A DNA stretch of 63,630 nt, filler included, from Intoshia linei (GCA_001642005.1; 6 parts of 6 records of this genome joined end to end with filler, not necessarily neighbours in it), one strand, 5' to 3'; positions 1 to 63,630 are shown, counted from the whole stretch's first letter. Program-made: numbers and translations. The notes: generated from the letters alone by a model not told the origin.

Positions 1-403
1 ATAATAATTAAATTGATTTAGTTTGTAGTTTTAATTTCGATTTCATAAATCTTTTACTTTTTTCATTCTTTTTGTTGGAATTAATATTCAAATTCTTAAA
101 ACCATTTCATTTCTTCTTTATGGGTTATTAAAAATTTCGCTTTAAATGTTTTTCTATAAAATATTTCAATGACTTATCAAATAGAAAAAACTTATGTACT
201 TCGTACAAACAGCACCTAGCTCTCAATTAATCAATTAATTTCCGAAAATAATATTCATGAGACTACAATCTATCTTCAAAATATATATAAAATTTGTTTT
301 TTTTAAAAATATGATTTACTTTTTAAATATATTTTAATATTGAAATAATCAAAGCAAAATGATTCTATCATAAAATATTGAAACGACAATCATTATGCAG
401 ATA

Positions 404-478
404 TTATGTTTCGTTAGTAGATAAATAAAATAGTAGATAAAGACTAGTTTATTTTTATTATCTACTAACGAAACATAA
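404..478. repeat. Perfect 21-bp inverted repeat (hairpin) with 33-nt spacer
   Basis: TTATGTTTCGTTAGTAGATAA at 404-424 and its exact reverse complement at 458-478. Confidence 0.9.
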
Positions 479-530
479 CAGTATGTATTAGTACATAATA
501 ATAATGTACATTTCTATATATATATTTCAA

Positions 531-1266
531 AGGAATGAATTATATAGATTTTCACCCATATTTTTTTATTGGAAATGTGTAAACGTTCACTGCACATTTT
601 TATTTTAATCGAAATATTTGAAAAATATTGGTTGATAATATATTAAAAAGTATTTTTCACCCGGGAATGCGTAGATTCCTCGGTTTAACTTTTGTATTTA
701 TATCAACTGGAATAAGCTCTATCCGAATAATCTTTTTTTTTAATTTTTGAACCGTTAATTATTTGAGATTTTCTGTTTTAATAAAATATTTTGAAAAAAA
801 ATTTATGAATACTAAAATGCTTTTTTGACCGTGAAGTTGTCACTTATTCGAATTGAAATTTTCTGTGTTTGTTAACAGGATACAACTGTACAACCTGTCA
901 TTTTTTTGAAATTCTAGGGCTGTTTTCATTAAAAAAAGAAGGGTAATTTGTGGTTTGGCTCCTGAAGCTATAATTTTTTTAAATTTAAATTTGTGGCAAT
1001 GTTTATGATTTTAAAATTCGTATGAGTGTATATATTTTTTTAAATTCTCCAACTCGTTTCATTTTCAAAAAGAGGGACAACTGGGGTTTTTGACAACTCG
1101 TAATATGTGAAATTGGGAGGTTGAAATTAAATTTGCGAACACCCCCGGACAAAACTGTTACTAAAATGGACTTTATAAAATTATAAGACGGGTAGTTATT
1201 TAAATAATGGGTAACACACACAGAAACAAAAATGGTGTAGAATACATTGTATTATATAAGTTAGTA
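531..1266 (-). mobile_element. Non-autonomous Helitron copy (3'-truncated)
   Basis: Colinear and highly similar to 21345-22059, including the (CA)n tract and the TATATAAG terminus. A detached 3'-end remnant lies at about 192-224. Confidence 0.75.
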
Positions 1267-1336
1267 TTGTATTTTTGTTTATAAAATAATGTTGCTAGAA
1301 AACTATTTGTGTAAAATATATTTTTAATAAAGGTGA

Positions 1337-1858
1337 ATGATTTGTAAATTTGAAATTTTCGGCAGAGTACAAGGTAATTTGCGTGTTGAAGGCGTAATAA
1401 AATAATTAAATATTTAGGTGTATTTTTTAGAAAGGTTAGGTTTATTAATTGTACATTTTAAGTAGAAAAAAAATTAGTTTACAAAAAATATGGCCGATAG
1501 TCTAAAATTAAACGGTTGGATAATGAATACAAACCAGGGAACAGTAATAGGTGAAATAGAAGGACCAATAGAACCAATTAAAAAAATGTATACTTTATAT
1601 TGTAATAGTCATTTATTCGTCAAAATTTTTATAAATCGTGACTAAAATGTAGTTAAGGAAAATGATTTGTACAGTATATTACCTTTGAATAAAAAGAGTG
1701 TATACTATTTTAGCATACGAGAAATTAAAATGTAATCTTTGACTAGGAAGATATGGTTATCTAGCAAAGGTTCTCCAAAGAGCAGAATTGATAAATACGA
1801 ATTTAAAGACGATTTAGAATCAAACAAAATATATGAAAAATTTGTAATAAAAACATGA
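1337..1858 (+). CDS. ACYP: Acylphosphatase (4 exons: 1337-1373, 1418-1434, 1478-1587, 1747-1858)
   Basis: Spliced translation [47 protein letters not shown]...MKIWLSSKGSPKSRIDK. It has the acylphosphatase signatures GxVQGVxFR (catalytic Arg) and GWxxN (catalytic Asn). All introns are GT-AG. Absent from the ORF track. Confidence 0.95.
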
Positions 1859-1875
1859 ATACAATTATGTACAAT

Positions 1876-3895
1876 TTATTTCTTCTTTTTTACTATACCA
1901 TTTTTCCTCTTTTTAAGCATTTCACGTAGTTCCTAAAATAAAATGTAAAAAAAAGGTCAAATGATGAATATAAATATAAAAACTTACTTCAAATCTTTGC
2001 TTACATTCGTGTGGTGTTCGATTAAAACACATTTGTGATATTTTGATAAATCTATCTGTATCTGTTCTAGGATATTGCTTTAGGCCCTGTTCTAAAATTT
2101 TTTGTTCAGCCAAACACCAAGGTTCTAAATATATTTTTATAAAGTTTAATAATATATTACGTTTTTTAACTTTTTCGTTTGCTTTAGGAACAACTTGAAC
2201 GTGGGATTTTTCATCCGTAATTTTTGTTTTTACTTTATCACTACATCTCTGAAATATGATTCTAGCTTTTTCAATGGATAATTTTGAAATGTTTTCAATC
2301 AATTCATTTAATCTAACCAAGGTTAATGTAAAAAAGTCTGGCTATAAATTACTCATCAACATCATCAAAACTGTTGATTATCAAAGAAGCATTTTTCATA
2401 TTTTTAATTTTATCATCTCCATTTTTGAAATAGTAGTTGTTTTTCTAATATTAGAAATATTGAAATTTGAACCAATATAAAATTACTTCAAAAATGTTTT
2501 CTAGTTTTTTTTTCAAATTTTTTCTAGTCTGATTGATATGATTCTTCCGATTAATCTAATACATGCATAATATAGTTAAAAATAACTTACGTGTATTTTT
2601 TCTTCAATTTTTTTTGGAGTGTCTTTTAATGGAGTATGCGTCTAAATAAAATTAATTAAATATTTAGAAAAATATTACATTTTGAAACATGGCCATCTTT
2701 TCGAGATATTTTGCGTGTTTACGCTCCTTGGAAAGTTTAGACTTGCGTAGTTTATCTTGTTTTTCAAAAATTTTAATTCTGGGATCGTATTTCATTAAAG
2801 TATCTAAAGAAATGGATTTTCACCACTATGGTATGTTACCAATTAGTCTATTTATTCTATTGGTTTCGGCAGTTTTAAGTTTCGCCCTTTTTGCTTTATT
2901 TTCCTTATCAATACACTTTTTTTCATATTTACTAATACAATTAAATAAATGAATACCAAATAATACTCTAAATTTGAATCTTCTTTGCTCTGCTCGTCCA
3001 TGTACGAAAATTCTCTCCACGATTTAAAGTTTTTCCTAAATGTAAAATTATATTTAAATTAAAATGAAAAAATTACCAAAAATCGTAAAATTTATAAACG
3101 TCAGTTTTGCACTGATAAATATCTCCCAAGTACATGTGAGGAGACACTGTTGTAGACCATCTATGATTTATTAAAATGTAATTGATAAACATACCTTGTA
3201 TTGTTGGATATAACTTCTCTAAACACTTTAAAGAAATCATCACATTCGGGATTAAAATGAGGAATTGAATCATCTATTATAAAATCTATTGAATCGTATG
3301 ATTTTCGTAATTTTGGCGTTAAAAGGATTTTGTAAGCTAAAAATCAAAATATAAATGTACCTTTAATTCACTATGGGTGAGTTGATTTAACATTAAACTA
3401 ATAAATTAATGTTGACATTGATATTATAATTTTTTAGTTAAACGGAAAAAAAGTAATTTTGTTTACAAGGCGATAGTATAAAAATATTTGACAATTACCT
3501 TCAGTAACACATCTAAACGTTTTCGACATTTCATCAGGGTCTAATCCAGTAATCTCACTTTTATCGGGGTGGTATTTGAGAACTGTTTTCCTGTCTAAAA
3601 TATTTTAATAATTTTTCATTTCATGGTCATTTTAAATAAAAATTACAGGCATCTTTAATTTGTTTGTCACTGGCATTATATCTTAAATGGTGTAAATCAA
3701 ATATTCTATAATGATCTTGTTTTTTCCATTCAAATGGGTTCAGAGTAGCCAAATATTCTTCGCAACTCAAATTGTCATCGTATATAGATTCAAAAATTCC
3801 TTTTATTTTTACAATTTTGCCTCTATAGGGTATTAATACTAAATAATATTGTTATGCAAATGGATATAAATTAACTTACATTTACATGCATCCAT
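1876..3895 (-). CDS. DNAJC2: DnaJ homolog subfamily C member 2 (MPP11/zuotin-like), multi-exon
   Basis: Exons give LNPFEWKKQDHY, a J-domain with AYRKTVLKYHPDK, RKSYDSIDF, the zuotin-homology motif FYDFW..FKSWREFSY, IDKENKAKRAKLK, KYDPRIK, and a C-terminal SANT domain EPWCLAEQKILEQGLKQYP. Start ATG inferred from a 16-nt first exon. Confidence 0.93.
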
Positions 3896-5568
3896 TTCTA
3901 CTTAATATATTTAAAATTCAAATTTTCGCCAAATTCTATTAATATACAAATCATGTGAGCGATTGATATATAATTGTCGAAATTAAGTATGGTATCTATA
4001 CCAACAGTATTTGTTTTTGAAATATTTTAAATTTGATTATACATTGTTACAGATACATTTTTCAAAATAATAATTATTATGTAATTATAAACCATTTGAT
4101 GGTTTATCGGCTATGATAACAAAACAACATGAATTATATCTAAACATTTTGTAACAAACTCAGACAAGTTTGTATAATACGGCTAAGTCGTATCACTATT
4201 TGTATCAATGAATAACATACATTTTATGTTCATTGTCGTGGATTCAACTTTTTTTCGAAAATGTGAAAATTCGAAACTAGAATTTACAATTCAATTTATC
4301 AAATTCTTTGATTTTTTGTTTCTTACAAATTGAACTGAACCAATAGTTGAGAAACTTTTTTCAATTTTATTTTAATAAACCGTAAAATTTGAATTTAATT
4401 TTTTACGTTATCGGTTTAATATAAAATTTTTTCAGAGGATTCGTAACTTTTTTATATCAGTATTTCTCCTCAAACCTGTATTCTAGAACCGTTGAACAAA
4501 AGTAATTTTAAATTCCATTGGTTTATCAGACCTATCATAAATATTTTTATATCAAAGGTTTGAACGGTTTTAAAATTCATTAAAATAAATTAAAACTGCT
4601 AAAAATATGTCTGTGTTTAATAAGAGTGGCAATCAATAAAAATGAAATTGATCGATAATAAATTAAACAATCTAATTTATAATAATGTAATATTGTTCTT
4701 TTTGAAATAATTTTTCTGTAAAGGGTTGGTGAAATGGGATTTTAATCAAAAGAATATATAAAAGTGGATTTTCTCAAAATTAATTAATTGAAAATGTTTT
4801 TTTAAAAAAGTTTATCAATATTTTTATCGATTGTGGTCTACAATTTGTTGCATTATAGTGCTTCAACATTTATTTAATAAACTGACAGTGCATAAATTTT
4901 AAAAATACAATTTCTAAGACCTTTTATTTGTTAAGATCAATTACAATCTCAGGAATCTTCATTATCAGGGTCAAAATCACAAATTACTCTATTTTTAAAA
5001 AAATAAAAAAATACAGTGTAGTACAATAATTGTAAAATGTAGACTTAAAATACAAAAAAATCATTGCTAATACATTTTTTTTTAGTTCACACATAAAAAT
5101 ACTTTAAATCTTAATAAGTAACTTTTTACTGTACCAAAACTACTTTAGTATTTATTTTTTTATTTGTAAATTGGAATTTTTATTTTGATTTATTTTTATA
5201 GCAAAACATATAATATAGTATAATAATTATAATCATTTTAGATTTGTTTCATCATACTTATGTCCACAACAATATTATAATTACAGCTTTATTTACATAT
5301 TTATTGATATATTAATTTGTTTTTCAAATTAATCGGATATCAACAGTATTAAAATTTAAATCTAAGATTTTATATTTTTAATTCAAAGGATTAATTTATT
5401 TTTGTTTTTAATGTACAGTTAATCCTGTTAAATAAGAACACAAGGGTTCCAAATTTTATAAGTGTTCATATTATCGTGGTAAGTGAACACTAAAAAAGAT
5501 AAACAAAAAACAATTGATCTTAAAATGTCAATGTAAAATTGATTTTTTGGTTTTACAATGCTTTCAAT

Positions 5569-6717
5569 CAGTGGACACCAATCTTTTTCACATGGTGGCC
5601 GGAATAACTAAAAAAAATCCGCGGGCCAGATGATATATGATACATGACGGTATTTTAAATAAAGATTTAAAATATAATTTAAGTTAATGAATTAATAAGT
5701 TTCTTATTATCTAGAAATAACAAGTCGATAGTATATATTTAAATCTAAGTTGATGATACAGTGGTTTCTGTTCATTATGAATTCACGCTTATATAAATTT
5801 CATTCAATATGAACTGTGAATATGAATTTGTGTAAATAAACATAAATTTGTATAAATTTTCTATCCCGTGACTTAAAAATTTTAGAAAAGTAACGATTTA
5901 ATATGATATAATATAATATGAATTTAAAGATAAAAAAATTTTTAGATAAATGATAAAATAAAATTGATTAAACTGTTCAACTAATATTCAAACCGATCTC
6001 AAAAATATTTAGCCACCAAACACTCAATTTCAGTAAGTTTGATAAATAAGTTGTTAAAAAATCGTGAAGAAATCTTGAATGGTAATAATTTAAATTTGAA
6101 TCAAAAGAGACAACCTTGCCTAAGGAAATCAATGAAAATTGAATCAATGGTTTCAACGTCAACGGACATTATATATAAGTATAAGTGATAATATATTGAA
6201 AGAAATGGTGCTGGAAATTGCCAGTCTAATAAATTTTTGAACGATTTTAAAACCTCTACTGGTTGTTTAAATTTTTTTTTTTAACCAGAGATTCCATTAA
6301 ATCAAAAAAAAATTGTAGGAGAATCAAAATTAGTAAGCGAGTCTAAAATAAAAGAATTATTTTCTGAAACTGTAGAAAAATATAGAAATGATAACATATT
6401 TAACTGTGAATAAACCAGATATTATAAAAGAAAGATCTTTTAAAAGAAAAAATTGAAAACAGCAACAAAATTAAAAACTATTTTCCATTGCAAAAATAAA
6501 TACTTATACATTTGTGTTAATATTCACTTGATTCTTAATTCATATTCATATTGTACAACCAACTCTATTATGAATATTCTAAATATCCGGTCCCTTGACA
6601 TTCATATTGTACAGAAACCACTGTATATGATAATTATTATTATTATTAATAGTAAGATATCACCAGTGTATTTTGTAATTGATTTATAATTCGCGGGCAG
6701 TAGTTTGGTGGTCACTG
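5569..6717. mobile_element. hAT-type MITE hosting a nested pogo/Tigger insertion
   Basis: Termini CAGTGGACACCAA ... TTTGGTGGTCACTG with subterminal CGCGGGC motifs. Degenerate 8-bp TSD CTTTCAAT/CATTAAAT. Confidence 0.65.
5759..6623 (+). mobile_element. pogo/Tigger DNA transposon, internally deleted
   Basis: 24-bp TIR CAGTGGTTTCTGT(T/A)CA(T/A)TATGAAT flanked by TA. Decayed CENP-B-type HTH/DDE remnants (ILKEMVLEIA, FKTSTG, KKIVGES, YRNDNIFNCE*T). Confidence 0.85.
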
Positions 6718-7957
6718 CATTAAATCATTCTAAATGCTGAAATTAACGTATGAATGTCTGTGTGTTATCGTTTATCTAAAAATTTAACAGTCGTAGAATT
6801 AAAAAACCCATTTCTAATACATTTTTTCGCAGGACATGTTGGTATCTATGGTTCAGTTTTCGAGTTTAAGTTTGGGGCAAAAACCCAATTTTCCCTTTGT
6901 TTAAAAAAAATCAGACCATAAATTTAATTAAACATAAATTCTTGGACGCATTTTAAAATTATTAACATTGTCGTAATTCTCAGCGTCATAAACGCACACC
7001 TTAAATGTTAAAACCACAAATTACCCTTTGTTTTAAAATTGAAACATATCCAAAATTTTATAAAACAAATTCTGGTATGATTTTTAAAATCTTAAGCATC
7101 ATCATAAATGACAACCTCAAAAACTTCATTTTCACGATCAAAACCCAGATGATCCTTTTTTAAAAAATGAAAATAGTCCTAGAATTTTAAAAAATATTGC
7201 AGTTGATACAACTATATCCAGTTAACACACACATAAAATTTAAATTTAAAAAAATGACGCTTTCCAGATCAAAAAATATTTTTTTGAAAAATTTAATTTT
7301 ACCAAATCTTACGAGAAAAAACAATAAATTCGATCACGAAATAAAAAACCAATTTTACCAATCATGAAGTGAAAATTCATTTTTCCGATATTTTTTTAAA
7401 CAACCCAAAAACATGACTAAATAAATAAATTTAATTATTTCACCAAAATTAAAAATTTAAATCAATCACTTTAAATTATTGATGCACGCCTGTATTTATT
7501 ATTTCATTTGTAATTTTTTCAGACGAAGACATCCTCATTAAGACAATGATGCAAATATTGATGAAATCGTTATTATGACTTTATTTATGATTATATCGTA
7601 TAATTATAATTAGGTGTGAAACTAATAATTTGAAAAAATAGTAGCCTCTGGCTAAATTTTATTAAAATAAATTAGTTACGATTTGTTAAAAATATTAAGT
7701 GTGGAGTTGAGAGAATATCATAATAATATTAACTTTCACTTTTTATTTACATTAATAATGTCTTAAAACTTTTAAATTAGAAGCATTAAAAATTTCTTAT
7801 ACTCACAAGCGTCATTTTATTCGGTTTATATTTTAAAAATTAGTTATTTATATATTTGAAAAATTTACTGGTACCAGCAAATCGACTACCCGAGGTGATG
7901 AGTCATCACTGATGACTCAAAAGCAAATTGGTTATATGAGTGAAAAATTAAGATGTA

Positions 7958-9362
7958 TTATGAATTTGACATACAACTATTTGAATCGTCTTTAGAATTT
8001 ATATCCAGATAAGCGTACATCGAATTTGTAGATGTTGAACCGTTCGATTCAGAACCTTCAGAATTGGATGCTGACGTCTAATAATATAATAAATCATTAA
8101 ATACAATATCAATGATACTGCATTGATATTAATTCTTAAATAAATTAATTATTGATAATTAATGCATATATTAAGTTAATTTACATGCATCGACGTGTCT
8201 AACCTCTCAATCTGCTTTATGTAAAATAGGCCAATTGAAAATGATATTAAAGGGCCATTTTCGAAAATTTGAAATAATTATTTCACATTTTTATGAACTT
8301 TAATTTTTTCTAAATTTGTGGTAGGGTCGTTCGAATTTTATACGTCATCTGAGCCTATTCAATGGTACATGTAAATATTCACTTTATTCATATTTATAGT
8401 GTTTTAGTAAGTTATTTAGAATACTATTACTTTTTATTAGAAGCATTAATAAATAAACAGTAATAAAATTAAAATAATTAAATGTACGGTAAATTTCTCA
8501 GAATCGTTGCAACTATCGGTATCGGTATCTGTATCTGAATCCGAACACGTCGAAGTCAATTCATATCTTGATAAATTTGAAGAAAAGGAATGAAATATTT
8601 GTTGTTTCTCATTAATATTTGCATATTTAGTTTTAAATTTTTGTTTAATTTTCCTAGTTATAAAATTCATTCTGCCAAATCCTTCCGTATATGTTTTTAA
8701 ATTTTTTTGCTTTGCTTGACTTTTAACGTTTTTTTTATCTAAAAATAATATTTACTACATGCACTTAAATTAAATTAACCATTTTAAAAGTCACCTTAAA
8801 AATTAGATATTTTAAATAAAGACATGCCTAATAATTAATAAAAATTCATTGTAATTAATCTAATAATTAATTAAACTTTTGTAAGAAGAACATATTAAAT
8901 ATTTTGTAAATTAAAATTATGTAAAAAATTACATTTTCTTGAATACCACCAGTTGACACAAATGTGATGATACTTTTCTTTTGTATACGTAATATGGTAA
9001 CTGTGTAATGATGGTGGTTGATACATTTTGATTTGAAGATAATTAGATACTATTGGTGAAGGTTTATTAAATTTACGTGAACTCTTTTTGACAGATTTAA
9101 TTTTTTTGTTTCTATTTGCACATTTCCCGTTGTAATTATTGTTTATTGGCCGATTAAATATTTGTCCATCGCTTATACTTTTTCTAATTTCAATTTCTGC
9201 TTTTGAATTGATAAAATGGTCCTTATTTTCTTCAAACCATTTTGATACACCGGACACTCCTCCTTTTTTAGTTTTGAAATTATTTGCAAGATTTTTTTTG
9301 CTTTTTGTAATAGAATTAAAAAATTTAATAAATTTACTAGACAAGGAAATTTTTTGCATCAA
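7958..9362 (-). CDS. Uncharacterised Lys/Ser-rich protein, about 3 exons
   Basis: ORFs 8895-9362 and 8446-8670 plus a Ser-rich last exon (about 7958-8077, TSASNSEGSESNGSTS...SNS*), joinable through plausible GT-AG sites. No recognisable domain. Confidence 0.55.
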
Positions 9363-9989
9363 TAATGTTGTACTTAATACAATGAGAAATATACTTACTA
9401 CATATTCGATAAATGCAATTTTTCCTAGTTTACTTGACCTTAAACCATAAATGTAACATTTACACAGTTAATGAGTTTATTTTGGATAAATGCATAAATT
9501 GGTACATATAAATTTACATTTATATATGTGCTTTCGATATTTCGACGTTTCAAGTCAAAACAATTCACCCTTGTTTATCGATTTTTTTTATGCGTTCATT
9601 AATCGTAGATTTAATAGTAAAAGACAATAGCTATCATTTTAAATTAATTGTTAAAATTCAATTTTCACTTTGAGTATAGAATTTGCGTAGTAGATACATT
9701 TCAGATTCCAATCGATATTATCACCTTTTGTAGTTTTAAACTTTAAAAGGTACAAACCTATTAAAATGAATTGTTAATAATTTATTAACATTATTAATTG
9801 ATGCACCCATATTATATTTTTAAAACTACACTATTAACTTATTAATAGTCAGTATATATGTTAAATTACATTTTTTTTCATTGATTTTCTACACTATTTA
9901 AAATCTGGTGTTATGTTAATATTATACCTCAATGTAATCTGTAAAAATTAAGTTTTTTTGGAAATACAAACCCATAAAATTTTCACTGT

Positions 9990-10510
9990 ATACTAAAGTT
10001 CTGCAACACGACCCAAGTTCATTTTCGTATACTGTTGTCGAGATTATGAAGCTTCGAGTTTGTATTAAATTTAATTCAAGGCATGTTATTTATTCAATGA
10101 TTGTTATTGATTAAAATTTAAGTTTTTGCGTCGATCCATGCTTTGAGCCGCGTAAAGAAATGTTAAGTGATGGTCGTCAGAAGAAATAATACCGTACAAA
10201 ATTCTTTTCTGTGTGCCTCGACAAAATTGACAGAAATTTGATATAAAAATGTAACACCAATTGTCAGTAAAACACAATACTTATGTATAAATTTAAAAAA
10301 GGAAATCTCGCATGATTTGCAGCAACTACACTTCTGTTGCATAATGTTTATAAACTATCATTGTATCGATAAACAGTGTTTATGGGTAACCTAAAACTTC
10401 AAAATTCATCCTTGGTAAATTAATGTCAAATACCCTTTTGTAATGTTAAGAGAGAAATACCTTAGTGGAATTTAAGAATAATTAACATAAAAACTTATTT
10501 AGTAATTAAG
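9990..10510 (+). mobile_element. Highly decayed hAT transposase relic
   Basis: Fragments such as YRTKFFSVCLDKI and a degenerate C-terminal dimerisation-domain stretch ending IKTYL, broken by stops and frameshifts. Confidence 0.4.
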
Positions 10511-10719
10511 AATTACATCATCAAATTGTTTTAATAAATGTGAACTTGTCAATTTTATACTATTAATAATGTTATTTATATCTAATATTTCCAATAACCA
10601 ATATTATAATTTCTATTTTAAAAACAAAGACACAGTTTTAGTTATACCTAAACTTTTCAAAAATTTATAATGTCTATCATGATATAACTATTTTAAATGT
10701 ATACTTTTATATACAGTAT

Positions 10720-10960
10720 TGGTTGACTGTTATGTACTACGTAAAAACAGCACTTAGCTCTGCCCAAAGCACATTTTTATTCTACCAAAAAAATAAATTC
10801 ACGTTGAAAATGTAACTTAAAAATCGTACTATTCTCTATTATCAATCCTTTCAGGAGTGGTTTCCAAAATTTTTCAGGTGGGACAGTCATTCCACGTTAC
10901 TTTTTACTTTAAAGTGAATTATTCCATCTTAATTTTTTTTGTTAACATTTTTGTAAATAA
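10720..10960 (-). mobile_element. Helitron 3'-end fragment
   Basis: TTGACTGTTATGTACTACGTAAAAACAGCACTTAGCTCTGCC matches the family 3' hairpin end seen at 18665, 21097 and 32040. Confidence 0.7.
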
Positions 10961-11532
10961 TTTTAAAAAAAATTGTTATCCCATTTTTTTAATTTATTCG
11001 ACAGAATCTGTGTATAATATTAAAAATAAGGTAAAAACAGCCCAATCCTAAAATTAGTCATAAATAGCATAAATTCCAGAAAAAAATAAAACTATAAAAA
11101 CCTATTATATATATTCAGTACCAATTTAATAAATACTTAAAAATACCAATTATTTATCAATAATTAACGGAATTTTCACTTTATAAACATATTTCAGTCG
11201 AATTTTACCAATATTGCAAAGGATTGTANNNNNNNNNNNNNNNNNNNNNNNNNNNNNNNNNNNNNNNNNNNNTTAATTAATTAANNNNNNNNNNNNNNNN
11301 NNNNNNNNNNNNNNNNNNNNNNNNNNNNATATATACATATTATTAAAACTGCCTAATTTTAACCTAAACCTAAACCGTTTATTAGATTAAATAGCGACCC
11401 ACTCAGATCAAATTATTAAATATTTACATAATGTGATTTTAATCCATGACGAAATAACAAATGTATAATAGACTCTATTTATACAAATTAATTATGTTTA
11501 TTATGTTTAATATTTTTTAAAATCATTACAAT

Positions 11533-14500
11533 ATGGACTTGCTTAAAAACCTTGGGCTAAAAAAAAAGATATTTCCTCTATCAGTAAAAATTGAATTAGA
11601 TGGAAATAAAAAAAATAAAGATAAACTAAACACTTCTGACCACTTATCGTATACTGCAAGTTTTTCAGGTGATATTTTTCAGGTATATTTACTTTCAAAT
11701 ATCAATTTCACATAAAATTAAAAAAAATATCCCATACCCAAATAATATGTAGCCGGTACAAACATAATATTGTATATACTACTATTTTACACTTTTGTAG
11801 TAAATTCCAAGTAAATAAATTATATACATATATTGTATGTTGCATAGAATGTATTGTATATACTAATATTATAATCATATAATCATAATATTTATAATCA
11901 TATATTATACGTTTCACAGTTGTACATACAGAATGTATAAAATTTTCATATTTATTTTAGTTTAATTTTGGGTTTTAGAAATTTTTATTGAACCAAACTT
12001 TAAGGTGGGTTTTTAGATATTTTTTTTGAACCAAATTTTCAACATGGGTCTTTTTTGAACATAATTTTAAGGGGCGTTTCTTAGAAATTTTTTTTATACC
12101 AAATTTGAAGAGTGTTTTTAGGAAATTTTTTTTTAACCAAACTTAAAGACAACCATAAAGTTTGCTTTAAAAATATTTCTAAGAAACGCCCCTGAACATT
12201 TGATTCAAAAAAGCTTCTAAAGAAACCCCATAAAGTTTTGTTTAAAAAAGTTAGGGGTTTGTAAAAGTGGATTTTTCTCTTAAAGGTTGGTAAATTTTGA
12301 TTTTTAATAAAAATGGTAAAAACGAAGTTTAAGCATATTCTGTTTTATTTTTATATATAAAAATTCTAAGGTCATTCTAATGACCATCTACTAATGGTCA
12401 AGGATTGGAATTAATTGATTGCAATAAATTGGTTTTTTGAAATATAAAAAAATTTCAATTAATGAAGATTGATAACAATATCATAATCATTTTTAAAAAA
12501 CTGTCATGTGGTTATAATGAATATACTAAGATGCTGTATATCTGAAGTACATAACAGTCAAGCTAGTAGGTTAAATCAATCATTTTTCTGGTGACAAACG
12601 CGTTTCTATTTTTTTAAAATTGCATAGAATAATTAAAAGTTGTTAATATTTTATTATACACTATCAAAATATTTTAGTTGTATTATATTTTATTTTTTAC
12701 TTTAAATTTGAAAATAAAATTGTTTCTGGAAATAAATAAAGCATGGTGGGACTGTGATACGCTATAACGAGTGTTAAAAGTGTCACATTGACACCTTAAT
12801 ATTGTATTATTATAAATTATAGTGTATAATTATTAAATTTAATTTTTATATCCCATCATTCGTCAATAAAAAAATTCAATTTATATTTTTTCAGTTATAT
12901 GAAAAAAACCAATTAATTGAAAATTATCTTTTCATTTTTTAATTAATTGCAATTATTTTATATAAATCAATGAATATAAAAATTAATATTTAGCAAACAG
13001 TTAATTGGTTTATACAAAATAATTGATTGCAATCCTTTATTTCCAATTCCTGTTAGTAAGTAAGGATTTCTTTATTAATTGTTAAAAATTAATAAAAATA
13101 AAATAATTTAAAATACATGATAAACCATTTCAGATTAATAATTGTATAGTTTATAATTGGAAAAATTATCAAAAAATATCCTTTTAACTGTTTTAAACAT
13201 CTTAAGTATTTAAATATAATAAATATACATGTATCTCGGAACGGGACATTAAATTAGATTGCCAGAGAAGGGAATGTAGAAGCAATGAAAAAATATATTT
13301 CTCTGTGGGCAAATGATTTGAAAGTCAAAAAGAAAATATTAAATACTTCAGATGTTGAAAAAATAACACCTCTCCATTTAGCGGCACGATACAACAAATA
13401 TGACATGGTCAAATATTTAATAAACAATGGAGCCAGTAATTTTTATTTTCCAATTTATATTGTAATATAGACCCTCAGAAAAACGACAATGAAGGTCTAC
13501 AACCTTTGCACTATGCAGCAAAGTACAAGAGATTTAAACTAATAAGTATGCAAAGAGGGAATAAATATTTTGATCGAAAAAGTGTAAATATTTTGTTAAT
13601 TAAATTATTCATTTTACTTTCATTGTAATGTACTATTATTTAGGTGACATTTGAGCAACTTTACGATAATTTAATTAAACCAACAATGCGAGATAGTGTC
13701 ATTTTATTTATTGCAAACTCTGGTGGAAATGTAAATGCTGAGGATATTTACGGTTGTACTCCATTACACTATGCCGCTATACGTTCAAACGAATATGGCA
13801 GTGTGGAACTACTTTTATGCATGGGAATTGATATTGAGGTTTTTTATGGTGCAATTTTATAATAAGAAAACTTGTCACTTGTTTTCTTTGAGGCGAACTT
13901 TTATATTTTTTAACCTGTGCACTGGTCTAATTTAATGGGTATAAATAACCTAACAGATTTTTTTCATGTTTAAAATTTTTTGTTTCATTTATTAAAAAAC
14001 CTTTGGGTGCATGGGATTTATATATTACAAATGGATTAATTATGGCAAACATTTGCGACATGATTTATATTAAAATAATAAACATTTTTTGATTTTTTTT
14101 ATTTATTAGCATAAAGATAACAAAGGAATGAGACCGATTCATCTTGCTATTTCTCACAATTCACTAATAATAACTCAATTATTGCTTAAACGTGATGCTA
14201 GCATAATTTGTAAAGACAAGTATGATGACACACCAATACATTTTGCCGCAATGGAAGGTTCGATTTGTATCATGGCTGGTAATTAATTATGTGTGGTTAT
14301 ATTTACTGTTAAGAAATTTGTGAACGTGCCGAAAGATTGGGAATATTGGTGAAAGATATGATGTCAGATACGGTATAATATAAATGTTCAACTAATAATA
14401 AATTATTAATAATACTACATTAATGAATACATTGTTAATGTATTTCAATATTATATAGCAGGTGTCGGCAACCTTTTGCATCTCGTTGCCATTTTTTTAT

Positions 14501-17500
14501 ATCAATAAATTCTACTGGTTTGTTTTTGAAAATTTAAACAAGGTACATTTCAATTTTAACTGAACAGAACGGTTCTAGAATATTCAACTATTAAAATCCA
14601 GGCTGATCTGAAAATTCAGTATTAAAATGTCATAATTAGCCAATTATAATATAAAACTTTCAAAACCGTATTTAAAAGTTAAAAAATTTAAAAATAACTA
14701 ATTTATATATTTATTCAAAGAATCTCCAACATTATTATGTGGCCTACTTTTGGTCTGCGACCACTGGTTACTGACCCATGTGATATTTTACCATCATATT
14801 TATTATTATACAGTCTAAGACTTAGACTCTAACTCCTTAGTAAAGAAATTTTTGTTAGCGGAAATTGTATTTTAACGGAATTTTGAATTATTTAATTTTT
14901 TATACCGAATTTCTGTGAACCAAAAATTCCGTTAATAAAATGTTTATCTCTAAAGCTCTCTAATCTATTTTTAATGACCATCATAAATATATACTATTTT
15001 TTTTACTAATTAAAAGTTAATTTTTTACGTTTTTATCAACATTTTAATAGATATTAAATTAAATTGCGTTAATTAGAAATAATTACCATCATGGCGGAAA
15101 TATTATTTTTAACTTTAATTTATTTCTGTAAATAATTTAAAATTGATAAAATTTTTCATATACCCCCAAAAAACTCATGTTAACCAGGAGTCGACATGAA
15201 CCCCGTTGATAATGTTTTGTGTATATTACTTCGTCATGTATTATTTAAAAACTCATAATAACAAGAAATATGACCATCTAATGATTTATTGAAAAAAATT
15301 ATCATATTATTGATATTATTAATAAATATTTTCCATATAGGACAACGAACATAATACGGCATTGATGCTATCTGTTGAAAATAGAAACTATGAATGTGCA
15401 AAATATTGTTTAGAACGAGGTATTTACTCATTATAATTCAAAATGATATTTAAACCAGTGCTTTGGTCGGGTGATATTTTCTCGAAATGTTGAGATAATT
15501 CATTTTCCCATAACAGATTGAAAAACGTGGATTTTTTCTATAAAGGGATGGTAAAATGATATTTTTTCTTTTAGATTGGATGGGGTGATTTTTCTCCAAA
15601 GTTTTGGTAAAATTTCATTTTGCCATAAAATAGCGGTTAATTGGAATTTTTCCTTAAGGGTTTGGTAAACTGAGATTTTCTATCATAAATTTTTCATCCT
15701 TATCTTCTATAAACTATCTATTCGTTCTCCATTCACCGAATCATCTAAAAATATTGTATTCGCCCTCTAATATTATTTAACAATTTAATTATTCAACCCA
15801 TAAGAATCACTGATTTAAACCGTAAATAATATTCCTGATAGGATCAAAAGTGAACATACAAAAAATAAACGGAGTAATTGCAATTTATTAATAATTTTTA
15901 TATCTAAATTTTTAAGGTTACTGCTCTTCACTTGGCATCATCCAATGGAGAAATAGATCTTTGTGAATTATTAATTCAATATAAAGCCAGAATTGATGCA
16001 TTTGACAATAATATGCAAACTCCTTTACATAAAGCTGCCCAAAATGGAAACAGTGAAATTGCACAGTTTTTAATCAACAAGTATTATTGATCCTTTGTAT
16101 TTATTTCATACATATATGACTCATATTTAGTGGAGCAAATTTAGAAAAGAGGGATTCTGACAATTTTACACCTTTTTTAGTTGCAGCTAGTTATGGTCAC
16201 GTTGAAACTCTCAAAACTTTTATTTCCAATAATGTCAATATTGAAGCCATAGATCGTGACGATAAATCAGCTTTATTTTGGGCTGCTCAAGAAAACAATA
16301 TTGAAGCATTTGAGGTATAATTATTGATTAATCTATACAATTATATCAAATTATTAAATCACTGTTTCTCAACCTATTTTTCAATTGCCATGTCTCGTTC
16401 ATTTAAACTTTAAGAAATTTATATAATTGTTTAGGTGCTTTTAAAAACGGAGTCTGCTGAAATTCTCATGGATATGACAGATAAATCAGGTGACAGCCCA
16501 TTTCATGTTGCCGCCTTTAAAGGCTATGTTGAAATTGTTGATGTAATTTATTATTATTTTTTTAATATAAGAATATATGTATGTATATTGAAATAGGAAT
16601 CTATTCATCGAATATGAATATGGAATTGAATTAATTGTATTCATTCTCTCGTAATAAATTAATTCATGTATTGTTACATACATTAAAATTTAACATTACA
16701 TGTAAATAGTATAATTTTAATGAAAAACATGCATTATTATTATAAACATTATTCAAAAATTGTCTTAGTCATTAAAATAAATGTGAAAAATTTTTATAAT
16801 AATTTTTCGCATGCCTTAGTCCCTAATAATTTTTTTGTTTTTTTGTTAATAAATAAATACTTTTATTTTTTAATATTCATTATTTAAAAATTGCTAAAAT
16901 TAATAAATTTATACGAAATTTACTATAACATTTTGTATAATGTTTCAATTTTGACTAAAAATTCTTCATTATCATCGAAATTCATTCTTGGAATGATTGA
17001 TTATGGAGACGTTACAGTCTTGGTTAGACTGTACTATTAAATGTTCAGAAACATTTTATATTTTTAATAAATTTTAGATCTTAATTAAAAAAAAATCTAA
17101 TGCAGCCCTAAAAAATGAAGACGATTCAACGCCAATACATTTAGCTGCTGGTGCTGGTCATCTAAAGTAATTTTTGAATTAAAAATGAAAATATTTAGAA
17201 AATTAAATTCCAATAACAGGAATAGTTACTTTAACCAGCGTTTTCCAGCATACTTTACAGTTGGTACCCTACAATCCAAAAAAAATTTCTACTATATAAA
17301 TATAAATAACTACAAGGTTTAGTATCAGACAACCCATCTGGAAAACGCGGCCCTAAATCAACGCCACATATCATCGAACCATGGAAATAATTAATTATAA
17401 TGTCACTTTACTCAATTTTATACATTTCTGAGTGAATTTCTTATAAACTGATCTATTATTGCATACATTAATATAGAAATTAGTGTTGTAAAAAGAATAG

Positions 17501-20500
17501 CAGAGTACAACAAAGCAAGTGTTAAATATGAAAATGAAGATTCAGAGACACCACTACATTTAGCTGCTACAGCAGGACATATTTATGTGGTTAAATGTTT
17601 GATTGAATATGGGTCTTCAGTCGAAGCCATGTAAATAATAAAATTATAAAATATTCGAAAAAAAACAATTACAAATTACATTTCCAATAGAAATTACAAA
17701 ATGTGGACTCCTCTAGATTGCGCTTCAGATAATGGATGGACAAAAACTTGTAAAGTTTTGATTGAATCCGATTCTCCAATAGATCAACATGATAGATCAG
17801 ATGTATTAATTATATTGGGTGTTTCCATTTTTATATTTGTTAAATGTAAAAAGGATATTTTATACAATCCTATATAATTTCGATTTTAAACTATTAAATT
17901 CAGTAATTTGTATTTAAAATTGTTGAACGAATCAAAAAAATCCATTTAAAAATCAAATTCAGATGGGCCCGCAGACCACCTGAAAAATAACTTGTTTATA
18001 ATCGATAATAAATAATACATAGTATAAGAATCAAGGACAGTTAGCTCTCAATTTGTTATTTATGTAATATTAAGAATAGTTGGCAATAAAATGACAAACG
18101 CAATCGAAGAGATTGATTTGAATGTTTTTGAATGCGAAATGGTTTTTTTATTTTAAAAATACACTCATTACTGGTAATTGGTTATCAAATGCTCAAAATT
18201 TTCAAAAATTGTGACAGCCTAATATATATATAGTAAATGTCAGTAAGAAATTTGAGAACCAAACGTGTCGCTTATATTTTTTTATATGCCATTTTAACCT
18301 TAAAAAAATTAATATGGAATATCCCTAGTAAATTTTACTAATAATCATTGTATAGCTAACTTCTTTAATGATTGCTGCAAGTAAAGGGCATTTGACAGTA
18401 ATTGATTTATTGTTAAAACATGGTGCAAATGTTCATAAACGCGACAATAATGGAAGAAATTGTTTAGATTTGGCTATACATCATAATCACGAGTAACAAT
18501 ATTAATATTTTATTTTTAATCTAGCTTTTATTCAGGTTATTTTAATATATAGTGATTTATATATTTTTTTAAATTTAGACTTGTACTGACGTTGTCAATT
18601 AATCTAGTAGGATTATCCTAAAATAAACTCATTAAAAATTCAAATCATTACTAATATAAAGTAACTAGCTTGACTGTTATATAATTCGTACAAACAGCAG
18701 CCAGCTCTGCCGAGGATCGACTTTTTAATTTATTCAAAAATGAGTGTATAATCTTAAAAACAATCAATTATAATTACAACCCTAAAAAATCGTCATAAAA
18801 AACATGAATTTTAGAAAAAATAAATTTTAAATACCTGTAGTTACACTGTACTACATCGTTTTTTTCAAAATTTTTAGATTCTTTTTAAAACGCATCCCAG
18901 AATGTATGTTTTTTTAAATTTTAGGGTTAATTTTGTTTTTAAAAAAGATCAAATTGGGTTTTTGACTCTGATATACTCAATGTTGGGTAATGAAACATAG
19001 ACATAAACATTACTCGGGAATATTTGTATTAGAAATTAAGGTTTTTTAAATTTTAATACCTTTAAATTTTTAAATAAACGGTAACACACAGATACATTCA
19101 ATTTTCTATAAGTAAAAAATTTAACTAAAAATTATGTCAGTCTGTTTGTTTCAATTTATTCAAGAACGTAAACAACGTAGAGTTTCTAAAAAATCAATTT
19201 CTAAAACAGCTTCATTGAGAGTTTGGTTTTATCTCAAATTTCCGGTTTAGAAATAGAGTACTTAAATTTCAATCTCAAAAACTTCTATCTTCACGGCCAA
19301 AATCTCATAATTTACGTCTTACATGTTAGAAACAATGAAAAACTTAATAAAAATGTCGTCTAGACCAGTGGTTATGTACCTTTTTGTGTTTGCGACACTT
19401 TTATAAACATAAAAAATTTTCGTAACAGTATTATTGTCAATAATATATTAAAATATAAAAAATAAATAAATGTATTCATAAAATTTTCAAATTTTCACGA
19501 CCCCCCTGATAAATTTCGCGACCTCTTGGTTGAAAATCACTGGTCTACACAATACAGTCTAAATCAGGCGTTTTAATTATGCGACCCCAATTAGGGAATG
19601 TGCGTATATAATATGCGTAATAGACCTATCCGCGTTATATTATAAATTTTTATTTTTATAACCAAATTTTTTAAACAATTTTTTTTTTACATATTTTTAA
19701 TGATTATTTATTCATAATTACAATTATAACATTAGTTATACTGATATTTAATAATAATAGTTGCTTATTTCATTTTATTAATAAAAAATTATTATTAATT
19801 AATTAAAACTGTTAGTTTAATAATGGTTTGAGTAAAGGTTTTTTAGTGCGACCAGCATAATATTTTTTTTCAAATTTGGGCCGCCAAGGAAATTGAGTCT
19901 GACACTACTGGTCTAGACCAGCGTTTCCTATATCCCGGTTCGCGAAATAACGTTTGAAAATTTTTTTAATGTTGCCAAGTAATTTCACTTTGATTGTCCG
20001 CGATAAATTTATCTTGAATTACCGACTCGTCGTGAAAAAAGTCTCATGGAATATTCATTTCAAATTTAAAAATTGAGTGAATATGAAGTGATAAAATTTT
20101 TTCACGTGGTAGACATTTTTTTGAATTTAAACTGTATGAAATTAATATTTTTAGTTAAAAAATGATTATTATTAAAATGAGTAGACAGAGGGCTCATACA
20201 ATATATGATACATGTATATTTAATTGTAAATTATAGAGAAGTTGCACTGTTTTTGATAAATTCGGAATATTGGGAAGCCGTATTACAATCGGAAACGTAT
20301 CCTGCCGGATTAGAGACAAAAATGACAACATTTCGACAATTGATAACACACATGCCAGGTAAATTATGATTTTGGAGATTTTTTCAAATCTAATAACACC
20401 ATGAAAACCCTTATTAATTGGTAGAAAGTCATATATTAAATTAATGTTTACATAAAATATACAATGTACGACGTAGCTGTTAAACAGCTTTAGCTTAATT

Positions 20501-23500
20501 AATTTTGCTTAAATGCTTTCACAGAGCTGATAATGTTTCTTGACATTCTTGTTTTTTCCTTGCATCTGTAAATTTAATTCATTCAGCAGTGCAGTGATAT
20601 CAGTGAGGAAATGCTGCAACATTTGTACGGTGACAATGACTAGAAAAAAATACTACATGATAGAAAACATGATTCTAAAATGATCCACGATCGACGGGTT
20701 GGCCACCTCTGATGTAAATGTTTTCATTAATTTTAATTTAAAATTTTTTTAAATAATTGGTAATTGGCGTTTTTGTTGACAAGATATAAGTTTTTGAAAT
20801 TGAAATTTATGATAATGTTGATGATTTTAAAATGTGTATCAGAATGTACAGAATGTATATTTTTGTTAACTATAAGATTTAAAATAGTATAGTTGGTGTT
20901 TTTCACCCTGAATGTCTCAATTTCTGAAAATTAAATTTGCGATAAAACATTATTCTCGAAAAACTATATTAGAAATTCTGGTTTTTTAATTTGTATGACT
21001 TTTAATTTTTTTAATAAACGGTAATTAAATGTAACAAATACACTCAGATATTTAATTTTATATACTACTTTATATTTATATATATAATTTTATGTACTAG
21101 ATTGACTGTTGTGTACTACGTACAAACAGGACCTAGCTCTACCGAGGGCACATTTTTATTATACTTAAAAAATAAATTCATTATTGAAAATCTAACTTAA
21201 AAATCCTACTATTCACTATTATCAATCCTTTAAAGGAAAAAATAAATTCACGTTGAAAATCTAATTTAAAAATCCTACTATTCACTATTATCAATCCTTT
21301 AAAGGAGTGGTTCCCAAATTTGTTTCAAGTGGAACAAATTCCGAAGGAATGAATTATATAGATTTTGACCCATATTTCTTTATTGGAAATGTGTTGACGT
21401 TCAATGCACATTTTTTTGAAATTGTAGGATCAATATTTACATTTTCAATTTTTATTTTAATCGAAATATTTTAAAAATATTGGTTGATAATATATTAAAA
21501 ATTATTTTTCATCGGGAATGCGTAGATTTTGCGGGTTGAACTTTTGTATTTATATCAACTGGAATAAGCTCTATCAGAATAATTTTTTTTTTTAATTTTC
21601 GGACCGCTAATTATTTCAAATTTTTTGTTTTAATAAAATATTTCGGAAAAAAAATATATAATTACTAAAATGATTTTTTGACCGTGAAGTCGTAATTTAT
21701 TCGGATTGAAATTTTTTGTGTGTGATAACAGGATACAACTGTACCACCTATAATTTTTTTTAAGTTTTAAATTCTAGGGCTATTTTCATTAAAAAAAGAA
21801 GGGTCATTTGGGGTTTTGGCCCTAAAGATATAATTTTTTTAAATCTTCCAACTTGTTTGGTTTTCAAAAAAAAGGAAAATTGGGGTATTTGACTGGTAAG
21901 ATGTGAGTTTGGGAAGTTGAAATTACGTTTACAAACATTCCCGGAAAAAACTGTAATTTAAATGCGGACTTTATAAAATTCTAGGATGGGTAGCTTTTGA
22001 AATAAAGTTGAACACACACACACACAAAAAAATCCCGTAGCATATTATATAAGTAAGGATAATTGTATTATATATACTATAATTATAATTGTATGTAGGA
22101 CCTATATTGTATATATATATATATTGTATGTATAATTAAAAAGTTTATATATTGTACGATATATTGCATTATAATTAATTATTAATTAATCAGACGTGGC
22201 ATTTAAAGTATTGGATCGATGTATAGAACCAGATAAAGAATATTCAATTGATCATATCAATTACAGTGTAACATTTAATTGGAGATACATCGATGATACT
22301 TTTCAGAATTGGAGTGAAGAACGAAGACGTGATTCAGGATCATCGTTGAGTATTTAATATTTGGTTAGCTATATTTAATAATTCACTATTGTAGATGGTA
22401 TTGATGATGAATCAATTGATAACTCACCATTGTATACAACAAACTTGGAAATTATAAAAGATAATCACCCTTTATGTATTATGTCTAGAGCAAAGAGAGA
22501 GAAATTATTAACTCATCCTGTCGTAACTACTCTACTCAACCAAAAATGGAATTCATTCGCTAAATATGTGTATTATCTGAATCTTTCGGTTTATTGCATA
22601 TTTTGTTTTTTCGTGAATGGATTCATTCTTTCCAGTGTTTATATAGAAAATAAAACATGGTAATATCAATAAAAATAAAAATACGCGTTTGACCCATGTA
22701 TGTTGGTTTGGTTCGGCAACTAGGTTATGAACCCATGATATTATATTCTAAATCTTAGAAACTCAGTTTAATCGGTTTAGTAACTAAAATGATAATGTGC
22801 TTTGTGGCCCATAAAGGTGGAAATTGTAACATTGATTGATTTCCTAAATACAAAACGATTTAAAATTAGTAAATTCGTTTTAGGCAGTATTCAAAAAAAT
22901 CAGGGTCGATAAACCAATTATGATAACATTCATACTCGATAATAATAATAAAATGTTAATTTTACCTATTTAGCGATACAACCTATCCCTACGAAGCTTT
23001 TCAACGTTTCTTTATTTTTTCGGGGAAATATATTTTATATATATTTATTTTGGTTATGGTACTAAGAGAGGTAATTTACACTGTAATTATTCCATCATGG
23101 CTTCTTAACCTTTTGCATAGGACAATTTAATTTTAAAAAAAGTAACCTTGGAGCAATTTAATAATTATATTAATAGCGTACCGTTATGGTGTCACTTATT
23201 GTTGAAGTATAAAAATGTAAAAATAATAATTTAATCAAAGGGCTTTCAAAATTATTATGTGTGCCAGTGGTTGCCGCCCCTAGTTTAGATACACCTATGA
23301 GGTTAAGAAGTCTAGACACCATTTTATAATTGTATAATTTTATATTTTGTAGAGTGCACAAATATATAAAGAAAAATTGCGATACATAACTTTTGAAAAT
23401 GCAATTGAATGGATTATTTTTGTTTTGGTCGTCTTATTTATCAGCGACTTTTCATTTTGCCTAGTCGATAATGGCTTAAGAAGCGTAATATATTTATCAT

Positions 23501-24709
23501 ATATAATATAACTATGATATTATTTTATAAAGATTTAGTTTTGGCAATGGCAAGTTTGTCCAGCGTTGGCTTTACTTTTAACATGGGTGGAATTACTACT
23601 TTTTATGCGAAAATTGGCAAAATTTGGAATCTATATTGTAATGTTTACAGAAATATTGAGAACATTTTTTGAATTTTTTCCGATTTTCTCTATCGCGATT
23701 GTAGCCTTTTCTGTGACATTTTACGTATTACTCAGCAATGTTGTAAGTTTTATAAAATTTTAATTGTACAATTTACATGACATTATACATGTATATAAAA
23801 TTTAGGATGGTTTTACACAAATATGGTATTCTTTGGTAAGAGTACTTGTTTTATTAATTGGAGAATTTGATTTTACCAGCATGTTTTATGATACTCAGAA
23901 TCCAATCCAAGACGCACATTATACCACATCATACATTATATTTGTTATATTTGTCATTACAATGACAATATTAATATCAAATTTACTTGTTGGCTTAGCC
24001 GTAGACGATATCAAAGCAGTACAGGAACAAGCAAATTTAAAACGATTAGCTATGCAGGTTAATCTTGTGTTATGTTTTATTTTATACATATGTAATTATA
24101 ATTAAAAAATTATAAAGATTGCATTATAATTTTATATTAGATTGATTTAACCATGGACGTTGAAAATGTTTTACCAATCAAATTAAGACGGTATTTTTAC
24201 AAGTCTAAAATGTCAATGTATCCTCGTCAAAGGAAGGGTCTTTTTTGGTCAATATTTTCATACAATGTTTCAATTAACACCATATCACATCAACTAAAAC
24301 CGGAATTGGTAATTTATTTACTACATGTATTATGTGTTCATAATGTATATAATATAGGTAACCTTTAATTAGTGAGTACATATTTTATATATTATTTTTG
24401 AAACTAATTGATGGATTAATTCAGTTTGTTGGGATTAAAAATCCGGCCATATTAGCCGCACTTTTCGAGGGACCTTATATTTTGTATATTTTTTATTATT
24501 ATTATTATTTATTGGTATATGTATTTATATTTATTTCATCATTCTAGAATAAAATTGAACAACTCCATCATGAAATAGATTATATTAACGAAAAAATTGC
24601 AGATTTAAGGTACCGTATAAGGGATATTCAGGTTATCGACGCAAATATGAACGTAATGATAAAAAAAATATTAAAACATTTGGATATCGATTATACTGAC
24701 GTCCAGTAA
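11533..24709 (+). CDS. TRPA1: TRPA-family (TRPA1-like) cation channel, more than 20 exons
   Basis: About 16 ankyrin repeats (TPLHLAARYN, GCTPLHYAA, TPLHKAAQNG, TPLHLAATAG, WTPLDCA). Linker LLTHPVVTTLLNQKW, six TM segments, pore IGEFDF, S6/TRP-like SNLLVGLAVDDIKAVQEQANLKRLAMQ, and a coiled-coil last exon ending at TAA 24707-24709. Confidence 0.95.
11970..12250. repeat. Degenerate minisatellite arranged as a foldback
   Basis: About 35-40-bp units (TTAGAAATTTT..AACCAAA.TT.AAG) followed by inverted units, e.g. GGGGCGTTTCTTAGAAAT at 12071 versus ATTTCTAAGAAACGCCCC at 12175. Confidence 0.65.
15456..15812. mobile_element. hAT MITE in TRPA intron with perfect 8-bp TSD
   Basis: CAGTG...CACTG termini, ATTTAAAC duplicated at 15448-15455 and 15813-15820, internal GGTAAA/ATTTT minisatellite. 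Confidence 0.85.
17236..17350. mobile_element. Small hAT-like MITE
   Basis: TIR CAGCGTTTTCCAG / CTGGAAAACGCGG. TSD not conserved. Confidence 0.6.
18665..19115 (-). mobile_element. Non-autonomous Helitron copy (short)
   Basis: A|CTAGCTTGACTGTTA at the 3' end, and the family 5'-end motif AAACGGTAACACACAGA...TATAAGTAA. Confidence 0.75.
19366..19542. mobile_element. hAT (Buster/Charlie-type) MITE
   Basis: CAGTGGTT...AATCACTG termini. TSD GTCTAGAC (19358-19365) / GTCTACAC (19543-19550). Confidence 0.85.
19565..19910. mobile_element. Second hAT MITE adjacent to the first
   Basis: CAGG...ACTG bounded by GTCTAAAT / GTCTAGAC. A third CAGCGTTTCC-starting element begins at 19919. Confidence 0.6.
21097..22059 (-). 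mobile_element. Complete non-autonomous Helitron (963 bp)
   Basis: On the minus strand it reads A|TCCTTACTTATATAA ... hairpin CTGTTTGTAC-GTA-GTACACAACAG ... CTAG|T. That is 5'-TC, 3'-CTAG, a subterminal hairpin, insertion between A and T and no TSD. It has a (TG)n tract near the 5' end and an internal ~69-bp tandem duplication. Confidence 0.9.
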
Positions 24710-26465
24710 CAATATGGTTCGTATAACAGTTTGTATATTATAATTGTTTGTATTTTATTAAAATGTTTATCTTATTTTAATTCCTTAATTAATTAATTAA
24801 AATGACTATTATAATAGACGGAATACAACAAAAATAAGTGTTATCAGTGTATTATATAATGTATACGATATAGTTCTACATAGACACACTCAGGGTCATA
24901 GAGAACTTGAAAATTAAAAATAACGGTTTAAAATCTCATTGATCATGATAATGTTGACATGTCGAAAATTTCAAATTGTACCATCCGAAAAATTCAGTAT
25001 ATTCTTCCCTAGAGCTAGAGATGATTACGCCATTATATCAATTAATTCATAATTAACTAAATTTTAAAAATAAGTTTACTGCGCAATAAAAAATAGTACG
25101 ATTCATCAAAGTTTCATTATTTTTGAATTATTGAATTAGCACAGTTGTATTTTTAGTCGAATTTTAGAAATTGATAAAATACATGACCTTGTAGTATGAT
25201 AATATCATATACATCACATCTATAATATTTTTTTATAATGATAAAAAATCTGGTCACTTTTCACTTTAAAAATCACTCATTTTATTATGCTTATTGTTTA
25301 TTATTTCTATATTTTTAATTTTATTAATTGTATCATTGACTAGTTAGTTGTCAATATACTTGAATGATGCTATCTTTCGTAGGTATTATACTCTGTGTAT
25401 TGCAGGCTCAGAACCTCATTTGTTAAAGCAACTTGAAAAGGTGGTACCGACAAATATAAATGTTTTTTTAAAAAATATGTGCAATATTTGCTTCTTTCAT
25501 TGGGTAATTAAAGTTTTGACTATTTCTCTATAAGTTCTGAGATTGAAATTTATTTAAATTTCTGCCCGGAAAAGTCTGACTTGGAATGTGAGTTTTTAAA
25601 TTTCTAGGACTCTTAATTATTGAAAAAACGGTAACAGACAGACATTCAATTTTATATAAGTAAGGACTATTATACATAATTTCACTTGGCTTGCTTTTTC
25701 AGTGGTGAGCAGTGTTATAGTACACATAGTGTACTACACTTGAGTCAATAAGAAAGTTCTTGTCAGATATAATAAATTTAGGTTTACATACACATGAGTT
25801 TTTGTAAATTTTGTATAAAAAATAATATACTTTTTTATCAATTCATAGTAATTTTTAACGCAATCTGAAACGAATGAGTACTATTTATACAGGGGTCGGC
25901 AACCTTTTGCATCTTGTGGGAAACGTTTTTATATCAAAAAATTTATACATGATACTTTTTTATTTTAACTGAAGAGAAACTGTTCTAGTATATTCAACGA
26001 AATAAAATCTAGGGCGATTTTAAAAATTCAATATATATTATATATTTTAATATATTAAGACTACTATAATGAACCAATTANNNNNNNNNNNNNNNNNNNN
26101 NNNNNNNNNNNNNNNNNNNNNNNNTTAATTAATTAANNNNNNNNNNNNNNNNNNNNNNNNNNNNNNNNNNNNNNNNNNNNTATATATATATGAATAATAA
26201 TAAAATCAAATAGTTTTGAAGATCTTTATATTATTGATTAGTTAAATTTTGTAATTTTATATTTTAAGTTTTATATAAAAGAAGTATACAGCAGTTATTA
26301 GTTTATACACATAATATAACTTTCTACCAACATTACTAACTACCAATTTTCATGTTGTTAGTTTGGGCTAAAAATTTTTAGAATTCCGGATAAATTGAAT
26401 TGTTTTAATTTTAATTCATTATTTACCCATACCATAATACTTGTTGCGATTAACTAAAAACTTAC

Positions 26466-29400
26466 AGAAGAGTATTTCCATCCGTCGTTTATCTAATTGA
26501 ATAACAAGTTATATTAAAATTCTAGTCTGACCGTTATGCCTTTTGTAACAAGTAGTTATCTGATCCGAAGGCGGACTTTTTCAATATGTAAATATCATTT
26601 AATAAAAATCTAACATTTACAATTATCAACGATGATTTTACAGATCATTTGAGATAAGATAACAGTTAATCTAGAGAAATATTTCTAACGACAGAAGCGT
26701 ATTCCTGGTCAAAAATATCTTTTAAATCAAACAATATTTTTCAACAAATCTAATTAAACTAAAACTACTGAATTAAATCATTCACTGAAGTTAAATTGAA
26801 TGTCTGTGTTACTTTTTTTAAAAAATGAACGGTTCAGTTTTTATTTAAAAAAATTCTGTTTAAAAATTAAAAGTCGACCCGCGGAAGAACTATCTGCTTT
26901 TGATACGTGCATATAACAGCCACACTAGTTAAAATAAACTCTTAAACCTTTGTTAAAAGTAATTTAAGTTGTAATAATAATCAAGTGGTAAAAAAATTTA
27001 ATATGAACATATGATTACATATATAATAAAAATAGATAAAATTATACTATTACATATCAAGAAATTATATTCAAATTATTAATACTTTACATTACCTCAA
27101 CTTTTAATTTAGTGATAAATTACGAGATGAAAGGTAAATTAAGTTGGTAATATAAAATTACGATTTAAGAATTAAGATTTAATTACATATATGTATACTA
27201 GGGTGTCACATTTCTTTGAAAATTTTAGAATTCGATGCGCAATGGTAAAAGTGTGTATTTTTAAAATAGAAAAACTAATTCGCAATCAAAAACATTTAAC
27301 GCTATGTATTCAAGTTGCGTTGGTCCTTTTTAATATCATATTAAAAATATTATGGAGAAATTAAAATTGAACTTTATTTTAACGGGAATTGGCGTTTGAG
27401 CTGTTAAACGTGGTACCGACTTTTTAATATTGTTCTTTATGTTTAGTTATACTGTTTATTTTTTTCAATTTGTTTCTAGCTGAATTTTTTTAGTTTTCCA
27501 TATTTCAATATAGTGACCACCCCAGTGTAACTGTAGTATAAGTATATTAAAAATATACTTGACTATGACACCATTCATTATGTAGATATTCAGATATTAT
27601 ATTTGCTAGTATGATTAAATTTTTGTTTAGATCAATGTGGTCTGTAATCAAATAAATATATTTTTCTTTATCCTCATTTTTTTTGTGCATTGGTTTTTGA
27701 TCAATATCGTATTTATTCAAAGTATCCATACTTATGTTAATTTTACCATTGTGTCTAAATAAATATACGATACATCATGAAATTGATAAATAAATCCATC
27801 ATTTTAATATAATTATAATCTTCTAAATATATTTATTTTGTAATATTCGTAAATTCTGCAGTTGTTCAGTCTTAATTTGGGTTTATAGGTAATTTGATTA
27901 TATTAGGGACTAATTATATCATTAAAACATGTAATTTAAAAGTATTTTACGTTTAACTTATCGCTCAATGCAGCAATATTTTTTAATTAAATAAAGGGTC
28001 CATCATTCTAATTCAGTCCTGAAATAACATTTATTCATTTTAGTCCTTTATTTACATAAAATTAAATGTCAATGTGTGTTTGTTTGTGTTTGTCTGTATG
28101 TGTATGTCAATGTGTGTTACCGTGTATTTAAAAAATTGACAGTTGTAGAATTTAGAAAGCCTAATTTTTCATACAATTTTATCTTATTTATCATACAGTC
28201 ATTAGTCAGATCTAAGACAAAATTTCAACCCAAAAATCTACACATTCCCGATGAAAATTAAAAATGAAATTGTAAATATTTATCCTACAATTTCAAAAAT
28301 TTGTTATTATTATTTTTATACTTATTACAATGTTGGTAAAATTCACCCATAATATATATTTAAAGTGATTATACTGTTAATTATTGATACAAATTCACAT
28401 TTTGTACTCATTAAAGCAGATACTGAATATACACCTACACAGAAAATACCGGTATATTTACAATTATATTTTTATTGGAATTTAACTACTTTTATTTTTC
28501 GAAAATTTTTCGGATTGTACTGTTTTGATTTTATTTGAACAACATTCAATGAAAACATGACCATATCAAATGCAAACATGACTATGTCAATACGAAACAT
28601 ATGATTTAAAAATAAATTACAATTCAACAAATCCATATTTTAACAGTTTTGAACATTGTTTACTAATAGTAAATCCAGCGTAAAAAATTAGTCTAAATTA
28701 ATAATTATAATACAATGTTCATGTCTAATTAGGGTTATTCAAACGACGCAACTACATTGTTAAAAAATTTATTGCGTTGTTTAATTTAATATTCTGCAAT
28801 GATAATTTAATTTTGACATTTGTATTACGCAGATATATTTTATATAACCCATAATTACATAATGATATATTATTATTGTTATTAATATTATATTTATTGG
28901 GAAAGTTGATATTAAGTTGTTCTTAAAATTTAACCACACATGATTTCGTTATATGCAATCATTATTATTAACCATTTTGCTTAATTAACAATAAATTAAA
29001 AAATGTTGGGTTTCCATATAATTATTTTCTGCACACCCTGTGAGAACAATTACGCTACTTTTAATTTATAGTTCAGCTAAAGAAATTTGAAATAATATGT
29101 TCAATCAATTTTGGTTTATTTAACTATGTCTAAACTATTTATTAGCTAGCTTTTTAGCCTAAAAAACACAATGAATATTTTTTTGTATCAATTTCAATAA
29201 TTTTATTTGGGAGAAAGTAAATATAAACCAATTAAAAATTTTATATCAATAATAATAATATTTAATAATTGTGATAATTATAAAGTTTTAAAATAGAAAA
29301 AGGCATCGACGTCCAAAATGGTTTTTTCTAATAAAGGAAAAAACCATTATTGTCCCTATATTAGGGTGGATACAATTTCAATATGAATTTCTTATGGTCC

Positions 29401-32400
29401 ATTAGCCAGAAAGTTTCGTTATAAGTTAACTTAAAATACAAAATTTTAATTTAAAATTTGAAAACTCTACGAGGGTGCTCAAAGATACTGAATTTTTGCA
29501 TTTCAATGATAACTTCAAAGTGTTTTATAACCATTAACCAATGTTTACAACTATTTGTAGTCATCCCTCCACTTTCAACCTATAGTATCAACATATTGAA
29601 TATCAATCATTCCAGAGTTGTTATTATATAGTAAAGAATAATTATCTTGTATATTCTTAACAAAATGATATGGAATATATGGCGACACAGTTATCACATC
29701 AAATATTTGATTTAGCAAATGTTTCAAAATCAAATCGTGAACCAGGAGAAAAGGGAACCAACATCGTTCGTATTTTATACTCCCATTCTTAATTTTTGCA
29801 GAAACTACATTAATACGTCCAGTATTTGTTGCAGTAGTATCACATACTATTAATTTAATTCTCGGTAAGATATCATATTTATCCTATCATATATATTTAT
29901 TTAAGAAGGGCCTATCAGACAATGTAAAAACATCTAATTATTATCTAAACATTTATAATCAAATTGTATCCACCCTAATGGTCACACAATATCATATATA
30001 ATGATTTAAATAGTAATTTAATACTTGATTAAATTTTTTGACAAATTAAAGTGATAGTTTTTATGTTCTTTTTCTGTATCCAGATATGAAATCAACGATG
30101 GATGTTTTTTTTCTTGTTCGTTCATCTATTAAATGATATTAAATGATATTAACATCATCGTTAAAATATGAAATAAAATATATGACTAATTGATGATAGC
30201 ACTTACTAACACTAAAAAACAAGCCATGAGTTTCAGTGTTCAATTTAGTGGTATATGAAAATTATCGTATATTTTTTTGATAGTGATGTTTTAATGAAAA
30301 TTTTATTTTCTCAAATTGAGTTATATAAGTTCTTAGTTATCAAATTAATGATTTACCAAGAAATAAGTCAATTTTACAATACGCAAATTTAAGAGTCTTT
30401 TTTTTAATTAAATTGAAAATGTTGAAAAATAAAAAATACATAATACCACAAGACCACAGGAAATTAAGGAATCCATATAATATTTTTTCTTGAGTTCAAG
30501 TTAAATTCAATTTTCTTTTCTTTCAGGGTCAGATATGCAATTCCCTTTTTTTTAAAAATAAAATCTACCCTACAATTTTTTAAAAGATATATTCTGGGAT
30601 GCGTTTTAACATCAACAACATGTCGTAAATATCAAATTCATTAACTCATAGATAATTTCAAAGTACTGTTAAGAAATTCTTGCTCACAATTCAGAAGACT
30701 TTCTTACGATGTAATTCATAATATTCTTCAAAAAAACATTGTTTGTAGTGTAATTTATTATTTTGAAATATGCAGATCAAATATTTTTAGAAAATTATAA
30801 AGTTTACTTAAAATATAATTACCTTTCCGTATCTCCAACCTTGTTCAATTTTATTGATAACCCAAAAATTATGCAAATCTATTGCCAAATCTTGTACAAG
30901 TTTGTTTATATTTTCTGAAAGAGAATACTAAACATTATATAACATTACGAACAGAAAACAATACTATTTTAATTGAAATATTATAATATTAATATATAAA
31001 ATATTGATAAAAATTATTAATATTACATTGTTCAAGTCAAAATTTTGTATGATTGTGTGAGAATTTTGTGAAAATCTAGCTATATTTTCTATAGTTATGT
31101 ATTTAGAAAATTTAATTTCGTTGTTCAAAAGAAGAACACTATCCAATTCTATTATTGAAGATATATCATTTAATGCCAAATAAGATAAATCTTTATTTTT
31201 TGTGTTTATATTGTGATAATTTATAGTAAACCTAAATATTTAGATACAGATATTTATAACTGATTAATCACAAGTTAAAAGACACAAAAAACCTTCAAGT
31301 ATAATTATTAAGAGAAAAAATTGAGTAAAAAGTAAAATAATAAAATAAATGAATAATCTAAAAATATGACTGATTGTTCATTTAGTTGTAAACGTTTATT
31401 TAAATACTGAATGTGCCTTAAATTTAATAGAACAGTTGTCAGGATGTATATTACTTATGTTCGATGCAAGTGGATAATTAAGTAGCCTTTACATTAACAT
31501 TAATGTAAATATATTATTTTTAATTTAAAGTGGAAATTTAACTTGATTTATATATATGAATTGATAAAAACCAAGCAATGATTCCATTATATGATATTAA
31601 TTTACTTGACATTATCAGAATATGAAATAAAAGGTGCCAGTCTGGTCCAATTACATAATTGATTAATATAAAAATCTTCAATTATACATCCATCAATTGA
31701 AAATTTGATAATTTTATTGTCCAAGTTCAAGTACACTCCAATGGTTGAATTATTATGTAGTTCTTTTATATCTTTTATTTGAATGGAATTACCACCTATC
31801 AAAAAGGTTATTACTCATAATAAAAATATAATTCTTACGGATAAAAGTAAAACTTAATAATACCCTTCACGTTGAAATTTTTGTATTTAGCTGACGAGAT
31901 GATGGAAGAATTATCAAAGCCGTAGGGTTACTTTATCTTATGGTTCGAGTAAAAATGTGTAGAGCAAAAAATTTTAAACCAAAAAGTGCATTAGCAGTGT
32001 ACATATATATAACTTAGTAAGTTGACTAAGTAATATAACTAAGTTGACTGTTATGTACTACATACAAACAGAACCTAGCTCTGTCGAGGCACTTTTTTAT
32101 TATACCAAAAAAAATTCATGTTGAAAATTTAATTTAAAAATCCTACTATTCACTATTATCAATCATTTAAAGGAGTGGTTATTAAACTTGTATCAGGTGG
32201 AACCGTCATATCACATTACTTTTTACTTTAAAGTAAATTATTCCATCTTAATGTTTTTTTGTTAACACTTTGTTAACAGTTTTTTTAAATTCATAATAAT
32301 AAATAGTAGCATTTTTAGATTAACTTTTGTTATTGAATTTATTTTTCTGGTAGAATAAAATGTCCGCCCTCGGCAGAGCTAGGATGCTCTTTGTACAAAG

Positions 32401-33810
32401 TAATTAACAGTCAAGCTAGTAAATTATATTATTTTTACATATTCTCAGTAAACTACGATTTACTATTACTATGTTATATATTTAAATACATAATATGTAC
32501 ATAAAATATATAATAGTATCACTGACTCGTACCAGTTCACGGAGTTACCATCAGTCTTAACTATAAGGTTCCTACGCTTAGGATCGCCGATTTTTTTATA
32601 TACATCGCTATAATATCTGCAGCACTAAGATTTTTTCCACTGAGAACTGGAAAATTTTACAGGGTGCACTTGATACTATAACCAAATGGTTTAATAAAGT
32701 TTCTGTTATTTATTGAAAAACAATTAAAATAATTTTAAAATTAAGAAAGATTGTAATGTTTTTAGAGTTAGAAAATTTCAACCACATCACTTTGCTCAAA
32801 ACAAACAGTTCTATTCAACCCAAGTACTAATTTGTTAGTTTTAATGGGTTATTGTGTATATTATTGCATAATGCATGTAGTGATATAATCACTATGACAA
32901 GTGAACTTTATATATAAATCATAATTTAAATAATAAATTCTTAGAACTCTAACTTGTACAATCTTCCAGATTCGTTCGTACTTATCGTAACAATGCAAAA
33001 CTAATAACAATACAGTTTTAATTTTTTTAATAAGGTTAAATTATTTTCAATTAATTTAAAGTAAAAAGTAATGTGATATGATGATTTCACCTGAAACAAA
33101 TTTGAAAATCACTCCTTTAAAGGATTGATAATAGTGAATGTAGTAAACATATATTCACTATAAATGGTATCCATATATTATTTAATTATTTGTTTTATCG
33201 TCTTGAATTAAAATTATTAAATCATTTTTACACGTACATTTTTTTACAGTGAATAGTAGAATTTTTAAGTTAGATTAACAACATGAATTTATTTTTTTAT
33301 AAAAATGTGCACTAGGCAGAGCTAGGTGCTTTTTGTACGTAGTACATAACAGTCAAGCTAGTACAGGTATATTTAAATTACAAATAAATTTTTTATTTGA
33401 TTCATGTTTTTTAAGTTGTAAAAATAATTATATTGTTTCTACAATGATGCAATTATTGTCTAATAAATTAAAAAATTGACCCTTCGCAGAGCTAACTGTT
33501 GATGTATTGAATATATAAAAGTCAATTTAGTATTAATATAATTCAAGATTTATAAATAATACCTATCCAAATATTATTTCCATCAAATCCACAAGAATAA
33601 AAACTGTCACCTATTGCCAAGTCATTATTATTTGAACCGCTATAATAATGCGGAATAAAATGTTCTTCGCTAGCCCAACCGACACGAAAAAAGAATCCAT
33701 CCTTGCTGTTACAATTTTTAGTCTTTACTATCTCATTTATCCGTACTTCATAATATATTTTTCTGTAGCAACTCGATTTCAATATGTTCAATAATGCAAT
33801 GTTTATCTTT
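26466..33810 (-). CDS. RYR: Ryanodine receptor, divergent N-terminal portion (SPRY1 + RyR repeats 1-2), partial
   Basis: Exons occur in RyR order: YYEVRIN..FRVGWASEEHFIP..IGDSFYSCGFDGNNIWIG; IGVYLNLDNKIIKFSIDG..APFISYSDNVK; LVQDLAIDLHNFWVINKIEQGWRYGK; EKKHPSLISY..KNYHFNLSKNLIK; IISEYLHNEWCHSQ; INDGWKYSS. More 5' exons probably lie further right (up to about 47 kb) but are not resolved. Confidence 0.88.
29360..29979 (-). mobile_element. Deleted DNA transposon with TAGGGTG termini (hATm-like)
   Basis: Perfect 19-bp TIR ATTAGGGTGGATACAATTT. The internal minus-strand frame has CDTTATNTG, HDLILKH and WRDDYK transposase-like motifs with stops. Confidence 0.75.
32038..33361. mobile_element. Cluster of Helitron 3'-end fragments in both orientations
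   Basis: Minus-strand end at about 32038-32280. Plus-strand ends terminate ACAGTCAAGCTAG|T at 32419 and 33361. 33050-33140 is the reverse complement of 32150-32240. Confidence 0.75.
32525..32700 (+). mobile_element. Possible non-LTR (LINE) reverse-transcriptase relic
   Basis: Decayed GV..GS.LG...F.IYI-like stretch followed by ILQGALDTITKWFNK. Confidence 0.3.
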
Positions 33811-35267
33811 TTTCTATATTAATAAATAAATATAATTAATATACTATACTAGTGTGGCCATAAATACGTATTTTTGATAATCTACGCATTTTCCACTTTG
33901 CGAAATACATAGAAATGACATATATTTGTTATAAATGTATAATTTACTCACTTCAGATCTTGTTTTATCATAAAACAATTATTTTTATTAATGTAATTGT
34001 CTATGTCTAATGTCTATGTCTCATTAATTATAGTGAAAATTATTATGGTTTAATTATCTACAAATAAGATAATCATCTAATGTATAAATCTATCAAAATT
34101 TATATTTTAAATTTTTGGGTACTAACATAAATACTACCACAACTACTAGTTACCTGCAGTGTTGCCATAAAATAATCTACAAATATCGCAAATCAGTTTA
34201 TTCTATCAAAATGATCACTAATACGCAGTTGATTGTTATTTATTAATTAATCAACTATTTATTTTGGGATAGTATTAAAATTTTATAACAACAATCATAT
34301 AATATGTATTTACGTATAATATGCAAAAATAATGCGGATTCTTCAAAAATTATAAAAAAAATGACTTAATGTTCTTTGACTACAATATAAATAAACAGTT
34401 ATTTTTAATTAACTTTTTGGAATAATGACTAAATTATTGAGTAATAATATTTTCATACGTGTATATAGTATTCGCAAATTCAATTTTCGGAAAGATTAGA
34501 TGATTTATTATACATTTATTGATGTAATATTGATTTGTTCTATATATAACATGTTTTTTAATACACATTCTTTTCAATATTTCAAATATCTAAATTCACA
34601 AAAAGTTAACCTGTTAACTGATTATCAAATTTTCGATGTGAACACTTATATTCAGTTTATTTTGATACATTAAGAATTTGATTATAATAATAAATATATA
34701 TATATGTATAAATTATATAGTAATAACATATTTATATGTTACAATTCAATTTCAAGATTGTTGCTATGTTCCATATTTAAATTATTATAAATTTTAAAAA
34801 CAGTTCACAGGTTAATATACATAACAAATGACTACTTAGAAATGAATCATCGACAAATTAGTACCAAACGTATATGCACCAATGCTTTGGTTCTGTACAA
34901 ATCGTATATATTAGATTTGAATGATACAATAATATTTATAATTGCTGAAAAGTTTTTGAAGTATGATAAAAACTAATCTTCCCAGAATTTTAAAAAAATA
35001 GTTATTTACAATTAAAATTTAAATTCCACAAAGACGGCATTGTAGGTCCAGAAAGCAATTTTATTATTCAAACTTTTTTATTTGGAAAATACAATATTAT
35101 TATGAAAGATTGAATTACTTACAGTTAGGGTATTTATTTTACACTTTTCTCATACTAAACAAAACCCCACTCACTGTTAATAAAAAAATTATTCTTGTCA
35201 AATGGTTGATTTCTATATCAGTGAGGAAGTCGTCTTATCATTTCTATAGATTGTTAAATGTTAAAAT

Positions 35268-36431
35268 AGTAATGTTTCTGAAATAATATTTATTAAGATT
35301 ACAATCTATAAATAATTTAATTTAATATTATCAGTTTTACTTAAAGTCTTGTTTATATTCCTAGAATGTAATAATAAAATTATAGTTTAGTGTAGTTAGT
35401 GCTACTCCTCCCTCTTAGGATTTTTAAAAGTCATCACATAATCTTTTAAAAATGATGGTTTAGTAATTTTACGATAGGGACGTTGAGTTTTTGATTTGAT
35501 AGGATTTGTTTTTGTATAATATTTTGTGTTATGTGAAGTTAAATTGGGTACAGATTTATCATAATTTTTTTTATCCTTGTATTATATTTTTTTATTTTGT
35601 TTTTTATATAGTTGAAATTTAAAATGTTAAGGCTTTTTAGTGATACCTTCATAGTTTTTCTATATAACATTTCATATGGAGATTTTCCTGTTTTTATGTT
35701 AGGTGTTTTCCTCAAAGTGAATAAAATCATTTCNTTATATAGTTGAAATTTAAAATTTTAAGGCTTTTTAATGGTACCTTCATAGTTTTTCTATATAACA
35801 TTTCATATTGAGATTTTCTTGTTTTTATGTTACGAGTTTTCCTCAAAGTGAATAAAATCATTTCGATTTGATCGTTCCAATTTTCATTAGAGTCGATATC
35901 TATTATTCTCAATTTATCTCTTAATGTTCTATTGAGCCTTTCTACTAATCCGATACTTTGGTGATTATAAGTTTTGCACGACGTTTTTTTATATTAGATT
36001 GTCGACATATTTCTTTCACTAGTTCTGATTCAAACTGGGTTCCATTGTCAGTGTGCAACTGATTGGGTACTCCATGTCTGGCTATAATATTATTTACTAT
36101 AGCCATTGATATAGTCTCTNNNNNNNNNNNNNNNNNNNNNTGTCGACATATTTCTTTCACTAGTTCTGATTCGAACTGGGTTCCATTGTCAGTGTGCAAC
36201 TGATTAGGTACTCCATGTCTGGCTATAATATTATTTACTATAGCCATTGATATAGTCTCTTTGGTAATATCAGTTATTGGGATTGCTTCAGGCCATGAAG
36301 TGAAATGATCAACCATGGTTAATATAAAACGATGGCCGTTACTACTTATATATAAAGGTCCTAATATATCACATTCCCATAATTCATTGAATTCAGTTGT
36401 GTTTATTTAATTCAGTGGATATTTATGATGT
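35268..36431 (-). mobile_element. Gypsy-like LTR retrotransposon 3' part (integrase core, PPT, 139-bp LTR)
   Basis: Integrase motifs DILGPL, MVDHFTSWPEAIP, IIARHGVPNQLHTDNGTQFES, TGKSPYEMLY. Polypurine tract AAGAGGGAGG then LTR 35268-35406. Frameshifted and deleted. Confidence 0.9.
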
Positions 36432-36531
36432 NNNNNNNNNNNNNNNNNNNNNNNNNNNNNNNNNNNNNNNNNNNNTTAATTAATTAANNNNNNNNNNNNN
36501 NNNNNNNNNNNNNNNNNNNNNNNNNNNNNNN

Positions 36532-36833
36532 AAAAAAATTATGATAAATCTGTACCCAATTTAACTTCACATAACACAAAATATTATACAAAAACAAATC
36601 CTATCAAATCAAAAACTCAACGTCCCTATCATAAAATTACTAAACCATCCTTTTTAAAAGATTATGTGATGACTTAAAAATCCTAAGAGGGAGGAGTAGC
36701 ACTGACTACACTAAACTATAACTTTATTATTACATTCTAGGAATATAAACAAGACTTCAAGTAAAACTAATAATATTAAATTAAATAATTTATAGATTGT
36801 AATCTTAATAAATATTATCTCCGAAACATTACT
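36532..36833 (+). mobile_element. Second Gypsy 3' end (ORF tail, PPT, 139-bp LTR) in inverted orientation
   Basis: Reverse complement of 35268-35570 with scattered substitutions. ORF tail ..KPSFLKDYVMT*, PPT, LTR 36695-36833 (AGTAGC...ATTACT). Confidence 0.9.
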
Positions 36834-37458
36834 CAAACAAACAAAATCCTTGCGAAAAATTAAACCTCCTTCTTTTTTTGGTGATTACATTTTTGACAGG
36901 GAGGTGTAGTGATGTTTATTATCATCACTATGGATCATTGTTGATGTATATTTATGATGAAGTTAAAGTCATGTTTATTTTGTATTATCAACCTAATTAT
37001 AAAATTGCTTGTCTTATTGAAAGCTCTATTCATTAAACTTATTAATTATACTACAGAGACTATGAATTATATTATTTATATATTAAATTTTTTGAATAAC
37101 TACCTTAACAATTAATGGGTAACCATCAAACGTCTCATAGCGGAGGTGTAGTAAATAACCACATATCAACAAATTCATTAATCTTCTTATTAATATCACC
37201 TAGACGACCATAATTAATTGTTCAAACTCAAAACAAATATTCAAAGTGTATTAATTGATATTCAATTTCTTTAATATTGATTTACTAATCGAACTAAAAT
37301 ACTACTATTAAAAACTTTGATCTGTTAACCAAGTTTCCCACGCCTACTCTAAGCTGTCGCACACTGTATACAAAATTATTTTAAAATATTAGTTTCTCCC
37401 TCTTCTAGATACAGTTTACGGTGAAAATATTAAAAATTAATTATCATAATCAAATAAC

Positions 37459-38367
37459 CTAATATTAACGGTGCATTTGGACCAACCAGACAGGCAAAGG
37501 CGCCAGCGCCGCCCGTGGCTTTTGAAGCAGAGTTATTTTCATAAATGCAAGAATCCGTAGCTACAACAATAGCGTATTTACCTAAACATAATGAATTATT
37601 ATTAAGATTAATTAGTTTGGTCACCAGATTCTGTTATAAACACCATAAAATGTTTTGCAGCAATTACATTTTACAATTACAATTAATACAGCAGTGGTGA
37701 AAAGGTTACTCGGGCTCATATTTGTTTCTATGAAAACAATACACATAAAGAAAAAAATATTTTATTTATATACATAATTTAATAATCTTAATTTTATAGC
37801 AAATTCAACAAGAATTTTCTGGTGTAATAAAGTAAAAATACCATTCCAATGAGGTGAATGAACCCAGTCGAAAGAAGCAAATAGAGCTGCAGTACCACCA
37901 TAACATGCATGCCGAAAATCACAACCTTCAATAAAATAATTGGGAGTCCATATGTGCTGTGAATCTCCATTTTGATAATTGTAGATGGGAGAATTCGAAC
38001 AAGTGAACAGAGACATAAGTGATGATTTGATAGATTTAGATTTGTCTGTTGAGGATTCTGTGGCGACAAATATGGCTCCAATTGCCTGACCTTTATGTAT
38101 TTTTGCGTTTGTGTAATTTTCAATATCGTTTAAATCTGAACAATTCAAAGCCAAATCAACCTTTTTCATTAACGATGAAACAACAGACAAAGCCATACTA
38201 GTAGTGTCCTCAAAATTACTTAAAATGGACATTTTATTTTGACCTAATCCCAGTGTATACTTTCCTTTGGATACATTATCAAATTTTTCCATTTCTTCCA
38301 AATCTGTCTGTATGACCGGCACGTATACCTCACACGCAATTATTCCAACATCCTTTATTTGAGACAT
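37459..38367 (-). CDS. HMGCS1: Hydroxymethylglutaryl-CoA synthase, N-terminal half only (exons 38367-37842, 37581-37459)
   Basis: [33 protein letters not shown] (catalytic Glu), [11 protein letters not shown] (catalytic Cys), [26 protein letters not shown]. No C-terminal exons found. Confidence 0.9.
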
Positions 38368-41300
38368 GTTACAAATCAAAATTAAACTTCATTTATATAT
38401 TATTTACTTTTGGTTTGATTGAGTGATAAATTTAATTTATTTTGATAAAATAATATAATAATTATGAGATTTATACATTTTTGTTTGTGTATCAATCACT
38501 ATTGTTACGTACATATTTTTGATAAATTGATTAATTCTTTTTTCACAGTTGACATTATTCTGTAAGATGTCTATAATTTATCTGCAAGATATTTATTATA
38601 ATTTCACATAATGACATGTAATTATGTGAAGCGATTCAATTGGTTTCAAATAATGACTATAAGATATGAATGAGAATTATATAATTGTCACATTTTTCTA
38701 ATACTGTATCATAATTATTACAATCGTCATGAAGGGAGAATTCATGATCTGGAGGATTTTTTCAAAGTGAAAACTAAAAATATTGTAATGAAAGCAATTT
38801 AGTGGACTTATTACCAGCACAGTGGTGAAACCGGGATAAGTAGGAAAATTTGAGAAGGTGAAGGTGTATTTGAAATTTTGACATCCTTATTTATATAAAA
38901 TAACTAGCTTCACCGTTATGTACTTAGTTAGAGAACAGCAAGCTCTGCCGAGGGCAGATATGTTAAGCTTAAACCAGATTTTTAATTTTCAGTAAAAAAC
39001 TGTATCATGGATCAGAACCGAACCTATATGTTCGAGTCTCACAAAAAAATCAAAAATATGCCCTTAAAAGTTTTTGCAAACGATACGTAATTCTATATAA
39101 CCGGAACGCCTCTCCACAGGCCTCTGGTATCCAGACTCTGCATTAACAGTTTACATTTGAAACACAAAATAGTAATAACGGTCAATATAGATGGAAAATA
39201 ATCTACCTATATTTAATATGACATTACTGTAAAAATTGCAATCGAGAAAAAATCGTAAATGTTTTGAATTCGAGCGGCCATGGTTTTTTTAATTTTTGGA
39301 AAATTTTTTTGGTCATCAATGCTAAGATTATTCAAAAGATAATACATATTAACGTCTTCGATTACGGACTAAAATTGGCGAGTTCTTTCTTTGTCATTAT
39401 AATTGTATCCAGATAATTTTTTAAATAGTTTTGTATTCATTGTGCTAGATTAATTTTTTTAAATTAATGTTCGAATGATAAAACTAGAATTTTAATTTGA
39501 TATGGCTTGCATGTATTAATACAAATTTAGAATTCATTGTTTATTATCATTATTTAATAAGTATTCCGTTAATCTTATCACTGATCTAATTTAAGTCTGA
39601 TAATGAACCATTCAATTTGAAATATTCAATAATATAAATATTATATCATATATTATTAATACTAATCATATAGTATATATACATATACGAAGTCGCAAAG
39701 GGCTGGACGGAAATTTGAAAATAGCTGCAAGTTTGACACGGCTGACTTAGACTATACTAAATTTTTATTATTTACAAAATTTTGATAAAATGCGAATCAC
39801 ATTATGAGATTCACATTATGTGAATATCAATTAATTAATCTTGTATATTTGACATCATTTGCGTTTATCAAAATCAAAATACAATGAATTGTATACTTTC
39901 CAAAATTGGACATTTATCTATTAACAAAATAAATTTAAATGATGGATTGAACTATTAATTGTATTAAAATTGTAAATACCGGTGATACACACTTTCTTCT
40001 ATCGAACATAAACTCGAGGCCACCCTGAAAATGATAAATAGGGACCAAAATGTTTTTTACCCTAAAAGAATTGTATAATTATAAAAAAATAAATTTTGGG
40101 ATAGTTTTTAAATAAATTTTAATCTGCATTTATAGTTTACATCAGGCATTATCAAGGGGGTCCATGAAAATTATATACATTTATTACATATTATAGACAT
40201 TTTCAGTAACATAAAGTCGTTTTTTCAAAACAAAAGTCCATTTTATTCTCTTTGTTGTTGATAAATATTGATAATAACGCAATTAACATTGGAGATTTAT
40301 CGAAAAAATGAAAGTTGAAATGTATTATTCATAAATATAAATTGAACTCAAAGGAAATGATTCTCTTGTTTTTTTACAGAATTGACAATTCATTGTAGTT
40401 GTTGAATGTTTTATATGATCAATTGCATCATATCTTATTAATAAGATAATATTTCCAATAGGTTGGCGTATTCTTCCCTCCAAATTGATTTGTTTTTAGC
40501 TAGCCAAAGGATACATTTATTTTATGATAATGATGTTACATCAACATCGTTATAATTCCACGTAGCTACGAAGACATTTAGAGCACAAATAGTAATCATA
40601 TGGACTCTTTATTTTCTGGTCAGATTATTTTTTGATACAAGGTATTTTGGAGGAATCAAGGTATTACCTTTTATTATCAAGTTTTATTTTGATATTTTAA
40701 TGGGACAAAAATTAAGTCAATATTCATGATTCTATGAAACATCTAATAAGGAATATAAAATATTAATTTTTCACAGGGATGATAAATAATATAGACTTTT
40801 TAAGGATCTGATAAAATATGTAGTAAACAATTAATAATGTACTGTAAACAATACTTGAAAAACATGTTCCATTTTGAGAACATTGACGAGTTAAACGTTA
40901 ATATTAATAGTTCATCAAGTATATCATCTCGCAAAAATAACGTACTCCATATCTTTTGACTATCATTTGTTTCATCCAAATGTAAGGATTCATTAAAAAT
41001 TGTCATTATTATTTATTTTTTTGGGGTTCCACAGGTTTTTTTTAATATCATCTTAGGGGTCCACAGCGAAAAAGGATTGAGAATGCCTGGTTTACATTAA
41101 AATAAATTTGATAGTAATAATGCAATTTGTTTGCATAAAACTTAAATTTCATCGAGGGAAACATTTTACCGTGTCGTAGGCGCGAGGATGAGGACACCTG
41201 TTGCATACTAATATATAGAATACTAAATAATGCTTAATTTTTAGTGAGTACACTTTTTCTGTAAGCAGAATATTATAAAAAAGTTAATCAATAAAAAACA

Positions 41301-44300
41301 CATTTTAAAACATGTTTAACGATTAGAAACTATTGGACAAGATTGGTCTCTCCAAATAACAATGTTAGAAATTGTGGATACTTTTTATCGATTAAGTTAA
41401 AAAAGTTGATTCAAAGAAATAATCCAGAAAAACAATAAAATCGAACTAAAATTAAACTAAAAATACACTACATTGATTTGAAAGTTGCTAAAAATCTAAT
41501 CCAAATGGTATCCAACTTGTTTCATAAAATCAGTGACCAATCTAATTGATACATGTTTAACTAGAGTGTATAAATGTTTTTCTTGGTAAATATAAAATAA
41601 AATTACATCAAACACGATAATTAGTACATTTTAATTCATAAATATATTTACGACAGAGTTCAAACTTGATTTATCAAATTTTTAATAATCAGAGATTTAA
41701 TTCATCAATTTTATGACATTAACCAGGCATTTATCCATTGAAATTAAACAAGTCGAGTCCAAGGTTATTTTTTATTAAAATGTAAAAGTGGAATAACTAT
41801 TTATTTATTTTTTTAAATTAGAGTCATGTCATTTGCGACATAACAATCTATTTAAAAATGGTTCAAAGTTGATTTTAAAATAGATTAATGAAAGTAATAA
41901 TATACATATAAATGTTTTTATACTGATAAATGCAATTTATTAAAATAGTCATGTGGAAAATTATCGCATAGATAAAGTGCAAAAAATGAACCTTCATTGA
42001 TGATACTAACCTTTTTTAGTAGTTACATTCATTATCAATTGTACTTGTCGTATTTGTTCAAAATTATACATGTTTAATTCATAAACACATCTATAAATAT
42101 CTAACATTAAAAAAATTGTTAGATTCTTTAAATTATTTTTTGTACGCCTTGTATAATCAATCTTAAATCTCATTTTTTATTTCACACAAATGTTAAATTC
42201 GTGTTAATTTATAATAAAAAATATTTTTATTAAATTTACAGCGTTTAACGGGTTAATTAATATGACAGTTATATAAACCGTTTATCGTACAATGTGTCGA
42301 ATCCTAGATTGAACACTTGTGTCATATCAAATCCCTAATGCGAATAAAAAACACTGCTGATTTATAAACTAAAATTCAGACACGCCTTTATAAACAATAT
42401 GACTAAAATTATGAACACTTGTTGCAATGTTATTATATTCTCCATTTCATTAGTCCTTGAGCAAAACAATATCAACAAATAATTTAGAGGTCAGTTTAAA
42501 TAAAATTGTTTGCATTTTAAGTAAATAATCATATTTCGAATTAGAAAATAAGTTATATTTGCATTTTTTAAATTTATTAAAACATTTTTTATCAATTTAA
42601 CGTATTTATTCACTAACAAGTTTTTCTTTACCATCAATATGTAAGTTAATGTTATTTTCATTTTATATATTTTAATCACGATTTAAACGTGTTTAAATAA
42701 TTTTTATGTCCTGTAAAATATAATTTAGAATAATGATTGAAAATTTAAAAAAAAATTGGATCAATTGTTGGAAAAAAATTAATAGAGGTTTTTATAATAC
42801 TACATACATTTGTGTTTATATTTTTTTTGATATCTGTATTTATTATATATAATTAAAAAGGATAATTAAATTAATTTCAAAAGTATTGATAATGACAAAC
42901 TGAATACTATTTTTTTAGGCAAGTTATTAAACAAATATTTCTATACTCTTCCAATGTCAATGTATAATATACATTGTACAATGCATGTTCACTTTTATTT
43001 GAGTATATATAAAACTTTGTACAATTTTATTATTTAAATAGACTATCTATTGCTAGAATAAATATTTAGTTTTCTTACTGCTGAAAATAAATTGGATTTC
43101 AGCCTGCTGTTTAATTTTCTTCGTTGTATCATGATTAATTATTTACATGTTTTCATTTTTCGGAATATTATAAAAACTTTCAAAAATTTACAGGTTTTGA
43201 ATAGATTATATACATTTAATGGTTTCTACTTTTATAAATTGTTAAATTGAATTTAATATACTCTGTAGTTTTATACGTTTGATAAATTTTTGCATATGAC
43301 CTGTTGCAACTTTCAATAAATTTGCCTTCATTCATTGACTAAATAAACAAATTGGTACACACTTTCCAAATATCCCACCATGTGGGATAGTTACATTATA
43401 CAAATGTGTTTAATTCACGTTAAGGTTGTTAATTTCAAACCTTTTTTTGATTTTTAAAAAGGAAGACACTATAAATAATAAATAAACACAATAATAAACA
43501 GTTAATCTAAAAAATTCTGGATCATATTGGTACTTAATTCAACTAAAATATATTTATAAAAAATGGTAGCAACCTTAATACATATTTACATCGGTTCAGA
43601 GTAATTTAGTAGCTAGAGTTGAGTACTTTTTTCTAATTTAAAATTACATTTGTCAATGTCAACATTATATACATTTGGAAAATCCAAATTAGACATCATT
43701 TTGAATATATATACTACACTTTGAGTTATATAGTTCATATGTAATTTCATATAGTTGGAAAATATAGAAATGCTAACTAATTAGAAATTTATCACACGCA
43801 TAGTGTTAATGTTATCATAGGTATGACAACGTGTCTTAAAAATGAAAATGCTGAGTCAACACTTTCACCACACCTGGTCACATTTAAAGATTCGTACGTT
43901 GCATTGTAGGGGAACTGTGATGAAATTACATGTTCCAAAATTAGTACATAATTTAAAAATATGTCATACCTGGGTCCCCTTGTCAGAACATAACCTAAAG
44001 TACAGTCATGAAGATGATGTAGTAGAAAAATAAAGCCACCATATTACACAAATTGAAATGTTATTTAAAAGTCAAGTCAATACCCTTGATGAGACGGCTA
44101 GGGGCTATATAACACAACGATCATTTGAGAAACTTTTTGGTCGTATTTTATCTTCAGAGGATCGAGCTTGGTAGGTTCGGCTATGCCCCTATTAATAAAC
44201 TAGAATTTTCAAAAAAAATTAAGAATCAAAATATTATACAAATTAAATTTTATTAGGGATCAAAATTTTACATTGACAATTAATTGATCAAAATATTGGG

Positions 44301-47300
44301 ATTTACTATTTAGTATATTAAATACTACGGTGACACCAACAATATCAACATTTCATCATACATCAAATATTCTTTATAAATTTAAGTCACCAAATAAAAA
44401 GTATTTTTTTATTGTGTTTATTAATAATGAATATAATTTTATATTTTTATCGTATATTTAACCTTTGCAAATTTTCGAATATAGATATTTTTATCCATTT
44501 CACAGATGCGCCCTGAAGTAAAAAAGGTTAAGAAACATTGATCTATAGTGATACGTTCAAAAATTTAAAATTCCCAACTGGTACGAATAGTGGAGGCTTC
44601 ACTCTAATTTGTCATAATTAAATTGTAAAATTGCCCTACCCATAGGAAACTTTACTATGCCATATTTTCTCATCTTATCTAAATCCGTGTTATAACATGG
44701 ATATCCAATGTACAGAAATTGTAAGTGCATTGTAAGACAATGTAAAGTGCCCATTAAACAATTTAAGAGATAAGAACATTGAATTCATCGATTTTTCTTA
44801 ATTATAAATCTATATGCTTCAAAATTAATCATTATTGGAAAGGTACTAAGCAGTCAAAATTATTTAAAAGATAAATATATTCTAAAATTAACATTAACAA
44901 TACTCAGCCAACATTTTAAAGTGCGATAATTACCATGAAAATGATTTCATTCAATCAACCAATCACCATCACCGTTTATTTTAATGCTATTACATATAAT
45001 GTATTGTTTTCATACAATTACATTTTATTCGTTACATTATAGCAGTAAACAATACTGCGTGTGTAAAATTTGAAAATTGTTAGCATTTCTATATTTTCCA
45101 ACCACTGCAGTGCACTGCATATTCAGTAGATAAAACAGATAGTGATAAATGAATATGTAGCTAATAAAATCCAATCATGTTGAGAATATTACAGTATCAC
45201 ATTGTTTTTAACTTTTCATAGTTCACCATTTATGATTCAACATTCATTTTACAATTATAAATTACAATTCCAATTGATAATTATCAGAAAGATTTCATTA
45301 GATTACGTTGTATTGTTTTTCCAAGTTTTATACACAAAAATGTACAATATCACACCCGCTGAGAATTATTTATATTGACATTTTCAATGGCTCATAAGTC
45401 ATGACTCACGAGTTTTTATTTTAAACGTATATCATTAATATCATTAATATTCCCTACAGACGAATATTAATTATATTAAAAATTTAAAGTTTAATTTATT
45501 AATTTTAAATTAAAAATAAGTGTATTTATTTCATTTCAACAGAAATGATCCAACCGGTTTTCGGAGTTCAAGTGAAAATTCCATTACTAGGTACACCATG
45601 CCGTATAAATAAATATTTCTTTTAATAATAATATATACCATATATCAGAAATTATAACTACAATTATGTATAATTGTACTGTAAAAGATTCGAATATAGG
45701 AAAATTAAGATTATCTGTTAATTATAAGTATTATTTTAAAACTATAATGAACGGTAAATGTCAATAAACTTCTGACATCAAAATATCTTGAGATTATATT
45801 AACGGTTTTAATAGCACTAGAACACAAACATGTTGCACGTGTCATAGATTGACGGTGCCTCTCCAAATATGTCAACATACAAATATTCAACTTGATAGTC
45901 CATATTCTTTAATACCTTACAATGATATTATTCAATGTTTTATGAGATTAGGAGATTATAGGATTATAATCGAAATTAGTTTCGTTAATCTTAAATCTTT
46001 TATAAAGTTCAAATTATTCGGCATTATAAGGTTTAGTAATAGATTAAGATTCGAACCAATAGTCAACTGAAAATTATGAATTATTATTTCCAAAATTCGA
46101 ATGAGTCATTAATACTCATCAATAAATTGATAATTCATATTTCTTGTCTATGTATTCATTTTTCTTCTATTGGAATCTATAATATTTTTAAATGTAATGA
46201 ATATAACTGTAAAATTAAAATTTCATTATATTGTCGATTTTTCATATTATCCATATTTGTAGTGTACGCATCGACCTAAACCAAGAAAGTTTGAAAATAA
46301 TCTATTAATTACATTTCAGTACTTTATAAACAGTTTTTATGATAATTTTTTCATATTGAAAAATCAGAAAAAATTCTAGTAATTAGTAATATCTGCATTT
46401 ATTGATGCTATGTATTCTAAAAGCAGTTTTTAATTTTAATGCTAATATAAAAATTATTCTTTATAAATTATAATGCAGAGATTTTTAAATTAATCAAATT
46501 TTTAAAATTTTTTAAATCCCAGATTGATACTATATAATGTTAATATGATCATTATAAAATAATTTCTAAAAATATACTGAATTAGTTGAATAGATAAAAT
46601 TAATAAAAAATTAATTGAATTATATACGCAGAGTTAAGGCTTATAGTACTTTGATGCGATTTATTTACCGTATAAATTGCTAACTCTCTCTGTTATTCAC
46701 TCATTGTTATTCATTGTTGCATGCATACATTAATTTTATTTTTATGGCAATTTGAGGCTGAAATTGTTATTATAATTAATTGCTCTCCATTCTATTAAAA
46801 TCAGCTATTGATGTTTAATTATATAAATCAGTTATAAGTTTCTCAAATTGGAGAGATGGTCATGTGGGAATTAAGATTCACTTTTATTTACCGATAAAAT
46901 CCAGCAATATAATTCAAACTTTAAATTTAGTATTAAAATTAAAATTAAAATTACATAATTTTCAAAAAATCTTTTTTGATTCACAAGTCAGGTAAAATCA
47001 TCATGTTTCGCAGTTCTAACCATAACGTTTCTGTGTAATCCTTATTTATATTAATTATAAATTATTAATTTACATGTAAAATATAAGAAAATTAAAATAA
47101 TAATATAATTTACCTAAAATACTCTAAAAATGATTGAATGTCGATAATGGAAATTTACATAAGAAATTGCTTGTTTAAAAATTCCGCCATAACAAAGTGA
47201 TGTAAACATTAATTCATTCCTAATCATTAATTATATTACCTGTCGTAGATAAGGAAATTAACAAAAGGCGCATTTTTTATAAATAAAATACAATAATGTA

Positions 47301-48049
47301 AAATAATTAGCGAATTATGTGCATTCCCATTTGCACAAGGCTAAATCCTGGCAAATTAACAAGTAAATTTTTGATAAATTATATTAATGATATCGATTAT
47401 TATGAATAAATTGATCCTTAAGAAAAATTTTAGCTTTAGATCAAATATCTTGTAATTAATTTTATTGTATACAAACGACGAAATATAGCACCACATTTAC
47501 ACGTTTTTCTGTTATTTTAAATCGAAAACACATTTAGAATGAAATTAACATCTTTGTTACAACTTGTGACTAATCGATATTTGTATAGGGAATTATATAA
47601 TGGTACCCGAGGCAATTTAAATTCATCCTGTATATTAAAATTATAGTATTTTTTTGGTAAACAAATTAAAATTTAAAATCGATCGAATCATTTGATCTAC
47701 TAAATTCTGAAATTGATGAAAATTTCTAACATCTTACACAATTGACCCCAATTTGATCTATATTAACCCTACCAGAATCGAGTTACCGAATAGTGTTTTG
47801 TTATGTTTGTTTGGCTCTGTTCACTTATGTTCCATTGCAATTACATTACATTACAATTGTATCAAAATTGTACTGAGTTTTCCTAATAAATTAAAAATCA
47901 TCTCTATTAATTTATGATGTATTTCAGGCTCACCCTCATGTCAGTGCACAATGGTGCCTATTTTATGAAAAAAATTTTATGCTAACTATCAAATTTATTG
48001 TAATTTAAACTAAAATATTGCAGATTAAAAATTTTTTTAATTTATGTTA

Positions 48050-48627
48050 CTCTCTTTTCTCGATTATAAGAATTCTTCTTATATTCAAAAACAAGCAGAC
48101 TTTTAAGCAGACCTTGAAAAATATAAAAAATACACTAAAAGTTTGCTTTTATATTTTAAGAACTCGTTAGATTTGTATTAAATTACAACTTGAGGTATTC
48201 TCAAAATCAATGTTTTATTTTAGATAAAACTTATAAATTAAATAATGAGGTCTGTGAAACACTTAAAGAATATTTGGTCCTGCTTGATATTATTGATTAT
48301 GAGTACATTGAAAATATTAAAAACACGTCCGAATTACCTTATCTTAATGAATATTTTGTTGTTTCTAAAAAAATTAAAATTCAGATTACTTTCAACGAAT
48401 TGCATAAACAACATATGGTATATGGTAGAAGCAAAACTTCTAAATTAGACATTCTATTGAATGAAGGAAGTTATTTTTTAAAAATAAATTGATATGTTGT
48501 CTATTTTTTGTTTAAAGTTCTTTCTTTCGAATAAAAGCAGAAATTGCTTATATTCAAATTTTATTTAGTTAAAAATTTCACTGAAAATTTTTATTTCAAG
48601 GGACTGCTTATAATCAAGAAAAGACAG
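48050..48627. mobile_element. TA-flanked TIR element (pogo/Tc1-type MITE) containing a 100-codon ORF
   Basis: TA-CTCTCTTTTCTCGATTATAAG ... CTTATAATCAAGAAAAGACAG-TA (21-bp TIR, 2 mismatches). Confidence 0.7.
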
Positions 48628-49614
48628 TAGGACTTTTCATTTTAAAAAAAATGGTCATTTTGATTTATGACCCTGGAGACCTCAATTCGTGGGAATTAAA
48701 TTTTCAATAGAACATGACTCGTAAAACACTATTAAAAATTGGGTTTCTTTAAAATTTAGGAGGCTTAATATTTTAATTAAACGGTAATACAGACATTTAT
48801 ACATGTATTATATATGATGTTTGAATTCCTCATAATTAATCTCAAAAACTATAAATAAAGTTTATTATAAACTCAAAAAAGCTACTAATATCAATCACAA
48901 TTAAAAATAATTTAAAAATCTCCCTTCAGGGGTTTGATTAAAAAATACTATAAAAATTCTCATTTAATGGTAAGTTAAAAAAATCTTTCAAAACCCTCTC
49001 CTTTAAGGTTTGGTAAAAAATAATCTGCAAGTTCCAAAAGTGCATATATAGGTGAACACAAGAGCATATACAATATAATTTATAATAACATATATGTATA
49101 ATAATAATAATAATAGCATAATATGTATATAAGTGAATAAGTCAGTATTATAAACTCAAAATAAATTTCGTAAAAACCAAAATAAATGAGCTAGAACTGA
49201 ATTTAACAAAACAAAATGGTCCACAAAACATGGTAAACACATCAAAGGATTTCCAACCATAGAAACAACCAAAATCTGATTATAAATAAAATAAAGTTAT
49301 ATTTTATATTTTTGTATGAATTTCAATAATTACATTTGAGGGGTAAATTTTAACCGATTTTATTTTTTTCTGGATAAATGGATTCAAAGGGTGTAGAAGG
49401 TGAAGTTGCAAGAGAAGTTGTGAAGTAGAAATTTTTTTAAAAAAATTTTTAGTTAATGTTTTGTAAAATAACTGAAAAAGGTTTTAATTTATTAAAACAA
49501 TATAGATGGCGCATAAAATTACATGTCATTACATGAACAATTGATCATGTGACTTAAGGCCTTTTGTTACATGTACAATGTGCATTGCAGATCTATAATT
49601 GACATCTCTTTTTT

Positions 49615-49830
49615 TGTGCTGATCATTTTTTTTAATTTTGCGAAAAAATACAAATTTGGAAACTATGGTATAACAATCTTTAAATAAAATTAAAAGAGAC
49701 GCTTTAAAATCAAACTAGACGCCTTAATATTAAAAGAGACGCCCTAAAAATTTATTAGGAGTTATTAAGAAGTTAAATATATTGCTCGCTTCGCTCGCAT
49801 CCCATTAACTAAATTCTTGGATCCGCCCTG
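49615..49830 (+). mobile_element. hAT terminal fragment
   Basis: Ends TCTTGGATCCGCCCTG. Reverse complement of 52965-53135, sharing GCGAGCGAAGCGAGCAATATATTTAACT. Confidence 0.75.
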
Positions 49831-52800
49831 CCTAATATAAATTTAAAATGTTTTTCAAATTTTTTCATCCATCCAGTGTGAGCTATAAAATATAAGACAT
49901 GGTAGAATGTGTCATTATTTGAATTAATATGCAAGTTTTATGGAATAACATCATAATTTATCTGTTTAATGGTTAAATACCTTTTTAAATTTTGGAAAAT
50001 CTTGACCCAACACTATCTTAAACTAATAAAAAATGTAGTTTGACCTTTATTTCAGATTTCAATGTTTTATCTTTTACCCTTTAAGGATCTTGAGATAAAA
50101 TGACAATATTCGTAAACTCTGTAATAAAATGATACCAGGTTTAAAACAAATCTAAAAGTGTGATATCAATTCTTAATCTTGATGGAAAGAAGTCAATATT
50201 TATTTATTAGCTACATCTATTTTACTTACTATTTTAATATTGTAATTAATCCAAGAAAGGTAAAAGAATATTTTGAGTCCTCTAACAAAGTTTTCCGATC
50301 AAAATATTACTAAAATTTAATGCAGGTTTAGTTTTCATTGAAATTTAGTATACCATCAATAAAGTGGTAAATCATCATTCCTCATTTTCAATCAAAGAGT
50401 AATTGTCATTGAAAAGTCAATTTGTTTGAAAATTAACCATAAAATACCTACTTTTAAAAATTTTAGGTGCACATATATTAAAGTTTTATTTAGTTTTTAG
50501 TTTTTATTAGTTTTATTTATTTCTATTTTTCAAATTAACACTTTTCTCAGTATTTCAAATGAATTTTAAAATTTTTCCAGGTATTTCTTTTTAAAATCCT
50601 TATCCATATCTATTTTATTATATTGTTATTACCATATTATTCTTAAATTTTCTTGGTTATGATAGGTAAGAAAAACTATTAAGAAGAAGTATCCCTTTAT
50701 ATTTTAAATTTTTATTTTGCCGTCATTTTCATTATTATATTTGATACAAAGTTTAATAAAAATGCAAGCTCTACGAAATCAATTTGTAAATACTATTTAA
50801 ATAAATTATCTACGTATTATAAAACATTTATGTTATATTTACAATTTCTACATTCTGTATTTTAAAAAGTTGTGTAGTTGACTATTTTTTTAAAATTAAA
50901 TTGCAGTGCACTAAATGTTTTAGATTAATGTGTATTAATAACTATATAATACACATTTCTTTTACTTTTAAATCAACTGATGTACCTGAAAAATATTATT
51001 ACTTGAATTTTGAATTGATTAGTAAATTTATTTATTTATTTCAATACTTTACATTCATTTTTTGTACTACATTTATTAATAAACTTACTTTAAGGCATTC
51101 CCTTCATTAATTGTCATTTTTGATGTATTAATGTTAAACTATTTAATTTGAATATATAAATAAAAATTGAAACTAATATAACTAATTTACATATTTATAA
51201 TAGTTTTGTTTGACATGAAATGAAAATTGACCTATTCACACCTTTAAATTACCTTAAGCAGTAGTTTTCGCATTAAGAACGGTTTATAATTATAATTAAT
51301 TATACTCCAACGTGATACCAAATGTTAACAATTTATAATGAATTCAAGTCAATTACATCAATAATTGAACGTCAATGTATAATACAATTCAAGAAACGCG
51401 GTACCTTTATGATATTGTCCATTTTTCAATTTTACTTGCAAATTGCAATTGTGAATTAATGGAAAAACCATGGGTACAAGTACTGAAAAACGGCTATTTG
51501 AACGTATTGTATATACATTTGAATTGCAATAATATTTATCATTTATGTAAATTTTTGTTAAAGTTTAATGCCACAACATATAAAATTACAAATCAAAATT
51601 TTTTTTTTTTTATTATTAACAAATTGTAAATTAATCTTGAAATTATAAATATTTTATAGTTAAAATTTGATTATCCAAATTGATTAAATCGGATTAGCAT
51701 TTAGGGTTACTGACGCATAAATAACAAATTTTGACAAAGTCAACACTAAATTTTATGACACGACCAATTTTTATTATTTGCTGATAAAGGAACCAATTGC
51801 TTATCAATAATTTTTATTACTGTTAATGTTAAGAGGTGTAACATTTACATTTTATAATATTTTTAATGATAATTCTAGATTAATGATAAAAATATATCTT
51901 TAATCTAGTGTATATATAGTTATGTTTATTGGGCTAATTTTATAATGTATTCACTTTTATTTTAAGATATAAAACTACGTAATTTTTGTTTGAACAATTT
52001 TTATTTACTATATGTACTAAAGTACACGTATAAATGTCTATTTTTATTATTGAAAGTTTCCAAATTTAGTAATTATAAAAATGTATATTTTTCTATATTA
52101 TATCGATGGGTTTTTGAGTGTATTGTATATGTAATGGAAAATGTAAGCGTCTGGTGAAGTAAACTGTTGTAAATTATAACTTTCCTTTTTTCTTACATTT
52201 ATTTTGTATTCACACAGTATTGTATCAATTTTTGTCGTTTTTTGTAATGTTATGAAACAGGAGTTATTGTAAATAAAATCAATCTGGAGGGAGAATAAAC
52301 CGACCTGTTGGAAATTTTTACCTGATTAATAAGATGTGATGCAATTGATCATATAAAACATTTAAATACTCCAATGAGCAATGTCAATTCTGTAAAAAAG
52401 CAAGAGAATCATTTGCTCTAAGTTTAATCTATAGTTGTGAATAATACATTTTAACTTTCATTTTTGTCAAGAAATCTAGAATGTTCCCAAAATGGAACAT
52501 CGGTAACATCGAACTCGTAGCTGCATATATTTTTACAATTACCTATATTGGTATATTCAACCTGAATAAGACATTTATAGATTCACCAATTTTACCTTGA
52601 CATCAACGCCCCACTCATAAACCTGAAAGTGGTCTTTAACTGGAACGAATGTAGAGTTTACTAATGTTATATTTGAAAAATACACAAATTAGCTATTTAT
52701 TTGATGGGTAAGAATTCTATGTTTCATTTTTTATGAAACTGTTGAAATTGACAAAAAGATGGGAAAATATCAGCATATATTTGTGATCAGTAATTTTGAT

Positions 52801-52964
52801 GCAACTTTTTTATATTATGTCCCGTTTAACCATTTATTTTTGTATTAGTTATTTTATTACAATTAAATCAAAAACAGTATGCCTCAAATTTTAATTAATA
52901 TATTTTTTTTATTTTAATTTATATTGTAAAACGTGTTCCAAGGCTTCAAATAGTATACAGTTCA

Positions 52965-53990
52965 CAGGGCGGATTCAAGAGGCTAGTTAGTGGGGTGCGA
53001 GCGAAGCGAGCAATATATTTAACTTTACCGAACGCGAAAAAAATTTTAGGGGTGTCTTTTAATTTCATTTAAAGGTTGTTATAAAATAGTTTTCAAATTT
53101 GTATTTTTTCGCAAAAATATAAAAATGATCAGCAAAAATAAAAATAATTAATTGTGTTCATTAAATACTCCTAAATCAATTAGGTTCAGTCTTTTTGGAT
53201 GAAGTATTGCAAATTCATTAACCAAACTTTTAATATCAAAATTATAGTCATAATGGCAATTCATGAGGGCCAGCGCACATTATTAATCTAATGTGACGAT
53301 TACCAGTCATTGTTGATCTTAAAAAAGTTTTCCATCTTCTCAAAATGCTAATGGAGCGTTCACATTCACATTTAGTGATTGGCAATGTTGGCAAAATAAT
53401 TAAAAGTTGATGAATATTTGGAAACAAATTAGAATTGCAGCTTTCGATTAATTGTATGATAGTGGTCTTTGAATCAAGTTCTTTTTTTTGTATATTTTGT
53501 ATATAGTATTTAGTATATTCTGCTTTGAGATCTTCATCTAATAATATGCATGGTAAAAATAATTCATATTTTTCTGCGAATTCTTTCAATCTTCAAAATG
53601 ACTCGTTTTGAAATAAGTGGGATGTAGGGAAAATCCTTTCAAAAAAATCTGTTAACCACTGAAAAATCGTAAGCTGAGTTCAGCTAAAATAGAATCGAAA
53701 AATTGAATTGCGATGTTTATTTTAAAAAAACTCTATGTCAGATCTCTCTATATTTGCCCTTTTAGCTTGTATCTTTGTGCAGCGTGTTTGTTTTCTTCAA
53801 TATTTAAAGAGAAGGAATACTCTTTTGCAGCTATACTATACATACTACTCATGAAAATATTCATCAATGTTTTCCCGTATTTCTTAATTTCCTTTTTTTA
53901 TTGTTAATCTCTTTGTATGCACTTGGAATATCTAAATGTCTTCCTTGAAGGAGTCTTGTCAAGCCATATAAAATAGCTATATTAAATTTC
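52965..53990 (-). mobile_element. hAT transposase pseudogene (C-terminal part, P52rIPK/ZMYM-like) with terminus
   Basis: LTRLLQGRHLDIPSAY, FFDSILAELSLRF and dimerisation domain FPNIHQLLIILPTLPITKCECERSISILRRWKTFLRSTM, with frameshifts and stops. Terminus CAGGGCGGATTCAAG at 52965. Confidence 0.88.
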
Positions 53991-54899
53991 TAGATGAATT
54001 TAAATTTTTTGTGAAACCGTTGGGATAATGAGCCTTAAATTTAACTGCCCCGAGTACAGTATCCTCATTAGCAAATGGGCATGATTCATTGCTGTAAATT
54101 TTATGGGTTTAAGGTAGTGGTGTCAAATCGTAAGATAAATCCTTAAAATCGAGATATTATCAAATAGACGTAAATACATGAGGAACTAAGTATATTATTA
54201 CAAATTAATTATTATTTTTGGGAATTAAAAAAATATTTATAATTTATGAGTCATAGTATCAGACGAGATGGCACCCTAAAATAATTTCTGATACTTCTTA
54301 GGGTCCCAGTACCCCATTTGGGAACCGGTGCTCTAAAATTTCCCTGAATTGTATATAAAAACAAAAATTTATCATCATCTTAACTTAAATAATATGCTAC
54401 GCGATTTTTGTCTGTGTTCAGCTTTATTTAAATAACTACCCGTCTTAGAATTTTATCAAGTTTAGATTTATCTAATTATTAATATTATAATAATATAATA
54501 TATAATATAATAATAATTAATCTTAGGTTTATCTAATTAATTGATAATAATTTAGAATTTAGTAATTTTAAAATCATAAACATTATCATAAATTTAAATT
54601 TAAAAAAATTATATCTTNNNNNNNNNNNNNNNNNNNNNNNNNNNNNNNNNNNNNNNNNNNNTTAATTAATTAANNNNNNNNNNNNNNNNNNNNNNNNNNN
54701 NNNNNNNNNNNNNNNNNAGTATATAAGGCACACTTTAAAAAGTGCGCATTAAGGATAATTATAAAAACGTTAGAAATAAAGTAATTATGATGTTGATCAG
54801 ACGTGTTTTTAAATATAATTTACCAGTGTTAAAAATTTATAATAATTTTCCCATGCTGTAATAATTATATAATTACTATTAAATAGTATATTTTTATAG

Positions 54900-55100
54900 G
54901 TGGAGAAAAATACGAAAAAGTGAAACAACAGACAAAATTGAGAGTACAGAAATTCCGGTTAAAACAAAAAAATAAATTAATTAATCCAACACCTTATATG
55001 TCACCACAAACTTTAGGTAAAGCAAAGTCAAGGTTGATTAAAGCACTCCCTAAAAACGAAACTAATTGGCCCATGATAATCAATGAAGTTATGACGATGT
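54900..55100 (+). other. Isolated exon-like fragment, probably transposon-derived
   Basis: AG acceptor then EKVKQQTKLRVQKFRLK...TPYMSPQTLGKAKSRLIKALPK. The pattern is recalled from uncharacterised invertebrate transposon-associated proteins. Confidence 0.35.
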
Positions 55101-55485
55101 AATACGTCAATTTTTTTCGGGAAATCAAGGGAAATCGTAAAAATTCCCAGAAATTATTAAATATCCCGGAAATTTTGTCCCGGTTTTTTTCTCGGCACAA
55201 TCACTCCCAGAATATGTTTTTTTTAATTTTTTGGCTCATTTCATTTTAAAAAAAGGCAAATTGGGTTTTTGACCATAAAAGACTCAAATTCGGAAAATAC
55301 AAAATAGATATACACACGCTCTGGGGAAAACTGTATTAGAAATTGAGTTTTTAAAAATTCTACGAGTCCATCTTGTAATCTTTTAAATAATCGGTAACAC
55401 ACAAAGACATTTAAATTTATATAAGTAAAGGATGATGAAATTTAGTTTTCCGATAACTTGGACAGCACTGGAAAACAAAGACCCT

Positions 55486-58125
55486 TTAATACAATAAAAA
55501 GTACCTATCTCCAGTCGTATCTTTTCCCGTATTTACATAATGAGGAGATAGAATAAAAGAAAACCTGTCATTCTTCTTAATATATTTTTTATGAGGATAT
55601 ATAGAACAACGGCTACAATTTTCAGAATCTAACCATAACTGATTCATTTTTTCTTTAATATAACATTTGTATTTATCAATCATATCCAAATAACGACGAT
55701 TGAACGACTCTAAATGTTTAGTTTTGATATCGAGCCTTTTAAAATAAGAAGCAATGGCCTTTGGGTTATATTTACATTCAGCCAGAGAAAGTATAAATAT
55801 ATACAAACCTTCCTTGTGGTTATCTAGAGAAATTACATTCTTTTCAATTAAATCTAAAAACACCCGTTCATCTGAATCAGTAAAATTCAATATTTTGTTA
55901 AATTTTTCCTCAAAATCACTCATTTTAATATTTTGAGTTAAATCATAAATATCAGAGTTCCATCTTCCTTGAAAGCAGTATTTATAACGAGACGGATGTT
56001 TTAAAACAGTAGAGTAGGCCAGATCATAATGAATCAAAATAGAATTTGGATAAACAGTTTTACGGTGCAAATTCAATTCATCTGTATCCTGGGACAAGGA
56101 TTTGTTTAAACTCAAATCCGGCTTCTTGGATTTATTGGAATTTCTAATAAATCCAGTATAAGTACTATCAAAATAATTGTGAACATTAAGAAAATAAAAG
56201 CATGGAAAATTTAACCCACTCGTAAATTTGTTTGAATGTATCCTCTTGCTAATTAAATTGCGACGAAAATTATCAGGTTGATTTAAATATGTCGAATCAT
56301 AACAAGCAGTATTGGTATTAATATTATCATTATTGGGTGATATTTTTTCATCGACCAGAGTAGTTGTATCATCTCGCTCAGATTCTTCAGATTCGATTTT
56401 AATGAGTGACATTTTTCGCATTTTATTAATTTTAAAAGCTGTAGTTTCACAATTGGATTCATATTTTCTTTTGCGATAAGGTTTATACCGTTCATTCGAA
56501 ATATTTACATATTTTTGGTAATCCTCAAAATTTTCACAATAATCATGCATAGGTAAGGAAAAATTGTGAGCCCATTTAATTCTTAATATTCCATCGTAAT
56601 TATATTTGGAAAGATTAATTAAATTTCCCACAACCTTCTTATTAATATGCGACAAGTGTGACAATGAAAATTTTTCAATTTTGGCTTTATTTAATTTTTC
56701 TCCAAGCTGCCTCATTCCTGGAAAAGAAGCCAACTTCTCAATAAACTTTTGAGGTACTGAAGCAATGTATCCAATTTTTAATTTTAAATTAAATAAAGAA
56801 TCTGGAGGAGGGTTATTACAATAATTTGGTAAATTTTCCAAATTAATCTGAGAAAAATCATCAACTTTTCCATCTTCAATGATGGACTCGTTTACATTTT
56901 CTTTAACCAATTTGGGACTTTGAACTTCACGTCCCACGTCTAAATTGGAATCGGAATCTGAATCAGATTGAAAATTTTCAGATAAATCTATGTTCTTTCT
57001 AACATGATTAGAATCCTGTCGCCAATTAAACCTAACTTTCGATTCATATTCATCTTTACATAAAATTGAGGAATCTACAGGGTGTAAAATATCGTTACCC
57101 ACCATGGGACAATCAATATTATCAAAAAGATTTTGGACGTTTTTTTTCCATTTGAAAAGGTTGTGAAATATTTGCTTACATATGGTACTTTTATATACAT
57201 AATTTCTTTTCACACAAGAGTCGATGCGATTCTTTATACTGGATAGAATTGTAAAACGACGAATTTGTTCTTTTTTGGCAATTTCAATACATCTCTCCTT
57301 ACGTAGTATATTTAATATGTTGAAATTTGTACATTTTCGTTTTTGTGGATTGATTATTTTTTTTGAGGTTATATTCAGCATATTGAGCCTCTTGCAATAA
57401 AAAGAAGTAGAGGCAAAACTATCGAATGAGGTCAAATGCTTTTTCAGTTTTATTTCATTAATATAATTTTTACATTTTTTCAAAGTAATTTTTTTCCGTG
57501 TTAAAATTTTAAAATTCTTTTTTGATTTGATGGATCTTGTTTTATCAAACATTTTTTTTGTTTTATTAGACTTTTTATTTTGGTTATTCCTGCTTTTATT
57601 TTTTTCATTTTTAGTTTCATTTTTTGATTTGAACATCTTATTTGGTATTTTCACATTTTCAAGTTTATTTTTTCCACTTTTTGATTTGACCATTTTATTT
57701 GGTATTTTTACATTTCCAGGTTCACATTTTGATTTGACAATTTTATTTGGTATTTTTACATTTTCAAGTTTATTTTTGAAATTTTTGCCATTTCCATTTT
57801 GAATTGATGTCTTTAATGGAATTGAGTTTATGGAATTAATTGGACTTGAAGAATCCTCTTTTTTAGCTTGTTTCAAAGTTAAGTTTAGAATTTGAACCGG
57901 TTTAGGAGTCGAGTGAGTTGGATTAATTTTGGTTGAAATTGTATCTTCATTTTTACCGTTTTTTTTACATTTTAATTTTTCAAAGTAATGGATAACTTTA
58001 TCTGAAAAATTACGAGATAACTCGTTTGATACATTTCCTGAATCGCCTTCAAAGTATGCAAGATTTAATGGTTCAACAAAGTTAAATACTTTACCTTTCG
58101 CGTTGATCGAATTATTTTTCCCCAT
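55486..58125 (-). CDS. Intronless 879-aa Lys/Asn-rich protein of unknown function
   Basis: 2.64-kb uninterrupted ATG-TAA ORF in AT-rich DNA, far too long for chance. No domain recognised. Three internal NVKIPNKxxKSK repeats. Confidence 0.8.
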   Translation of the reverse strand: MGKNNSINAKGKVFNFVEPLNLAYFEGDSGNVSNELSRNFSDKVIHYFEKLKCKKNGKNEDTISTKINPTHSTPKPVQILNLTLKQAKKEDSSSPINSINSIPLKTSIQNGNGKNFKNKLENVKIPNKIVKSKCEPGNVKIPNKMVKSKSGKNKLENVKIPNKMFKSKNETKNEKNKSRNNQNKKSNKTKKMFDKTRSIKSKKNFKILTRKKITLKKCKNYINEIKLKKHLTSFDSFASTSFYCKRLNMLNITSKKIINPQKRKCTNFNILNILRKERCIEIAKKEQIRRFTILSSIKNRIDSCVKRNYVYKSTICKQIFHNLFKWKKNVQNLFDNIDCPMVGNDILHPVDSSILCKDEYESKVRFNWRQDSNHVRKNIDLSENFQSDSDSDSNLDVGREVQSPKLVKENVNESIIEDGKVDDFSQINLENLPNYCNNPPPDSLFNLKLKIGYIASVPQKFIEKLASFPGMRQLGEKLNKAKIEKFSLSHLSHINKKVVGNLINLSKYNYDGILRIKWAHNFSLPMHDYCENFEDYQKYVNISNERYKPYRKRKYESNCETTAFKINKMRKMSLIKIESEESERDDTTTLVDEKISPNNDNINTNTACYDSTYLNQPDNFRRNLISKRIHSNKFTSGLNFPCFYFLNVHNYFDSTYTGFIRNSNKSKKPDLSLNKSLSQDTDELNLHRKTVYPNSILIHYDLAYSTVLKHPSRYKYCFQGRWNSDIYDLTQNIKMSDFEEKFNKILNFTDSDERVFLDLIEKNVISLDNHKEGLYIFILSLAECKYNPKAIASYFKRLDIKTKHLESFNRRYLDMIDKYKCYIKEKMNQLWLDSENCSRCSIYPHKKYIKKNDRFSFILSPHYVNTGKDTTGDRYFLLY

Positions 58126-59631
58126 TTTATACTAATTATAAATGCACATGATCTTTATATCGATATCATTTTGATTTTTATAATTTACATAATTATTAAA
58201 TATCCTTAGATACATCTATTCATTTAAAGAGATTTATTTTTTTCTTATTATGTATATCGGATAATTATATAATAGAATAGAATACGATAGTACAAAGAAT
58301 CTGAAAGTCATGTAGATATTAAGTTTATTATTTGAACTAATTTATTTATATTATGATTACTTATCGTCGATAAGTAAAATTTTGTATAGGCATATACAAA
58401 AGGAATGTCTGGATGAGTTACCGTTTAGATTAGTTAACAGTTAAAAGCTACAATTTAGGAAAACACTATTTCTAATACAGTTTTTAAAATTATTAACATT
58501 ACCGTATATCTCAACTTCAGAAACTTGTATTTTCACTATTAAAACCACAACTTACTTATTTTTATATGAAGAGGCCTAGAATTTTAAAAAAATCGCACCT
58601 AATAGTTACTTCCAGTTAACATACACAAAATTTTTTAATCTAACAAATTGAAAATCAAACACCTTCACGGTTTTATTCATTTTTTTTATTTTGTAACTGT
58701 TTATTACAAAAATTATTCAATAACTAATTAAGAAATTTTAAGAAAAGATTAATCTGATACAGTTTATTCCATTTGTCAAGAGAAAAAATTTTAATCTCAG
58801 AAATTTACACATTTCCAGTCAAAAATAACTTAATATATTATCAACTAATATTTTTCAAATTGTTGAATTACAAAAAAAAAGAAATGTTAATATTCATCCT
58901 ACAATTACGAAAAAAATATGAATTGACACATTTGAAATACAGAAATATGGGTTTCAATGCCATAAATTGATTTTTATGTTTTTTTAATTATTGCTAAGTA
59001 ATTTCTCATTTTAAAAACTTTCAAAGTTTATCAAGACTCTTGAATCAAGAGTTAGCAGAAAAAAAACTCATCTTATAGCAAGGACAGCTTAAACCAGGAC
59101 GGAATACGAGACATTCTAGTAAAAAAGATTGTAGGCAGAATTTTTTTTCGCTCAAAAATATATAATAATGTTACGTAAAGATATAGTGATTTATAATTAA
59201 GTTACAATAAAAACGACATTACTTTTGAAATGAGCTAATAAATAACAATACCGCGTTTAACATTTAAATAACATTTAATCTTTTTNNNNNNNNNNNNNNN
59301 NNNNNNNNNNNNNNNNNNNNNNNNNNNNNTTAATTAATTAANNNNNNNNNNNNNNNNNNNNNNNNNNNNNNNNNNNNNNNNNNNNAAATATAAAAATGAT
59401 AATAACAAAGTTGTATTACTTTTAGTAATTCGTTGTTGTGGTTAAATTTAAATTTTAAACAAAATGTTTTGAAAATGAGAATTTGAGATTGAAAAGTTGC
59501 GAAGGAATGAATTATATACATTTCTTGATTGGAAATGTGTAGACGTTCAATGCATATTTTTTCTGAAATTGTAGGATCAATATTTACATTTTTATATTTC
59601 CAATTATTTCATTCTAATTTTTTAAATTTAG

Positions 59632-59921
59632 AAAACAAGTGATTGTTGATTTTTATGACGAATTTTCAATAAACAGAAATTTAAAACATGTTGGACTAAA
59701 CTTGTTTTATTCTGATAAGCAAGATTTGCAAAGTTTAATACTATCTAAAGATGTATCGCGATTAGTCAATTTAATTACATTAGAGGATGTTTTGGAGGTA
59801 TTATTTTCAATAATGTTTATTTAAAATTTTTTAGGTTGCTGAAAATATCAATTCTAATCCACTAAGTTTGGTTTCTATTGGAAATCCCAAGAAAATGCCC
59901 TATTTAGATTCTGTCCAATAA
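59632..59921 (+). CDS. UQCRC2: 3' exons of an M16-family protein, most like cytochrome bc1 core protein 2 (partial; 59632-59797, 59835-59921)
   Basis: ...LVNLITLEDVLEVAENINSNPLSLVSIGNPKKMPYLDSVQ* resembles the core-2 C-terminus (VT..DV..A....SM...GNL...P..DEL). 37-nt GT-AG intron. Upstream exons not seen; a gap lies at 59286-59385. Confidence 0.65.
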
Positions 59922-61331
59922 ATTTTGATTGATTTGATCTTTATATACAACATTATGAGGGTTCGTCCAGAGTACTGATAATATCTTCAATATACAATAT
60001 TATTCCAATGTTTACATAATTACCAGCTTGACTTGGTAATAGGATTAACAGCATTAAATTTACTCAATTTCAGTAAAAATAAAAAATTTAACTACAGCTT
60101 GTAACAAGGACGGCTTAAACCAGTATACAGTAGTCTTTGCTTGTAATGTATAAATTGTTGCGGAAAATAATAATTTGATCTGTCACATGTGTTATCTAAA
60201 TGATCAATAATTTTTATGGGGTCTCTTAATATCAGGGCGTCTAGTTTGATTTTACAAGTGTCTCTTAATTTCATTTAAAGGTTGTTATACAATAGTTGCG
60301 ATTTACATCGTTTCGGGTTTCATTTGCAATTATATGGTTTTTATAATAAATATTTAATATTTTAAGTTTTATTCATATTAATTTATTATGTAAAGTGACC
60401 GACACCATAATGTTCAGGCCTGTGCGAATATTATTATTAAAAAGTTTGGAAAATTGTATATTATACAGTTTAAATCAGAGCCGTTTTAAAGCATGGGCAA
60501 TATGGGCTGTAGGCCAGGGCCCCAAATTAATAAAAGTACTTTACATTTATATCTTAAGAATCAGTTTATAAGTTTTGAAGTGTGGGAATTCAAATAGCTA
60601 GAAAGAAAATAGTTTAAATAATCAATGTTCTGGTAATTATTCAATTTAAAATATAATGTTTTTATTAATACTCAATGAAATAAGACTCTAAGTCTCCAAC
60701 GAACAGTATGCCCTGTCTTCTAAACAGGGTACATAAAAATTTTTTATCGCTTCGCTTAAAATTTTCAATATCAAAATCGAAATTTTCGGCATATTTTCTT
60801 TCGATTATCAATAAGGTTAAGTCCAATAATTTAACTTAAACTCTGATAACAAATTAATGTACATAAAACGTAAAGAATGATAACAAGCATAATTAAACGC
60901 AATTTGTTGGGCCCTATAATTTTTTTTAATTTAACACAATGTCAATATACAAAGTAAAATATTTTATGCCATATTTGTCACTCCAGGGGGCGACTGCCCC
61001 TTGCACCCATCTAGATCCACTACTGGATCATCATAATATTTATAATAATAATCATTAATTAATCAACATTAATGTGATAATTTGAAATCCTTCTTTCATT
61101 GTGATCGATTTTTACCTTATTGTTGAAATTGACTTTTATTATCTCATTTAAAACCTTAAAATCCATAATAAAACCTCATTTAAATTATAAGAAAGTTATA
61201 ATTAACATTTAATTACATTACATTGCCATACAAATAAACTAGAAAAAGGACACATTTTTGAATTGATTTTTTGAATAAAAAATTGATCTACTAATAATTA
61301 ATAAATCAAAAAAATAATATTTAAATGTTTA

Positions 61332-61841
61332 TTAATGTATTATAATACATATCAAAATAACAAAATAAACAATAATGACTCTTAACAATTCATTAAAACT
61401 TTTAAAAAAAAGAATGGACAGTATTTGAACACTGGAATTTGAAATGCGATAAGAATTTGGACTTTTATATACATGAACTAAATAACATTAAAAAAAATAC
61501 AAATATTAAAACTACATCTATTTCTATCCAATTGACTGCACAGTACCAATTCATTCCTGTAGCACAGGCACGATAAATTTTCAATTCTTCCGTATGTATT
61601 TTCTTTTAAACCTTTACAACCGTGATTTGAAATATATTGACAATATCTACCATGTGTGTGACTAAAATATATAATTTTAATATGTACTATTAAGATTATA
61701 CCTGAGACAATTACAAAACAAGTTAAATTGGCACAATCCACCGTTTTGGCAACAGTTACTATTTGGGGTAACTTTAGGTTCGTATAACATGTTGAAGTAA
61801 TTTTGAAATTTTAAAAATGATATTATGGTATTTACTGCCAT
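61332..61841 (-). CDS. EGF-CFC family protein (Cripto/Cryptic/oep-like); exons 61841-61702, 61661-61516, 61477-61332
   Basis: Spliced: ..SNCCQNGGLCQFNLFCNCLSHTHGRYCQYISNHGCKGLKENTYGRIENLSCLCYRNELVLCSQ...NSSVQILSILFFKSFNELLRVIIVYFVILICIIIH*. It shows the truncated EGF spacing CC-x5-C-x5-C-x-C-x8-C, a CFC-like domain and a hydrophobic tail. Introns are 40 and 38 nt. The true 5' end and signal peptide are uncertain. Confidence 0.85.
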
Positions 61842-62671
61842 CTGTCTCAATTTTAAGACTCATTTTATTGGATATTGCATTTAGTAAAATGCTTATTCAG
61901 ACATACGAAACAAGAATATTTGAAATGTTCAGAATGTCACTCGTTTGAATTGAAATGTATTGTATATTGTCAACATGTCAGTTGACATTATTTAAAATTG
62001 TTGTATATTATTGGTTATGATTCATACTAGTATTAATTCTATTGGTTGTGACTAAATGACTAAATTCCACTATAACAGAAAAATTCACCATAAAGTTACT
62101 ATATTTTCTTGTTAACAATTTTGTATGAACCTAAAATTCCATTTATAAAACAAATTAAATATATAAAGAGTTCATTGATTTTGCACTAAACTTGATAAAT
62201 ATTTTAATTAATATCATGAAAGGCTTTCAATTCTTCTTACAAATTAAAATAAATAAATTTGAAAATGTTATATCTATGTATTCTTTAAATTCCATTAAAA
62301 ATATTTTAAAATATTCAATTTTAATTTGCAAAGATAGCTAACATTGTATCCCATATATACTGCTTTGTGGTGCTTCACTAAACAACTAAATCAATATCAA
62401 CAAAATGACGTATTTAAAAAAACAATTATTAAAAAATCCTCAAAAATAGAATTGATCAATAGTGTTATTGAATCAACACTTTCATCTTAATCAGATGAAT
62501 ACAATATTTTTAACTTATAAAAACACAAGTCAAGTCAAATACAATAAAATAAAATTTCATTTTTACACATTTTAGTAAACATGTAAATAAAGTTAAGTAT
62601 GTTATTAAATAATGTTCATAAAATAAGACAATAAAAAATACATAACAACCCAAATTTAAATTATCGTTGTA

Positions 62672-63630
62672 ATGAGTTCACCTCAAGATATTATGAATAG
62701 ATTTAAAGGAAACCCTAAAGGTGCTAGCGTTGGTTCAGGTATCATCTTCTTGGGAGCTTCGCTGGCTTATGGAATATACAATTCAATTTATACAGGTATT
62801 AATAAAAGGTTTTTGTATATCGATTGAAACTTATTATTAGTCTATCAATGTTAAAGTTATGCATTTTACGTGCAATAACTTAATAGTTTCGTTGTAAGTT
62901 GTTTTGATCATAAATTGTAATTGTAATCATATTACTTTACCGTCAGCAAAGTATAAAAGTTGTTTAGTTTTATTTTCAATGATATAGTTACGTTATTAAT
63001 TTTTTAGTTAATCCGGGGAATGCATCAATTATTTTCAATAGAATTGGTGGAATTCAAAAAACGATCAAAAAGGAAGGTATTCATTTTAGGTATTGAATTA
63101 TCTTAAATATATTCATTAATACCAATAAAAATTAGAATACCTTGGTTTGAAAGGCCCATATTTTACAATGTACGTAGCCGACCATCTAAAATTACCTCTT
63201 TAAGTGGTTCTAAAGGTAATATGTGTTATATAATGGATGTAAGAAAAATATAATTTATACTGTCAATATTTAAAAAGTTTTTAAATTTTAAAATTGCCAA
63301 AATTCTGCCGATTGTTAAGTTTACGCCGTTTAATCAATCTAATTATTTTCATTTATTATAACTAGGGCAAGCAAAAGTTAATAAAGTTAACTTTATTTAA
63401 CTAAATTTAAAATGATGGACAACAATTTATTTTGTTTAAGATGCAATTGCAATGTCTCGTTTGATAAATTACATTATGTACAGATACATAGGGATTCATC
63501 AAAACAGAATTCTTTAAATACTGTTATTCCTATACGAAAATACCTAAAAGTTAAGAGTGATTTTGCATTGGTTTAATGTTAGAAGCTTTTTTGTCAGCAG
63601 ACATACCATTATATAAATAAATTTGAATTA
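62672..63630 (+). CDS. PHB2: Prohibitin-2, 5' part (runs off the window)
   Basis: MSSPQDIMNRFKGNPKG..GASLAYGIYNSIYT|VNPGNASIIFNRIGGIQ..EGIHFR|IPWFERPIFYNVRSRPSKITSLSGSK, three GT-AG exons to about 63214. Confidence 0.93.

Follow-up and report, generated by a model that had tools for sequence, protein, structure and literature searches.

A transcribed Intoshia linei gene with tiny introns, a Cripto-type EGF domain and a CFC-like module of four cysteines

Introduction

Does the genome of Intoshia linei hold a relative of Cripto, and if it does, how much of the vertebrate protein would be left in it? EGF-CFC proteins, the family of Cripto and one-eyed pinhead, were long held to be a deuterostome invention; since 2022 they have been known in gastropods, annelids and brachiopods, where their role seems to be Nodal-independent. 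In Cripto, Thr88 is an O-fucosylation site needed for Nodal signalling in chordates, and His120 and Trp123 make contact with ALK4. The six cysteines of the CFC domain reportedly pair as C115-C133, C128-C149 and C131-C140, an assignment that goes back to Foley et al. in 2003, who are also said to have modelled the domain on the pacifastin-type inhibitor PMP-C and to have likened it to VWC. The question is raised by positions 61332-61841 of the window, the whole stretch of 63,630 nucleotides. There an initial annotation had proposed an EGF-CFC gene that becomes readable once two very short introns are removed. We asked whether this gene is expressed, whether its frame encodes a protein, and to which family that protein may belong.

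Results

A spliced gene on the minus strand

We used Logan contigs from three runs (X1, X2 and X3), all from one study; the runs carry two organism labels, yet their sequences are identical at this locus. The library type is not on record; the contigs leave out short GT..AG intervals, as assembled transcripts do. The two proposed introns proved exact to the base. The joint from 61661 to 61702, which skips 40 nt, occurs in two contigs of X1 and in X2 and X3, with 146 letters on its shorter side, and the joint from 61477 to 61516, which skips 38 nt, occurs in contigs of X1, X2 and X3, so that both junctions for which the initial annotation had called for transcript data are present in all three runs. 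Both introns (61662-61701 and 61478-61515) read CT..AC on the plus strand and hence GT..AG on the minus strand, with GTA at the start and TTTAG at the end. A third intron of 40 nt, absent from the initial annotation, lies in the 5' leader, where contigs of X1, X2 and X3 join 62059 to 62100. One X1 contig (record 3, 1019 nt) covers 61376-61477, 61516-61661, 61702-62059 and 62100-62512, and on 61516-61661 and 61702-62059 the contigs of all three runs have 0 differences from the genome. We conclude that the minus-strand gene is real, transcribed and spliced, and that it comprises three introns of 38-40 nt and four or more exons. Where introns of this size interrupt small domains, a gene is missed by annotation based on ORFs as well as by annotation based on domains. 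The features of the gene are these:

62100-62512, minus strand: upstream non-coding exon (5' leader), from an X1 contig; all three frames are stop-rich, there are 7 ATGs, and the exon reaches at least to 62512
62060-62099, minus strand: 40-nt GT..AG intron in the 5' leader (GTAAC...TTTAG), from the joint in X1, X2 and X3
61702-62059, minus strand: exon with the remaining leader sequence (61842-62059, 6 ATGs), then the coding sequence from ATG 61841 to 61702 (46 codons and 2 nt), from contigs of all three runs
61640-61754, minus strand: Cripto-type EGF-like domain by cysteine spacing, with six Cys and a CC start, interrupted by an intron
61734-61736, minus strand: codon of Leu36, at the position of human Cripto Thr88, by residue count from ATG 61841
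61662-61701, minus strand: 40-nt GT..AG intron in phase 2, splitting the EGF domain between the fifth and sixth Cys, from contig joints
61516-61661, minus strand: coding exon 2 (48 whole codons), holding the final part of the EGF domain, a linker of 7 residues and a four-Cys CFC-like module, from contigs and translation
61538-61618, minus strand: CFC-like module with four Cys, C-x15-C-x-C-x7-C, at exon 2 residues 15-41
61478-61515, minus strand: 38-nt GT..AG intron, from the joint in X1, X2 and X3
61332-61477, minus strand: coding exon 3 (47 codons and stop TAA), from translation, with contigs reaching 61376 at the furthest
61338-61379, minus strand: C-terminal hydrophobic segment of 14 residues (Kyte-Doolittle), followed by one His

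After splicing, the frame runs from ATG 61841 to the TAA at 61334-61332, the stop codon that had been assigned to it before, and gives a product of 143 residues. Exons 1, 2 and 3 contribute 46, 48 and 47 codons, and the two junctions split a Ser codon and a Phe codon, respectively. Exon 1 terminates in CCQNGGLCQFNLFCNCL, the split codon AG|T supplies the Ser, and exon 2 opens with HTHGRYC. An in-frame TGA (61862-61860) lies in the same exon as ATG 61841, so the coding frame cannot begin further upstream. At the other end, an AATAAA (61333-61328) overlaps the stop codon. The contigs end at 61376 (X1), 61379 (X2) and about 61419 (X3), so roughly the last 45 nt of the frame, and the stop codon with them, lie beyond the transcript evidence and are read from the open genomic frame.

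The frame is open and cysteine-rich beyond chance

The sequence piece around the locus has a G+C content of 25%, and at this composition a random codon is a stop with a probability of 0.087, which gives P = 2.2e-6 for a run of 143 open codons. Ten cysteines fall within the 59 residues from the CC pair to the last Cys of exon 2 (binomial P = 2.3e-6). Both signals exceed chance, and we take the frame to be real coding sequence that is kept across two junctions.

The 5' part of the transcript is unfavourable for translation of the 143-residue frame. The leader is at least 630 nt long and holds 13 ATGs upstream of the coding start, one of which, at 61863, is the start of a 29-codon frame running across the main start codon. 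By hydropathy the N-terminus is a weak candidate signal peptide: its best 9-residue Kyte-Doolittle mean is 1.84 (residues 2-10), and the hydrophobic stretch is interrupted by Asn, Thr, Ser and Lys. The leader ATGs and the weakly hydrophobic N-terminus count against efficient translation and secretion. Together with contigs that fall short of the stop codon and the loss, described below, of one disulfide pair and of the receptor-contact residues, they are what one would expect of a transcribed, untranslated or decaying locus, whose spliced RNA would be non-coding or a relic and whose frame would be the remnant of a former EGF-CFC-like gene. Such a relic would hardly keep 143 codons open across two junctions in DNA of this composition, however, and it also sits poorly with an even number of ectodomain cysteines, with splice sites that are intact and used in all three runs, and with a polyadenylation signal that the stop codon overlaps. 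We regard a relic as improbable.

A Cripto-type EGF domain with Leu at the Thr88 position

Read across the confirmed 40-nt intron, the first six cysteines are spaced CC-x5-C-x5-C-x-C-x8-C. This spacing is identical to that of human Cripto-1 (TDGF1) and zebrafish one-eyed pinhead, and the exon translations bear out the Cripto-type EGF domain that had been proposed. The first five-residue loop contains NGG, a Phe directly precedes the fourth Cys, and the domain ends in exon 2 with G-R-Y-C; Cripto-1 has the same NGG and Phe and a G-R-x-C. By general standards, too, this is an EGF domain, with six Cys in EGF order and the NGG and G-x-x-C motifs. Database support for it is weak because the intron splits the domain: a phmmer search of the PDB with exon 1 gave one weak match, the EGF1 domain of factor VII (E = 1.5), and in the ESM Atlas exon 1 fell among generic EGF clusters with scores of 0.78-0.81 (below 0.9).

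Two residues of the Cripto EGF domain have kept their identity. Gly35, the second G of NGG, is the equivalent of Gly87 and Phe42 that of Phe94, both of which are conserved in all reported EGF-CFC orthologues (PMC9907556). Two others differ, as the initial annotation had it: Glu107 is Gln, and Thr88 is Leu36, at the very codon that had been named, which leaves no O-fucosylation site. On this ground the EGF domain had been called apparently Nodal-incompetent. The Leu is indeed there, but it is not special to this gene, since it is a published gastropod state (PMC9907556). Thr88 is kept in some deuterostome lineages only; elsewhere one finds Leu or Arg (gastropods), Met or Ile (annelids) or Val (brachiopods) (PMC9907556). 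With the site so variable outside chordates, the Leu counts against function as a Nodal co-receptor and not against membership of the EGF-CFC family. The Leu-to-Thr rescue of zebrafish oep, the key experiment that had been suggested for this gene, has already been done for a relative: wild-type Crepidula EGF-CFC does not rescue oep, and its L56T variant does (PMC9907556).

With its single EGF domain, its spacer and a hydrophobic segment close to the C-terminus, the protein also resembles membrane-tethered EGF-receptor ligands of the TGF-alpha or Spitz type, which combine one EGF domain with a transmembrane segment. Receptor-binding EGF ligands have about 7 residues in the first loop (Cys1-Cys2) and 10-13 in the second, whereas the corresponding loops here have 0 and 5 residues. 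A cytoplasmic tail is absent, and the extra four-Cys module is foreign to such ligands. We considered a ligand of this kind highly improbable and rejected it, as the loop lengths do not fit.

A four-cysteine module in the CFC position

Exon 2 continues beyond the EGF domain with a linker of 7 residues between the last EGF Cys and the first Cys of a second module (8 residues in human Cripto-1), which has the form C-x15-C-x-C-x7-C. We compared this module by eye and ungapped with the human C115-C149 sequence printed in PMC12075867. Its four cysteines fit the CFC frame without C128 and C149, the absence of which had been noted before and holds in this comparison, with the other four in frame. The first Cys and the equivalents of C131 and C133 are spaced exactly as in human (15 residues, then C-x-C), and the equivalent of C140 lies one residue later. 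Human H-D-T-W corresponds to E-N-T-Y, which places Glu at His120 and Tyr at Trp123, again as previously read. The residue after the C133 equivalent is aromatic, and the equivalent of L138 is a Leu. The position of C128 is taken by Asn, inside an N-L-S glycosylation sequon (61571-61579, minus strand). In all, the ectodomain contains 10 cysteines, an even number. Outside the cysteines the by-eye alignment has a hand-scored BLOSUM62 value of about -6, slightly better than random, so the likeness to CFC is carried by the cysteine frame.

The second missing cysteine would have a counterpart in unspliced RNA. A TGT codon (61516-61514) straddles the donor of the 38-nt intron (T|GT), its second and third bases being the GT of the donor, and a Cys at the C149-equivalent distance is consequently encoded by unspliced RNA only. 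The distance of this Cys from the C133 equivalent is that of human C149, and the unspliced frame, the ORF 61478-61741, ends 12 residues later at the stop 61480-61478. It is a possibility that the 38-nt intron was formed out of former coding sequence.

Taken strictly as a CFC domain, the module has four of the six cysteines and no equivalents of His120 and Trp123, residues that are conserved in nearly all reported EGF-CFC orthologues (PMC9907556). Spiralian orthologues are described as keeping both residues, except for the Trp in Spirobranchus, and their CFC domain is described as conserved (PMC9907556), unlike the Glu, Tyr and four cysteines found here.

Sequence searches with the exons

All searches were run exon by exon, which makes them weaker than a full-length test. 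Pfam returned no family for exon 1 or exon 2 at E up to 10. The PDB contains a mouse Cripto CFC structure, and a phmmer search of it with exon 2 gave no chain at E up to 10. A HMMER search of 1.84 billion representative proteins, with exon 2 as query, gave 0 matches at E up to 0.001, the ESM Atlas gave no usable match for exon 2, and a word-index homologue search with the 87-residue ORF that contains exon 2 gave no candidate. No orthologue was found in these exon and ORF searches, and no similarity to Cripto-1 or one-eyed pinhead was detected with the exon queries. Among the five exon and ORF pieces run against Pfam, an MgtS-like match was rejected as spurious, as it lay on an out-of-frame part of the 87-residue ORF. 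What would tie the gene to the CFC family consists of its cysteine pattern and its layout. The earlier claim of a CFC domain stands in so far as a cysteine-rich module lies at the right distance, but not as a family tie by sequence or profile search, where none was found.

The predicted fold of exon 2

An AlphaFold2 single-sequence model was made of exon 2 only, with a pLDDT of 67.4 overall and 71-78 over residues 11-40. The model has three strands (residues 23-26, 29-34 and 38-43), which carry three of the four cysteines; in the published description of the CFC domain, three disulfides hold three antiparallel strands (PMC11751877). A version of 60 residues that retains the intron folded with a similar pLDDT (69.8) and added nothing.

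Fold comparisons of this model gave matches that were all non-significant. In Foldseek the best E value was 1, and the first rows were inhibitors of the pacifastin family and VWC domains, the latter in rows 2-4 and 6 (collagen 2A, CCN3 and Crossveinless-2, none significant). A second structural comparison returned pacifastins in 13 of the 20 rows with Z of at least 2 (Z 2.0-2.7), matched over nearly their whole length onto model residues 12/16-48 at 9-21% identity. In a wide VIA fold search the collagen XVIII trimerization domain came first (Z 3.2) and a pacifastin second (Z 2.7). Across these searches Z was 2.0-3.4, within the noise range of the tool. Small disulfide-rich beta modules resemble each other, and we treat the pacifastin and VWC matches to the predicted model as a hint in the expected direction, not as evidence.

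Pacifastin inhibitors (PMP-C, SGPI/SGTI) and the N-terminal part of VWC would share with the modelled exon a small, three-stranded, disulfide-rich module of about 33 residues. Those modules differ in having six cysteines, and evidence for an inhibitory loop is absent from the module here, which, unlike theirs, sits between an EGF domain and a putative membrane anchor.

A hydrophobic C-terminus

The hydrophobic tail of GPI or transmembrane type that had been reported is present: the last 15 residues have a Kyte-Doolittle mean of 3.25, and a single His follows the hydrophobic run. About 20 residues upstream of the hydrophobic end, an N-S-S is a candidate omega site. EGF-CFC proteins have a C-terminus that is hydrophobic and can act as a GPI signal (PMC8472190). 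From its sequence the tail would fit a signal of the GPI type or, equally well, a transmembrane tail anchor.

The surroundings of the locus

Upstream of the gene, contigs of X2 and X3 join the acceptors 62128 and 62377 (minus strand) to about 30 letters that aligned at four differing places (62682, 62990, 63139 and 63196), while X1 runs straight on. These joins may stem from a spliced leader, from an alternative first exon or from faulty assembly.

Head to head with the Cripto-like gene lies a prohibitin-2 gene (62672-63215, plus strand), with exons at 62672-62795, 63008-63089 and 63136-63215 and contig-confirmed introns of 212 and 46 nt; its exon 3 matches human PHB2 with E = 3.7e-6. The next prohibitin-2 exon is located either outside the piece or past a repeat (63389-63569), which other contigs match at about 95%. 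On the other side, the 3' end of another plus-strand gene occupies 59386-59925, with a stop codon just before 59925 and introns at 59571-59631 (61 nt) and 59796-59832 (37 nt) seen in X2 only; Pfam gave no match on its exon pieces. Introns in the piece thus measure 37-46 nt, apart from one of 61 nt (X2 only) and one of 212 nt. Published median intron lengths are 57 bp for Intoshia linei and 27 bp for dicyemids.

Two stretches, 59386-59669 and 60380-60900, are represented by dozens of variant contigs with many fixed differences and a summed depth of up to about 1465, and look like expressed dispersed repeats. Within them, a core rich in G+C lies near 60470-60530. The sequence piece, this core included, gave no match in Rfam and tRNA scans.

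Discussion

Which family does the 143-residue protein belong to? On balance we lean towards a strongly diverged, minimal member of the EGF-CFC (Cripto/one-eyed pinhead) family with a CFC domain of two disulfides, a reading drawn from sequence features. It is suggested by the agreement of a Cripto-type EGF domain, the linker length, the cysteine frame of the module, a hydrophobic end and small size, and also by the kept Gly87 and Phe94 equivalents and by a Leu at the Thr88 position as in gastropods.

The principal competitor is a lineage-specific small EGF membrane protein with no EGF-CFC descent, whose likeness to Cripto would be convergent: the CC start and the loop lengths would have arisen by loop shortening, and the four-Cys stretch would be a degenerate half-EGF or another knot. 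We hold this to be quite possible, if short of an even chance. The database signals, which are for generic EGF only (factor VII EGF1 at E = 1.5, Atlas clusters below 0.9), and the zero signal for the CFC-like exon 2 are what such a protein would give. The changes at His120 and Trp123 and the two missing CFC cysteines speak the same way, as do the intron within the EGF domain, with none between EGF and CFC, and the occurrence of NGG and G-x-x-C in most EGF domains. Convergence would, however, have to produce together four independent layout features that match EGF-CFC, namely a CC start with a short second loop, a linker of 7-8 residues, spacings of 15 and 1, and a hydrophobic end. It would also have to account for the Gly87 and Phe94 equivalents and the correspondence of E-N-T-Y to H-D-T-W, and the fold hints point towards the pacifastin/VWC class and not to EGF.

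Within the EGF-CFC reading, it seems rather unlikely to us, though worth stating, that the gene is a true EGF-CFC orthologue from a fast-evolving, AT-rich, small-intron lineage with no reported member, which would have lost C128-C149 and both ALK4-contact residues.

The closest comparison for an EGF-CFC protein of this kind is Crepidula fornicata Cfo-EGF_CFC (Truchado-Garcia et al. 2022, PMC9907556). The two have in common an EGF-like domain, the position of the CFC or CFC-like part, a hydrophobic C-terminal signal, the Gly87 and Phe94 equivalents and Leu at the Thr88 position (L56 in Crepidula), and neither is expected to serve Nodal in the vertebrate manner; the protein here has 143 residues, that of Crepidula 209. 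With human Cripto-1 and zebrafish one-eyed pinhead it shares, beyond the EGF spacing, the distance from the first to the third CFC Cys, the C-x-C and the hydrophobic C-terminus, and with Cripto-1 also three strands, in the predicted model of exon 2 here and in the CFC domain as described (PMC11751877). It differs from Cripto-1 in lacking the Thr88 fucosylation site, in Gln for Glu107, Glu for His120 and Tyr for Trp123, in the replacement of C128 by the Asn of a sequon, in a C149 that is spliced away and in an N-domain that is almost absent.

If the gene is an EGF-CFC member, its product would begin with an N-terminal signal that is short and weak, have hardly any N-domain, and continue with a Cripto-type EGF domain and the 7-residue linker, followed by a CFC-like three-stranded module, a spacer of about 30 residues and a hydrophobic C-terminal anchor signal. 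The module would be held by two disulfides instead of three, in pairs equivalent to C115-C133 and C131-C140. We infer that such a cysteine-rich protein would most likely be secreted to the cell surface and held at the membrane either through GPI or through its own tail. There it may act as an adaptor whose EGF side meets a secreted ligand and whose CFC side meets a receptor ectodomain. With no fucosylated Thr88, and with His120 and Trp123 replaced by Glu and Tyr, it would probably not form a Nodal-ALK4 bridge of the vertebrate type, by analogy with the experiments on the Leu-bearing EGF-CFC of Crepidula.

An expressed, minimal member in which the CFC has two disulfides and both receptor-contact residues are missing would widen the known range of the EGF-CFC family and would serve as a natural test of what the CFC fold can do without. 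It would also support an ancestral job of EGF-CFC proteins other than Nodal co-reception. Were the gene a true orthologue, the family could persist, with some function kept, while fully uncoupled from Nodal-ALK4 bridging.
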